Origin: Vitrella brassicaformis CCMP3155
Taxonomy: Eukaryota > Protista > Chromerida
Direction: 5' to 3'
DNA: 64,000 nt
Assembly: GCA_001179505.1 (NCBI GenBank)
Contig: CDMY01000336.1
Location: forward strand, 310,001 to 374,000
Positions 1 to 64,000 of the stretch are shown here, piece by piece (positions within the stretch are counted from its first letter, which is position 1; the number at the start of each line of letters is the position of its first letter). The notes under the pieces are model-generated. The model did no database searches. It saw only the letters and a list, made by a program, of their open reading frames with translations, and was not told the origin of the DNA. The translations under genes were made by a program, and so were the position numbers.

Positions 1-114
1 GTCGATCGCTTCGCTTCACTCACGTCGGACAGCCCACACACACACATGCGTGTCATTTGTTTGTGTTGTTGGTGTCTGTCTATCTGCCAACCAACCAACC
101 AACCAACCAACCAG

Positions 115-3100
115 GGACCTGACGAAACGGATCGCGGCACTGGAGCAGGAGCTGAGTGACAAGCAAGAGGAGATGCACATGCTCGTGGCCGCAGGTGACG
201 AGGAGGCCGACCGGACACTCGACACCATCAAGACGTACGTAAGGGAGGCGAGAGGGAGGGAGGGAGGGAGGGAGGACACACATGTGCCTTGTTGACTCAC
301 CCACGTGAACTGGTGGTTGGCGTCGGTCAGGTGCGAGGAGCAAATGGGGCGCCTGGCAGCGCAGAGGGCGAGGGCGCACAAGAAGACCGAGAAGCTGCGG
401 CTGCACAAGGCGAAGCTCGTCGAGGGTTCCAAGGCGCTGGTGGCCCAGCGAACGGCCCTAACACACCGACTGGTATGCACGTCATCATCATCAGTCACAT
501 ATAAGTACATACGGACTTGTGTACCCTCACTCACTCAGTGTTCCCTCCCTCCCTCCCTCCCTCCCTCCCCTGCTTGATTCCCTCCATGTGCGTGTCCAGG
601 AGCGCAAGCAGACCACACATCGGGTATGTGAGTACATTATGCACACACCATACACAGACAGGGAGAGAAGGCATGGGGGTCTGTGTGTTGCAGTCTGGCC
701 AAGTGTTTGCCGCACTGAGGGCCAATGTGACCATCGCCAGAGCGGAGAAGGACCTAAAGGTAAGGTATCCATCCCACAGCATCTCGTGACTTCTGTCCGG
801 CACAGAAAAGTCTCCCTGTCTCTGCCTTCATCCACCCACCCCACTCATGTCTCCGTGTCTCTGTCTTCAGACCATTGCTGCGTACATTTTATATCCGGAT
901 AGTCTCTCTTCACGCCATGAATGCCGGCTGCCGATCTCAGCTCAGCATCATGCGTTGACCAGCCTCAAAGCCTTCCAAGACTTTACGCATGGACAGGGGC
1001 CATACCCATGCAGATCTAGATACAGTGCATCGGGCCATCCCGTGAGCTCTGTCTGCTTTGAAGGCACAGCGGGCATTCATCATGTGTCCTTCCTTCTTGA
1101 CCCTCATTTCTCCGCCTATATATCTCCAGGACACTGCGATCGTGGCCTTGTGCAAGGAAGGTACACATCTTAGATACGATAGAGATGATCGCTCACACAT
1201 GCCATGCCGCCGGCGCCTTCCTTCATCTCTCTCTGTCTGTCTGTGTGTCTAGCGTATGGAGGCTGAGTTGGAGGGCACCAAGGAGAGGGGCCAGTACGCC
1301 GTCGATAGCACACGACGCATCCTCGCCGCACGAGCCATGTACACACACAGAGCACACCGCGGTTCCCTCCCTCCGTCCGTCCCTCACCCACTCTCTCTCT
1401 CTGTTTGGTTTGGTTTGCATATATGGATGCAGCCGTGACAAGTTGGTTGGCCAGAGGAGACTCGAGCTCAGCTGCGCTCTGCACTCCTGGCACCGCCAGT
1501 CACGTGCACGTGCCACTCCCCCCCACCCGCCGCCCCAATCGCTGGTGGAGACGTGTGAGCTGGGCTGCCAGACCGGTGGGGCATTGGGTGGGGTGGGCGT
1601 GGGCGTGTTGGTGAAACTACCTGAGACCCGCGATGTCAGTACAGCCACCGAGACCGAGGCGAGAGAGACAGAGGACAGAGCCGCTCAGACAGATAGTCGA
1701 CGGGACGACAGAGACCAAAACAGGTGGGATTGTCGTTCATTCATTTGTTGTGGCGCTTTGGTTGGTTGATGTGGTGTGGTGTGGTGTTGCTCGGCTCGGC
1801 TCGGCTCGCAGGTGTGTGGGTGCGGTGGGTCTGAGTGGGCTGATCAGTCGTCGCAACGAGCTGCACGGCCGATCCCCTTCATCGGCTCTGGTACGTACGT
1901 ACGTACGTACGTGTGTGTCTGTCCCTTTCTCCCTCCCTCCCTCCCTCCCTCCCTCAAATATATCCCATTCATAGTAATACTATGTATTATGTACGTACCA
2001 CTTGTTTTCCTTCAGGTCGAGTTGGCCTACTCTCACTCCCCGCCGTATGCATTGCATGTATGTAAGGCCCCATCCATCCATCCATCCATCCATCCACATC
2101 ATCATCAGTCACACAAGTACGTGTGTACCCTCACTCACTCTTCCCTCCCTCCCTCCCTCCCTCCCCTGCTTGATTCCCTCCATGTGTGTGTCCAGGACGC
2201 CTCGGTCAGCTCCCGCTTCCTCACTGCCGCCGTCTTCAGTGCATGGAGGCACCACACCGCCGCCCACAGGAGCAAACAGCTGGTAGGTCAGGTCAGTAGT
2301 AGTATGTTTGTGTGAAGGCGTGCTTCTCCTCCCCTCTACGTTTACTGATTCTGTTCGGTCGGCCCTTTTCTGTCTTGCTTTGTTTGTTTGCAGTCGTGTC
2401 GCAGCAGCCCCGAGCGGTTCTACTGCGGGCTGCTCGGGGAAACCAAGCGGTGGCTGACGGACAACGCCCGCTACGCCGAGAAGGAGCTGTGGTCGCTTCG
2501 CGACCAGCTTCAGGCGACGCGTCTCGACCTGGAGGTGGCCAGAGCGGTGAGTGAGTGAGAGCCATGGATATCGATTGTCTTGCTTGATGTCGTGTGTGTG
2601 CAGGATGCGTCTCCCCTTATCAACATGGCAATCGCAGCGACTTCCATGGCCCGGGCGATGAGCGACGACCTGAGGCGCCTTCTTTGGGAGAGGGAGATGG
2701 AGCTGGAGGTGTTCAAGGAGAAGTATAATGGCCATGTGAGTAGGGGTGGGCTGGCTGCACATGTGCCTTGTCGTCACTTTTCTCCTTCTAGCGTTGCCTA
2801 CATTTTATATCCGGAATGCAAGTGTCTCCCACTTCGCCGCAAACTGAAGCCGCTCTCATTTCGCCGGTGACAAAGAATCATTGTCTACATTTTACATCGA
2901 TGCCCTCGTCCGTAGAGGACCTCACCCGCCTGCATGCGTGGGCTTTCATTGGCTGCTTCCTTCAGGTGTCGCAAGAGGCTGACAGCCAACATCGTTGCCT
3001 ACATTTTATATCTGGGCGGAATGTGTCTCCTCTTCCGATGTTGAAGGCCGAGGTGAGAGGATACATACACGCTGTCCCTTGATTGCCTTTTGGATTTCCT

Positions 3101-4152
3101 TTCATATTAGATAACGGTCCCTTTTGTGTCGATTGGGGCGATCATTGGAAAGCGACACACGAGTCCACGTGTCAGCCAAAGATAGCGAATTCGGGCTCCA
3201 GGCTCGAGGTACACAGGAGGAAGGACAACAAGGAAGAGTGAGTGACGGACTGATTGACTCCGGGCTGCTCTTGATGATGCTCTCCCTCTCTCTGTGTGGA
3301 TGTGTGTATATATCAATTCAGGAGAGGATGCTGCAGGGCATTTGCCAAGGTGGCACACTGTACAACAGCATCCCGACGTTCCCGACCACCAAGCAATCAC
3401 CTACCTGCGGGCCGGCCAGCGTGCTACGCCTTCATCGCGCTCCCCACTCCCACCTCTACCCCCACCTCTACCCCCACCCCCACCTGCAGACACATGCCTG
3501 ATCAGTCCAGATATGGAGTCTCTTTTCTTTCTCTCTCTGTCTGTGTGGTGTCTATTGAACAATCAGGCGCAGGTTCAAAAGTAGAGGGCAGCAGTTTTGC
3601 TGCAACAGACCAAGGAGTACAAGGTCAATGGGTCGGCCACCTCAGGAGGAGCAGGTGGGCAAGGGTAAAGAAGGAGAGAGACATACACATTGTCCATATC
3701 AACTGTTGCACTGCTTCAGACAAGAAAAAGAGTTGCCAGGAGTAGAGCAGAGGAGATCATAATCGAAAACAAGGTGATGAGATGATTGCCACACGTTTCG
3801 CACATACGTGTGCATGTTCCAGCTCAGGGACAAGACGGGTTCCGTCACGAGAGGGACGCACGGACAACGGTGGAGAAGGAGATGGAGGGGCTTCAAGAAC
3901 GCCTGGGCCCGATCAAGGTGAGTGTGTCGTCAAGGAAAGACAAGAATGGGCAAGAGAGGCACATAATGGCTGGCGGTGCAGATGTGGAACGGTACGTATG
4001 AAGTATGTATGTTGTCACTCGCAAGCATCACGCACGCCCTGTCTTTGTCTGTCTGTCTGTCTGTCTTTCTGTCTCGGTGCCGGTTAGCAGAGAGGCATGC
4101 ATGGCTGGAGGCCGACTTGGGCCGTTCTACCCCGAGAAGGGCCCCGCAGTGA
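115..4152 (+). CDS. Multi-exon coiled-coil protein of unknown function (5' end outside the window, 3' end uncertain)
   Basis: A chain of GT-AG-bounded exons encodes heptad-like helical peptides: DLTKRIAALEQELSDKQEEMHML (115-235), CEEQMGRLAAQRARAHKKTEKLRLHKAKL (331-472), EKELWSLRDQLQATRLDLEVARA (~2393-2547), DDLRRLLWEREMELEVFKEKY (~2604-2734), HERDARTTVEKEMEGLQERLGPIK (~3828-3918). No catalytic motif seen. The last exon and stop are ambiguous. Confidence 0.55.
473..599 (+). repeat. Intron copy A of a pair of homologous introns
   Basis: Starts gtatgca and ends tgcttgattccctccatgtgcgtgtccag. Its last ~100 nt are near-identical to intron 2045-2195. Confidence 0.85.
2045..2195 (+). repeat. Intron copy B of a pair of homologous introns
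   Basis: Starts gtatgca and shares catcatcatcagtcaca...gtgtaccctcactcactc...(ccct)n...cccctgcttgattccctccatgtg.gtgtccag with 473-599. Confidence 0.85.
2792..3030 (+). repeat. Intronic dispersed motif CRTTG(N)CTACATTTTAYATC (three copies here, a related fourth at 873-899)
   Basis: cgttgcctacattttatatc is exact at 2792-2811 and 2993-3012; ttgtctacattttacatc lies at 2881-2898; cattgctgcgtacattttatatccgga lies at 873-899. Confidence 0.75.
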
Positions 4153-4497
4153 GCCCCATGGCTGAGGGAGGAGCCACCATGAGGGGAGCCCCTCTCTTTC
4201 CCTGCCTATTCGGCGGACAAACACGTGTATATGGCCGCGGTGAACGAGACACTCGACTGTCGTTCATACTCATTTCCTTGACATGAAGTCTGCATGACAG
4301 ACAGGGCAGCGAGCTGTGTGTTAGATGAATGAATCGAATCAACAGACACACTGATCGAATTAGGTCAATATCTCTCTGTCTGACTGACTGTCTGTCTGTC
4401 TGTCTGTCCGTCCCCGTATCTACTGACAGCTCCCCACCTAGGCCACGCACACGAGGACGGAGGAGACTACCAACTTGTAGCTACCCAACCTTACTAC

Positions 4498-7400
4498 CTA
4501 CTTAAACTCGTCCCAATTCATGTCGTCCCACCCGTCACCAGAAGACCCACCTGCACACACAACCACCGACAGTCACGTGTGTTGTGTCTCCATTGCTTCT
4601 TTGTGTGTGTTCGCTCTCACCTTTCTGAGGCGACACGGGGTTGCTCTGGCCCTTCTTGGCCCCACCTAGCTTCATCCCACCACCACCCTTTTTGTCGTCA
4701 CCCAGGTCGAACTGAGCGAAGAAGTCGTCACCCATGCCGCCCCCCTTGACACCCACAGAGGGCTTCCCAAACCCGCCGCCAGACGTCAGTGTGCCATAGC
4801 CAGCCGATGTTGCTGCGGCGTGTGGCGGCCTGGCCCCTGATGGGGCTTTGGTGAGCGGCCTGGCGGCGCTTGACTGAGGGGTGGTCTTGATGGGCGAGGG
4901 GGGGCCGGCCTTGATGGCCTTGTCGGCCGGCGTGTGGGACTTGTCGCTCATGGAAGAGGACGAGGGGCTGAGGGATGATGCCGTGTGCCTGTTGGGCGAC
5001 CCGGCGGGGCTCCTGTCGCTCCCGCCGCCCTTTGACTTGGGCGATGACGACCCTCCCAGCCCAGTGGCCTCCTTGACGTCGCTTGTGTCGCCAAACTCGT
5101 CCCAGAATGAGCCGTCGTCGTCGCCCCAGCCGCCCTGAGCCTCCAGCATGCCGTCATCTGCGAAATCGGGGAGGGTGGGGGACTGGGGCGGCTGGTGCTT
5201 GGTGGCGCTGCTGGTGTCTGGGAGGCTGCGAGATGCCATGGACTGGGGCGGTGGCGGCTGCCGAGTGATGTTCTTGCCCGCTCGCTTCGAATCTGATGGA
5301 TGCACCAATGCAGAGAAGCGGGTGGAGGGAGCAAGGCGTGTGTGCACTTGATGGCTCCATCGGTGTGTGTGTACCGTCATCCGTGGGTGTGGATGCGGTG
5401 GTCTCCGAGTGTGCCCTGCCGTCGCTCATTCCTGATGGCGGAGGGTGGGACGATGCCGCCGACAGTCCCTTGTAAAAGGGGATCTTCTTGCCTGCACACA
5501 CCACACCACACCACACAGGCCACACCATTGACTCCACATCACATACTCTCGTCAGCATTTGATTGCCTTGTTGTCTCCTCACTCACCGAGTGACGATCCG
5601 ACATTGAGTGCCCATCCCGCCACAGCAGCCAGCTTCCCTCTGTCTCCATCCGCGCTGCCAGAGCCTTGTGAGTTGATGGATGCCGTGCGCCCGTCAGCCT
5701 GCGCTGCTGCCGCTGCTGCCGCTGCTGGTGGCGCGTTGGGCGGCTGGGCTGGTGCGGGTGCGGGCAGTTTGGCCATCTCCTCCTGCACGTGGCGCATCAG
5801 CTTCTCCAACACCCCAAAGGCCACCAGGCGAACCTGACGGCACATCAGACACACATGTGCACCATGTCGCATCTGTGGGTGTGTCTGTGGACTCCACCGC
5901 ACGGCATCGCATCGCACCTCTTTCTCCGGGTCGACGAGCCGCATGCACACGAGTGGCATGAGTCTGTTGGCGATGTCTGTGGGTGGGAAGATGCCGATGC
6001 CCGTGGCGGCGAGGCTCTGCAGGGCCGCCTGGCGGCTGGGGGGGAAGGTGTCCTTCAACGACACGCTGAACGCATTGCCCAGCACCTGCACACACACACA
6101 CACACAGACGCGCAATATCAGAATGATATCCACAAGTGAGAGCTCGGGTTCAGCCGTCGATTGTACCTTTCTGGCTTGGTCGACTGAGATTTGCGGTGCC
6201 ACTTTGGCGATGCAGATCATCGTGTTAGTGCGGATGGACGGCTCATTGTCGCTCAGACAGCGGCTCAGCAGGCGCAGCGCCTTCTCACTCTGAAAGGGAC
6301 ACAAAACCAGCGGAGCCAGCCAGCCCATATGGTCATGGACACTCCTGCACTGCCTGCACGTCCATATCAAATTTGGTCGGTCAGTCGCACCTGTGCCTTT
6401 CTGAGCTTTGGCATGAAGTACAGCATCGACTTGACCGTCGCCTCCCTGCACACACAAACAAAGAACGAACAACCCAGTGAGTGCACCCGATCCACTCAGC
6501 ACATTCACTGACCTCAGTGGTGCTGACGAGTCTGTGAACCCCAGTGCCAGCGGCTCGAATATCTCATTGTTGACCGTCGTGGCGTCTAGGTGGGGATCCA
6601 GGCTCTCCAGCTGCTGCAGCAGCGCATACCTGCAACCACGGGATGGAGGCCATTAGGTTGATCTGAAAGTGGGTCTCTGGGTTTCTTTGTTTGTGTGTAC
6701 CTGATGCCCCTGTCGTTGCTGCCGAAGAGTTTGGTGAGTGCAGGGATGATCTTGCTGCGGTACTCGTCGCCCGACAGATGCGCACCGACCTTCAGCACTG
6801 ACGTCAGGGCAACCGCGGCCAGCTCACTGATCGAAGGACACACAGATTGACAAAATATGGCCATCATGGCGACAGTGTTTGTTTGTATGTGTGTGTACCT
6901 GAATTCGATGGCCTTGATGAGCTCTGGCAGTAGTTGTTGTGTCTGCAGCTGGACTGGGAGGTTGTCGAGTGCTGCGGGCAGCTCGTCGAAGAACCTCTGC
7001 TTCTCCCCCTTGCCGCGGAGGTTCAGCTCGTCCACAAACACCATCACCTCAACTATCTTGTTGCCTGAAACCAACGGGGGAAGCACACGCTCAGACAGAA
7101 ACGCGTCAGTCGGCACCATCCATCCGATGAGGTCTCACTTTTGAAGTATGGCTGTCCCGTGACGAACTCCCGCAGATTCAACGCGGCCGGGGAGGGCTTC
7201 AGCAACATCTGCACACACACACACAATGCACACACACTCACCATCTGCCCGCTGCTGTGCCCTCGCTGCTGTCACACTTACATTGTAGGCCGGCCGTAGC
7301 TGGTTTGGCACCGAGTCAGCATTGCCCTTGGGGTCGATCTGGATGCGGGAGCTGCTCGCGCCGCCCCGCCTCACTACTGTGTACGACCACCCTATCAGCG

Positions 7401-8438
7401 ACGCATAACCCCACCTGACGGACGTCACACACACACACACACACACATATCAAAACACCGCATGTGCATTATCGCGCTGTCTGTCTGTCTGTCTGTGTGT
7501 CTGTCTGTGTGTGTGTGTGTGTGTGTTGATGCCTGTCTAGGTATTGCGAGGGCATGTTAGATGATGTGCCTTGCGGCAGGGTCCATCCGTTCTGCTCGGC
7601 CGGGTTGCGGCGCACCTCGCCCAGCAGCTGCTCGGACGACATGGCAGTCGACGCACAGCACTCGAAGCCGGACAGACGCCACGAACCTGACACACAACAC
7701 AGCACACACAACACAAGGGGGCCGGGCCAATGAGTGTACAGACAGGAGAGGTGCATCGATGGAGGCCGGTTGTGTCAGTCACCTGCTTTGGTGACCATGA
7801 CGCTGAAAGGGTTGAGCAGTCCGTGTGTGAGTTTGCAGTCCTGGTTGAGGAAGCCGACGGCCAAGCCGATCTGATACAGACCCCACGTGGGGTCACCACT
7901 CACACCTACACACACACACACACACACAGACAGGCAGCCGCAACAGACAGGCAAGGCGTCCATACGACAATCACTCCATCCATCACACTGCCACACACAC
8001 TGTGTAGGCGTGTCTGTGTGGTGTGGCCACCGACCGGCGACAACGAGTGGCGAGACCTCTTCGGTGACGATATAGATGCCGCCCTCCACCTCCAAACCCT
8101 CCAGCAGACGCACTATCAACGGGTGACGCAGCGTCTTCAGCTTCTGATTCATCACAACACACACAGCACACAAACACACAAACAGACGGTCAACAAGCAC
8201 TATTTTCTTTGTGTTTCATCTGGCGTGCCTGCAGGTGGTTCCGCGCCTGCCTCAGGGCGTCGGACGAGGCCGTCTTCTTGTCGCACACGAACACCGACAC
8301 GGCCGAGCGGTCGATTTTGTGGTATCCGGTGTGCAGACTCCATATGCTCGAGTAGCTGAGGTTGATCTTCTCCCCAATGACGTAGTTGAAGGAGGACGGC
8401 AGGTCGCCCCAGAGCTTTCCTATCAGCTGACCAAACAT
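4498..8438 (-). CDS. SCYL1: SCY1-like protein pseudokinase with HEAT repeats (SCYL1/CEX1 family)
   Basis: N-terminus MFGQLIGKLWGDLPSSFNYVIGE. Kinase-like exons KLKTLRHPLIVRLLEGLEVEGGIYIVTEEVSPL and WGLYQIGLAVGFLNQDCKLTHGLLNPFSVMVTKAGD-WRLSGFE, with no HRD/DFG. HEAT-like exons KIIPALTKLFGSNDRGIR, LSDNEPSIRTNTMICIAKVA and LKDTFPPSRQAALQSLAAT. Low-complexity tail ending GWDDMNWDEFK* (TAG at 4498-4500). Confidence 0.88.
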
Positions 8439-8672
8439 CCGATCTCAGAGAGGCCGAAACGGCCGGATCTCGCCAACACACGGCAGGTCAGGATGCCTGC
8501 AGCCTCCACTCGCCGTCCTGCGCCTTCTTTCTCCTTCTTCGCCTCTTTCGCAACGCGAGCTTAGCTTGCGAGCTTAGAGGAGCGGAAAGAAGTCAAAGAC
8601 CTCCTTCGGGTAGGGAGGGGTCCACTGATTCATCTTCACTTGGAAGATCCATTTCATCTTCGTCGCCAAGGC
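8439..8672. promoter_or_regulatory. Short divergent (bidirectional) promoter region between SCYL1 and the DEAD-box helicase
   Basis: Head-to-head start codons about 235 bp apart. Contains GCGAGCTTAG twice (8555-8564, 8568-8577). Confidence 0.5.
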
Positions 8673-10567
8673 ATGAGTCATCAGCGGAGGCTCAAAGCGC
8701 CCAAGAGGCTCAAGACGGAGGAACGTGTCACTGACGATGATCAAGAACGTGTCACTGACGATGGTCAAGATGCACCTGCCGCACCTGCTCCCGCCCCAGC
8801 ACCGTTGGCCGACGGCATCTTCTCCACCGACGTCTTTGCGTCTGTGGCTGGCCTCTCTCCCAACCTGGTGCGGCAGCTCGAGTACATGGGCTTCAAGACC
8901 ATGACGGCCATCCAGCAACTCAGCATACCGGTCGTCCTCAAGGGCAACGACACACTCATCCGATGCCAGACAGGCAGCGGCAAAACACTCGGTGAGTGAG
9001 TACAGTGAGCACCACTGGAGGGAGGGAGCATGGCTTGCTTCATTAATGCATTCCTTCTGTGTGCCTGCAGCGTTTCTCGTCCCCGCATTCCAGAAGCTGT
9101 TTGCCTTGGAGGAGCAGGACAGCAGGATATCGCGGGAGGCGGGCACTCGGCTCCTGTTGCTGTCGCCCACCCGAGAGTTGTGTCACCAGACTATGAGTGT
9201 GGCGAGCAAGCTGGCCCAGATGGTGCCGTCTGTGGTGGTGTCGTCCATCACTGGGGGCGAGAAGAAGAAAAGCGAGAAGGCCAGGCTCCGCAAGGGCGTC
9301 ACCGTACTCGGATGCACACCAGGTACGTAATGCCTGCTGTCATACACGCACACAACACACGACTGTACTGCGTGGACGGGGTGGACTGTCCACATATCAC
9401 TGACTGGTTTTCAGGCCGTCTGCTGGACCATCTCGAGACGACGGCGGCTTTCAACACGGCTGAGCTGTCCACAGTGGTGCTGGACGAGGCGGACCGGCTG
9501 CTGGACCTTGGTTTCGAGAAGAAGCTCCGGCGCATCTACGACATGCTATGCGACAAGAAGGCCAGCCACGACTCGGCAGAAGCGTTCAAACAAAGCATCA
9601 GGGACGGCACCGCGGACCATGACACGAGTGTGGCACCTGACAGGCCGGCCAAGAAGGGGCTGGAGAAAGAGGGGGCGCCATTTCAGGTGGTGATGGTCTC
9701 AGCCACCTTGACCCCGGCTGTCGAGAGGCTGGGCAGCTTTCTACTCCGCAGGGATCCCAAGTGGGTGGGGTTTGGCGTCAAGGACGAGCCTGAGGACGGG
9801 CAGCAGGTGGCGAGGGAGGGGGCGGGGTCAGTGGCGATGGATTTGCCCACTCATCTGCACCAGTATTATGTGGAGGTGACGTGCAAGACACGGCTGGTGG
9901 TCCTCATGGCACTCCTGCTGCAGAAATGCCAAAGCGGCAAAGTGAGCGGCACGAGCCGGACACACAAAGCGTCTGTCTCTAACCATCCGTTGTCTCTCTG
10001 CGTGTCTGCAGGTGATAGTGTTCTTGTCGAGTTGCGACTCCGTGGACTACCACCACGAGCTGCTGTCCACCATCCGATGGCCGTCACTCAAGGCTCTCCA
10101 GGGCAGATCGGCAGCGGCCCGCCCCGACAGGCGGCCGGTCAGTGATGCACGGCAGCAGGCCATCGCCCGCAAGTTCTTCGCCAAGATGGGCCGAAGGGGA
10201 AAGGCCAAGGCGGCAGATGACATGGACGACATGGACGATGCCGAAGAGTTGAGCGACGAGGACCTTGATGGCGACCACGCTGCCGTTGCGACCGATGAGG
10301 CCGAGTGGGCTGAGATGGTGGGTCTGCCCGTCTTTGCTGACGTGAAGCTGTTCAAGCTCCACGGCAACCTGGAACGCCATGACAGGTGAAAGAGGCGACG
10401 TTCTCCACACCACATCCACCACACCACTGCATGGTCACCTGTCATGTCGCTGTGTGTGCAGGGAGGGTTACTTGGCTGATTTCACGCGTCAGAGGCGGGC
10501 GATTCTGCTGGCGACTGATGTGGCCGCCCGTGGGCTGGATCTGCCCCATGTGGACTGGATTGTGCAG
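8673..10567 (+). CDS. DBP7: DEAD-box RNA helicase, Dbp7/DDX31 subfamily; 3' end lost at an assembly gap
   Basis: Q motif [10 protein letters not shown]; motif [10 protein letters not shown]; Ia [12 protein letters not shown]; [30 protein letters not shown]; motif [17 protein letters not shown]; III SATL; FKLHGNL; [22 protein letters not shown]. The [15 protein letters not shown] and KLHG signatures are typical of Dbp7. Motif VI would follow in the N run. Confidence 0.88.
8721..8768 (+). repeat. 24-bp coding tandem repeat ([16 protein letters not shown]) in the helicase N-terminus
   Basis: gaacgtgtcactgacgatgatcaa followed directly by gaacgtgtcactgacgatggtcaa. Confidence 0.85.
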
Positions 10568-10867
10568 NNNNNNNNNNNNNNNNNNNNNNNNNNNNNNNNN
10601 NNNNNNNNNNNNNNNNNNNNNNNNNNNNNNNNNNNNNNNNNNNNNNNNNNNNNNNNNNNNNNNNNNNNNNNNNNNNNNNNNNNNNNNNNNNNNNNNNNNN
10701 NNNNNNNNNNNNNNNNNNNNNNNNNNNNNNNNNNNNNNNNNNNNNNNNNNNNNNNNNNNNNNNNNNNNNNNNNNNNNNNNNNNNNNNNNNNNNNNNNNNN
10801 NNNNNNNNNNNNNNNNNNNNNNNNNNNNNNNNNNNNNNNNNNNNNNNNNNNNNNNNNNNNNNNNNNN
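10568..10867. other. Assembly gap (300 N)
   Basis: Run of exactly 300 N, starting immediately after a coding CAG of the helicase. Confidence 0.99.
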
Positions 10868-11301
10868 CACGTGGGGTGGTTAAAAAGGGGCATGGGAGGG
10901 GGGCGGTTGTGGGTCGTGACAGGCAGCACTCAGAGCTCAGGGCCGGGCGGGTAGTGGGTGGACATATGGCGTTGAGTTAGTTTGCCAGCTAGACGTCTTT
11001 GCGTTGTGGCGATGAGTGAAATGCACAGGTGAAAAAGCTAGACAAGAGTGTGGCTTGGTGTGCAAGTGCGGCAGATGCCGTGCCGTGGCACAGAGCTAGA
11101 TTGAGAAATGACACGGCTGGAGCTTAGAGAGAGCCATTAATTATGTCATCACATGATACACAAGACATTCACTCACACACACCACACAGCCGGTCAGTCA
11201 GTCACACCTGCACACATCCATCCATCCGTCCGTCCGTCTGCTTCGTCCCTCCGTCACTAAGACAGCATCCCTCCCTCCTACGAATGCAGCCCAGGCCACT
11301 A

Positions 11302-13280
11302 CTATTCTTCCTCCATCATATCATCATCATCCCCGTGGCCCTCCCCCTCGTCAGATGCGTCGCCAACACCACTGGCCGACCCCTCGCCACCGTCACTCTC
11401 CTCTCCCTCGTTTAAGTCATCCTCACTGCTATCGTCCGACGCCTCGCTATCACTCGGCCCCGCGGGCGGCTGGAATGCGGCAGCAAGAGACTCGAAGCCC
11501 CCACCGCTGCCCACATACCCCAGCTGCTGCCATTGGAACTGGCAGTCGCTATCGCCGAGGTGGGTGTTAAAGCCCTTGACCACCCCCTCCACACCGTGCT
11601 GGGCCGCCTCGTCCAGCCGGGCCCTGTGGACCACCTCACGCACACCCAACCTGCGGCCACTCACCCCGCCTGGGACGAAACACTGCAAGGGCGGTCCCCT
11701 CTTCATCTGCCCCTGGCTGTCCCTCTTCTTGCTGCCCCTGCTGCCCACCACCTGCTGATTGCCCGCCACCTGCAGCGACGCCGCACACTGAACAAACACA
11801 TCCATGGCCTTGTTGATGCGCCGGCCGAAGAGCGTCGCGTTGTGGACGGGGCGGGGCGTCTGCTCAAGTGCCGATGGGTCGACGAAAAATGACGCCACCC
11901 GCCACGCCACGCCGACATATCCCGACCGGCCAGCGGCCTGACGTCGCTATCGCCGTCTGCGGGCGACTCCGATGTGCCTTGCTCGATGGTGTTGGTGGGC
12001 TGGGGAGAGGGGGAGGGACAGGGCTGTCGGGGGAAGAGTGTGTCGAGCTGTATCTTGGTCATCTGGGGAAGGGCACACGTCAGCAGGGCCGCCAACTCGC
12101 GCTGAGGTCGCAGTGCGGCGTTGATGGCCGACATGGCAGCAATGGGCACCTCGTTGAGCACTGTGGCGTATTCGGTCAGCACCAGACGCCGACGACGGCG
12201 GTCTCGCTCAGTGGCCGTGCGGAGCCGGGCGATGTTCGCCCCCGCCTGCAGCAGCACAAGGATGGTGCTCTTGAGATGGGGAATCTCGCTGGTGGCTTCG
12301 TCCTTGTCTGCCGCCTCCGTAGTGTCGTCGTCTAGCAGCTGAGTCTGGTCATCGAGCCTCCTGGCAGCCTCCGAGAGGGGCGTGCGGCTGGGGTCATTGA
12401 ACCTCCCTCTGTTGATGTCAGTGGCCGTGAGGCGACGGCATAGGGAGGCAGCCACACGGTGGGAGCCGGAGTATGCCGCACAGTGCAATGGCGTCCAGCC
12501 ATCGTCGTCCACTGCCGTCATGTCCGCCCCATTGGCCACCAGCAGGTCGAGGTAGCTGTCGATGAAGGACTGGGACCACACGGGACGGGTGAAGGCCACC
12601 CAATGTACCGGATTGCCGCTATACCGTGCATCAGTCTCGGCTGCGAGGGTGGGGGCGCGATCGAGGAGCTGCTGGTAGAAGGACAGCAAAGTTGCCTCGT
12701 GGTCCTCGGTGGGTTTGTCCGTCTCCAACGTGGCTGGCAGGTCCAGCACCTCTCGCCCATGCAGCTGCAGCCCATCCTGCGTCATGAGCAGACGGAAGGC
12801 CGTCTCGTTGCAGGATGCGATGGCCACACGGACGGGCGTGGCACCCGGGCAGTCGTCCCCGTCCTCGTCGGTCGGGATGGCGTTGATGTCCGCACCTTCC
12901 TCAATCAGGCTCCGCATGACGCCCTCCTGCAGGCCGCGGGTGCGCCACAGCGGCAGAGCGACGGGAACGCGCCGATCATCGCCGTCTGCTGCCGAGATGG
13001 ATGAGATGCGGTACTCGGTGAGGTTGTCAATGCACAGCGACAGCAGCGGATAGTCTTCATGGAAGGCTGTAGTGCCCTCCATCCGCAGCTGGGGCTGCAC
13101 ATTGGGGTCGGCTCCCTGCTGTCCAACGAGGTCCGTCGCTTGCTGGGCTCGGGCGATGTTGCGGCACAGGATGCCCTCTGACAGCTGTCTGGTCTCATTG
13201 CTGATGCCGGGAGGGACACCGGCGTCGAGTTCGTTGCCCGCCAACCACCCAGGGGGCAGATCATGGGTGCCCTCACTCAT
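11302..13280 (-). CDS. Intronless ankyrin-repeat protein of a lineage-expanded family, with an apparent frameshift near 11911 (possible pseudogene or sequence error)
   Basis: The ORF from MSEGTHDL (13280) has ankyrin-like repeats (TPVRVAIASCNETAFRLL, NPVHWVAF, DDDGWTPLHCAAYSGSHRVAASL, RTPLSEAA). A second frame (11302-11910: VAWRVASFF...VREVVHRARLDEAAQHGVEGVVKGFNTHLGDSDCQFQWQQLG) reads as the natural C-terminal part. Confidence 0.75.
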
Positions 13281-13594
13281 TCGCCTGCACCACCGCACAG
13301 GAAAAACACTCATTCGCATCGAAGCACCAGCCCCCCTTCGATCTCCATGTTCTTTGTGTGCATACTACCTCAGTGTCTGGCCATCTAAGTGCGCCGCATG
13401 AGGTCAACGCGGTGCGGCGCCATCGCCTCGCGTATCACTCCCGACTATCCGTCTGTGGGGATGATTCAATGGCGAAGATGAAGACGAAGCACACAAACGC
13501 TGACAAACGCGACGAGAGAGAGAGCGGTTTCACGGAATGTGGCCGGAAAGTGCGAGCTTGGCTGCAACAGATCTGCCTCTGCCTCTTCATTTCG

Positions 13595-14317
13595 ATGCTG
13601 TTGCTTGTGGTGCCGATAGCCCTTGGCCTCCTCGGCTGGGCATCGGCGTTTCTCCCCTCCCCCTCCCACCCCGCATCATCGTCACCTCTCATCCGGCATG
13701 TGCCCGACGCCCTCGCCAGGGCGAGACCGCTGCACGCGACGGTGACGGAGATGGACCTTTCAGACAAGAAGACCTTGGGGGACGCCAAGTTCGCTGAGTA
13801 CAAGGCGAGCGTGGCCGAGCCGATGACCATCGTCAACTACTGCACCAGCTGGGAGGACAACTGCAAGGCGCTGACACAGGCCATCGACAAGACCGACCTG
13901 CCCGACACGCATGTGCTGCGTCTGCCGGTCAAGAACTCTCTGCTGATAGCCAAGAGCAAGCAGGCGCGGCGGCGGCAGACTCGGATGCTCAACAACATGA
14001 AGCAGGTGCGGCACCACCAGAACGCCATAAAGATCATGCTGGAGCAGGAGATCTCCTACGGCACGGGGGACGTGCCGACCCTCCAGTTCATCAAGAAGGG
14101 GTCCGACGATGTGGTTTATGAGGTGAATGGCGCCACGGCAGCCAAGCTGCAGGCCATCTGTGAGGGCTCGGACGCGCCGGCGGAGGTCAAGGCGGTGCTG
14201 AGCAAGCTGGCGCCCGTGATTGCTGAGGAGCACCAGGCCATCCAGGAGGCCAAGCCGAAACCCAAGGACTACGGCTACGTGTATTACAATCCCAAGTTCA
14301 GGCCAGCTGTGAGATAG
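13595..14317 (+). CDS. Intronless, probably plastid-targeted thioredoxin-like protein lacking the canonical CxxC
   Basis: Signal peptide MLLLVVPIALGLLGWASA|FLPS followed by an S/P/R-rich transit-like segment. Trx-fold-like elements TIVNYCTSWEDNCKAL (cf. VVDFYAPWCGPCK) and GDVPTLQFIKKG (cf. cis-Pro loop VPTxxFFKxG). Strong GC3 codon bias in the mature part. Confidence 0.6.
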   Translation: MLLLVVPIALGLLGWASAFLPSPSHPASSSPLIRHVPDALARARPLHATVTEMDLSDKKTLGDAKFAEYKASVAEPMTIVNYCTSWEDNCKALTQAIDKTDLPDTHVLRLPVKNSLLIAKSKQARRRQTRMLNNMKQVRHHQNAIKIMLEQEISYGTGDVPTLQFIKKGSDDVVYEVNGATAAKLQAICEGSDAPAEVKAVLSKLAPVIAEEHQAIQEAKPKPKDYGYVYYNPKFRPAVR

Positions 14318-14783
14318 ACAGACAGACAGACGGTCGTGGGGGCCGTCATGTTACTACTGTTGGTCTGTCAATGAAGCTGACTGACTGGGTGGATGAGTGG
14401 TGGGTGGGTGGGCGTGGCTGTGGGTGCCACTGGATGATCGATCTGTCTCTTGTGACACTGATAGACTGGTGTGTCTGTGTCTGTCTGTGGGAGTGAACGA
14501 TAGGGCGCCAGTGCGTGTCCATGGGGATTCAGCTTCTTTCCCAGGGCAGCCAGTGACGGCCGACAAGGACCCCTCAGAGAGGCATGGACGGCTCATGTCT
14601 GACTGACCCCTCTCATGCAACTCAGTTGTATTGATGCGGCCGTGAATGAACCAAGTTCAGTCATCATAAGTGCCTGCCTGCCTGTCAACATCACACTCAT
14701 ATCACAGCAGACCCCGGAGCCACACACTCACACACAAATAAACGTACAGAGCAGCCACATGGAGCACGGCAGCAGAAAAGAAA

Positions 14784-17700
14784 TCAGTACATCCTGACAT
14801 CGACGTTGAATCTCTCTCTCGCCACATTCACCAGACGCGCCGTCATCCGCTCCGCCTGTTGATGGAGGGAGGGGGAGCTCTTGGAGTGCAGCAACGCCTG
14901 TTGATGCGACGGAGACACCAGCATGTTCCCCCTCATGCTCATCCGCGGCAGGGGCGTCTGCGCCACCTGCAGGCGCTGCGGCAGGTCCTTCGCAGCCATG
15001 GGCGTCTTGAGGCCGCGGCTGAAGGCATTCATGCGGACTAGAGAGGTCATGTCGTCGTTTGTCACTTCTGGCAGGAGGCTCCGTGGCTTGTTGGCGGTGG
15101 GCTCGGGAGACACAGTGCTGGAGATGGAAAGCCGACCCCCCATGTACTCCTGCAGGTATGTGTCCGGGTGCTCGTCGTATGCTGGAGACGGCGACGTCCG
15201 CATGTTGACGGATGACGCCCCTGACGCGCATGACGGCGTCCTGCTCCGGCCGACCTTCCCGCCCGTCAGGCCTGTCGTCTGGACAGTCAGCTCGTTTCTG
15301 GCCGTCCCGCGGCTCTTGAAGCTGCCGGTGTTCCCGCCGCTAAGTGCCAGGTTGCGTGAGGTGCTCTTGTGAATGAGCCCCCTTGCGCTGCCGCTGGAAC
15401 TGGCATTGGAAGATCGGTCGTTCATGGGGCTGGCGAGCGATCCTGTGCTCTGTTGCCGCATCGTGACCTGGCTGCTGCGCCTTCGGGAGCTGGCGCCAAG
15501 GGCCGATATGCGGGACGGCCGTGAGGCAGTGGAGGACTGGGGTTGGACGGAGGCGGAGAGCCGCTGTTTGTGTGTGGGGTTGTGGAGGGCGAAGGCGCTC
15601 GGTCTGTTCATCATTGCCGACCTTTTCTTGTCTTTCTTCGCCTTTGTCGAGGCTGTAACGGAATGAGACACGCACAGTCATGTCATCTTGATGCGCCACG
15701 CCATGGATGGATGGATGTGTGAGTGCGCTGAGCTGACCAGGCCGCTTGATGACCGGTGTTTTTTGTTCTACTTTGGCTTCATCGACAGACTCGAGGAAGG
15801 GCCGCGCCCTCTCCACCACCTCGGTGGCCAACCCATGGACCGCACGACGCAGCGTCACCAGCCGACCCACTGCACGCCTGTATGGCATGGCATGGGTGGG
15901 GCAAGAGAAGACACAAACACACACATGTCGGCTCTTGGCTGACTGCCTGCCGGACTGACTGACTTGAATATGGCGGTGTGTTTGGCCGACGTGTCCACCA
16001 GACCGTATTCGGCACACAGTGCGCTCGCCTTCGCTGCGAATGTGAGCTGGGCTTTCAGCACTGCAGGCGGTGGCCACACAGCGGGGAAGGGACGGTCTGG
16101 GCCGCCGACACGCAGCGACCAAGACGCCCACAGCGCCCCACTGGCAGACCAATGCTGACGGTGGACCACAAAGACACAGACAAGCGCAAGAAGATGTCGA
16201 TGGACCGGCACAGTCTTACTTTAAGTTCTTGGTTTTCGTCCGCCGAAATGAAGCCTGGCGGACCTTTGGTCTCGGAGATCGACACTACCGGAGAGCTGTG
16301 AGCTTTGAAGGAGAGCAGCAGATGGACAGTGCCCCGCGTTTCATGATGCGGGTCCTCAGGCTCGTCTGCGAGAGCCTCCAGCACCTCGCTGGTCTCCATT
16401 TTCATCAGCACCTGGGTGGCCGCCCGCTGTATCTTGGGTTTCTTCTGCACCACCACACTCACGGTCTTCTTCCGGACACCCCCGACTGAGCTCTGCTTCC
16501 TGGATGCCCCGCCCTGCCGACTGCCCTGAGGGATGAAGCTCGGCATTCGCGATGAACCTCGGTTGGATGGGCTGCGGTTGGTGGGGCTGCCCAAGGGGGA
16601 GGAAGACGCGTTGGCGCCAGCGTTGAGGGCGCGGCGCTTCCTACGGGCCTCACGGGCATTCTGATGACATAAACACGCACATACATGGTGGTAAAAAGGA
16701 GACACAAGGATGGTTGGCTGCTGTGTCGCTGTGTCTGCAGGATGGTTTACTTACCTTTTGTTGCCTGGCGTGTTCGATCGACTCGGCGATGTCGATGACG
16801 TGGATGTAGCCGTACCTGTCTCCCACATACAGCATATCGTCAGCCACCACGTCCACATTGAACCAGCTGTCGACCATGTCGCACTCGACTGTCGGCGCGC
16901 TTGCTCCAATGGCACCGAAGCTCTCCCAGAGAGACGACTGGGCCCCATCCTGCGTGCCGCTCACCAGTGACTTGGAGGAATCGATGGCCTCGGGCGGTTC
17001 CAGCACGGCGAGCGACACCATGCGTGACCCCTTGGTCTCTTCGCTCTTCTTCAGAATCGACACGGTGGAAGGCACCGGGCTCTTCTGGGATGCTTCCACA
17101 GAGCCCATCGGCTTCGGCACGGGGAGGGTGTCAGGGGCCTTGGGAGGGGAGGGGGTGAGGCCGAAGCCAATCGAGGGTCTTCTGTCTCTCGCGGTTGGGA
17201 GAATGGGCGAGGCAACCGTCGACCCCCTCCTGGACGAGTCCCGCCTTCCCCTCCCCGGTGTCTTGATCGGTGAGAGGATCGACGTGCGTCCGCTGGGCTG
17301 GACACTGAAGGTGGTGGCCTCGTGCCGATGCTTGCCCCACAGATGGACGAAGAGAAACCTGGCGTCATCCTTCTTCTTGCTTACCCCAGGTATGAGCGAC
17401 GATCCCATGCCGCTCGCCCCCCTCTCCCCTCCGGGCTGTCGCCGCCTCGCCCGCACCAGATGCCCCATGCTCAACAGATCGTCTTGCTCCACAGACAGGT
17501 CATCGTGGACAGAAATCTTGGGCACTTGTGGGGCCGTGACAGGGGTGGTGTCCTTGTCTCTCTTCTTTGGAGAGCGTGTCAGGAGCGGCGATGAGGCCAG
17601 GTGCGTGAGGAAGGGGGAGTCGGGCGACGAGGAGGTCGACATGGACTCGCGCCTCTTGCTGTCGCCGCCGCCGCACGTGTGGATGCGATGCTCACATGCG

Positions 17701-20700
17701 CTGCAAGTCGCAGCGAGATTGATGTATCAGGCGGTCATCTGAATGGGAAGGTCTCTCTTACACGGAGGGCAGGGCGAGGAAGGTGGCTTTCGAAAATGAC
17801 AGGTACGCGGTGCACTCGATGGTCTCCTCCCTCGGCGCGTCCTTGAGCGGAGGGCTGCTGTTGTAAAAGGGATTCATCAGACCACCGGCAGTCAGCAAGA
17901 CTGTGTACGACTCGAGCTGAGACACACACACACACACACACACCAAGAAATGCAAGTGGAGGTGCTCCCCTGCGTGTGTGCTTCTCCGCTCACTTTGTCT
18001 TGTTGATTGATGGACGTCTGCCAGAATGTGAATGTGCCTTGGACGTCGATGGCATAAACAATGTCCCTGCCGCTGAAACCCACGTGCTGCAACTGAACGT
18101 GGGAAAACAAGGATACTGTGCGGTTTTAGTTGGGTTGCTGTCATTCTCTGTGGTGGTCAGTCACCTCTGCCGTCCGTTGCAACAGTGTCCCGCACAGCCG
18201 CCAGCGAGCCATGGAATACAGCTGCCAGGATGCCAAGGACACACTCACTGTACAGGTGCTGCACGTGCAGCACATGTCTGCCTATGCGTGGCGTGCTTAC
18301 GAGCACACTGCCATCCGAGTCGCCGGCAGCCATGCAGTCCCTCGTCAGTGAGAATGCGAGACACGTGAAGGCCGCCCCTGTGGGGTGGGCAAAGCTCCTG
18401 TCGCAGCCCAGCCTGTATCCCACGCGAGCAGCTCGCTCGTCCTCTTCCGCCTCATCCTCATCCGAGGGGCCCTGGTCCTGCTCGTCCTCGTCTTCTTCGT
18501 TATGCCCTTCTTTGTCTCTGTGTTGGTCCTCGGAACTGCTGTCGCTGCTGTTAGAGCCGTGGTCGCTGCCCTTGCCCACCTGATGAGTTGCGGCTTCAGT
18601 GAGGAAAGTGGGCGGGTGTGGGCTGATGGAGACACGGCGAGAAACTGGCTTCTCCTCTGCCTCTGCTGCAGGAGCAGCAGCAGGGACCGCAGGAGCAGAA
18701 GGAACAGCCCTGGCGGCCAGGATGTCCCCCTTGTCCGTCTTGACTTGATGGTGCTTGGGCCGGTCCTGCTGTCTCATGACGCCGCATGCTGACGTCGGTT
18801 TGTCTTCCGTCCACTCGAGCACATGCAGCCAGCCTTCGCTAGTAGCCACCAAGATGACGTTTTTCTCCTCACATGTCATGACGCGAGTGACCTGGGAACT
18901 CCTTTGAAATGGGAACTGCACAAACCGGGAGCTGGCCATGTTGGGGCGGTTGCCCAGCGGCGTGCTGGCGGCCGTGTTGCCAGACATGACTGCTTTCGTC
19001 CCTGCCTTCTTCTTGGCTGCCGGTGCGGGTGATGTGGCAGCCAGGCGGGCATCGGTGGCCGCTGTGTCGTCCGCGTCTCCCTTGTTGGCCGCAGGCTCAG
19101 GCGACGATTCCCCCTCAAGTTGTTTGGCGGCCGCCGTTATGAAGTCAGCTTCATTGTCGCCCTCCAACTGCATCGTCTTGTCTGCGTTTGAATTCAGCCT
19201 CGTGAGCGAGAAGGGCGTCTTGGACGTCTTGGATCGCTGTGGCTTGCGTTGCTGTCCGAAGCCGACAGCCGGGTCGACAGAGGCGGACCGCGACACAGCA
19301 CGCGTGGTCGGCTCTGAAGGTCCGACGCTCACAGGCAGCTGCTGGCCGGCGATGCTTGACCTCCTTCTCTTCATCTCTTGGTCTCGTTTCTTCTCGCTCT
19401 CTCTGGCTTTGCGTCTGCGTGAGTCCTCGATCGACGATGAGTGCTGGGCGGGGGCCTGTGTGGGGGAGGGTGGCGGGGCGGCGGGGCTGGTGTCCTCATC
19501 CAGAAGAGTCCGCGCAGGGATCCGGGCGATCTCAAAGCCACTGCGGTACTTGCAGAATCGGAGATTGCCCTGAACACAAACACAGAGAGAGAAAAATGTA
19601 ATCGCTTGTGTCGTGATTCTTGTCTCACTAGATGACCCTTCTATGGCCGATGATGATTAGGTTGTGCTTCTCGTCGACGGCGACACATGTGACGAAGTCC
19701 TACCAGCAAGTCGCGCCGCACGATGAATGCATATTGTCCCATGTGCGATTTGGTTACATTGATGCTGTTGTTTGGCAGTGTCCAGAGTATCCTTGCTGCT
19801 CCCCTGCTGCGGTTGTACACACGGTGCTCGAGAGATGTCATCGATGCAACCATACCTGTCCTAACCTCACACATACACACACAACTAGTAAACACATGCA
19901 CACACAACCTGCAACCGCACATACCTGGAGTTGAGTAGCCCCGTCAGCCAGGTCTTGGGGTTGTGAAAGACGTGCTCAGATGTGCCACGCAAACGCTACA
20001 AGGACAAGTATGCTCACATTATGCAGCATCTCACTCTGTGTCCGTGTGCTTGCTGTGCAGGAGTGACTCCTGTCTTTACCTGTGTCATCTCTCGAATCTG
20101 CTCCTGGTGTGCCGTCTCTGCGTTGTACCTCTCCTTGGGCACCTGCACTCTGGGCGTCGCCGCGCCCTCCCCCTCCGCCTTGTCCTTCCTGTCTTCCTGC
20201 TGCTGTCGCTTGCTCATGCCCTCATCGTCTTCCTTTGCCAAGTCATCCGGCCGCTTCAGCAGCTTGGCGAAATCCGCATTGCACTCGAAGACAGTCAGCC
20301 TGACATACAAAGAGCTCGCGAAGAATTCTGGAACATGTCTCACCGTTTGTGTCCTATGCTGCTTGGTTCACCTGCCGCCAGCGGTGATGATCTTGTTCTG
20401 CATGGGCGCGACGATGAGAAGTCTCGCAACCGTGGGCGCCCCAGCGAAGGTTTGCACGCAGGAGCAGAACTCGGCGTCCCAGGCCTTGATGACGCTACCC
20501 GCGTCAAGGGAGAAGAAAACGCGATGCGCGCTGGCCAGAGACAACACCTGGTGCTGATGGCCATAGCACTCCCCTGATAAATTGATAAATGGGAGACATG
20601 CAATTCATATGTGAATGAGCTGCCCGCGTGTGATTCGATGCATGCCTTTGCTCCCGAGAAAGTTCTGGTCGTCGAGGTGCCACACGCGCACAACCTTCTC

Positions 20701-22659
20701 GCAGCCCGACGAGACGAGGCTGGCGAATAGCGGCACGTAGGTGAGCGACAGCACCGCAGCACCACCCGACCAGATGATGGTCTCGACAGTCCAACTCCTT
20801 TGAAACGAATACAATGCCATACAGCACAACGAGAATTTTAGCCAGCGATCGCATAGTGTGGGTATCGGCGGTCCGCTCACCCACTATACGCCTACCTGGA
20901 GTCCCAGTATAGTATCTGCCTGTCGAGAGCACCGGTGATGAAGTGGACGCCACCCAGCTCCTGCAAAAGAAAAAGAAGTCTTCGTGCTTCTCGGTGAGCA
21001 TGCGGCACATCATTGGCTCACTTGGTACGCCGTCACCATGTTCGTGTGCGCAGTGAGGGTGCGAAGGGGCTCGACCGGGGCGTCATTCGCAGCCTTCATC
21101 ATTTCGATCTTCTTCGCCTTGTTATCGAACACACCTGCCTACCTTCACCAACACACAAGCCGACATCACAGTGAGACACGGTCGAAAGGGTTTGCTCGCA
21201 TACATCTTTTTTGAACGTGAGCGCTGCCTTTCGGGGGTCCCGTGTGGGCAGCTTCCAGATGGTCAGCTTGCCGTCTGTGCTGGCGGCGATCCACACCTGC
21301 CGCTGAGCGTTCCACCAGATGTTGCACAAGCGCTGAGTCACAAACACCTCCTGCCGCTGCACGATGGCCAGGACGGTCGTCGTTTTGCCGCCCCTGTTGC
21401 CACTCAGGTCCGTGTCATCGCCTTCCCTCGTTTCCTCCTGCCCCCCTTCGGTGAACGTCCCCCGCACTGACGTCATGCGGGTCCGCACCGTCTCCCATAT
21501 GATCAGCCGCCTGTTGGATGTAACAGCTGCAATATATCTCATCGAGTCGTCGAAGGCGACGGCCAGCGTGGATGTCTCGTCGGGCCTCAGGGGGTCCACC
21601 TTCAGCGAGGGCACCTCAGCATCCTCTCCTGTGCCCTCCTGCAGCACAGCCAGCATGTCCAACCGAGCCTTCTTGCTCTTGTCGGCCGACTCGTCTTCGT
21701 CTGACGACTGCGATTTGGATGCGCTCCCAACCACGGGAAGCGGCTTAGTGCTTGTGATGGTGTCTTGGGTGAAGGACGGCACGAGAGAGCGGACCTTCGT
21801 CAGCCTTGTGCCTGCAAGCGTCCAGAAAATGATCTCGGCGGTGGACTGCTCGAGGGTAATGAGCGACGCGGCGTTGGTGAGTGGCGGGCTGGACGGCTGG
21901 ACGGCCGAGGGGGGGATGGGGTCCGGGAGGGGGGATGGCAGGAGATAGACGTGAGTGGTGGGGGCCTCGTGCCGACAGGCATCTATGCAGCGCAGGGAAC
22001 GCATGAAATGGGGCTTCTCCTCCTCTTCGTTCTACCACAATTTGCAAGGCAGCATGCAGAATGAGTGAGACAGACAAGGGGGGTCGGGTCTTTGTTTGTT
22101 GCCTCACCTTCACAGTGCTCAAATGCAGGGCTTTCGGTCTAATGAATGAGTACAGCTCGTTGGAGCACTCTGGCGCTTCGAGGATAAAGTCGGTGACGTC
22201 CTTCCAGTACACCTCCTTTTGCCTCCCTCCCCTCAGACAGGTCATGTCATCAAACAGGTCGCACAGAGCCGCCACAAACCTCTCGACCGCATCATCAGGA
22301 CACATGCCCTGCCGCACGAGGAGGAGAACGAAGTCAGTGAGCGAGAGGCCCTCCGGCAGTCCGCTGAATCTCTGCTCGAGATCCGACAGGGCCGACGTGT
22401 GGATGTGGCTCAAGGAACTCTCTATCTCGTCGGGCAGATGGCGGCCCTTCTGACGAATGTAATGAACACATGCACCTGGCAAAATTGTGGAGGCTCAATT
22501 TCATGTACGCACCAGCCATGTTTCAGGTTTGTAGACAAGAGAGCTCCACTTGAGGAACCGCGCCCTGCCGGTGGCCACCAGGTGCTGGTAAGACGGCGTC
22601 AGGAAGAACTTGACCAGGCTCTCGTTGGATCCCTCTGTGGACTTTGTTGACAGCACCAT
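14784..22659 (-). CDS. Very large WD40-repeat protein with an N-terminal EF-hand-like region (WDR49/EFCAB8/WDY-like architecture)
   Basis: N-terminal SDLEQRFSGLPEGLSLTDFVLLL...LCDLFDDMTC...VYWKDVTDFILE resembles a degenerate EF-hand pair. WD40-like segments: VWIAASTDGKLTIWKLP, LVSSGCEKVVRVWHL, FTCLAFSLTRDCMAAGDSDGSVLV, LYVGDRYGYIHVIDI, FKAHSSPVVSISE...FISADENQELKV. Long S/P/R-rich linkers; stop at 14784. The start (MVLSTKSTEGSNE, 22659) is inferred from a GT-AG model. Confidence 0.7.
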
Positions 22660-22794
22660 TTCTGATCAACGAGTGATGGACGAACTGGAGAGAGAGTCTG
22701 GCGGCAGCTCCCCCCCAGCCGCCCCCAGTCTCGCCGGCGAGAACGAGAGGAGAGCGTTCTCCCTCAGTAAGCTGAGACGAGTCCAGAAAAGAGG

Positions 22795-25122
22795 ATGTCG
22801 GAGCCTTCCGACACAGGAGAGCCATCCTCTCCACAGACATTGAGCCACGCGTGGCGGACTTGTCTGTTCCAAACCACGGGCATACGCGTCTCCCCCTCGT
22901 CTCTCATGTGCAAGAGTGGCCAGGCAGCGTCTGGCAAGCAAATCGTGCACAAGATTGACACCTGGCTCCAGACGAGGACCCACTGCAGAGGGCTGGCGGA
23001 CAACCACCGTGACTCGGAAGGAGGGCTGTCAGTGGAGGAGCAAAGTCTGGCGTGGTCAAGTGGTGCTGCGAAGCTGAGGGAGATGGCCAACACGATGGGA
23101 TCTGCGAATCCGCTGCTGTGCAGTGAAGCGTTTCTTTTGCACTACTTCAATGACCTTTGCTTCAGGTGCGGGAGACCACATAATTCTGACGAGACACTTG
23201 TCCGCCCTTGTTTTTTGTCACCAGGGGCTGTCACATTGTGGAGATGGACTCCTTCCTCAGCAGCTTTCAGAACCTCAAGACACTCAACTTGTCACAGGTC
23301 TGCATTCTTTGAGCTCAGCATCCTGCGTGTGGCGCTATTCTGCCTTTTGTACGCCGTTTGTCAGAACAGAATACGTGTGATCCGTCATCTGCCGCCCAAG
23401 CTGGAGCTGCTCGACATATATGGCAACGAAATTGCCTCAATCAGCAACGGCTTGAAATGTCCTGCACCCTCTCTGCTTCATCTTGGCATGGGCTCCAACT
23501 GTGTCGTAGAGGCTGGCATCCAAGGTATTGCGGCCATCTTCCCGAATCTGATCTCTCTCGATCTTTCATTCAACCTCCTTGCCGACTCATGCGTCACTCT
23601 GGAGTATCTCAGCGGCCTCACACAACTGTGCCACCTCTATCTGCTCGGCAATCCATTGACCCTTCACCCCCACTACCGCATGTGCTCTATCGTCATGATG
23701 CCATCCCTGATGCAGCTGGAGGAGGCCCCCGTTACAGCGGCAGAAAAAGAGGCGGCTGTTGCTATGTTCTTTCCCAGTATGGTTGGCAGAAAGCTAGAGA
23801 CCATTGACAGAGAGAAGCTGCCGCCAATGGTGCTGCCGAACGAGTGGTGAGGATCAACGCAGAGTAACAGAAAAGGGGGGCTACGCTGATCTTGTTTTCT
23901 AGGGAGGTGCCCTTTCGGATCGAGATTTCAAAGATTGGAGGTCTGAAGAAACTTGTGACCCATTTGTTGAAGCGTCGGGCGAAAGAAGAGGCGGACCATG
24001 CTGAGAAGGAGCGGAAGCTGAAGGCACTGAAGGCACCTGTGCCTTCATCAGAGCAGCAAGAGGCCGAGGCTCTGGGTGAAGAGAACGAAGAGAGCAAGCA
24101 ACAGCAGCAGGAAGAGCAAGCACCACCCGCAGAAGATGGTGCGGCCAGCCTAGATGAAAAGGTGGGTCCAAGTCAACCTTATGGCATGTATCGACGCTTG
24201 ACCATCAGTTCATACTCGGCTGACGTGCAGGCCAAAGCCTTGTTGGAAGCCACATTGTTCCGCTGGGAGCTGTCGGTGCCAGATGCCGTAAAGCTGCCCC
24301 AGGATGAGCCAGCTACAGGAGCGCCCGAGGGTGAAGATGAAGCTCAGGCAGTACCGAAGGCTCCGCGCCCCATCTTCCGCAGAGACATGGACGAGTCACG
24401 TGATACCACCAGTGAGTTGTGGCTGCTGGGGGAGAACACATTCCAACTAGAGCTACCGGTAGGAGCACGCTAGTACTCATCTCGGTATGCGACAAAAAAG
24501 AAAAGAATGAATAGGCGGATTTTTATTGTTCAGGCCGATGAAGGGCAACCTGACTTTGTCCTCGACCCGCCCCATCAGCTGCACTTCACTGCATTGGTGG
24601 ACACATCCGATGGCCGGCGGCTTAGCCTCCGCAACTACCTTATGTGTGGATGTCGTCTCCGTCTCGTCATGGAGCCGCCAGCCCCTGAAGCGGTAGAAGA
24701 AGGCGACGAGCAACAAAAAGAGAACGGAGAAGAGAAGCCTGCGGATGCTCCGGCCGCAGAGGAGACACCGGAACAGAGGAGGGATCGCATCTTCGCGGCC
24801 ACCCATGTGCCACTGGACTCGTTGATAGCACGGTCCTTCCCTCCTTCCCGGTCACTTGGCGATCAGCCACCTGAAAGCACAACAGGTCAAGAACCCACAT
24901 CATGTATTGACAAGAGAGACATGTCAAATCTGTTGCATCACGTCATTTTCAGGTGTGCTGCAGCAGCCACTGTGCCCGGGCGACAGCGAGGACGTTGCTG
25001 AGCTTATCGCCCCCAGGCCGAAGGAGAGGACGAGACACGTTGCGGGGTCAGGGGCTGTGTGGGTGTGTGGGACCATGTGGAGTGCAGTGGAGAGACAAGA
25101 AGAGGATGGCAACGAAGAATGA
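22795..25122 (+). CDS. LRRC43: Leucine-rich repeat protein, LRRC43-like
   Basis: After splicing: FQNLKTLNLSQNRIRVIRHLPPKLELLDIYGNEIASI...SLLHLGMGSNCV...PNLISLDLSFNLL...LTQLCHLYLLGNPLTLHPHYR...LEEAPVTAAEK. This is the SDS22-like LRR plus LRR-cap order I recall for LRRC43. Acidic C-terminal region; TGA at 25120-25122. Confidence 0.65.
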
Positions 25123-25262
25123 CATGATGATGAAGGAATACACTCATATGGACGCGGATGACTCATAAGACAACACAATGTTCATGTCCTATTTTCCTTT
25201 GTTCCTTTCGTCCTATCTTGTTCCCTCTCAATCACCAACGGCATTCTGGCGAGACCATCCCA

Positions 25263-26007
25263 CTAATCTACCTCATCATCATCCACTAGTGGCGAAGACC
25301 TTCTCTCCGACGCGTTACCACCCTTCACTTCTTGCTGAGATGTCCTAGGAGATTTCACATCTTGTGACTGGAGATGCGCGGCCTTCAACCGATGCTCATA
25401 ATGCAGCGGCACCTTTGCGAGCCCATTTCCTTGCCGCTCCTCTCCGCAAGCAGCCGTGCTGTTCTTCCTTGCTGGTTGCTGCGTTTCCTGCGAGGCAGGG
25501 GTGTGAGATTTCTTTGAGGACGTCTCTTGTGAGGTGAGAGCTTTCTTCTTTTCTGACACACACAGACCAAGAGTGTAGGCTTACAGTTGCCCCTGCATGA
25601 ATTCCGTCTCACCGGTGCCAGTTGATGGAAAGGTCAGATCAGCCACGACACTCTTCAGCTTCCGCTCGGCAAGCTCGGCCCTCTCCCGTGCCTGTCTCAA
25701 CGCTAAGAACAGCCCGCCTCCATCGAAATGGCGCCTCACTTCGTCTCTAATGACAGCCTTCAGTGTCTCGAGGATGCCTGTACTCACAAGACTTCGCAGT
25801 GTCTGCTGGGCTGAAGCCCCTCCGTCGGAAGTCGACAGGTTTCGCTGAAGTGAAGGAGGCGGCCTTGCCTTTCTGCAATGATGACAGGGTTCCGATGCCG
25901 GCGAGGATCTCGATGGCGTCTTCATTCTCGTGATTTCGACTGTCTTCATCCTCCGGTGGGGCTGCAATGTTTCCGGCGGATGGCCGGTCCTGGAGACGCC
26001 TTTCCAT
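25263..26007 (-). CDS. Small hypothetical protein (3 exons, short coiled coil)
   Basis: A phase-consistent model MERRLQDRPSAG...TAKS|SLRQARERAELAERKLKSVV...GT|EKKKALTSQE...DDDEVD* uses gtgagt and gtgaga donors. No recognisable domain. Confidence 0.45.
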
Positions 26008-26137
26008 CCTTAATTGTAGGCTGATGATAGGCAGGACGTAGACAACTTGCATCCCGAGCAGGCACAGCTTCATCGACCCGTGAGACGGGGGGCCATAGCT
26101 CGCAGCCACGAGGCCCCCCGGATGGCGGAGAGGAGCC

Positions 26138-29100
26138 ATGTGCCTGCTCGTTTTCACTTGTTTCGTTGCGCTGTTGGCGCCCGGCGCTGCTGCAGAGTGG
26201 AGCGAGGTGACACGCCGGCATCCTGCGTGGCTGACGACACCCATTCCAGCCATTCCCTACCCGAAGACGTGGCTGTCCATCGGCGTGTGGCTTTTCAATG
26301 GCAACAGGGAGAAGGACTTCACTGAAACCGTCGTCGAAAAGGTCAGACTCTCTCAGGACGTCTGATGCCCGGACGGCTCCGCCGGCATTTTGTCTTGTCT
26401 ATGTACGTGCAGGCCCTGTCTTTCTATGTGGACAGGCTGAACAACGAATATGGCGGGATACGAGTGGGCGAAATGACGCTGAGAGTGTGCCTTGTGCCGT
26501 TCTACTCTTCTGACCCCTCCCGGGTGCCTCATGCCTTGCTTGAAGCCATGGAGACGCGTCGCATCGACTTGGTCTACGTCTCTCACCCCTTTGAGCAGCT
26601 ACACACAGCATTTGGGGCTCTTGACGGGCTCAAGATGATATCCCTGTGGCCATTCAGCGGAGGCTTCGCCGGAAAATTCAAGTATCCGATCACGACGTCA
26701 ATAGGGCTGCAGCCCTACGCAGACGTCTTTGCCAGTGTCGCAGAGAGAGAAGGGACTCAGAAGGTCCATGAGCAAACATGAAAAGAAAGGGAGGACCACG
26801 TGGAACACAAAATGTGTGTTTTCCTCTTCTTGTAGGTTGGATTAATTTGGAAAGATGGCGACGAATACGGCACTGAGGCGGCTCTGCACCGCTTGATGCG
26901 AGAAGCCTTCAAGGAGCGCAACATAACCATCGTCCTGGAAAAAAGGATGCCCCCGAGACCATCACCCCCCAGAGGGCTCGAGAGATCGTGCGGCTAGCCA
27001 AGAAGAGGGGCGTCGAGGTCTTGTGCAGCCTCCAAGACGGTGCTGCCGAGATCGTGTCGGCAATGGAGAGAGAAGAGCTGGACCTCCAGGCCCTTTTTTG
27101 GTTTGCGCTGCCGGCTCAGCCGCACATCTGGCAGCCCCTTGGCAGACGCGGCGACTATGTGATCTTTCCGGCACAGTGGCACCCGACGGTTGTATATGAC
27201 GATCCTGTGGTCAACTCGACGGCGCTGCTCGAGGACTGGCGCGCGTGTTTTGACACCGATACTGACATTTCGTACGTCCAAGCGATGGCCTTGCTCCCAC
27301 TACACTTCCTCAAGCTGACGATGGAGATGCTCAATGTGTGGACAGACGACCCCATTGTCAACGCGGTGGGTCGGCTCGGTGCAGAGAAGTGACACGATGC
27401 GGGTATACGCAGGTTTGATTTGGGTTGGTTTGCCTGTTGCTAGGATCGTTTATTGTGGGAGCTGTCTCGCAACGAGGTCCCCACTTTCATGGGCCCCGTA
27501 CGGTTGGATCGCTACAACCGCAATAGCGGCACGTCAGCTGTTCTCGTGCAGCAACAGAACCAAAAGCAGGTGGGTGGGCTACTTTGGCGTCCATCTGGAT
27601 GGACTTGGTGATATTCTGTCTCCAATCTTCCTTGACACAAACAGCATGCCGTGCTGCCGGTTGAATCAGCAAGCAGTGAGCTAGTGTGGCCGCTGCCCAC
27701 GTGGGAGGTGAAGAGGGGCTGTCCGCCGGGCAAGTACATCCACGAGGCAAGAGAATGCCTCCCGTGTCCACCCAACTCCTTCAGCGTCTCAGTCAATGCC
27801 GAGAGATGCTCACTCTGTCCACTCGGTGAGACACAAAGAGGAATGATGCAGCTAAGCAAGGAGACACGGTGACTTTTGGCGTTTTTGACTCGTTCAGGCC
27901 ACGGCCAGCCCCGGGAAGGACAAACGAAATGTGTCATGTGTGCATTTGGATATGGGAATATCGGTGGAACGCTTGATGGATGCCGCCCCTGCTTGCGAGG
28001 CTCTTATTCTGACTTCTACGGCACTTGCATCTGTCTCAAGTGCGACCCGGGGACCTACGCAGACACCGAGGCTTCCATTGCATGCACACGTTGCCCTGAG
28101 GGAGAAACCACTCTCGCAGAAGGATCCGGTCGTCCGAGCGACTGCACATGCCAGTCGGGCTTTTATCAGCAGCCTGCCGCGAACATTTCGTCTATTGCTG
28201 ACCCCCGTCGCCTGGATGCAGGAATGCAGGCGGCGCTAGCCCTGGAGAACAGCACAGAGCACCTGGTGCGCGGCAGGTGTGCTCCTTGCCCCGATGGCTG
28301 CAGCTGCCCAGGCAAGCTGAGAGCCGACGGGAGATCGATCGATCACCTCATTCATGTCCAGTTCCCGGCACACTGGCCTGTGTGTCGCTGCTTCTGCAGG
28401 TGGCGAAAAACCACCGAGCATTCTTCCGGGCTACTGGCTCCCCCCGCCGAGCTCTATGGATCGAGTCCACCTGATTGATAAGCAGATGGAGCAAGAGATC
28501 ACCGACCTGCCTTCATTACCGGGCTTCGAGCCCAGATCGGTGAATGCCAGCACGCCACCAGCGAGCGAGGTGAATGTGTCGGATGGCGTCGTCGCGGACC
28601 CTGTCGCCCTGTCGTACGAGGCCGACACCGCGGCCCAGCTGCTAACGCTATCGACATTCAGCAACGTATCAGCTGTGGCGGCGTCGCTGCCGTTTCGCGT
28701 CAATCCCACTCTTCTGCCCGACACTGCGGCAAACGATACAGAAGAAGACGACACCAACGAGAGAGGCATGGACATTCTGCTGTCCTTGAGGCGGCACCTT
28801 CCTTTCAAGTGCGTGCCACCTTCATCGTGCCCTGGCGGAGATGCCGGCGCCTGTGCCGCCAATCGGGAGGGGCTGGTATGCGGCAGGTGCTCGAAAGGCA
28901 GATTCGACAGCAGAAGAGAGGATGGTTCTGTATGTCACCCTTGTACTTTTCGCCTGTCCTTCCCTCTGGTGGGTCACAGCACGGGGCGGGCCGACCGCCC
29001 AGCCCATACCGTCTCGCGACCATCTCTGTACTTGCCTCTCAGGCCGTTTTCCTACTGCTCTGCGTCATGTTGCCCTGCGCTGCTCTGCTGGTGAGGCCAA

Positions 29101-31167
29101 CACGAATTGCCACAAACACATGAATTTTTCCGCTTCCCTGCCACAGATTTGGTTTGCTAATGGCCAAGTGTGGCGAAACGGCAACTCAGTATCATTCCTG
29201 TTCACCTCGTTCCAGCAGCTCGGCATGGTCACCTCTGTGTGCGCCGCCCTGCCCTTCTCGGTTGCGCGAGTCTTTAGTCTCTTCCGTTTGATGCTCTTTG
29301 ATGGCTCGCCCGTCGGCCTGTGTCTCGCCTGCCATGGGCTGGATACTTTTCAGTCGCAACACAATTTCTTACTATCTATGCCGCTGTTCCTTGTGGCGGC
29401 CCTGGTGATCATCTATGCGGCGTCGCAGGTCTGAGTGAGACGCTGGGAGTGAGGAAGACGCAGATGATGCTCGGCTGTGTCCATTGCAGGTGCTTCATAG
29501 GCGCGAGAGTGGGGAGTGGCGGCTGGTGCTCCTGGGACGGTGCCTTGTGCTGCGCCCACTGACCATACACACGTGAGTGCCACCAGCGGACAGACCTAAA
29601 TCACATTTGTCACATTGGTGGACTGACAGGTGCTGGCGTCTCTCATCCTGATGTTCCACATGCTCATGATTACCCTTGCCCGGATCGCCCTCATCCCATT
29701 CGACTGTTATAAGCACCCCAACGGCTACTCGTCTGTCCGCGAGTTCCCCCACGTCCTTTGTGGCCTCCATGGGGAGGCGGCCATCTGGCGGCAGCACCTG
29801 TGGGTGTCGTACATCGGCCTGGGGGCTTATTGCGGGTCGGTTGTCATTATGACGACACGGTTTGCTCTCGCCGCAAACAGAAGGGGCGACGAAACGGGTA
29901 CCGACATTTGCACATCCGCGTCACTGTCTGGCTCACGTGCCTGTGTTGCTGCGATTTTCAGGATTCAAGGAGGTCTACGGTCACTTCATGGACAAGTTTG
30001 CAGGTGGCAAGTATTGGTGGTCCGTCGTATGGATGGCGCGCAACCTTTCGCTGGCCCTCACAGTGACGCTGCCTCACGGCAGCATCCAGAAGGTGTTTGT
30101 GGCTTCGCTGACGACGGTCTATCTGGTGCTGCTCATATTTGTCTTGCCGTGGAAGAGGCCCACGGATGTGTACGTGGACGGGTCGACCAACGCCATATAC
30201 CTACACATTCTGCTGATCAGTGGCCTCAGCTCACAGGGAGATCACAAAAACGAGCAACAGGGAAAGATGCTCGGTGAGCCGGGACGGAGAGGATCCCACA
30301 GAGACATACATCCATGCACGCGATGGATGCATAACGCAACGCGTGTGTTGGGATTTCTGTGTATCCCAGTTGTCCTTTTGACGGTGTCGGTGGTTCTCAT
30401 GCAAGGCATTATCCTCGGGCGGCTCGCATTGGTAAGGGTGAAAAGGCGGACAACCACATGCTACATGCGCATACTAACATCGTGTCTCTGACCTTCTTTT
30501 GGAACAGAGTGGCTTGGCCAAGTGCCGTGGTTTGCGACAACGCAGCAAACAGATTACTCAGTCCGACACATCCCTCGACGTCACAAACGATACCATAGGC
30601 CCCTACGACCCACAAGAGACACAAGAGAATCCTCTTGAAGAAATGACGACTCATGATAAGGGCAAGTTGAAGGCAGGCCGCCGGTCCCAGTCAGTGAGGA
30701 GTTTCGCCACTACCACCTGCACACGGCACGGCAGCAGCAGCAGCAGCACCTCGCTACTCCTGGCTCCCGCAGACAGCATGCCATGCAGCAGCAAGGAGTG
30801 CGACACGGATCTGGCTCAGCCACCCGCTGCGGCGGAGGCCACAGTTGGCCAGCAGCAGCCACTGTCACTAGCGCAGAGGTCCGAGAGCCCATCTTCCTGC
30901 TCATCGTCTTCATCGTCGGGCAACGAGGATGAGATCGATGTTGTCATCCCGCCTCCCATCGTCACACCACCATCAGACGAATGTCCACTGGCACGGGCAG
31001 ACTCAGCCGATGTGTGTGAGGCTGAGGACAACGAGCCGCCGGCTCAGGCCAACAGGCCTTGGCTCACTGTGGTTGGGGAGGTCCGCTTGATGGCCTCTCG
31101 CATACCCAGCATGACGCCATCGACGGCCGCTGATTCCACTGGAGCGGCCAGAACACAAGACGCTTGA
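26138..31167 (+). CDS. Secreted-type receptor-like membrane protein: periplasmic-binding-protein (Venus flytrap)-like ectodomain, Cys-rich (GCC2/GCC3, ephrin-receptor-like) repeats and about 8-9 TM helices
   Basis: Signal peptide MCLLVFTCFVALLAPGAAA. PBP1/LivJ-like motifs VDRLNNEYGGIRVG, KVGLIWKDGDEYG, DYVIFPAQWHP and TFMGPVRLDRYNRN. Cys-rich repeats CPPGKY...CLPCPPNSF, CRPCLRGSYS, CLKCDPGTY, CTRCPEGETT...SDCTCQSGFY, CPGG...PGYW and CAANREGLVCGRCSKG. Hydrophobic helices from ~29040 to ~30430 with FxxKYWWxVV and LPWK motifs. Ser-rich tail to 31167. Confidence 0.75.
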
Positions 31168-31789
31168 ATGAATAGAAAAACCCCCGGCTGCAGTGTGTGT
31201 GCGTGTGCAATTTTGCATCTCTGTTGCCCGACATTCGGACGTTGTGTGTGTCTCGGTTGCGAGAATCGACTTTTTGTCCGTGGCTGTGCATTCTGTATGT
31301 GCAAGGCAACAGCCTCTGATAGAGAGGCTGCAGTTCCTTCCTTCTGTTTCTCGGGAGGGAAGGAGGCATGCGGGCGGGGAGTTCTTATTACTCCTGTGTG
31401 TGTGTGTGGTGCTGATGCGACTCGACCAAACGCGATGCAGACTTCTGGCTGCATGAGACAGCGTCTTGACATTTTCTCAAATGTGCAGCAAGCAGCGTCA
31501 AGCTGCTGTGCTTCATCCAGTGCTATTTCGCTGCCTGGTGGGCGAAAAGCTATCTTCTGTGTCCGTACGCACAAGGGGCATGTATTGTTCGCCAGAGTGT
31601 ACTAAGCAAGTCTGTCTGTCTGTCTGTCTGCCATGATTGATCGTGGACATGCAATGCATCGCAACCAACATATCCTATTCCATCACACCGACCAAATGCC
31701 CGGCGAACAGCGATCCACACAACAAAGATGGGACAAATAAAAACACGTATACATGCGAATGTCGAGACCGGTGTCTCTCCAAGTCCTGC

Positions 31790-34700
31790 CTATCGCTCGG
31801 TCACCCATGCCCTTCTCGATGTCGCTTCATCCTTTTCGTCCTTGTCCGCCGCATCAGCCGACAGCGGCAGCTCCTCGAGCCCCAGGGACTTCCTTAGTTG
31901 CCTAATGTCCTCACTGGCAGCGGACGATGGTGCCGATGAAGGGAATGAAGGGGGAGGAGGCCTCACTGGCCTCAGAGCAAGCTGCGGACGGGGAGGGGGC
32001 GGGGGCAAAGAGGGCGGCCCCGGTGGTAGGGCCCTTGGCTCTTGGACTGGTAGGGGTGGGCCGGGCGCTGCCACTGGTGGCTGAGGAGAAGGCTGTTGAG
32101 GCTCTGTCTCGTCGACATGCCGTTGGTCTTGTTCCTGTAGCGGCTGAGCAGCTTCAGCCTCTGGCACTGGCATTGGTGGTGTCTCGTCCACATGTTGCTG
32201 CTCTTGTTCCTGGCCTTGTTCTTGCTCTTGGTCCTCCTCTTCTTGTTGGTCGGCTGTTGGCTTATCGTCGGGTGTGTGTGTCTCCTGCGGTTGGCCCTGG
32301 AGTACGGGCATGGGGGGCGGGTTAGGGAGAGGGGGAAGCAAGGCCAGGGGCGGAAAGGGGGGCAAAGGTGGGAGAGACGGCAGCGGGGGAAAGGGGAGCA
32401 GTCCACCCATCGGCAAGGGAGGGGCCTCGCCTGGCGGTGGAGGAGCTGCTGACGGGGCTACCGGTGGCGGGGGAGGTGCTGGCACCTCTCGCATGCCGCC
32501 CTTGTCTGTCCGTCTTGGTTCAAAGCGGCTTTCCTCTCTAGGGCGGAATAATGCCGTAATCAGCTTGCCGAATGGCGACTCCCCCTTCTTGCTCTCGCCC
32601 AGTGGGGACTCTCTTCTACCCAGCTCGATGCGCCGCGCCTACCAGCACGGAGACAAGATTCACTGTGCATGCAGTCACATGAGCGCATCGTTTTCAACAA
32701 CTCACCACGAAGTCTCCACGCTTGTGCTGGCGCCTCAGTTCGAAGCGCTTGATCTCTGCTACAGTGACGAGTATGGCGCGAAGGACATCGAGGACCAAAG
32801 AGACAAGACAAAACCCGACCACACTCGCGTACAGCCTGATGATGCATGCAGTGGAAAGACAAAAATGAGACGCGAAGAATGCAACGTGCAAGAGATATGT
32901 TGACCATGATGACTCTTCCTCAGTGCTGAATTTGGTGCCGTATGTGAGCACAATCACGGTGGCCGCCGTCATGAAAGTCGTGGATGCGATATACGGAAGC
33001 AACACAACGATAGAGTACACCTGAGGCCAAACAGCGCAGGTGAACAACCGCGCCCCCGTCCCCTTTCACGCACTCACCGTGGAGGGCACAGGTTTCCTGG
33101 TGGCGGCCATGCGTGTCAGTTCTTCCATCTGCAGCCGCTGGTGCTCCTTTTGCACCCTGTCCAGGTACACGCTCCTCACCCGCCGCACAAAGACGTCATC
33201 CTCTTCGCCGGGTGGGGGCGGGGGAGGGGGCTGCATGGGCGTCGCTAAGGGTGGCACAGGAATCTACATCACACATATGGAGAGCAACAGACATGCCATC
33301 CATCCATCGATCGATCCAGCATCTGTCTCACCGTGCCAGCTATGAATGGCGCTGTGCCGGTGCTTATGAAGGCGCTCCCGACTGCCGGCGACATGCCTCC
33401 TCCCCCGTAGTAAATCGGTGGGCTTGCACTCGACATCATCTTCTGCATTGCCCCCGACCCACCTGGACTGTATCCGCCGTAGACAGGCGGCAGAGGGGGC
33501 GGCAGGGGGCGGAAAATGGGAGGGAGAGAGGGAGGGCCGACAGGTGGTGGGGATGGCTGTGCTGGCTGGGAGGGTATCTCATCCACATTGACCATCCCTG
33601 GTAGCGGGGGTGGCGGCATGCTGTGTGTCTCCTGTGCCTCCCTGTCATGCACGTCTTTGGACGGCACTGGGGTCGCCAGCCGATCTTCCTCAGCCACATG
33701 GGGCGTCGTCAATTCCGCGCTGGGAGGCGCCTCGGCAGACGATGGTGGCTGCTCGTCAGTGGCTGACTTGTTGGTATCGTCTTGGCCAGGTGAGGGCATG
33801 GGCAGTGGGGGCAGTGGGGGCAGTGGTGGCCCTCGTGGCCCACCCTCAGGCGCACTTGGCAATGGAGGCAGTGACGGCGGGCGCCCCATCGGCCGCATCG
33901 GTGGCGGTGGTGGCGGTGGAGGGGGCATGCTCCTTGTTGGTGATGTGGCTCGTGGCGGGGGTGCGATAGGGGGAAGTGGCCCTAGGCTGGACATGAGGGA
34001 AGGGGATGCGATGGATGGCGGTGGGTGCTTGGGGGGAGGCGGTCTGAAGTCAGGGTGGGATGGGGGAGGCGATGGTAATGTCAGCGACTTCATCCCTACG
34101 CACACAATACACACGATGGAAGAACGGGCAAACTGTCGGCCCTCCTTCCTGCAAACGAACCTGCGACAGGGATTTGCACTCCCTGCATGACCAGGGGCAC
34201 AGGTCCGCTGCCGCCCAGCGATGGCGGCATCGGCATCATGGGCAGAGGGGGCGGTGGGGGGACGGGAGGGCTGCCAGGCTTGCCGGCCTCGCCAACGCCC
34301 GAGAACATCGATATGGACGGCTTGAAGTAGTGAATGACGTCACCGCCGGACGGGGCTTGGCCCCGATACTTGGGGGCCTTGTGGACGACGGGGTGCGGCC
34401 GGCGGGCAAACATCAACCCAAAACCCACGAAAATGGGAAATATGAGCAGGCCAGACAGAAGGCCTGAGACACAGACATATGGAGTGGGGAAGTGGACAAC
34501 AGATCAACGTATGTATGTCCCCGAGCAGGCGCACCGGGAGTGAAGAAGTCCGAAGCGACGAGCAGCTTTCGGCTGTACAGAACGGCGTTGAAGGCCATGA
34601 TGCCAACCACACACACACCCAGACACACCAACCGCTGAGGGCGGGAATAAATCTGACAACCGAAGAAACAGAGATATGGGCCGGTGAGTTGATCATCGGT

Positions 34701-37700
34701 TGCAAACACACTGCCAGCATAGTGCTGCTTTGCTTGCTGGTTGGTTGATGTGATGCCATCCATGCCCACCTCACCTCTCTGTACATGAAAGGTGATATGA
34801 GCACGTGATCTCGCTTGATGACGCTCCACAGTGTGTAGATGAAGAGCCTTGACGGCTCGTTGACATGCTGGTAGGCAATGGGGTCTCCGGGCCCCTTCGG
34901 ACCGGTCACGCCATCACCTGTCGGGCCAACAACCTCCGTCACGCCCTTCTTGCCCTCGCGCCGGGCACGCCTGATAGAAACGCAGGAATGTGTGCAAGTG
35001 TCGACGCGTGGCATGACAATGATTTTGTGGCGGCGAGTGTGCGCACTTTTTCTCTTTGTGTTTCTTGCGCCTGTCGACTTGCCAGCCCCAGAAGGTGCAC
35101 AACGCATTGGCCAGCAGGACCAAGGCCAGCGACAATCCCACCGCAAGATTGGTCGTCTCCAGACCTGCAGCCACACAGGACCTAAGGGATTGAGACGAAT
35201 TTCCCCTTCTGCAGACATCGCCTGCGCACCAGCGTCGAGCAGCAGCGATGCAGCGTCGTAGAAAGTCTCAATGTCGAGCAGCCTGCCGTCGAGGAACAGA
35301 CCCATGTCGCTCAGCTGGCTAGTAAGGCAACCCAGTCCGTCATTGGCAATGCCCCTGCGAGACCATGCCCCACCAGCCGTCCCGGGGGCAAACCGATCCC
35401 ACACCACACACTGACCTGCACGCATTCGAGACACACACACAAGGTGAATGCAACAGAAAGCATGCCCTCAAAGCATTATTTTCACTCACCGGACGAGAAG
35501 CTCTTGACATTTGCGAACACCCGCGTGAATTGGCTTTCGTTCTTGTCGAGTTCGTTGGTGTTGGCTTTGAGCGGCAGCATGGTGATGACGTATGTGAAGT
35601 TGCCGGGGGGGTTGGAGTCGGACCAGTCGTAGATGTTCTTGGTGTAGGCCACGAAGATGAATGAGAAAGCGTTGAGGGGGTTGTCGGGTGTGGGCTCGTC
35701 GGGCGTGTCGGGCGGGACGGTGTACTGCTGAGGGAAGATGAACTGGGGATGCACCGCTGAGAGATCGGTCGTCTTGCCTGCAATGCATTGCATTGAGTGT
35801 GGCGGAGACGGAAACATCCACACCAGCATGTATGCATGTCCCTGAGCGCGTGTATGGGTGTCTGTCTTGCTCGCTGACCGAGTGTGATGTCGAATCCCGG
35901 CGTCTGGTACTGCAGGGGCAGCTCATTCGATATGAGGTTGGCAATCAGCTGCTTGGACAGGACGTCTCGCGACACGGCGATGCGGGTCATCAGCTGTGAC
36001 TTGTTCCTCTGCTCGCTATACAGGGTGTCCGCCAGCACCTTCAAGGTCGCCTCGAACTGAGCACGACGGACGGCCTGCTCATCGGCCGGCAGATCCTTGA
36101 TCTCAACTTCGAACTTGGCATACCGCTGCAGCTCCTCCTGTGCCCAGGGAGATGTCAACGGATGCGGACACAACACTGGAGGGGGCAGCTCAGAGCCATG
36201 TCAACTCTCTGCTCACCCGTCTCTGTCTGTCCAGCTCGGTCTGCAGCTCCATGACTTCATCGAGCAGCGGACCCTCCAGCGACTCGAGGCCATCATAGTC
36301 TTCCTCACCAGAGTTGGTCAGATACCCAATTGTGCGCATCACCGAGGCCCGCTGTGATTCCTCTGTGTCGTCTGTCTGCGTCGCATTCGCTGCTTGCAGT
36401 CTCCGTTGCGTGGTGGACCCGAAGAGCCGTCGTCTCGTCGGAACGGCACCCTTGCCGCTCTTGATAGCCATCATCGACCGTGTAGGGACCTTGTACGACG
36501 CCAGCAACTGTGTCGCAAGGGCGCTCTGGTTGTGGTGGGCGCCAACAAGGTCCAGGGCATCCAACACGGCCTGGTTAAGGCCAGCTTCCCTCCATTTGGG
36601 CAGGCTCCATATCTCCTCTGTGGCTCTGCTCCTCGCGTAAGAGACGACATCGGGGTTGCGGGTGTTGACTGTTCGCGTGGCGAACTCGACTTGTTCCGCT
36701 GGATTGGACAAGGGGTTTGCATTGAGGCCTCCCGTCTGCTCGCCGGGCAGCAGGACGCCGAGGATGTAGAACGAGATGGCCGAGAGCGACATGCCGTCCT
36801 CACTAGATGGGTCGAAGGCGCCGATGCTGACGCCAGAGTTGACGAGGTTCTCGAGCACGTCCATGGGTTTGTCCGACCTGAGCCCCTTGTCAGTGACTAC
36901 AGCCAGGAAGAGGAGCTTCTGCTGCAGCACTTGGGGTGTATCGGGTGAGTCCCTCGTCCTCTCTGTCATGATGTCCAGCATCTTCTCAAGCAGCGTCTGC
37001 GTCTCGGGGTCAAGCTCCTCACCTGGTCCAGGCGGCTCGGGATCTGAGAGATGGGAGAGAGACACATGCAGGACCGAAGCATGAGACACAATGCTCTCGT
37101 GTGCGCTTGAGGCGAGGCTTCCTCACCGACGATGCTGAGTGCCGTTTGGAGGGTCTGCACGACAGTCTCGGGGTCCTGCGCCTCTGCCTCATCGAGCAGG
37201 TCGTCCACGGCCCCAGTGACGTTCTCGGGCCGTGTGCTCGATATGGAAAGATACTCAGTGGTCCGGGCACCAAACGGTGTGAACACCTCCACGAACGTAA
37301 CGAGCGTCCCGTTGCTCCCGGTGCCAACAGGCAGTGAGTTGACCTTGACTTGAGAGACGGGGAGAGGAGCCGTCGTGATCTTCACGCGCACAATGTCAAC
37401 TATGCCGTCCTGAAAAGAGACACAGAGGAACCGCGCCCTTTCCTTTTCATGGTGCCGCATCCATGTATCCATACCGTTTCGAGTTGCGATAAGTACCCAA
37501 AATCATACGAGAGGGGCGTGTCATCAGCCGTCCAGTCAGGGGCGCTTAGCGTCCTCGGCGTTGTGGACGTGGCAGCAAGCGGCGTCACAATCAGCTGTCC
37601 TCCCTTGGGCGGCAGTCCCGCAGTCACGATCGTCACATCCGTGTAGCCCTCAGCCAATCCTACTCGCGTCACGAGGCGGAACTTGTACGTTGTTGATCCC

Positions 37701-40700
37701 GACAGGACGTTGGAGTAGATGACAAGGTTGGGACTGCTGGGATCGGTCTGAAATAGCGATGCATTGTTGATGTTGAGGATGTCTTCCGCCACCTCCACAA
37801 ACTTGTACCGGTCAACCAGATACGGGTTGTCGGTGCCCTCGCGCTCCCGGAACTCGTCTGCGTCCCAGTCGGGATTGAGGTCGTACACAAAGATCTGCAA
37901 ACAAGAGACACATGAATCCACACCGGTCAAGAGTCTCGTTTGACTGTTTGCCTGGTCACCTTCCAGGAGAAAAGGGGCGGGTTGTTTGGGTCTCTCTCCC
38001 CTTCGATCGTGCCCACGATGCGTATGGGGTCGCTGATGGCATATATCTCCTTAACGTTGGTCACCTGCAGACGCACATCTGACAGAAGCAAAGCAAACAC
38101 GAGTGAGTCCACTAAGACATTGATGCCAGTAAGGTAAGGTGTCTGTCTCACTGGGAATGGTTTCTCTCGTGATGTTGATGAAGGCATCTCCCGTCGCCTT
38201 GCGGCCATCTGCGGCAGTGATGATGGCGGTGAACTTGTACTCGCCTTCTTTGAACATGTCCGTCCGCACCATGATGACGCCCCTCGTGTAGCTGCAGTAG
38301 TTGAGGTTCAGCTCCTCCAGCAAAGGCACGGCGAACTCCACACCTCCATCCAGCACCTTCCTGTCCTTGTCTGTCTCACAGACCGACATATTGGTGATCC
38401 GAGGCAGATTCCCTCCGTAGCAAGGGATGCGATCGGGGTCATAGCACTGAGGACGTGGGACAAAACATGAGACACGCCGCGGCAGTACTGCTTCGGTTAT
38501 CTCGTCTCACCTCCCATTCGAACGTGCCGGCGAATGTCTTGCCCGCTCCTGTTGGGAAGTCGGGGTCCTGTGACTGGCGGGCATCGAGAATCAACAGACG
38601 GCCGCGGGTCAGCCCACGAGACTCACGACGATACACCACAAAAATGGGAGACCTGAGCGAGAGGTGAGTCCACAGGATGAGAGCACAGCCGTCGTCTTCT
38701 CGTGTCGGTCACTCACTCACCTCTGGACTTTGATTCTGACAGACTTGGTGGTGACCTTTTCTGGCGCGCTAATGACGAAGACCGACACGGTGAAGTTGTA
38801 TGACGTCTCGGGCATAAGCGTGAATGGCGGAATGACCAACGTTCTGGACTGCCTCTTGATGCTCGGGAAGTTGGCAAAGTTGAGATTGCCGGTCTTCTCG
38901 CCCCACTGGAAGCCGAGCTTGCGATCGACGCCAGGGCACATCGACGGAAGAGCTTCAGAGATGAGACTCACTTGCTGCGTTCTGTTTGCTGTGATGTCTG
39001 TGAGACCCAGGATGGACACCATAGGAGCGGGGAAGTCGAGCTTGTTGACATTGATGAGTGTGATGGAAGTCACATCCCAGAAAGACAGCACCGTCAAGTT
39101 GAGGCGGAAATTGGTCGCCGGCTCCAGCTCGAAGGCACCCATCTCCACACGGGGACTGTTGCTCGCTGTGTACGAGGCAAGCCGACTCTGAGACAAGAAG
39201 AACTCTAATGCAATAATTCTGCTTCTTTCCCTCGTCTTCTGTGCCTGCTGACCTTGAACAGATCGATCAACGTCTGGTTGAACACCCGATCGGGCCTGTT
39301 GTTCAAATCACTGTAGCCCAGAAGGCTCCAAAAGTACTTAGGCCGGCCGCCAACATTGAACGTGTCGGCAGCATCCAGCTCCATCGGCGAACACTCATCC
39401 AGCTCTGTCGAGCCCGACAAGACGATAGATGGCGGAAGCAGGGGGTCGGGATAGCCGACAAGGATGCCTCCAATGGCGGGCATCGACCACTCATCGTTGC
39501 GTGGCTGGGTCCAGATGGTGTAGGGGCGGACAAACAAGTTATCGTTCACCTGCAAGGCGGCCAACAGAGGAGGGTGTGTGCATGGATATCTTTTTGTTGT
39601 TTTCATCTTGTTGGCCGACCCTGATAATGAAGTCAATGGGAAGTGAAATGATGACTTTGGCGTCCGTGGCCCAGTCACAGATGGCCCCTACCAGCAGGGC
39701 AGCTGACTCATCATCGAATATACGACCACACTCCACCTGGATAAAGAAGCGCATACAATACATGCATTCACGGCAGGCCGGTCGATGTGCGTGTCTCTGT
39801 CAAGCACCGGTTCGTTCATCTGTGTCGAGTAGTCGATGTAGTCGGGGATCAGATCATCATCAATGTCGACAGGTTTGGCGCCACGAAGAGTCGACCTGCC
39901 AAAAGAGAAAGACAAGACGTGCATATTCCATGCTGACATCCTGGAGACCATTTCCTCCCTCACTGACGTGGAGAAGTCCACAATGATGCTCGACGCCTCC
40001 ATCATGAAGACGGCCCGGATCAGCTCTGGAGGCGGCAGCGTCAGAGGCACACGTGGGTCCCGATTGTACACCTGTGCCGTGGATGTCTCGATCGGCATGG
40101 TGCCGTTGTCTCCCCACAGCTCCTTGGCCTTGGTGCGGATGTCAACCTGCACGACGGTGGGCTCCGTGGCCCTGAATGGCTCCTTGCGTGTGGCAATGAT
40201 GGTCTTGTTGAACATGTGGTCGCTGCACACGCCACCCACGTAGAAGCCCCAGTCGTCCTCGGTGCTCTCGGGGCCGGAGTTGTAGATGCTGGAGGAAGGG
40301 TCGTAGAGGACGTCGTTATAGGTCTGGGCCACGTCTGCCGATGTCAGGAGCTTCATTGGCACAAGCGGGTCGAATTGCCAGTCGATGGCCACCGTGTCTG
40401 CACACACAGACAAGAACAGACAGCACTGACAGGCCTGTGTGTCCACACACTTGCAGCCAAGCTTAGCGGCGCAGCCGCACTGACCGTCGTCTCGCCTCAA
40501 GTAGTTTCCGAGATAAAGATACTGCAGCAGCCCACTATCCCGAGCACCCATGGCAGTCAGGTCGCCGTATTTCTCATTGAAAGTCAACATTGTCACCCTG
40601 AAGTCGACTGTGCGTTCCTCCAGCCCCACGTGATTGCGCATGTCATAAAACAGGAGACGGTCAGTGAGAGGCGCATTCAGGCCTACACGCCATGCACACA

Positions 40701-41900
40701 TCAAGAGACACAAGCCCGCATATACTAGAATCAATCACCGCTGTGCTCATTCATTCGTGGCCCGCTCACCCTACCCTTGTCGGAGAGAGAGTCTTCATCG
40801 GTGACGACAAAGGCATACACATCGTGAAGAGAGTTGATGGCCGACACCGGCGAGAAAAGGAACCTGCTGTAGGCCGCACCCCCGCCGCCCTGCACCACCA
40901 ATGGATAGGTGGTCGTAGTCATTTTGGGGTTGCGCGCATCGCTGGTGTTGATGCGGATCTGGGCGAACTCATAGCTGAAGTCTCTCTCCCCAGTCCCCGT
41001 GTTCCAATCGCTGTTGATCTGGACACCGACAATCCTCGATGAGTCGATGTCGTAATGGATGCCGTGCAGCTCCCCGGAGTAGCCCAGGTCCGTGTTGGTC
41101 AGCCGTAGCTGGTGCTGATACAGGGGCTTCCCCGTCAGTGTCGATATGCAGTGCAGCCAAAACTGCCAGTAGGGGCCGTAGTCTGTCGGGCTGTTCGATC
41201 TTGTCTTCTGCGTGGCCACAACCGTGTAGAACATGTACCGCCACGGGTCATATCCCCCAATGCTGCCCCCCTGGTCCCGATCATACTCCCGAAATCCCGA
41301 CCATATCCCCGCTCCTCCGCCACATCTGCCCGGCGTGTCAAACTCTTCACAAGGGTTGTTACACAACTCGTCACCGATCTGCGAGATGCCCGGGACGATC
41401 CCTTCCGTGTGTGTAAAGCACGCGCAGCCAGTGCCGCGGACCAGCACCATAATGTCGCCTGTGCTCCATGCCGGGTCCTTGATGTCATTGTGTGGCTGGT
41501 TGGCCTTCTCAATGCATCGGCCAGTGCAGTTGACGGGGTCGGGTGCGTCGAGGGTCTCCTCCATTGCCTCGGCTGCACCGCCGCTGCTCGAGAAGCACCC
41601 TACCTAGCCACAGCACACAACACAACACAGGTCAGCAGACACCTCTCTCTGCACTGATTGGTGAGTATTGGTACCCACCCAGAGGAATCTTGATTTGAGT
41701 TTGAATGCCTGCGGCTCGCCCTGCTCGTCGACCTTGGAGAGATAGAGGATATGCGGGTTGACGAAACTCCCATCAGCCAGCTCCCGCGGCCTGTGCTGCA
41801 CCGACTCGATGGAAAGCCCATCCACTCCCCGCAGCAGACTGGCGCATACTAGCAGCACCGCAACAGTGTATGCATTCCTCGAACACATCCCCATCTGCAT
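31790..41900 (-). CDS. Polycystin-1 (PKD1)-like adhesion receptor: signal peptide, WSC, REJ, GPS/GAIN, 5 TM and polyproline cytoplasmic regions
   Basis: Signal peptide (AVLLVCASLLRGVDG). WSC-like GCF...CTGRC...GTGCAC...CNNPC...CGG (~41300-41590). REJ-like PSIVLSGSTELDECSPMELDAADT and PPKGGQLIVTP...APDW...PLSYDFGY. GPS-like CVVWD...W...G...CLTSQLSDMGLF (~35290-35415). TM1 NLAVGLSLALVLLANALCTFWGW; then RDHVLISPF-YSRPQRLVCLGVCVVGIMAFNAVLY-GLLSGLLIFPIFVGFGLMF; Pro-rich loop; VVLLPYIASTTFMTAATVIVLTYG-WLYASVVGFCLVSLVLDVLRAIL; Pro/Gln-rich tail. Confidence 0.8.
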
Positions 41901-42178
41901 CGGAAGGTGAGAATACGTCAACACACAGTCAGTCATCAGTCCTTGTAGAGATGGCTCAATGACGGCCCCTCGAGCGAATCGCACTTACGGCGGCTTGGCG
42001 CATGCTCCACTGTCAGAAAACAGTCATATTTGCATTGCAGACTGATCCCGAGACGCAGTCTTTCTCTCGGCCCCTTTGCGCGCTTAGCTCGCATCCATTG
42101 GCTCGCATCCGACCTTCCCTGTAGATTCCCCCCCTAGCCCCGACTAGGCTGCACAGGTCATTTGCTGTGCTGCTGCTG

Positions 42179-44298
42179 ATGCTGCTGATGCTGTTGCCGT
42201 GCTTCTGCTTTATGCTCTCGCAGGCAAGCGCGTTTGTTCCATCTTGTAGGCCGTTTGCCCCAGCTCTGCAGCCTCTCCTCTCATCAAGCAGCAGCGGCAG
42301 AGCGCTATCTGCGTTGCAGCAGACAGGCAGAGGCCAGCTGAGTGTCGCCGACCCGAAGGATGAGCCATCGACAGGCGCTGCAAGAGAGCAGGTATGGACA
42401 TTGAGGCGCACGAATGAGAGATCTGACGTGCTTCTGCACTCCGATCTTGCCTCGTGTGTGTATGTGCAGGCCATCGATTTGTTGCGTTCAGTGACACAAC
42501 GCCTTGAACTGTCATCGGACGACGATGCGCTGCGGTTGCTGAGTCAAATGGAGAAGTATGGCATCACGGAGCGGCTGGAGGCTCTGTACAACCAGACAGC
42601 TGGCGTGGAGCGGGGAGCCCCTGCAACGGCAGCAGCGGAGGAAGAGGAGGGCACCCTGCTGACGTCACTTTCCGACGCTCTCGGCCGGGGCCTCTCAGCG
42701 CCGGCCAGAGTGCGGGACGTGCTCAAGAGTGAGCTGACCGAGTTCGACATTCGCGTGGTCGTCCCTGCCTTCGCTGCGGCATCCCTCGTGGTGCTGGCCT
42801 TCCTCACGTCGTTTGCCCTGCTGCTGGGGTCGTCGCTGTCGACCTTCTTCGTCATCCTGAAGGCCGACATCCTGGGGCTGCTGGCCGACTACGACACGCT
42901 GCTGACCGACTACCCACTGGAGACGAAAATCATCACCACAGTGCTCTTCTTCGCGCTGGGAGGTGAGGTGGGCAGGACGGGCGGGGCGGAGGTGCAAATG
43001 GGTCCTCACTGATCGATCACTTTCATGTTTCTGACGTCTGGTGTGGTGTTATCGATCAGATGTCATCGCACAGCTTGTGGAGCAGAGCGACCGCAGGGCT
43101 CAGGTTGAGTCGGCCACTCCATTCATGCCCCTGCCATCACAGTACCAGCAGGCTGACAGCAGCAACCCGCTGCTATCGTCCTGGATGGCCGAGTCGGCCA
43201 AGGCCCAGGCTGAGATCAACTCAAAGGCGGCGGCCATCGGCCGGAAGGCCAAGGCCTGGGGGCAGTCCGTCAGCTCCCTTGACATGGAGAGGACTTTTAG
43301 GATGGGCGCCTGGGGCTTCTTTAGTGGACCCGTTGGGGACGCATGGTACCAGGTGAGAGAGTCGCTGGCCTGGGTGGTGGGAGAACTGACTGGCATTGGT
43401 GCTGTCTGTTGTGCGTTGGTTGGGTGTGTGTGTCAGTGGTTGGATGGTGCAGTGTCTACGAGGCTGAGCAGCTATGCGCCGGTGGAGAGGCTGTTTGCCA
43501 AGGTAGCGGCCGATCAGCTCTTGTGGGTGCCCATCCAGCACGCCATCTTCCTCGCGGTGCGTGTGACAATGACAACACAGATGCCTCTCTTTGACCACAC
43601 ATGCTCAGCTCAAGTGTTCCTGTGTCCCTATGCTGCTCAGTTGGTGACGTCGCTGGAGGTCAAGCGATTGGACTTCGATGCAATCAAGAAGGTGAGTGAC
43701 ACACTGACTTAAGTGCGGCAGCGATGCCTGTGACATGGGTGGCTGGGAGCCACGGACGGACCGGTCTGTCGTCGTTTGTGTGATTCAGGCGATTCGGTTG
43801 AAGTGGACGAAGATTCTGCTGGCTGGTTACCGCCTGTGGCCCTTCGTCCAGCTGCTTAACTTTTACTTAGTGCCTGTGCAGTACCGAATCATCCTGGTCC
43901 GTGACACGACCCACATGCAGACATACACATGACGCCGGACCGACACTGTTGCGCCTGTCCTGTGCTGCGAGCAGACTGATGTGGTCACCATCTTCTGGGC
44001 AAGTATCAAATCAAGGTGACAACGGCGTCAGTCACTGGGAGCAACACCATGCACACATACTGACTGCTCGGGTGTCTTTCCTTTCTACATCAGGCTGACC
44101 AACACGCAGGGCAAGACCGAAACGACACCATCGGCAGAGAACCAGCCAGCCGATGCCGAGTCATCGCCAGCAGCAGCGCCAACCGACGATGCTGCCAGCG
44201 ACACAGCAGAGCGCACGAAGGACACCAAGAAAGGGAGCGAATCTCCACCACGAAAGGGTGGCGTGCTCAAGCAGTGGACCGAGGAACCATCAAGATGA
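42179..44298 (+). CDS. Mpv17/PMP22 family membrane protein with a bipartite (plastid-type) leader
   Basis: Leader MLLMLLPCFCFMLSQASA|FVPS with an S/R-rich transit. Family motifs YDTLLTDYPLETKIITT...LGDVIAQ, DMERTFRMGAWGFFSGPVGDAWY, KVAADQLLWVP and YRLWPFVQLLNFYLVPVQYR. TGA at 44296-44298. Confidence 0.88.
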
Positions 44299-44825
44299 TG
44301 GTTGGCGTGCTGGTGCCCAATTGACGCGTATGCGGCGAGGGGGAGGAGAGGGAGGGGTGCGAGTCGAGTGTGGCATTTCTTGACGCTGACCGGCTCCTGG
44401 CTGGCCGGCTGATGTGTATTAATACTTACCTACTGGTGCGATGGGGCACCATCCATGCCATGCAGCTGTAGAGAGGGCGCTGGCGGGCTGGCTTGTGCGT
44501 GAGTGTTGATTGACTGACTGGCGGGAGCAGTCGATGCATACATACATACAACTGCGATCAAGGGCGGGGAGGCAGGGGAGGGGAGGGGAGAGGAAGTGGC
44601 GAGCGGTTCGTGTGACTGTGATCACAAAAGAGACAGACATTACACTGACTGACATGCAGATATATGGTCTGCCCCAATCTTCTAAGAGATAAGCGTCCCA
44701 CCAATCACACATGTACTGAATATGTAACCTCGGCTGGCTGACCGGCATACACCACCATCAGACGGCTGGCTGACCACACACCGTCTGTCACGTGAACACA
44801 CGGACACGCACACGAACTGTAATCT

Positions 44826-47800
44826 TTATGCTGTCGCCTCGGCTGGCTCGACGGTGACGTTCTGCGACGACCGCCGCTTGTGTCTCGCCACCCTCCCACA
44901 GCTGCCACCGTCAGGTATCACAGGCAATGGGTGGGCCTCTGCACACACACATAGACAGACAGACAAATGCCCTCCAGGATGCGACCAATATGCAGCCTTG
45001 TGTGCGTCCCTTCCTCACCTGTATTGAACACTGTCTGGTCGAGCCTGACGGTGCCTGGTGGGCTGAATGCGATAAGGCAGTACTTAAACGTCTCTGCGAT
45101 CACAAACGTGTCCATCCTGTTCATCTGCCGCGGGGGCACCTGATGTGCACAAATCATACGTACAGTCAAGTGAAGTAAGAGACATGTTGGACCCAAATGT
45201 TCGTGATTGCAATTATGCACATCGAGTATGGGTCACCAAGTGCGGAAAAGCCGTGTGCCCCCTTGCCCCACTTGATTATTGCCAGGAAGATGCGCCAAGC
45301 CCAATTGCGATAGCGAATTCCCCACTCGAGAATCGCCGCCGATTCCTCTTCCTCAGTGACCGTGCTCAAGATGTACTTCTGCCCTTCCTCCCCACCACCA
45401 GTGGTCGGCCTTTGGTCATCTCGCGAGGTGAAGTAATTCGGCCTGCCCTTGAGCTCTATCATATAGGTGAGGGACTCGACCGTTTCTGGCCGCAGGAGTG
45501 TATTGGCGTCGGACATGTCGGTTTTGCATGTCGGACTCGGAGAACCTCACCGTCTCTGGGGTCAGACCTGAATCGGCAGAGAGAGACATTACACATTTGC
45601 TGAGCTCTCTGCTTTTCCCTCTTGGTGCGCACCGCTTTCGGTCCTGAAATACATGGTGACGCAAGTCTTGCACAGCTCGTCCGCCAGCCGCTCCAAGTAG
45701 GTATATCTTCCCTCGTCGATGTTGTCGCATCCTGGGGCAAAGGTGCCATTCTGGCAAGCAGACTGCGGCGGCTCGCCCGGCTGCCGGACCAGAGACGTCC
45801 TCGCCAGCAGCATCAGCACACCGGGCAGAAAGCATGTCTGTGGACAGGAGCAAACGCTCAGGGAAAATTGGACGGCCACAACTTTTGATGCATCTTCTCA
45901 CCAGGTGACCCATTTTGGGGTCCTTGCTTCTGCGGTGCTCCGACACCTCGGCGACATAGACGAGTCCCCGCCGTCCGTAGTGGACCTGCCCCTCCCTGTC
46001 CCCATGTGTCTTGCTCCAGTCTGCCTGGGGCAGTGTCGGCGGTATTGTGGTGTTCGAAAGCAGCTCTGGCAGCCGGCGAAGGAATCCCAGCAGCATGGCT
46101 TGCAACAGCTCGTCTTGTTGCCCTGAGATGCACACAGACGTTGATTGACAGTGGAACCGACACAAGATTCACCTACCTGTAAGAACCCACTCCTTTGCGA
46201 GGTACTCGTAGAAGGAATCGCCTCGTGGACCCAGTGAGATTGTCCCTCTGTGCGTGCTGAGGTCGTTTGGCTTGAGCAGGACGGGCACCAGGCCATGCTT
46301 GCTCACTTGTCTGCGGCGCTCGATCAGGTCTGTCGTCGCCTCGGCTGCCTCTTGGTAGGAGCAATCCCCGGTGAAGTGGCTCAACGTCTTGAACTCGAGC
46401 TGGACTGATCCTATCTCTGAGCAGGGCAAGGAAAGGGGCACTCTTCTGGCTGTGCTGTCCTCTCCTGCGTGTCCCTTGCTATTGCTTACCTGCGAGACAT
46501 GAGGTGCCGGCGAGATTGGCTGCCTTTCCGTTATCTAGAAAGACGTCAGATGTCTGCGGAACATCCACAAATCTTCCACCGTCCATCCACTCCTCGATGA
46601 TAGCACCGCTATCCGACCACTGTCTTGGTGTGGCCGCTGGAGGAAACGCCTTCAGCAGCCGCCCGCCTAGCGATATCGCTTCTTCCAGTACTCGATTAAC
46701 ATTGTGGCCCCGACGCTTCTCCTCTTCTTCTGTCATTTCGTCCTCTTCCTTTCCAGGCAGGCTTGGTCTCAGCAGGGAGTAGATACTCCTGAAGGAGACC
46801 ACCCTGCAGGCGAGTCGACACGAGAAAGGGGGAAATTGTATCCAAGAATGCGCAAATGTTCCTTCATCTCCTCTGGTTGGTACCAGCTGACGGATGGTCG
46901 TCTGACACAGCCAGACACAGACAATCAATGACATGAGTGGACGAGCATTACAACCGATTGCTCAGTCAGCATCCTTTGTGCGTGTTTGCCCATACCTCAA
47001 ACACATTGACGTTGTAGTTGCGATCGAACGAAAGATGGTCCGCCACCCATTGCAATGCCCTGTCCAGTTCTTCATGCAGACCAGCATAGAAAAGAGTGTC
47101 CATTGAGTCGAGGATCATCACTCCGAAGCCGCCCCACGGGTTTTGGCCGATCCCATTGGACGGGGTCATCTCATCGCTGCCAAATGCATGCCGCTCATAC
47201 TTATGCCAGAACCATCGCAGATTGCGCCGCACGAGGCCCTTGCGAATCGCACTCTCTTCCGCCAAGTAATTTGAGAAAGACACACACATATTGCTCATCA
47301 GGGGACACTGTCGGTAGTCCCTGATAGCGCTGAAGGCCTCCATCTGCAACAATGACATGGCCACCAGATCGTCCTCAGACAACAGGTCCATGAGCTGCTT
47401 GGAGCACCTTTGTGTCCGGCGGATCTCCGCAGGCGTCAACTGCCTTCTCGTCACCGTTGCCAGCTGGGGTAGGGCGACTGGGGATGGCGATGGCTCGACG
47501 GCTGGGGGTGCGGACAGGATGCTCATGTGTGTGAATGGCAGCCGATTGCGCAGCAGGAAGCGGGGGAACCTGGGCGGATTCGCCTTCTCCTCAGCCTGGC
47601 CGCCGTGCAGATAGGATGAGAGATCTAGGATCACCAGGAGCATTGTCGTCACCAAGAGCGTCAGACACAGTAATCTGGCCAGGCTCCAGCGCCTCTTGGT
47701 GTTGGTCGCCTTGATAATGTGCGGCAGAGGGAGCAGCAGCTCCTCGGTTGCTGCGGGGTGGCCATTGCGGCGCTTCAGCTGCCTGCAGGGTGCAGATTGC

Positions 47801-47889
47801 TCCACGCACGTGGCAGCTGACGCATCGGTGGGGATTGGTCTTGGGATAGGTCCCAATATCAGGCGTCGAATGGCGCAGCGGATGTTCAT
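44826..47889 (-). CDS. MNS1: Class I alpha-1,2-mannosidase (glycoside hydrolase family 47), type II membrane protein
   Basis: N-terminal TM (LLCLTLLVTTMLLVILDL). GH47 motifs WHKYERHAFGSDE, GVMILDSMDTL, VNVFE-TTIR, EIGSVQLEFKTLS, LGPRGDSFYEYLAK, LLRPETVESL, FVIAETFKY and FNTEAHPLP, with the catalytic E/D/E and the Ca-binding Thr present. Confidence 0.93.
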
Positions 47890-48084
47890 TTTTAAGAAAG
47901 GCGTCACCCCCGTTTACAAGAGACAGTAAATATTAAGTGCGTTGCTCGGCTTACTGTACAGCACTGCATGTACCGTCCAATGCAACACACATGAAATCGA
48001 TCAGCCGTAGCAGCAGCAGCCAAAAGACACCCGCGGTGAACCGACACAATTTCATGCAGAAAGGGGAACCACGGAACCACTCGG

Positions 48085-50140
48085 CTACTTTTTCTTCTTG
48101 CCCTTCTTGCCCTTCTTCAGGCTCTTCTTGGCCTTGATATACGCCTCCCTCTCCTTGATGCCTGCATGAATGGAACATGGGCACACACACACCGGCACAA
48201 TCTCGTGGGGGCGATCCGCATGCATGTCTCCTTGCTGCTTCTCACCTCTGAAGTACGCCTGGATGAGTGACGCCGCGTCGTGCTTTTGCTGACTCTGTGC
48301 TCCCAGCATCTGCAGCGGGAGAAGGGGAAAGTTACACAGACAGACAGACATGCCTGGCAGGTCTATATGTACTCCTCACCGTGTCTCGCGCCTTTGCGAT
48401 TTCCTCCTCCTGCCTTATCCTCTCATTCTCAGCATCCACCTGCATCGCCCAACAGTTGTGCAGCGGACCTGGAGGTGTGCATCCATTCATACCTTCCTGA
48501 AGTGGTCTCTCAGCTCTTTCAGTCTCTTCCTCTCCTCTGTGAGCGACTCGTGTGTGTTGTCGAGCGTGGTCGTCTTGTCGGTCATGTCTCTGTCGTAGTC
48601 GGCGATGAGCCGCTCCACATCCTTCTCGGCGATTTTCTTCCGCTTCCGCAGTCCTTCCTCCTCCTCTTTAGACGTCTTCTTCAAATTCTGACAAGAATAT
48701 TTATCAGCGAGCCACATGGCATCATGTATAGGCGCGCTCTATGGATGACTGACCCACCAGGTTGGCTTGTTTGAGCTCCGCAATGGCCTTCTGCAGCTCC
48801 TCTTCCTACATCGATCGCATCAAGGAGCGAATGGGTCTGCCAGTCGGCTTAGGGAAAGCCCATAGGCCGTTGAAATTACCTTTCTTTTGTAGTTTTCCCT
48901 GTGTTCGGCTTCCCGTGTGTCGAACCTCTCCTGGTGCTGCCTCAGCTTGAGCTTGGTGGTGTCCTGCACATCCTGCAGGTCAGCCTTCAACTTCAATATG
49001 ATCTGCACACAACATGCCAAGCGAGAGGCCTTGCGTCCGCCAATGTCTCGCGGCAGGCACGGGGCCATCGCTTTACCTCACTTCTGCTGGATGCAGCCTT
49101 TTCCCTCTCCCGTCTGATATGCGCCAGCTCCTTCTCCAGCTGCGCCTTCCGCCGCGACGCCGCCTCTTCCTACACGGAGAGGGACACAAGCAATGGACGG
49201 CAGTGCATGCCAATGGACGGCAGTACATGTCAGCTGATCTGATCCCCCACTGTGCCCCCTGTGATGCCTCGCTTACCCTTTGAATGTAGTGCTCCAGGAG
49301 TTCCTGTTTCGATCGCTCCTCTTCCACTGTGGTGGTCAGACGCTTCAGCATCACCTCCTGCAGTTAACGCCACGACAGAACACAACACAACAAAGGCGCC
49401 CCATTTGACGGTTGCTGTGCGGCCGATGCATTCCATTCATGGGTCACCTGCATTTCTGCAATAGTGTAGATGAGCTTCATGGCGTTGATGGGCCGCTGCT
49501 CCTGGAAATTCTGCACAACCAACAACAAGCAGCAGCGGCTGTGAGGGCATCGATGTCGATGTGTGCTCTCTTTCTCTCCTTTGGCTCACTCTGTTGGCTC
49601 ACTCTGAGTTCCTGGACGACATTGGGTATGTCCCTCATCCTCCTGCACAGGTCCCTCGTGTTTCTCTGCAGCTTCTCCATTGTCTCACGCACATCCTCAT
49701 TGTCAAGGGCCAGCTGAAACACACCTGCCGAGCCAGACACACACGCACACACACACACACACACACAGAGCAGCAGCAGCATTCTGCGCAGGTATATGTG
49801 GATGTGTGTAAGAACGCACCTTCGGATGTAGTGTTGGCGGCCTGGTACAGCTCCTCTAGTCGAATCTGCTCAGCGAATCGCTTCATGATTTCAGGACCGA
49901 GCATCTGCACTGCAGACTCGCCTTCCTCCGACTGCAGGCCCTCGAGCACCTGGGGCGTGATGACCGACAGGTACGTCAGCTTCTCCTTGGTCTCATCCAT
50001 GATCCTGAGCAGGGAGCACCCAAAGAGCCAATCCATCCATTGGACGGGAGATGAGAAGAGAAGTGAATGGATGGATTCCAGGTATGGGATACTTACGCCA
50101 AGACGCGCTGCGCGTCCAAGTTAGTGGGCTTGGGAGGCAT
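48085..50140 (-). CDS. DRC10: Dynein regulatory complex protein 10 (DRC10/IQCD)-like coiled-coil IQ protein
   Basis: Starts MPPKPTNLDAQRVLAIMDETKEKL, followed by a long coiled coil with RKRKKIAEKDVERLIADYDRDMTDK...EERKRLKEL, an IQ motif (AASLIQAYFRGIKER) and a KKGKKGKKKK* tail. This matches the IQCD/DRC10 layout as I recall it. Confidence 0.8.
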
Positions 50141-50447
50141 CGCTGCGACTTGTGCGTCCAAGACGTCTACTTTTGGCCTGGGGGCGGGTTGGGCGATCTG
50201 CAAGCTTAGCGGCGTCTCGCCGTCAGAAGAGGACAGTATTGAGAGGAAGGGGTCACATCCACTGTTGACAAGATGCAGTCAAGTCATGCAGTGAGAACAG
50301 CTAGCTAGATGCAGTGAGAGAACAAACAAGTGTGCACAAATAAATACACGGCACGACACACCCATGCAATGCAATGGCCAACACAACATCATGATGGCCG
50401 CACACATGCGAGGAGTGCGTACAAACAAAGAAACACACACATCTCAC

Positions 50448-52655
50448 TCACTGCACACGCGGATGGAACTGCTTGAGCACTTCCTGGGCAGGGATGCTCT
50501 TGCCAGAGATCGCCGCGAATTTGTCCAAAAGGCATTTCTTCTGGTTCTCCAGCTCGTCGACCCGGGCCGACGCCCGCATGAGTGCCCTTGTAACCTCCTG
50601 TATCTGGCTGTCCCGCCCCATGAGCACCTGCTTCATGGCCTGCACTTCCTGCCGCGCATCCTGCACCTCCCTCTGCGCCTCGCTGATGGAGCCCTTGCCG
50701 TCCAGGTACGACGAGTGCATCGACTCGCGGGATGCAAACAGCCGGGTGATGAGCTGCTGCTTCTTCTTGAGCTCTTCTCGCAGATAGACGTTGGCTGACC
50801 GCTGACGAGACGACCAACACAAGGGGCACTCGGGGTGGTACGTACTGGCTTGAGCGGTGTAAGTTGTGTTGGGTGGTACCTCTTGCTTGAGTGCCTCGTT
50901 GAGCTCCGTGACACCCTCCTCCAGTTTGCCGCACTTTCTCTCGTTCTCCTGGTTGTTCTTGATTTGCTCACTGGACACACACACACACAGACATCAATGG
51001 GCATGCGCGTTTTCCAGCCCCCAAGCCATTCCGTTTCGCCCATGCCATGGGTATCTTACCGGTACATGTTGGAGAGGAGGGCCGAGTCTGCCTTGGTCTT
51101 CTCGAGTGTCTTTCTGGCCGTCTCGAGCTCTCGCTCAAGCTGGTCCTGGATGACGGCGCTGCCCCTGGCTGCTGCACTGCTGGCCAGGCTGATGGCAGTT
51201 GGGGCGGCCACGGGGTGGGCCACTGCCGACCGCTGCTCCTCCGCCTCATGCAGAGACCTCTTCAGTTCCTGATTCCTGCACACGAGCAAACAGACAGACA
51301 GACAGACAGGTGAGGTGAATGCGGGCAGCACAGCTTAGTGCGTGCCTGGTGCGCGTTTGTCATACTTGATTTCAAGCTGGTTGGCCTTGGTCTCCCACTC
51401 ACTCTTCTCGATCTGAAGTCTGGGGGAGGGGACGCAGTGCCACGGATGTACCCAGCCATGTGTGCTGTCTGCTGTGGACCAGCTCTCTCACTTTGAGATG
51501 AGTTCTGCCTGGCTCTTGGTCTTGGCAGTGAGGTTCTGGATCAGCTCGGTTGTCGGCGTGTACTTCACGCTCTGCAAACCGATTACAGAGCTACCAAGGT
51601 TGACTGTGCCATTCATAACCCACCGAACCATACCTACCTACCTTCAGCTGATTGATCTCGCCCTCCAGAGTGATGGTCTTCTTCCACATGGCGGTAAGCT
51701 CCCGCCGCAGGTCGCACTGCTGCATCTCCTGCTGTGCCGACTTGCCGTCGCGTGTCGGCGCCTCGATGATGACCATCTCGTTGCCAGCGGCATAGTTCCG
51801 CACCGCCCCGTCCAGCATGTCGATCTCCTTGGAGAGCTCAATCAACCGCACAGATGCCACCGGCGTGGCTGTGGGAGTGGCGAGGAGGGAGGGGTGGGTG
51901 TAGGGGCCGGGAGAGGGCACAATGGCTGGCAAGGGGGGCCGGTCGGGGATGACCCCGCTCTTGGCCTGCACGGCAAACGGACAGCCGGAGATGAGATGGC
52001 CCGTGGGCGTTTGGGGCTGTGATTGGGTCTCACTTGGAAGTCAATGATAAGGTTGTAGACTTCGGCGATGCCTGAGATGAAGACACGGACATAGACGCAC
52101 CGACAGACAACCCACAATCCATTCCAGATGCCGTGCAGTCACTCACTTGGTGTGCGCCTTACTGACCCCCTGCCGAGTACTTGCGCCTGATGCCGATATC
52201 CATCATGCAGACGGCACACCGATAGAGAATGGCATAGAGGAACTGATAGAGCACCGCCTCCCTCAGGTTGAGGAGGGTCAGGAGGGGCTCCAGCAGCTGA
52301 CCGGCCGCCTCCTCGCCCGAGGCCCCGCTCCGCCCTGCCAGGAACGAGTAGTTGATGGTGTACCCACTGACCCGCTTCACTGTCTGCTCGAGCGTGTGCA
52401 ATGGCGGGTTCCGGGTCGAAGAGTTGAACACCAGCTCATCGTCCACAATGGAACCGAGCCCCTGACCAGAGCAGGCACACGAAATTCATTCATCAGAGTC
52501 AGTCAGTCAGTGTGCAATGCAATGCGTGTCACGAGCGAGGCCCGTCAGTCAGTCACGTCGGTCACTTGTAGGAGTTGCAGAAGGTCGTTTTTGAGCGTCT
52601 CAATGATGTGAATGAAGTGGTCGCGGAAGCCAGGAGTGCGCTTGGTCCTCTCCAT
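50448..52655 (-). CDS. Multi-exon coiled-coil protein of unknown function (start may lie further upstream, to ~52850)
   Basis: Phase-consistent exons: MERTKRTPGFRDHFIHIIETLKNDLLQLLQ|GLGSIVDDELVFN..., DLRRELTAMWKKTITLEGEINQLK, QDQLERELETARKTLEK, SEAQREVQDARQEVQAMKQ...FHPRVQ*. Confidence 0.6.
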
Positions 52656-52996
52656 CGCTGCACCTGCACTGCTGACACTGCAGTCAGTACTGTAACACAC
52701 ACAAGAGGACGATGGCTGAGCCAGTCCTTCTCGTCATTCATAAAACGTGCTCACGGACTGTACCAGCAGGCTTTCTCTCCTTCACAAGGCTCCTTTCTTT
52801 TTCACCTTGAGCTTCCGACTTCAGGCGATAAGCTCGCAGGTGATGTTGGATTTTTTTCATCGTTGACAGCTCCATCGACGGCACAAGCCGCTGCCTCGAA
52901 AGCGTTTGCCGTCTGTCTATTCACATTAGTCATCATGAGACCCCGTTCGTTCGTATCCACACGTACGTACACATGAATGAACGTGTGACGACTCAC

Positions 52997-53200
52997 GTGA
53001 GTCGCCATAACGTACTTACGCTCAGCTCATGCATCCATCCCATCAGTCAGTCAGTCAGTCAGCATGCTTTGCCTTGCCTTGCCTTGCTCGTCGGCATTGC
53101 ATCTATCCACACATGCAAATGAATGAATGAATCCTGCCTGGTCGCCACGAGTCGTTCGTGAGTGAGTGAGTCGCCATAACGCTCATGCATCCATCAGTTA
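52997..53200 (+). repeat. Degenerate direct repeat pair in the intergenic low-complexity region
   Basis: gtgagtcgccataacg...ctcatgcatccatc...agt occurs at 52997-53060 and 53166-53198. The first copy carries extra 4-5-nt tandem units. Confidence 0.7.
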
Positions 53201-53349
53201 CACACGTGGCCGTATGTCGGGATACTGAGACACACACGCACACACACAGCCCTCCCTTCCCTCCCCTATCCTCTTCCCATCATAGTCGTCATGACGAGCA
53301 AGTCCCTCGCTGATCGATTGCTGGCGGCTTGCCTTGCCTGTTTGGGTGT

Positions 53350-54010
53350 GGTGTGCCATCCATGTATGGCGGCGACGCTCTCGATCGATGAGCATTGATG
53401 CCGATGGTCTTTCATGCGAGAGGGGAAATCGTGGGGGCTGAACGAACAGAATGTCAGGCAGGCACCAGACCCGACTCCTGCACACCCCCAACATACACAC
53501 ACATGGAAGGAAGACACACACATCCATCGATATGCCCACCACCGTGCCTGTCCCTCCCCCTCTGTCCATGCACTCACTCACGGTGAGTGAATGGCATGTC
53601 TTCGTGTGTGTGGCTCGGCTGAGGATGGATGCCATTCTTCCCATGGCGCGACGAGAACTTGTCGCCGACAATGGGATTACGTTTGCACCTCAGCTTGAGC
53701 AGCACCCTTCTTGCCGACCTGTGAGATCTGCTTACGGTATGCGGCCACGTCAGGTTGGCTGATGCGGTTGGTTGATGCGCTCCACGAAGGCGTCCTCCTC
53801 GTCGTTGTAGTAGGACGTCTTGGCCACACGATGGAGTCGCTGAGTGCTCAATCCTGCACCATGTCAGAGAGAGAGAGAGAGAGAGAGAGGGACGAATGGT
53901 TGGTGTCTGTGTCGATGTGCGTATGTGTGGTCTTTCTTGTTGACGTGCCGGCAGAGGGGTGAGCCTTCGGTGACTTTGGAGCCGATGAAGGGCAGCCCGT
54001 CCTTGTCTAG
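53350..54010 (-). pseudogene. RPA2: Disrupted fragment of the RNA polymerase I second-largest subunit (RPA2/RPA135/POLR1B), three exon remnants
   Basis: Minus strand gives [91 protein letters not shown] once 4-nt insertions are removed. GDKFSSRHG is the conserved two-barrel polymerase motif. The LDxDGLPxIGxxVxxGxPxC...Y...E.A.V/I context matches Rpa135 as I recall it. Confidence 0.85.
53866..53889 (+). repeat. (GA)n microsatellite, one example of the abundant intronic/intergenic SSRs
   Basis: Directly visible. Similar (CA)n, (GTCT)n, (CCAT)n, (CCCT)n and (CACAG)n tracts occur in most introns. Confidence 0.95.
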
Positions 54011-54893
54011 AGAGGTGACGGCCATCGTGTGTGTGCTACCGACCGACCAGAAAATCGTTGCGATCTGTGCGATTTTCTCAATCGATGCACCGGGGATGGC
54101 CTGCACAGCACAGCACAGCACAGCACAGCACACACACGAATGCGCACATCTCTCCCTCCTTCCCTGCTTGTGAGTGAGTGAGTGCATGTGGTGTGGACCC
54201 GCCGTGTCGCCTCGCCGAGCTCACCTCCCTGAGTTGCAGTGCGAGCATGCTCTTGAGGCGCCTGGTGGCGGCCGTGGGTGTGGATGTGACCTGCACGTGC
54301 CGCATTCGTCGCACACGGGGCTGCTTCGCCTCCCATTCCTCCATCCTGCAGGCAGGCAAGCGCCGCCCGCAACCAACACACACGCTCACGTGTATGTATG
54401 TTGGTTGCAATGCATGTGAGTGCGTTGCTGACTCGACGAGGTCCATTGTTTGCCACGTTGGAAGCTTCACGGGAAGAGTCTGACATGAGAGACGGACAGA
54501 CAGAAGGAGGAGGAGCGTACACGCACCTCTCCATTCAGTTACGATAAGACAGACAGGCCAGGTGCGGTGCGCACCGTTTTGATTTCCTGCAGGCCGGTCT
54601 CCCGGGGAAACACGTCACACTGCACACGCAACACAACACAACACACCAAGACGGCAGGCACCAAACATCAACATCCTTTGGAGGGACATCACATCCTTTG
54701 GTCTGTGTGTTCGTGCGTGTTGGTGGGTGTGCTATCTTCCCACCCTATCGGTCACTGTCGTCTGCGGTCGCCATCCATGTGGACAAGTAAGTAGTGAGTG
54801 ACACACATAGACAAACAGACAGACAGACAACCGGCTGACTGATGCATGCGTTAAAAGCCGAATGTGTGTGTGTGTGTGTGTGTGTGGGCTTGC

Positions 54894-55281
54894 TTACGGT
54901 CTGTATTGGAGGTGGTGCTGGATGAGCCGATTTGCCACCTTGGCGGTGGTGGGTGGTCGAGTCGGACTGGGGGCCATCCCTAGCTCCCATACCTTGAAAA
55001 TCTCGTACTCCTCCAGCCGCTCCTCATAGGACAGGAGGGGAGGGGGAGGCGCGTCTCGGCATGTCAGCCTGCGGTTGGGAGCGGGCGGCGCGTTGGGGTC
55101 TCTCTGGAGGATCGTGACCCCGCCGTACACCGGCTTGGCACCGCCGCCCCCTGGGTTGCCGACTGGTGGACTCGCCGCCGCACAGCTCCCCTTCGGCACC
55201 CACTTCTGCCGCCCCTTGGTCCCAGCCTGAGAGGGTGCCGCAGCGTCGCCTTGCTCTTTGCGCACCTCCTTGGCTACAGCG
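54894..55281 (-). CDS. C-terminal part of a small low-complexity protein with a SUZ-like segment; 5' end lost in the gap
   Basis: The open frame AKEVRKEQGDAAAP...GVTILQRDPNAPPAPNRR...LLSYEERLEEYEIFKVWELG...TAKVANRLIQHHLQYRP* resembles the SUZ pattern ILxR...SxEERExEY only weakly. Confidence 0.4.
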
Positions 55282-55581
55282 NNNNNNNNNNNNNNNNNNN
55301 NNNNNNNNNNNNNNNNNNNNNNNNNNNNNNNNNNNNNNNNNNNNNNNNNNNNNNNNNNNNNNNNNNNNNNNNNNNNNNNNNNNNNNNNNNNNNNNNNNNN
55401 NNNNNNNNNNNNNNNNNNNNNNNNNNNNNNNNNNNNNNNNNNNNNNNNNNNNNNNNNNNNNNNNNNNNNNNNNNNNNNNNNNNNNNNNNNNNNNNNNNNN
55501 NNNNNNNNNNNNNNNNNNNNNNNNNNNNNNNNNNNNNNNNNNNNNNNNNNNNNNNNNNNNNNNNNNNNNNNNNNNNNNNNN
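55282..55581. other. Assembly gap (300 N)
   Basis: Run of exactly 300 N. Confidence 0.99.
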
Positions 55582-55774
55582 TCTGTTGAAGGAGGCACAT
55601 TGATTGATTTATATATCCACGGTTGTGGGACGAAGGAGGATGCCAACCATGCCATGCATTCACTCACTCAGTCACTCACTCACTACTGTTGTCTGTCTGT
55701 CTGTCTGTTGCCTGTCTTTCTTTCTGGGTGCCTGCCTGGATTTATTTGGTCGATTTACTGATTGCTCTGTGCAG

Positions 55775-56394
55775 TGGGTGCCCCGCCTCCTCCCTTGTCG
55801 TCCATACCCCCTCCTCCCCCCGTCAAGAGCGACTGTGTGGGCGAATGGCAGCTGGATCAGCCATGCACGATCCTGCCGGACGATTCGGGGCGGCTGCGAT
55901 GCGTCAAAGTGATGATGTACCTTCACAAGCGCTCCAAGGTTGGAGGGGGCCAACCATGTGAGAGGGAACATGGCGCGAGGGAAACCAGGGAGTGCGAGGA
56001 GACCGAGTGCGGCAGAAAAGAGGCCAAACTGCCGCTGCCCCCTCCCGCCGCTCATCCGCCGCCACCACTTCCTGAGACAACAGGGCCGGTTGTTGTTTCT
56101 CCCCCAGAAGAGCCATGTGAGATGGAGGAGTGCAACGAAGGTGAATCACGGAGACGGGTGATCCGTATTTTCGACGCATCATCGTCATTAATGGAGAGGA
56201 CGGCCGGGGATGACTCTCCCAGCATTGCGATTCAAGAAATGGATGTGGCGTATGATCCTCTCTCTGGTGCAGCAACTGTGTCGTACAGCGATGAGTTAGC
56301 TACGAATGTGATGCCCTCGAGCGAGGAGATCTTAGGGTCTTATGCGATTGTTGTTGGACGGGAGTTGAGGGGCTTCCGTGTGAACGTCTTCTGA
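55775..56394 (+). CDS. Terminal exon of a protein with a thrombospondin type-1 (TSR)-like Cys motif flanked by polyproline; upstream exons not visible
   Basis: After a tgtgcag acceptor: PPPPVKSDCVGEWQLDQPC...RCVKV...GGGQPCERE...ETRECEETEC, a spacing similar to the spondin-type TSR (DCxVxEW...C...GGxPC...ExRxC...C). Ends FRVNVF*. Confidence 0.45.
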
Positions 56395-57054
56395 TCAGAT
56401 GGGGTTTAGTCCATGAAATAGTAAGTGTTTGGCTACAAGACATCTTCCTTCCGATGCATGACGGACGTGAGGTGAGCTGGTGGTGGATGGATGGATGGAT
56501 CGACCACACAGATGGAGGAAACCGATCGGTTGACAGACAAAATCGCAGCAGAGTCCCATGCACGCACACATGTAAGCAGTCGCTTCCAGCGCATACAAAC
56601 ATACAGAGGCACATGATACAGAGTCATACATCAATGTCATGTGCCTGGATGACAATCCCATTGGCCACGTGGCCTTCAGGTGGTCGACACGAACCACCTG
56701 ACAGCTGCGTAGCCAATAGCATCGGAACCCACACACCTGGCGCCGCACAGCAGCAACACACCATCCAAGACAGGTCTTCACAACACCGCGCCACCCACAA
56801 TTCAGAGCATTTCAACATGTGGACAATTGGATGCCACTGAGCAAGTAAGTCAAGGCACACGCACTCTCAAACACACACATACGGAGGGGGGGGCTGTCTT
56901 CCGTGCCTGTCGCATCACATCCATCCAAAGTATGTTGGACGGCCTCCCAACCGATTAGATTACTCACATAAGCACACATCGTGTGTATGAGACACGCCTC
57001 TGTCGGCATGTTGGTCGGTCTGTCTGTCTGTCTATCTGTGTGCACATATATTGA

Positions 57055-59864
57055 TTATGCAAGCTGTCTATCGCTGACGATGCCGTGCTGCTTGAGGATC
57101 GTCTGGCTGACTCGCTGCACCACCTCCTTCTGCAAAACCAGCTCCTGCTCACCATCCATCTCAAAGATGAAGAAGCCCTCCGTGCCACTGCTGCCGCTGG
57201 TGCTGCTGCTGCTGCCCCCCTCAGCAGCACCTCCCCCAGCAGCCCCAGGATTGGCTGCATTATCACAAGCCAGCCCCCGTTGGCTGACAGGCAGGTCGTC
57301 TCTGTCCTCGAGCATGGTGACGAGGTGTTGGAGGTTCTTGACCTTGATCCCGTTCACCTTGTGGACCCTAGTGTGCTTGAGCTCGTAGCCCGATGTGATG
57401 TCGGAGGCCAGGATCTGGCTGACGATGACCACCTCCTCCCCCTCCTCCTTCTTGAAGTACTCCTGCAGCAGCTGGAGCAAAGCCGTCGGTGCGTTAGACA
57501 TGTACTTGCGCTGCCCGAACTCCTCGCGCAAATAATCCAGCGTCAAAGGGGTGAACACCAAACCACCTGAAGGGAAGGGACAAACAAACAAGTATCTGCA
57601 CATACATGAATTGGATGAGGCGGTGCTCTGTGCCATGTGTGCGTGTGTTGGCTGGGGTGAGCTGACTGACCGTATATGAAGTATCTGGGCGTCTTGTCCC
57701 ACTGGTGCTCAGGAATGAGTGAGTTGGAGGGGACCAGCGGGACAGAGATGTTGAGGACCCTGCCGTCCCGCAGGATCGTCAGCTCCACCTCCTCATCAGG
57801 GAACTTGTCCAGCAGCGCATACGACAGGCCCACCCGCTCCATGTTCCGAAACACTATGGTGCCTGCAGAAAGCAGCCAAGACAGGAAGGAACAGAGAAAG
57901 GACACATGATGCCAACGAGCCCCTTCGCTCATGCCTTGCATCTCTCTCTCTCCCACCCAGCTGACTGACCGTCGTCGGCCACGTCGTTGCCCGCAATGGC
58001 CATGATGACGTCCCGTTTCTTGAGAACAGTGCTGGTGCTGTTTGTGGTGCTGTCGCTGTCGACCTTGCCCTTCCTGGAGGGGTCCACCTGGCACACCACG
58101 ATGCCCGTCGCCGACACACCAGCAGGCAGGTCCTCCACCCTCACATCCGTCATGCCCAAATACTTGCGGAAGGATGGGTTCTCGAGCGTTTGGTAGATGA
58201 TGCCCAGCGTCACAAATCCTGCACACACACAGCAGCACAGCAGAGGGGATCATGATATACACACGTGTGGGGACAGACAGCTACTCTGTTGGTGACGTGT
58301 CTGTGTCGGTCGGTGTCTGACCAGTGTATTTGTGGTGCTGCTCGAGGTCTTTCAAGAACCGATTCACCACCACTGTCGGGATAATGTAGCCTGCACACGC
58401 CAAACCGACACATGACAACCACACCACAGTGCTCATTCCACGTGTTCGTCCCGCCCCGCCTGGGCTGCTCGACTGCCTGGCACACCGCCCCGCACCCACT
58501 GACCCACCGATGCTCTGCGCCTCGTCATATCCCTGGAAAGCCACGCCCACCACCTTGCCATCCTTGTTGACCGCCGGGCCCCCCGAGTTGCCCGCATTGA
58601 TGGCCGCATCAATCTGGGTGCACAGCAGCCTGAAGTTGCCGTGCGTGTAGCTCAGGATGTCGTTCCTGGACACAACGCCAGCCGTGATACACAGGGAGTC
58701 GCCGCCCATCGGGTACCCCACAACCACCAAAGGGTCCTGCAGCATCGGAGTCTCGCCGAAGGTCAGTGGGTTGACGTCCTTCCCTGCATGTTCGCACAGC
58801 ATACATGGAGGCAGGCAGGCAGACAGGTGGGACGTGGGTACGGTGCAGACGTGTGCGTATCGCATGTGGGTGGTGTTGGTGTGTGTGCGTATGTACAGAA
58901 TTCCTCGTCGTCGACTGTCACGACGGCCAGATCGCATTCGTGACCCGAGGCAATGAGGCGTGCCGGGTACTTCTTGGCGTCCCCATGCTTCCTTATCAAT
59001 ATCCGATTCTGCACGCACACGTGTAAACCAACCATACCCACCCACACTCAGACGCACACACCGGCACCGCACACGTCTGTTTCCCTACCTACCTGGTTAG
59101 CCACCACGTGCGCATTGGTGATGATGCGCCGATCCTCAATGATAAAACCTGACAACCAACAACCATCCAATCCAATACCAAATCAATCGGCCCCTTGTCT
59201 GATGTCTGGTGTCAGATCAGTCACCTGATCCGGTGGTTTTGGTTTGCCTCCTCATTTGCCATGGCATGGCGAAACTCGGGTCGGTGTAGTCGACAAACAC
59301 CTTGACCACCGAGGGAAAGATCGCATTGAAGCCGCCCTCTGCGGAGACGAGAGGCTGTGGGTGGGGCTGTGCATGTGGCGGCACGTCTGGCCGGAGGACC
59401 TCATCCTGCTCACTCTCCTCCCGCGGCTCGATGCCCACACGGATGTCGCCTCCAGCCGCATGAAGCGCACTCAGCGACATACATCGTGCTGCCGAGGGCC
59501 GCCAATGCATGCTACCGCCGCTGCAGCCGCCGTGGCTCCTGCATGACCGCAGAAGGGAGGATGCGAGCGTGGTGGCCGCTGACGGGTGCTGCTGCCTCAA
59601 AGAATGGGACGTGTGCCTGCGTGCGGTGTGCTGCGCCCTCCGGTTGGCCGTGAATGCCATGACGGCCGGCGAGGGAAGGAAGCCGCTGTTAGCCGCCGCG
59701 ATGTTCTTGTGCCGTCGTGCATGTTGGTGCAGCGCCGATGCGCCCATTGCGGCCTGCGCCTTGCGAGCGGATATCCCGCTGCCACTCATCAGCATGATGA
59801 AAGCTGAGAAGAAGGCGGGCCAGATCTGCGATGAGAACCACCGTCGTGCTTTTCCCTTGGGCAT
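57055..59864 (-). CDS. DEGP: Deg/HtrA trypsin-like serine protease with PDZ domains (plant Deg2/9/10-like)
   Basis: PSVVKVF...PWQ...[13 protein letters not shown] (His), GHECDLAVV (Asp), [35 protein letters not shown] (Ser). PDZ-like [14 protein letters not shown]...DVIMAIAG and [13 protein letters not shown]...[12 protein letters not shown]. Hydrophobic/basic N-terminal extension suggests organellar targeting. Confidence 0.93.
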
Positions 59865-59995
59865 CCTCCTTCTCCCTCCCCTCTAAGCTCGCAGCCTCTT
59901 CGCGAGCTTTCCATAGGGCAGCAGAGGGCGCCAAAAAAAGGCCATTTGGTTTGAGAGTGACCGCCTGTTGAAGCGTTCGTGTAACTGTTGCTGCC
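59865..59995. promoter_or_regulatory. Short divergent promoter region between the Deg protease and DBT
   Basis: Head-to-head ATGs about 130 bp apart. Contains CTCTAAGCTCGC (59881-59892), the reverse complement of GCGAGCTTAGAG at 8568-8579. Confidence 0.5.
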
Positions 59996-62810
59996 ATGGC
60001 GACGCGCATCAGTAGTATGTGCATCCGCGGCCTCGGCGCCCTCCCGGGGCGCTTTGCGACGTCGCTGCCCAACCATCTGGCCACATACAAATTCCATGTA
60101 AGCGACAAAAGCTGACGGGACACAGGGGGTCACGATAAGAGGCTGTGGGAGGGTGCGTATGGATGATGGATGGTATGCTGGTGGCACCCGTTGGTGTGAT
60201 GTGTGACCTGTCAGAAATGGCTCAACACATCGCCTGCTCGTCTGGGATTGGTCACCTTCAAATTGGCCGATATCGGAGAAGGTAGGTATCCATCCATTGG
60301 CTGAGGGCCTGAGGACCACAACCAGCGGCGTGACTGCATGCAATCCTCCATTCATTCACTGCTGTGTGTGTCGTCTCGTCTGTGTTGTGCAGGCATTGCT
60401 GAGGTGGAGCTGCTCAAGAACTACAAAAAAGTGGGCGAGGAGATCGAAGAGGTGGGTGAGCCACACAGAGATGTGAGTGACGCGTGTAGGCCATTGTGTG
60501 AAAGATCCTGCCTGCATCCAATCCATCCCTTTCCTTTGGTTTGATCCCATCCCATCAGATGGAGCAGGTGTGCGAGGTGCAGAGTGACAAGGCTGCCGTG
60601 GAGATCACCAGTCGCTACAGCGGCCTGATCAAGAAGATATACAACAACGAAGGCGACGTCATCAAAATCGGCGCACCACTCATGGACATCGAAGTCGAGG
60701 GCGAGGGTCAGCCAGCCAACCGACAAAGCCCACCAATGACCATCCTCGCTCTATGCCATCCTTCTAATTGTGTGGTGTGTGCGTCTGCACAAAGGTGATG
60801 ATGAGGCGCCCGAGCCAGTGGCTGAAGCCCCGAAGGCCCCGCCCAAGGAGGCGCCCAAGGCGGCCGCCCCCGCTGCTGGTGCCGGCAAGAAGGGCGGGGA
60901 GGCTGCACCGGCCGTCAGACGACTCGCTAAGGAACTGGGGGTCGACCTCGCCAACGTGGCGGTCAGTGAGTGAGGGGGGGAGGCTAGCCATCAATCTTTA
61001 CGTGAGATACTGATGCTGATGTGTCGGTGGTTGGTTCGTATATCAGGGCTCTGGCAAGGGTGGCCGCATCACCAAGGAAGATGTCGAGGCCGCTGCCAAG
61101 GTGGGTAAGAGACGCACCCACCGGTGTCTGGCCATGGCAGACCGAACAGAAATGCCTCTCTCTGATGCTCTCTCTGTGCAGGGTGGTGCCCCGGCGGCAT
61201 CCCCCGCTGGTGCTGTTGGTGCTGCGGCCACACCAATCATCACACTGCCCACTCGACCGCCCAAGGAGAATGTGTATGTGACGGGAGAAATGGCTACTGC
61301 CTCACACCCCTCTCGGCCCATTTGCTGCCTGTCTGTGTGTCTGGTCTGCAGTGAGGTGCCGATTCGTGGGTTCGCCCGCGCTATGGTCAAGGTAAGGCGT
61401 TCGTGGACCCGATGTCAGTCGGAAAGACGGCAGCCAGTCTGCCTCTGCCGTATGGTGGTTGTTGTGTCGGTGTCAGAGCATGGAGGCCTCCCTCAAGGTG
61501 CCGCACATGAACGTTGGTGACGAGATCGACGTGTCCAAATTGGTGACAAGAAAGAAAGAACCTTGATACACACACACACACACGCACACACACGTGTACC
61601 GGCTACTGCGTGCTTCTGACTCCTTGCTGCCCCCTCCCCTCCCCTCCCCCCTCAGATGGAGTTGCGGGCTGAGTTGCGCCCCGTGGTTGAGAAGACGTTT
61701 GGTCTGAAGCTGACGGTGACGCCCCTCGTCATCAAGGCCTTCTCCCTCGCCCTACTCAAGTACCCCATACTCAACTCCAAAATCGACCCATCCGGCGACA
61801 AGGTCGGTGCTTCCACGGAGGGGGAGGGAACACAGCCACCGTCTGTTTCCCTGTTCCCTCTTGGTCTGTTCATTCATTCAGTACACTCAATTCGGTTCGC
61901 ACAACATATCGATGGCCATCGACACGCCCAACGGTGAACGATCGACGCAGAAAGAGACTGTCATGATGGCTTTGCGTTGTATGTATGCCTGTTGTGGCCC
62001 GCCCCTTCCGTCAGGTCTGGTGGTGCCCAACATCAAGAACGTACAGGACCTCAACGTCGTGGAGATCCAGTCGGAGCTCTCCAGGCTCCAGAAACTGGTG
62101 GGCGGGGTGGACATGGCCATGCCATCACACACACACGATGGGCCGCTGATCTGATTGTGTGGGTGTGTGTGTGGCAGTCTCAAGACAACAAGTTGTCGAA
62201 TGCGGACCTGACGGGCGGCACGGTGTCGATATCCAACGTGGGGGTCATCGGCGGCACATACGTCAAGGCCATCCTATTCGACGGACAGGCAAGCAAAGCA
62301 AAGCATGGTGGCACCCTCACAGCCAGCCGGCCAGGGCAGACAGACAGACAGACAGACAGACCAGCTCACACACGCGATGGATGGATGGACCATCATGATT
62401 TTCCTTCCTGCCTGCCTGCCTGCCTGTCTGTCCTATCCCATCTCATATATCAGGCCTTGATTTTCGCCCTCGGCAAGACGCAGGCGCTGCCGCGCTTCGA
62501 TGACAAGGGAACGGTAGGCGCCGCACCCCCGCCGACAGCTAGCTCTGCGGTCTCATTGATTGGTTGATTGTGTGTGTGCAGGTGGTGAAGTCTCAGGTGA
62601 TGAATGTCGGCTACTCTGCCGACCACCGGCACGTTGATGGGGCCACGGTGGCACGATTCGCGACAGAGTGAGTTGCAAGCAGAAAGGCCAGACGCGTCAC
62701 CACATCGATCGGCACTGGTTGATGCTCTTGTCTTGTCTGTGTGTGTCTGGTCTGTCAGGCTGAAGATGTACCTCGAGAATCCCGGCATGATGCTCCTGCG
62801 CATGGCCTGA
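59996..62810 (+). CDS. DBT: Branched-chain alpha-keto acid dehydrogenase E2 subunit (dihydrolipoamide branched-chain transacylase), mitochondrial
   Basis: Presequence [20 protein letters not shown]. Lipoyl domain [15 protein letters not shown]...[20 protein letters not shown]3-binding [16 protein letters not shown]...[13 protein letters not shown]. Catalytic [40 protein letters not shown] and LENPGMMLL*. Confidence 0.95.
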
Positions 62811-63708
62811 TCGACATTGTCAATGATAGACGGACAGATCGGAATCGCTGTTTCTCGTTGACTGTGTGGTGTGTTGATGCATTTGTGGGCGGGGCTGCCG
62901 GCATGGCATTCACACCCGACGCCCGGCCACACGGTCGGGTGTGAATCCTCATGTTGGCAGCCCCGATCATGCTGCACAACAAACAACACACACAAATGAC
63001 ATGCCTACTCGGTCTCCCTCTCTCTCTCTCTGTGTGTGTCTGTCTGTCTGTCTGAGTGTGTTTTAACTGGCTCATTTGGTCGATTGATCGATTGCTTGAT
63101 GCACACTTACGGCAATTTTGCTGGGGACTGACCGTGACCGAGTGTTTTCAGTTCCGCCTGTTTTGCGTGCTCGGTTGGATGGCCGCCAATGCGTCAGCTG
63201 CATGAAAGGGCCGACCGCTCAGACAGACCGATGACCGCTGCCTGCTCACCGCACTATCTGTCCATCCCATGACAGCCAGGCAGCCTATGGATGGCCATCA
63301 ATCAACGGTGTCGCTCGCCTACAGATACGATACATGCGTACGCACATATATAGCTTAGCTAGGGATTGCAATCAATGACCTGCCTGCCTGCGTTGGATGG
63401 ATGGCTGGCTGGATGGATGGATGTGTGTGTGTACAGATGTTAGTGCGTGGGTAGCTTAGCGTGGGCAATGGATGCATCAATCAATGGATTGTGTTGGTTG
63501 GCGTGACGTGACGTATATTCGGGTGTGCTCTGTGTCTCACAGACGGCCTGGCCTGTGTATGTATGTATTCAATGCCAACCCATGGACCACGCAAAACTCA
63601 AACATGGTCTTCCACCCACCCATCCCGTCCCATCCCATCCCATCCAGCCAAGACGACGTCAGTCAGGCAGCCCTCTGTACACTCACACACTCACACACAC
63701 CATGCCTC

Positions 63709-64000
63709 CTACTCTTCGCTCCACTTCTTCACGCTGGCCCATCTATCCCTGGGCCGACTCATCTGACCCTCACTCCTCCCTTCAACACCACCACTCATAC
63801 CACCGCCAGAGCTGCTCATGAACACACGTCGAGGGGGCGGGGGGGGCGCTGAGGCCAGCACAACACGACGAGAGCCCTTCGTATGGTGCATCGGTGGCGG
63901 CTCCTCGGCACCCTCATCATCCGAGTCGGCGAAAACCTTCCGGCGGCCGGCGAATGGGAAGAGCCGCCCGCTGTCGGTATCAGGCAGGCGCCGCTTCGTG
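63709..64000 (-). CDS. Possible 3' end of a gene entering from the right edge
   Basis: The frame is open from the window end to TAG at 63709 (…KVFADSDDEGAEEPPP…WASVKKWSEE*). Low complexity, no domain. Confidence 0.3.
   Translation of the reverse strand, partial: TKRRLPDTDSGRLFPFAGRRKVFADSDDEGAEEPPPMHHTKGSRRVVLASAPPPPPRRVFMSSSGGGMSGGVEGRSEGQMSRPRDRWASVKKWSEE

What the first reader, a model, noticed from the sequence alone, without database searches (positions are those of the whole stretch)
31790..41900. Polycystin-1-like receptor with only the five N-terminal TM helices: no PLAT, no channel half, polyproline loops
The spliced product has WSC, REJ and GPS domains, then segments that track human PC1 TM1-TM5 as I recall them. 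RDHVLISPF..YSRPQRLVCLGVCVVGIMAFNAVLY corresponds to KHIWLSIW..FTRIQRATCC..ANAVWY; GLLSGLLIFPIFV to GLVSSVVVYPVY; LTYGTKF..SSWLYASVVGF..LDVLRAIL to GASF..VAWLLSSS..WEPLKVLL. The loop between TM1 and TM2 is far too short for a PLAT domain, and after TM5 the protein ends in a Pro/Gln-rich tail with no TOP/S1-S6 channel region. The TM3-TM4 loop and the tail are packed with polyproline runs (32000-32480, 33200-34300), which are typical profilin/SH3/EVH1 ligands. Inference: a channel-less adhesion or mechanosensing receptor coupled to actin, of interest for the origin of polycystins in alveolates.
Basis: partly seen in the sequence, partly recalled or inferred. Interest (0 to 1): 0.72.

Follow-up and report, generated by a model that had tools for sequence, protein, structure and literature searches.

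The report
Channel-less polycystin-1-like algal surface receptor
This is a real, expressed 26-exon gene of an alveolate alga for a 2,760-residue surface receptor that has the outer modules and the first five membrane helices of human polycystin-1 but lacks its PLAT domain and ion-channel half. It belongs to an unstudied family shared with dinoflagellates and Perkinsus.

Summary
A spliced transcript contig and an open 26-exon GT-AG model give one minus-strand gene, from ATG 41900 to stop 31790, encoding about 2,760 aa. The order of parts is: signal peptide, WSC-like module, unassigned region, REJ, GAIN/GPS, five membrane helices, a proline-rich TM3-TM4 loop of about 400 aa, and a proline-rich tail of about 300 aa.

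Kinship with polycystin-1 (PC1) was tested, not recalled.
- A profile of about 19 relatives hits PC1 TM2-TM3 in the PDB at E 3e-4.
- An AlphaFold model of a relative's five-helix region matches PC1 residues 3067-3610 at Z 18.9. The next of 48,161 chains scores 7.0.

The TM1-TM2 loop is 84 aa, too short for PLAT. The mRNA ends about 31476 against a convergent gene, so no channel half can follow. No relative has PLAT or PKD_channel.

In this gene the GPS reads QLS, not HLS, so self-cleavage is doubtful. Coupling to actin through the polyproline is untested.

Relatives occur in dinoflagellates and Perkinsus, all unnamed. Earlier notes of this scan report paralogues with the same architecture on other DNA of this genome, which they call Vitrella brassicaformis (not verified here). 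Channel-less PKD1-family proteins are already known in sea urchin. I class it as a new variant of a known kind, of moderate interest.

The parts
31476..31789 (-). 3' UTR; the mRNA 3' end is at about 31476
   Evidence: Transcript contig X4 record 10 starts at 31476. The contig of the convergent + strand neighbour ends at 31492.
31790..32759 (-). Cytosolic Pro/Gln/Glu-rich tail after TM5, including the stop codon at 31790-31792 and one intron at 32639-32705
   Evidence: Last exon 32638-31790 is in the transcript. It is 25% Pro with PPPPP runs. Pfam finds no domain.
32760..32834 (-). TM5 (LYASVVGFCLVSLVLDVLRAILVTV), followed by the conserved E-[LI]-[RK]-x-F-E-x-R motif
   Evidence: In the relative's model this helix falls within the alignment to PC1, which ends between PC1 3610 and 3623 depending on the chain.
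32937..33020 (-). TM4 (VYSIVVLLPYIASTTFMTAATVIVLTYG)
   Evidence: The exon was fixed by the contig length sum and by depth per bin.
33078..34404 (-). Cytosolic proline-rich TM3-TM4 loop of about 400 aa, spread over three exons, ending in the conserved helix EEDDVFVRRVRSVYLDRV before TM4
   Evidence: Exon 34095-33332 is 31% Pro with a P9 run. The loop is disordered in the relative's model. Composition is conserved in 25 relatives at 22-31% Pro.
34405..34461 (-). TM3 (LLSGLLIFPIFVGFGLMFA)
   Evidence: The family profile aligns this helix to PC1 GLVSSVVVYPVYLAILFLF.
34575..34813 (-). Pre-TM2 helix and TM2 (RDHVLISPFMYRE / IYSRPQR LVCLGVCVVGIMAFNAVLY), with intron 34653-34774 inside
   Evidence: The family profile aligns FTRPQR plus TM2 to PC1 SRFTRIQRATCCVLL...ANAVWYG at E 3.3e-4.
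35082..35150 (-). TM1 (NLAVGLSLALVLLANALCTFWGW), followed by the basic stretch QVDRRKKHKEKKRARREGKK
   Evidence: Exon 35164-35047 was chosen from the three exon sets that fit the contig length. It alone aligns with the family's TM1.
35285..35413 (-). GPS motif with QLS at the position of the cleavage triad HL(S/T)
   Evidence: Pfam GPS E 0.0074, below cut-off. In the family alignment His is conserved in at least 90% of members and is Gln here.
35230..37043 (-). GAIN-like region (four exons: helical part, then beta part with the GPS). It lacks the 8-Cys knot present in relatives
   Evidence: The model of the equivalent part of P0014 hits adhesion-GPCR GAIN domains, best BAI3 4dlo at E 3.8e-7. 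The window matches 50 of 69 conserved columns and has no Cys in exon 36217-37041.
37127..39549 (-). REJ module (seven exons)
   Evidence: Pfam REJ in two exon pieces. The region is collinear with REJ-bearing relatives at 40-66% identity per exon.
39620..41291 (-). Unassigned ectodomain region of about 480 aa between WSC and REJ. The AYDPWRY-type motif at its start hints at a propeller blade
   Evidence: No Pfam hit. Collinear with relatives. The family profile gives small repeated matches to designed Kelch propellers. Exon borders here are predicted only.
41292..41603 (-). WSC-like eight-cysteine module (VGCF...CGGGAGIWSGF)
   Evidence: Alignment to the family module. 14 of 19 relatives hit Pfam WSC, and the profile hits yeast Wsc1 7pz2 at E 0.004. 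The window itself has no direct Pfam hit.
41679..41900 (-). Exon 1, with the start codon at 41900 and the signal peptide MQMGMCSRNAYTVAVLLVCASLLRGVDG (41900-41817)
   Evidence: The exon 1/2 junction RFLW|VGCF reproduces the family's ...HIGCF motif. This exon is not confirmed by the transcript contig.

Best explanation
The gene encodes a multi-pass cell-surface receptor of the polycystin-1 (PKD1) superfamily that consists only of the receptor half of PC1.

Outside the cell lie a signal peptide, a WSC-type carbohydrate-binding module, an unassigned region of about 480 aa, a REJ module and a GAIN domain with its GPS motif directly before the first helix. In the membrane sits a five-helix bundle equivalent to PC1 TM1-TM5. 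The cytosolic TM1-TM2 loop of 84 aa has no room for PLAT. The large cytosolic TM3-TM4 loop and the C-terminal tail are disordered and proline-rich. There is no TRP-like six-helix channel part.

Shown here: the gene structure and its expression, the domain order, the homology of the membrane part to PC1, and the absence of PLAT and channel.

Inferred: the ectodomain binds extracellular glycan or wall material. Ligand or force is passed through the GAIN and stalk to the five-helix bundle. The output runs through proteins that dock on the proline-rich cytosolic segments (SH3, WW or profilin-type readers), not through ion flux of the protein's own. Because the GPS triad is QLS here, this species' copy probably stays uncleaved, whereas most relatives keep HLS and may self-cleave.
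For: Expression and structure:
- An 8,320-nt spliced contig covers the C-terminal half and ends at about 31476.
- The 26-exon model is open over 2,760 aa and all introns are GT-AG of 56-122 nt.
- The neighbouring gene at 26365-31167 is on the + strand and convergent.

Domains:
- REJ by Pfam in the window and at E 1e-21 to 1e-37 in relatives.
- GAIN fold for the equivalent region of P0014: the ten best PDB matches are all adhesion-GPCR GAIN domains, best E 3.8e-7.
- WSC at family level.

Membrane part:
- The family profile's best PDB hits are PC1 chains, E 3.3e-4, over TM2-TM3.
- All ten Foldseek hits of the five-helix model are PC1.
- VIA-align gives Z 17-20, rmsd 2.5-3.1 A over 177-209 residues, to PC1 3067-3620.
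- In the exhaustive control PC1 is the only chain of 48,161 with Z >= 8 (18.9 against 7.0).
- The window's exons keep 41 of 48, 18 of 23 and 50 of 69 of the family's columns conserved at 90% or more.

Absences and composition:
- No PLAT or PKD_channel in five relatives scanned in full at E <= 0.1 or 1. The precomputed Pfam lists of all 30 hits show only REJ, with WSC in one protein and PF10294, a family unrelated to polycystins, in two.
- Proline content of loop and tail is conserved across 25 relatives although their sequences do not align.
Against: - The structure models are of relatives (Effrenium voratum P0013 and P0014), not of the window's own spliced protein, which could not be submitted.
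- The TM4-TM5 profile alone finds nothing in the PDB, so the kinship of those two helices rests on the fold match.
- The alignments are shallow (19-25 sequences) and mean pLDDT is 64-70.
- Pfam GPS and WSC do not reach their cut-offs in the window.
- The 5' part of the model is 277 nt longer than the transcript contig allows, so an extra intron or a truncated contig remains open.
- Nothing tested here bears on ligand, localisation, cleavage or binding partners.
Confidence: 0.8

Rival explanations
1. Split polycystin. The protein is the receptor subunit of a two-gene complex and binds non-covalently to a separately encoded TRPP/PKD2-like channel. Its output would then be ion flux after all, as in PC1/PC2.
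For: In animals the PC1 receptor half works next to a TRP-like pore (PDB titles). The five-helix fold is conserved to Z 18.9. Earlier notes of this scan mention other polycystin-like membrane proteins in this genome.
Against: In the PC1/PC2 complex, as I recall the published structure (not checked here), PC1 joins the pore through its own TM6-TM11, which are absent here. No interaction was tested.
Confidence: 0.2
2. Passive adhesion or wall-anchoring protein. The ectodomain ties the cell to wall or matrix material, and the proline-rich cytosolic parts are only flexible spacers, with no signalling role.
For: The ectodomain has WSC and REJ modules. In this species the GPS triad is degenerate (QLS), so tethered-agonist signalling of the adhesion-GPCR type is unlikely here. 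The loop and tail sequences are not conserved, only their composition.
Against: The five-helix bundle, the pre-TM2 and pre-TM4 helices and the post-TM5 basic motif are highly conserved across distant lineages. That is more than an anchor would need. Most relatives keep HLS.
Confidence: 0.15
3. Annotation artefact: two genes or a pseudogene read together, or a truncated copy of an 11-TM gene.
For: The 5' 277 nt of the model are not accounted for by the transcript contig. The upstream exon borders are predicted ab initio.
Against: One spliced contig spans from the 3' UTR into the ectodomain exons. There are no internal stops in 2,760 codons. The gene is collinear from end to end with about 25 full-length transcripts of 2,600-2,990 aa from other organisms, which end in the same way.
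Confidence: 0.03

Closest known systems
Human polycystin-1 (PKD1; PDB 6a70, 8z6b and related entries)
   Same: WSC, REJ and GAIN/GPS directly before TM1. Five-helix N-terminal membrane domain with the same fold and topology (Z 18.9-20.1, PC1 3067-3620). The FTRxQR motif before TM2 and the G..S...YP motif in TM3. A long cytosolic TM3-TM4 loop: the fold match spans PC1 3067-3620 with only about 200 residues aligned.
   Different: No PLAT in the TM1-TM2 loop, no TM6-TM11 channel-like half and no TOP domain. No LRR, C-lectin or PKD repeats were found. Loop and tail are proline-rich. The GPS triad is QLS in this gene.
Sea urchin SpREJ1, 2, 7, 8, 9 and 10 (PKD1-family members with 0, 1, 2 or 6 membrane segments; PMC1934368)
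   Same: REJ/GPS receptors of the PKD1 family that lack the six-helix channel part. They set a precedent for channel-less members.
   Different: Those are animal proteins with 0-2 or 6 predicted helices, and five of the ten SpREJ proteins have PLAT. None is described as having exactly the five-helix domain with polyproline loops. No sequence comparison was made here.
Adhesion GPCRs (latrophilin, BAI, CELSR, ADGRG)
   Same: A GAIN domain with GPS directly before the first helix. These give the best structural matches for the pre-membrane region.
   Different: The membrane part has five helices, not a secretin-like 7TM. GPCR structures score Z <= 5.6 against the model.
Fungal WSC cell-wall stress sensors (Wsc1/Slg1; PDB 7pz2)
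   Same: An N-terminal eight-cysteine WSC module on a surface sensor. The family profile hits 7pz2 at E 0.004.
   Different: The fungal sensors have one helix and a Ser/Thr-rich stalk, with no REJ, GAIN or five-helix bundle.
Uncharacterised myzozoan proteins (Perkinsus chesapeaki 'WSC domain-containing protein' P0015; Effrenium voratum P0008 and P0013; Polykrikos kofoidii P0002; Symbiodinium and Prorocentrum entries)
   Same: Same length, same order of modules and same conserved motifs. Collinear over the whole gene at 30-41% identity.
   Different: The relatives carry an 8-Cys knot inside the GAIN region, and most have HLS at the GPS. The window's protein has neither.

Membership tests
PKD1 (polycystin-1) family | REJ domain in the ectodomain | tested here: met
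   Pfam PF02010 at E 7.2e-12 and 1.7e-5 in two exon pieces, and at 1e-21 to 1e-37 in relatives.
PKD1 (polycystin-1) family | GAIN domain with GPS motif immediately before TM1 | tested here: met
   The GPS motif at 35413-35285 lies 23 residues before TM1. The GAIN fold is shown for the equivalent region of relative P0014. The window matches 50 of 69 conserved columns. The Pfam GPS hit in the window is only E 0.0074.
PKD1 (polycystin-1) family | Autoproteolysis triad HL(T/S) at the GPS | tested here: not met
   The window has QLS. His is conserved in at least 90% of 19 relatives. Cleavage itself cannot be tested with these tools.
PKD1 (polycystin-1) family | N-terminal five-helix membrane domain (TM1-TM5) | tested here: met
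   Profile against the PDB: PC1 at E 3.3e-4 over TM2-TM3. Model of relative P0013: Z 18.9 to PC1 3067-3610, the only chain of 48,161 with Z >= 8. The window has five hydrophobic segments aligned to the family's.
PKD1 (polycystin-1) family | PLAT/LH2 domain in the cytosolic TM1-TM2 loop | tested here: not met
   The loop is 84 aa in the window. No PF01477 hit in window pieces at E <= 10, none in five relatives at E <= 0.1 or 1, and none in the precomputed lists.
PKD1 (polycystin-1) family | C-terminal six-helix TRP-like channel domain (PKD_channel, TM6-TM11) | tested here: not met
   Stop at 31790. The mRNA ends at about 31476 against a convergent gene. There is no hydrophobic segment after TM5, and no PF08016 in the window or in relatives.
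Adhesion GPCRs | Secretin-like seven-helix domain after the GAIN | tested here: not met
   Five helices only. The best GPCR match is Z 5.6, against 18.9 for PC1.
WSC-domain proteins | Eight-cysteine WSC module recognised by PF01822 | tested here: inconclusive
   The window has no Pfam hit at E <= 10, but its eight Cys align to the family module. 14 of 19 relatives hit WSC at E <= 0.01, mostly below the cut-off of 27.8 bits. The family profile hits yeast Wsc1 at E 0.004.
Formin-type FH1 polyproline actin-assembly segment | Polyproline tracts adjacent to an FH2 domain that bind profilin-actin | tested here: not met
   Polyproline tracts are present, with runs of 5-9. No FH2 or any other Pfam domain is found in the loop or tail. 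Profilin binding cannot be tested with these tools.

The most novel reading that the evidence does not exclude
The family may preserve the stand-alone form of the polycystin-1 receptor module: WSC-REJ-GAIN plus a five-helix bundle. On this reading animal PC1 arose by fusing such a receptor with a PLAT domain and a TRPP-type channel subunit, and the five-helix domain is an autonomous signalling unit whose output here runs through polyproline-docking proteins and not through a pore. The alternatives are secondary loss of PLAT and channel in Myzozoa, or ancient gene transfer.
Probability: 0.25. Interest if true: 0.75.

Novelty: new variant of a known kind. Interest (0 to 1): 0.55.

Why it matters
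What the first five helices of polycystin-1 do is not settled, and I know of no study that isolates them from the channel half of the protein, the main polycystic kidney disease protein. This family is conserved across chromerid, perkinsid and dinoflagellate lineages, and it carries that five-helix domain with REJ and GAIN but without PLAT or channel. That shows the domain can exist and be kept by selection on its own. It offers a natural minimal system for asking what the domain senses and how it signals. It also bears on how the 11-helix animal protein was assembled. For alveolate biology it marks a large, expressed class of surface receptors with no assigned function.

Tried and rejected
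- Single-exon phmmer searches of the TM2, pre-TM2 and GPS exons against the PDB gave nothing meaningful. The exons are too short, and only the family profile reached PC1.
- The TM4-TM5 profile found nothing in the PDB.
- The exhaustive protein search with the GAIN-A exon (window:36217-37041:-) gave only three weak hits and no self hit. It still supplied the first two full-length relatives. The exon later proved to lack the family's Cys knot, which explains the weak result.
- Two word searches did not return the window's own protein, so its annotation status and the organism could not be verified.
- The 'joints' in the reads table come from microsatellite-like stretches, not from splicing.
- An in-frame candidate intron at 41441-41379 was rejected because it would remove the conserved CxC of the WSC module.
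- Alternative exon sets for the three unlisted gaps were rejected by depth per bin and by homology.
- The ESM Atlas shape and feature searches gave only unnamed or weak leads.
- Five literature searches found no paper on this family.
It was assembled only inside a script, to check the frame, its length, motif coordinates and hydropathy.
Full report
**Gene and transcript.** The region 31790-41900 holds one minus-strand gene of a GC-rich (about 58%), intron-bearing eukaryote. Laying public runs on window:30500-36499 showed that run X4 holds an 8,320-nt spliced contig. Its listed pieces are 31476-32637, 33332-34094, 34160-34462, 34775-34969, 35488-35776, 35878-36136 and 36216-36499 onwards. Three stretches of that contig were not listed (433, 119 and 303 nt). 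I solved them by enumerating GT-AG exon sets of exactly those lengths that keep the frame open. I then chose among the sets by the contig's depth per 200-nt bin (16.9 times the covered fraction) and by alignment to relatives.

The result is thirteen exons from 37043 to the stop at 31790-31792, all with GT-AG introns. The upstream half was predicted with a splice and codon model trained on these introns. It agrees exon by exon with blastx matches to relatives.

The whole 26-exon model is open for 2,760 codons, with introns of 56-122 nt. It is 277 nt longer than the contig allows. Either the contig is cut short at its 5' end or one to three further small introns exist upstream. This is unresolved.

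The many other 'joints' in the reads table fall on microsatellite-like stretches ((CAG)n, (GTCT)n, (CCAT)n, (CA)n) and are not splicing.

**No continuation downstream.** The mRNA contig ends at about 31476. The next gene, with ORFs from 26365 to a stop at 31167, is on the + strand. Its own unspliced contig runs to 31492, so the two genes converge and their 3' ends overlap by 17 nt.

**Domains in the window, exon by exon.**
- REJ: Pfam finds it in two pieces (E 7.2e-12 and 1.7e-5).
- GPS: Pfam gives only a sub-threshold hit in the exon QCVVWDRFAPGTAGGAWSRRGIANDGLGCLTSQLSDMGLF (E 0.0074).
- WSC, PLAT, PKD_channel: no hit anywhere, even at E <= 10.
- Hydropathy on the model finds a signal peptide and five membrane segments. 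TM1 lies 23 residues after the GPS. TM2 and TM3 are separated by 14 residues. TM4 and TM5 are separated by 11 residues.
- The basic flanks (RRKKHKEKKRARR after TM1, RRPHPVVHK after TM3, RRQHKR after TM5) put the 84-aa TM1-TM2 loop, the TM3-TM4 loop of about 400 aa and the tail of about 300 aa in the cytosol.

**Relatives.** The exhaustive search with the longest exon (window:36217-37041:-) gave only three weak hits. Two of them are full-length proteins of 2,866 and 2,813 aa. Word searches seeded with these returned 30 proteins, most of them 2,600-2,990 aa. They come from Effrenium voratum, Symbiodinium microadriaticum, Prorocentrum cordatum, Polykrikos kofoidii, Perkinsus chesapeaki and unnamed transcriptomes. 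All are unnamed or 'hypothetical'. Their precomputed Pfam lists show only REJ, with WSC in Perkinsus and an unrelated PF10294 in two entries. The window's gene is collinear with them from about 41456 to 32706 at 30-41% identity. None of them is the window's own protein.

**Is the membrane part PC1-like?** Single exons found nothing in the PDB.
- A profile of 19 relatives from GPS to TM3 (A1) has three polycystin-1 sequences, covering a dozen entries, as its best PDB hits (E 3.3e-4). It aligns FTRPQR-TM2-loop-TM3 to PC1 SRFTRIQRATCCVLL...ANAVWYG...GLVSSVVVYPVYLAILFLF.
- The TM4-TM5 profile (A2) finds nothing.
- An AlphaFold model of TM1-TM5 of the Effrenium relative with the shortest loop (P0013:1116-1537, alignment A3) has helices at pLDDT 75-92 and pTM 0.55.
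- Foldseek returns ten hits, all PC1, though at non-significant E values.
- VIA-align gives Z 17.1-20.1, rmsd 2.5-3.1 A and 177-209 aligned residues, from model 4..410 to PC1 3067..3620.
- In the exhaustive control against 48,161 chains, PC1 (Z 18.9) is the only chain with Z >= 8. The next are ABC transporters at about 7 and GPCRs at 5.6 or less.

By my recollection of the UniProt annotation, which I did not check here, residues 3067-3620 run from just before TM1 to just after TM5 and stop before TM6. The window's exons carry 41 of 48 (GPS-TM3) and 18 of 23 (TM4-TM5) of the columns that are at least 90% conserved in the family. The misses are mostly conservative.

**GAIN and WSC.** A model of P0014:1248-1813 (alignment A4, 25 sequences, pLDDT 70) matches adhesion-GPCR GAIN domains as its ten best PDB hits: BAI3 at 3.8e-7, BAI2 at 1.3e-6, then latrophilins, CELSR1, CD97, GPR56 and GPR126. 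The window's four exons align to it with 50 of 69 conserved columns. They lack an eight-cysteine knot present in all 25 relatives, and they read QLS where at least 90% of relatives have His in HLS.

The N-terminal module hits Pfam WSC in 14 of 19 relatives (best 1.8e-7), and the family profile hits the yeast Wsc1 structure 7pz2 at E 0.004. The window's exon 2 starts VGCF and has all eight cysteines in register. WSC is therefore supported by family homology and not by a direct hit.

**Proline-rich parts.** The loop exons are 21-31% Pro with runs up to nine. The tail is 25% Pro. Ectodomain exons are 5-9% Pro. In 25 relatives the loop is 22-31% Pro and the tail 18-32% Pro, although these parts do not align. 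The composition is thus under selection. What binds there is unknown.

**Comparison and novelty.** The protein shares WSC, REJ, GAIN/GPS and the five-helix domain with PC1. It fails three defining features of the 11-helix PKD1 proteins: PLAT, the channel half and, in this copy, the cleavage triad. Channel-less PKD1-family members are known in sea urchin, where SpREJ1, 8 and 9 have one helix, SpREJ2 two, SpREJ7 six and SpREJ10 none (PMC1934368). GAIN domains are known in ciliates and Dictyostelium (PMC3321182). I found no paper on this myzozoan family. [quoted passage not shown]

Earlier notes of this scan report paralogues in this genome with the same or a similar architecture on other DNA (s1-215944, s1-212016, s1-235841) and name the organism Vitrella brassicaformis. 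I could not verify the name. The short GT-AG introns, the GC content and the 2015 runs are compatible with it.

**Limits.** All searches used single exons by reference or database relatives. Inside scripts the join served only to check the frame, length, motif coordinates and hydropathy. The function is inferred.

Noticed in passing
window 39620-41291 (minus strand); relatives such as P0001:150-700: The unassigned region of about 480 aa after the WSC module starts with a conserved QGAYDPWRY.WYTVV motif. This motif gives small repeated matches to designed Kelch propellers (8pjz, whole-sequence E 4e-6, with each repeat weak). A beta-propeller may lie between WSC and REJ.
   Followed up: no
window 36217-37041 (minus strand), compared with alignment A4: All 25 relatives carry an eight-cysteine knot (CPTAFCD...CC...NP.T.C.DPPCWF.G..CP) and an insert of about 100 aa inside the GAIN region. 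The window's protein has no cysteine at all in this exon.
   Followed up: partly
window 31476-31492: The 3' ends of this gene's transcript contig (minus strand) and of the convergent + strand neighbour's contig overlap by 17 nt.
   Followed up: partly
window 30733-30749, 31611-31634, 33295-33316, 33905-33920, 34608-34620: Short microsatellite-like stretches ((CAG)n, (GTCT)6, (CCAT)3(CGAT)2, (GGT)n, (CA)n) attract hundreds of unrelated contigs and produce spurious 'joints' in read-laying. Two of them are 4-nt tandem units, in line with the 4-base duplication habit noted elsewhere in this genome.
   Followed up: partly
window 26365-31167 (+ strand): The neighbouring multi-exon gene has a Cys-rich stalk and hydrophobic segments. 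Here I checked only its strand and its 3' end.
   Followed up: no
P0026, P0028 (Symbiodinium entries): Two database models of this family are fused or mis-joined with a PF10294 methyltransferase and named 'Protein-lysine methyltransferase METTL21B'. This is probably a gene-model artefact.
   Followed up: no

What the first reader, a model, noticed from the sequence alone, without database searches (positions are those of the whole stretch)
53350..53860. RNA Pol I subunit (RPA2) relic broken almost exclusively by serial 4-bp tandem duplications
Read on the minus strand, the RPA2 remnant keeps high amino-acid similarity but is frameshifted again and again by 4-nt insertions, most of them exact tandem duplications. 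Plus-strand positions: AACC 53766-53773, CATC 53624-53631, TCAC 53583-53590, CCTG 53455-53462, GTTC 53440-53447, TCGA 53381-53388, probably ATGG 53356-53363, plus an imperfect ATGA/AAGA (53408-53415) and a 4-nt insertion near 53395. Deleting one unit of each restores ERINRI, RHG..GILSR, and [29 protein letters not shown]. Deleting the TCAC unit also restores phase 0 across the intact gtgagt...gtgcag intron (F-T|E-S-G). Five such events fall in about 85 nt of one exon, while substitutions are few. Two further shifts (a +1 near 53705 and one in a CA run near 53605) are not clean 4-mers. Inference: this lineage has a strong mutational mechanism making 4-bp duplications, such as fill-in and religation of 4-nt staggered breaks or transposon excision footprints, which would also explain the tetranucleotide SSRs filling its introns. 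A less likely but more exciting alternative is that the insertions are removed at the RNA level.
Basis: partly seen in the sequence, partly recalled or inferred. Interest (0 to 1): 0.88.

Follow-up and report, generated by a model that had tools for sequence, protein, structure and literature searches.

The report
RPA2 pseudogene broken by 4-base duplications
This is a dead but still transcribed fragment of the RNA polymerase I second-subunit gene, broken mainly by exact 4-base tandem duplications that are real in the DNA and kept in the RNA, so it records an unusual mutation habit of this alga's genome and not any repair at the RNA level.

Summary
On the minus strand, 54100-53355 carries a roughly 140-residue internal piece of RPA2 (Pfam Rpb2 domain 6, positions 117-279). 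In its best-conserved 72 codons the frame is broken by eight 4-nt insertions and one 1-nt deletion. Six insertions are exact tandem duplications, one is imperfect and one is not a duplication. With them removed, the peptide aligns without gaps to human RPA2 (32 of 36 identical).

Independent DNA contigs carry the duplications. Spliced RNA contigs carry all of them too, so RNA-level removal is refuted. About three paralogous copies exist. Contigs from them lack CCTG, TCAC and CATC, so these are insertions gained at this locus.

One correction: the "AACC" event lies inside a 13-nt imperfect tandem duplication.

Across the window, two-copy tandem 4-mers are about 2.1 times expected. Tandem 5-, 6-, 8- and 9-mers are also in excess. 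Half of the excess 4-mers have no flanking microhomology, the motifs are diverse, and dispersed repeats are nearly absent. This favours fill-in and ligation of staggered breaks (TOP2-like) over slippage or transposon footprints, but the mechanism is inferred.

The intact parent gene could not be fetched. Other readers of this scan noted the same pattern elsewhere in this genome. The locus itself is ordinary; the mutational signature is moderately interesting.

The parts
54225..54345 (-). Upstream exon of the relic transcript, with no detectable RPA2 or Pfam similarity. It starts after a tgcag acceptor, so further exons lie upstream.
   Evidence: RNA contigs X13 rec 26 and X11 rec 14 end or join at 54344/54224. 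No Pfam hit.
54101..54224 (-). Intron (GT-AG), holding a GCACA pentanucleotide array.
   Evidence: RNA contig X13 rec 26 joins 54224 to the exon downstream. The sequence is and the array.
53949..54100 (-). RPA2-derived exon, read in one frame. It includes the [11 protein letters not shown] motif region.
   Evidence: Yeast Rpa135 839-862 is the best PDB hit. tblastn with a fungal RPA2 ORF. Weak PF00562 match at profile positions 117-154.
53854..53948 (-). Intron spliced as GC-AG. The RPA2 frame shifts by one across this junction, for a reason not resolved.
   Evidence: RNA contig X11 rec 12 joins 53948 to 53852 with 0 differences. Frames.
53582..53853 (-). RPA2-derived exon holding the GDKFSSRHG motif. 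The motif is followed by KNG where references have QKG.
   Evidence: PF00562 at E 9e-10. Pol I RPA2 chains are among the best PDB hits.
53753..53779 (-). It shifts the frame by +1 under either reading.
   Evidence: TRF period 13, 2.1 copies, 92%. Sequence.
53624..53631 (-). Exact 4-nt tandem duplication CATC/CATC.
   Evidence: A paralogous DNA contig lacks 4 nt at 53623.
53603..53614 (-). CA run with a net 1-nt deletion.
   Evidence: The relic has 9 residues where three RPA2 structures have 8, after allowing +4 for CATC. A paralogous contig shows net +1 here.
53583..53590 (-). Exact 4-nt tandem duplication TCAC/TCAC at the end of the exon.
   Evidence: Paralogous contigs in X1 and X12 lack 4 nt at 53582.
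53478..53581 (-). Intron (GT-AG). It is shared with the paralogues and itself holds four tandem 4-mers.
   Evidence: RNA contig X13 rec 25 joins 53581 to 53476. Paralogous DNA contigs align through it. Tandems listed.
53355..53477 (-). Last RPA2-derived stretch ([33 protein letters not shown] after mending). The transcript runs on unspliced to at least 52954.
   Evidence: RNA contigs X13 rec 25, X11 rec 11 and rec 10.
53455..53462 (-). Exact 4-nt tandem duplication CCTG/CCTG.
   Evidence: Contigs lacking 4 nt at 53455 stand in X1, X11 and X12 beside contigs that keep them.
53440..53447 (-). Exact 4-nt tandem duplication GTTC/GTTC.
53408..53415 (-). Imperfect 4-nt tandem duplication ATGA/AAGA.
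53395..53398 (-). 4-nt insertion (TCAA or CAAT) with no tandem template.
53381..53388 (-). Exact 4-nt tandem duplication TCGA/TCGA.
53356..53363 (-). Exact 4-nt tandem ATGG/ATGG at the very end of detectable homology. It is a probable insertion.
   Evidence: Homology ends here, so there is no downstream check.

Best explanation
**Shown.** The locus is an unprocessed, intron-bearing duplicate of an internal fragment of the RNA polymerase I subunit RPA2 gene. It covers about 140 residues of Rpb2 domain 6. Earlier scan notes name the genome as the chromerid alga Vitrella brassicaformis; I did not verify that.

The locus is no longer a polymerase gene, yet it is still transcribed at a low level and spliced at its old intron sites. 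Its frame has been destroyed stepwise at the DNA level, mostly by insertions of exactly 4 nt that copy the adjacent 4 nt. The RNA carries all of them.

**Inferred from the window.** These events are the local record of a genome-wide, insertion-biased micro-duplication process with these properties:
- the mode is 4 nt, with 5-6 nt less frequent;
- it acts on almost any tetramer;
- it needs no flanking microhomology;
- it also seeds the tetra- and pentanucleotide repeats of the introns.

**Inferred mechanism, about 0.4 on its own.** Double-strand breaks with short 5' staggers are filled in and blunt-ligated. This is what happens to cleanly deproteinised topoisomerase II cleavage complexes, which leave 4-nt overhangs.
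For: **Identity.**
- PDB best hits are Pol I RPA2 or Rpa135 chains.
- PF00562 is hit at profile positions 117-279.
- No other RPA2 piece exists in the window.

**Frame breaks.**

**DNA reality and RNA retention.**
- X1 contig rec 3 covers 53534-53799 with 0 differences.
- X13 RNA rec 25 covers 53279-53476 joined to 53581-53798 with 0 differences.
- X11 RNA rec 12 covers 53581-53852 joined to 53948-54076 with 0 differences.

**Insertions are derived and stepwise.**
- Paralogous contigs lack CCTG, TCAC and CATC.
- On my reconstruction from a truncated table, a second paralogue appears to keep a CATC-like duplication and to have no gap at TCAC, while differing by other indels. If so, events are partly shared and accumulated over time.
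- Up to three variant contigs per site stand beside the relic at single-copy depth.

**Size spectrum.**
- 8 of 9 events in 72 conserved codons are +4, none is a codon indel, and none is a 4-nt deletion.
- Against one paralogue, 3 of about 5 indel events net 4 nt. One of these is in the intron, counting adjacent +3 and +1 gaps as one event.

**Genome habit.**
- Two-copy tandem 4-mers: 420 against 194-202 expected. 5-mers: 155 against 59. Tetranucleotide arrays of 3 or more copies: 55 against about 1.
- Fewer lie in long open segments (5.8/kb) than outside them (8.9/kb).

**Mechanism.**
- The run-length fractions of the excess are 0.50/0.26/0.15/0.10, against 0.56/0.28/0.11/0.04 expected for blunt duplication. 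Microhomology-primed slippage would leave none at length 8.
- Motifs spread over all 33 classes.
- The 4-nt overhang fill-in route is documented in PMC8795545 and bioRxiv 10.1101/2020.05.03.075358.
Against: - The parent gene was never retrieved, so polarity and substitution counts rest on protein references and on a truncated difference table (one search hides 27 indel rows).
- A pure TOP2 model predicts a ceiling of 4 nt. Tandem 5-, 6-, 8- and 9-mers are also in excess, and the relic holds a 13-nt duplication.
- Event density is about 56 per kb in the last RPA2 stretch, against 8.9 per kb in the window's non-open DNA.
- The whole relic locus, 53270-54350, has 14.8 per kb.
- Window statistics cannot see 1-3-nt duplications properly.
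- None of NHEJ, TDP1 or TOP2 was examined in this genome.
- The organism name comes from earlier AI notes only.
Confidence: 0.8

Rival explanations
1. Replication slippage, combined with weak repair of 4-5-nt insertion loops (a MutS-beta or MSH3-type deficit, as in tetranucleotide instability), makes the duplications and expands them into repeats.
For: - Tetra- and pentanucleotide arrays are hugely enriched (55 and 12 against about 1 and 0).
- The motif classes most enriched as two-copy tandems (ACAG, ACTC, ATCC, AGGG, ACTG) are also those that form arrays.
- 5-6-nt events fit a loop-size window better than a fixed 4-nt stagger does.
- The excess is slightly richer in runs of 10-11 nt than blunt duplication predicts.
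Against: - About half of the excess 4-mer and 5-mer tandems have no flanking microhomology at all.
A slipped 3' end would have nothing to pair with.
- Slippage explains growth of existing repeats, not the birth of a duplication in unique coding sequence.
Confidence: 0.3
2. The cluster in the last RPA2 stretch is a local hot spot, or the scar of one or a few error-prone repair-synthesis patches, and not a sample of the genome-wide rate.
For: - Five 4-nt insertions fall in 82 nt.
- The densest 2% of 130-nt windows hold 4 or more tandem 4-mers, and this locus is among them.
- The locus is transcribed, and the TOP2-type signature rises with transcription in tumours (PMC8795545).
Against: - On my reconstruction, events look partly shared between paralogues, so they seem to have arisen at different times.
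- By my count, the relic's own introns are as dense (7 in 323 nt) as its exons (8 in 549 nt).
- Other non-coding patches of the window reach the same density.
Confidence: 0.12
3. The duplications are footprints left by excision of cut-and-paste transposons that make 4-bp target-site duplications.
For: A target-site duplication left behind after clean excision would look like an exact 4-bp tandem duplication.
Against: - Self-comparison of the 64-kb window finds a single 119-nt repeat pair, so no resident element family is visible.
- The duplicated tetramers are diverse and roughly track tetramer abundance.
- No element-end remnants accompany them.
- 5-, 6-, 8-, 9- and 13-nt duplications occur as well.
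Confidence: 0.04
4. The locus is a working gene whose reading frame is kept open by sets of compensating +4 insertions. It would encode a new protein built partly from RPA2 segments.
For: - The spliced transcript has an unbroken frame of about 250 codons (54344 to the stop near 53266).
- That frame re-enters the RPA2 frame five times, and +4 events fall in threes.
Against: - 18% of random histories with the same kinds of events keep the frame open over the tested stretch.
- With only +4 events, one segment in three is in frame anyway.
- The active-site motif is altered.
- Only a fragment of one domain remains.
- No homologue of the out-of-frame parts was found.
Confidence: 0.04
5. The 4-nt units are removed from the RNA (editing or tiny introns), or they are assembly or sequencing errors.
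For: None was found. One RNA run does hold a contig without the CCTG unit.
Against: - Spliced RNA contigs from two runs keep every unit with 0 differences.
- The contigs without CCTG also occur in DNA runs, and the other expressed variant contig carries extra substitutions, so these are paralogues.
- Independent DNA contigs agree with the assembly.
Confidence: 0.01

Closest known systems
Unprocessed (duplicated) transcribed pseudogene
   Same: - It keeps the parent's introns, and these are shared with paralogous copies.
- It has multiple frameshifts and covers only part of the gene.
- It is still transcribed and spliced.
   Different: Its decay is dominated by +4 tandem duplications. The usual pattern, from my own knowledge, is 1-nt indels, deletions and stop codons.
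Topoisomerase II-dependent de novo duplications: yeast top2-F1025Y,R1128G and K720N, etoposide treatment, and human TOP2A K743N with COSMIC ID17 (bioRxiv 10.1101/2020.05.03.075358; PMC8795545)
   Same: - Exact duplications of up to 4 bp arise in non-repetitive sequence.
- No microhomology is needed.
- The published explanation is fill-in of the 4-nt 5' overhang followed by NHEJ ligation.
- The signature is linked to transcription, and the relic is transcribed.
   Different: - There it is a somatic or laboratory signature of a mutant, overexpressed or poisoned enzyme. Sizes are 1-4 or 2-4 bp, plus deletions in tumours.
- Here it would be a germline, lineage-wide habit with mode 4, a tail at 5-9 nt, and no 2-3-nt events in the relic.
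- Enzyme dependence is untested here.
[quoted passage not shown]
   Same: 80-90% of short insertions there are simple or complex tandem duplications. Primates show an unexplained, significant peak at lengths 4 and 8.
   Different: In those genomes length-4 insertions are a minor bump on a falling distribution. Here they are the majority class: 8 of 9 events in the aligned stretch.
Tetranucleotide-repeat instability with MSH3 loss (EMAST; from my own knowledge, not checked here)
   Same: It selectively destabilises units of about 4 nt and enriches tetranucleotide repeat changes.
   Different: It changes the length of existing arrays and does not create duplications in unique sequence. The MSH3 status of this genome is unknown.

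Membership tests
Functional RNA polymerase I subunit RPA2 gene | Full set of Rpb2 domains (PF04563, PF04561, PF04565, PF06883, PF00562, PF04560) | tested here: not met
   Only PF00562 positions 117-279 are present. tblastn with a full fungal RPA2 finds nothing else in the window. Real RPA2 proteins carry all six domains.
Functional RNA polymerase I subunit RPA2 gene | Uninterrupted reading frame through domain 6 | tested here: not met
   At least 11 frame changes.
Functional RNA polymerase I subunit RPA2 gene | Conserved SRHGQKG motif | tested here: not met
   The relic reads SRHGKNG. At the two diagnostic sites all three paralogous contigs carry the reference K codon and two carry the reference Q codon (53634, 53639).
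Unprocessed (duplicated) pseudogene | Retains parental introns | tested here: met
   Three introns are spliced in RNA. Intron 53478-53581 aligns with paralogous DNA contigs.
Unprocessed (duplicated) pseudogene | Disabling mutations relative to a functional relative | tested here: met
Unprocessed (duplicated) pseudogene | An intact parent gene elsewhere in the genome | tested here: inconclusive
   About three further copies are seen at single-copy depth. One is in frame over 53582-53645 as I reconstructed it. No copy could be fetched.
TOP2-type de novo duplication signature (ID17-like) | Exact duplications of up to 4 bp in non-repetitive sequence | tested here: met
   Six exact 4-nt duplications in former coding sequence.
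TOP2-type de novo duplication signature (ID17-like) | Size ceiling of 4 nt, set by the overhang | tested here: not met
   Tandem 5-, 6-, 8- and 9-mers are also in excess. The relic holds a 13-nt duplication.
TOP2-type de novo duplication signature (ID17-like) | No requirement for flanking microhomology | tested here: met
   The excess run-length distribution is close to the blunt-duplication expectation.
TOP2-type de novo duplication signature (ID17-like) | Dependence on TOP2 cleavage complexes, clean end processing and NHEJ | not testable with these tools
   Needs genetics or drug treatment, and the genome's repair-gene inventory.
TOP2-type de novo duplication signature (ID17-like) | Enrichment in transcribed DNA | tested here: inconclusive
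   The relic is transcribed and has 14.8 tandem 4-mers per kb, against 8.9 outside long open segments. This is a single locus.
Transposon excision footprints | Resident element family and target-site preference | tested here: not met
   One 119-nt repeat pair in 64 kb. Duplicated motifs are diverse.
RNA-level correction of frameshifts | Transcripts of this locus lack the inserted bases that its DNA has | tested here: not met
   Spliced RNA contigs keep all units. The unit-free or variant contigs also occur in DNA, and those whose substitutions could be read differ from the relic there too.

The most novel reading that the evidence does not exclude
Vitrella has a constitutive germline mutational signature of the topoisomerase II / ID17 type. 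Fill-in and ligation of 4-nt staggered breaks would be its main source of indels. It would outnumber 1-nt indels, be insertion-biased, kill duplicated genes within a few per cent of substitution divergence, and seed the tetranucleotide repeats that fill its introns.
Probability: 0.3. Interest if true: 0.7.

Novelty: new variant of a known kind. Interest (0 to 1): 0.45.

Why it matters
**The locus.** It is an ordinary dead gene copy.

**The value lies in the signature.**
- It is a clean natural record of a mutation class that is rare elsewhere. Former coding sequence gives a known starting state, so each event can be counted.
- If the pattern holds genome-wide, this alga would be a natural model for how staggered breaks are repaired and for how tetranucleotide microsatellites are born.
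- The yeast and tumour work on topoisomerase II predicted such consequences for genome evolution (bioRxiv 10.1101/2020.05.03.075358).

**Annotation.** Gene models in this genome may hide 4-nt frameshifts behind implausible introns. Pseudogenes here can stay transcribed, spliced and open-framed.

Tried and rejected
**Fetching the intact parent RPA2 failed five ways.**
- The exhaustive representative search with the 58-aa exon gave only chance hits to a repeat protein.
- Two word-index searches with relic open frames found nothing.
- A region search seeded with a fungal RPA2 ORF returned only fungal proteins among its 120 listed hits.
- An exact-product look-up of a long window ORF was not on record.

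**Other dead ends.**
- A 26-nt exact pattern scan of metagenome contigs found only other organisms' genes for the second-largest subunit of nuclear RNA polymerases: fungal Pol I (RPA2) and, by C-terminal motifs read by eye, probably Pol III. They match locally over 28-41 nt. I used them only as protein references.
- Rfam found nothing in the window.
- Self-BLAST gave no paralogous pairs from which to build an indel spectrum.

**Ideas rejected.**
- RNA-level removal, assembly artefact and transposon footprints. The reasons are under the rival explanations.
- A selected open frame.

**Literature.** No paper linking Vitrella to microsatellites or indel spectra turned up, and none on its end-joining genes.

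Full report
**The observation.**
I removed one unit of each of eight 4-nt units between 53631 and 53356 and put a placeholder at a 1-nt gap in the CA run. This turns a three-frame patchwork into one continuous reading.

The last 36 residues of that reading align without a gap to human RPA2 residues 900-935. Identity is 32 of 36 and E is 1e-15. The three best solved structures are all Pol I second subunits. Pfam places the pieces at positions 117-279 of RNA_pol_Rpb2_6.

The exon holding the GDKFSSRHG motif has nine residues between GI and DMPF where three RPA2 structures have eight. That equals +4 (CATC) and -1 (CA run). The tally in 72 well-conserved codons is:
- six exact 4-nt tandem duplications (CATC, TCAC, CCTG, GTTC, TCGA, ATGG);
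- one imperfect duplication (ATGA/AAGA);
- one 4-nt insertion without a template (TCAA/CAAT);
- one 1-nt deletion;
- no codon-sized indel and no 4-nt deletion.

An arbitrary 4-nt insertion copies its neighbour about once in 128, so six of eight cannot be chance.

Two corrections apply. The AACC pair sits inside a 13-nt imperfect tandem duplication at 53753-53779, 12 of 13 identical. It may therefore be a 13-nt event plus a substitution. A further frame change at the exon junction 53949/53853 is unresolved.

**What the locus is.**
tblastn with a complete fungal RPA2 reading frame, taken from a metagenome contig, finds RPA2 similarity only at 54016-53954 and 53711-53586. The relic is therefore an internal fragment of about 140 residues, not a whole gene.

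On the same strand upstream lie:
- the 3' end of a gene with a weak SUZ-domain match;
- a DegP-type protease, with Trypsin_2 and PDZ_3;
- an assembly gap at 55282-55581.

Earlier notes of this scan name the genome as Vitrella brassicaformis. I could not verify this, because run names are coded.

**Reads.**
I laid Logan contigs of one DNA-like run (X1), two RNA runs (X11, X13) and one marine sediment metagenome (X12) on 51200-55200.
- X1 contigs match the window with no differences across the duplications.
- RNA contigs are spliced at 54224/54101 (GT-AG), 53948/53854 (GC-AG) and 53581/53478 (GT-AG).
- These RNA contigs carry every duplication unchanged. One example is X13 record 25, covering 53279-53476 joined to 53581-53798 with 0 differences.

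The relic is therefore transcribed and spliced, and nothing is removed from the RNA.

Other contigs align at 80-95% identity, including through intron 53478-53581. Up to three such contigs stand at one site, each at single-copy depth, so there are about three paralogous copies.
- One contig lacks 4 nt at 53582 (TCAC) and at 53623 (CATC). It has a net +1 in the CA run and carries the reference codons for QKG. As I reconstruct it, this copy is in frame over that stretch.
- Contigs lacking 4 nt at 53455 (CCTG) occur in DNA, RNA and the metagenome, beside contigs that keep it.
- A second paralogue is also expressed. On my reconstruction it keeps a CATC-like duplication with one extra C and differs by +5, +1 and +1.

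On that reconstruction events are partly shared between copies, which fits stepwise accumulation. The difference table was truncated (27 indel rows hidden), so this reconstruction is partial. Between the relic and the first paralogue, about five indel events fall in 195 nt. Three of them net 4 nt, including one in the intron at a TCCC tandem, where I count adjacent +3 and +1 gaps as one event.

**The genome around it.**
- Two-copy tandem 4-mers number 420, against 194 (order-3 null) or 202 (order-1 null).
- Tandem 5-mers number 155 against 59, 6-mers 52 against 14-17, 8-mers 11 against about 1, and 9-mers 8 against 0.3.
- Tetranucleotide arrays of three or more copies number 55 against about 1.
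- The method cannot judge 1-3-nt events.
- Tandem 4-mers are fewer in long open segments (5.8 per kb) than outside them (8.9 per kb). Tandem 3- and 6-mers are not depleted there. This fits selection against frameshifts.
- The relic locus has 14.8 per kb. By my count from the tandem list and the RNA-defined boundaries, its introns hold 7 in 323 nt and its exons 8 in 549 nt.
- The locus is among the denser patches of the window but is not unique.

**Mechanism.**
Three window-level tests bear on it.
- Among the excess tandem 4-mers, the shares of run lengths 8, 9, 10 and 11 are 0.50, 0.26, 0.15 and 0.10. Duplicating a random tetramer with no homology requirement predicts 0.56, 0.28, 0.11 and 0.04. 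Slippage primed by at least one paired base predicts none at length 8. Tandem 5-mers behave alike.
- The duplicated tetramers cover all 33 motif classes at 0.2-1.6 times their abundance. CpG-containing classes are low, and array-forming classes are modestly high.
- The window has almost no dispersed repeats, which speaks against transposon footprints.

Blunt copying of a short unit is what filling in and ligating a 5'-staggered break produces. For 4 nt this route is documented for topoisomerase II cleavage complexes in yeast and in tumours with TOP2A K743N, where it also tracks transcription.

The excess of 5-9-nt duplications and the 13-nt event argue against a pure TOP2 origin. A loop-repair weakness would explain array growth, but it would not explain duplication births without microhomology. 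I put staggered-break fill-in at about 0.4, slippage with weak loop repair at about 0.3, and the rest on mixtures or local effects.

**Other readings.**
The spliced transcript keeps an open frame of about 250 codons that re-enters the RPA2 frame five times. However, 18% of random histories with the same kinds of events stay open over the tested stretch. Only a fragment of one domain survives. I do not read this as selection.

**Comparison and novelty.**
- The locus is a standard unprocessed, transcribed pseudogene.
- That short insertions are mostly tandem duplications is established for primates and flies, where a small unexplained peak at 4 and 8 nt was noted.
- What differs here is the dominance of +4 events, the insertion bias, and the high ratio to substitutions.
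- No paper on this in Vitrella turned up.
- Other first readers of this scan reported the same 4-5-nt micro-duplication pattern in a second RPA2 relic 8.7 kb beyond this window and in cupin and spherulin pseudogenes. These notes are unchecked and are not independent proof.

**Limits.**
- The parent gene was not retrieved.
- Only one read-laying run was available.
- The statistics come from a single 64-kb window.

Noticed in passing
window 54344-53266, minus strand, spliced: The spliced relic transcript has an unbroken reading frame of about 250 codons starting at an ATG. It weaves in and out of the RPA2 frame, and +4 events fall in threes. A simulation shows 18% of random histories stay open over the tested stretch, so this is probably chance.
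   Followed up: partly
window 53854-53948, minus strand: RNA contigs splice this intron as GC-AG. The RPA2 frame changes by one across the junction, so the original donor may have been lost.
   Followed up: partly
window 53753-53779: A 13-nt imperfect tandem duplication (12/13) lies inside the relic exon. Micro-duplications here are therefore not limited to 4-5 nt.
   Followed up: partly
whole window: The size spectrum of exact two-copy tandem duplications has a hole at 7 nt (3 against 4 expected), while 8- and 9-mers are 9 and 27 times expected. Unexplained.
   Followed up: no
window 54897-55280 and 57058-59084, minus strand: Upstream on the same strand lie the 3' end of a gene with a weak SUZ-domain match and a DegP-type protease (Trypsin_2 plus PDZ_3). 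The relic's first seen exon starts at a splice acceptor, so it may be spliced onto an upstream transcript.
   Followed up: partly
window 10568-10867 and 55282-55581: Two assembly gaps of exactly 300 N. The second lies 1 kb upstream of the relic.
   Followed up: no
window 51200-55200 in run X12: Marine sediment metagenomes of 2025 hold parts of this locus at about 100% identity (contigs with 0 differences at 52548-52966 and 53046-53220). The organism or a very close strain therefore lives in that sediment and could supply natural variation.
   Followed up: no
L001-L006 (skin metagenome contigs) against window 53641-53668: A 28-nt stretch coding GDKFSSRHG is identical between this alga's relic and Malassezia-type fungal RPA2 genes. 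This probably reflects a conserved motif combined with similar GC-rich codon use.
   Followed up: no
window 51309/53043 and 54800 region: read laying reported many high-depth 'joints' between tetranucleotide arrays (ACAG, TCAG, AGAC). These are repeat cross-matches, not splicing, and they show how common the same arrays are genome-wide.
   Followed up: no
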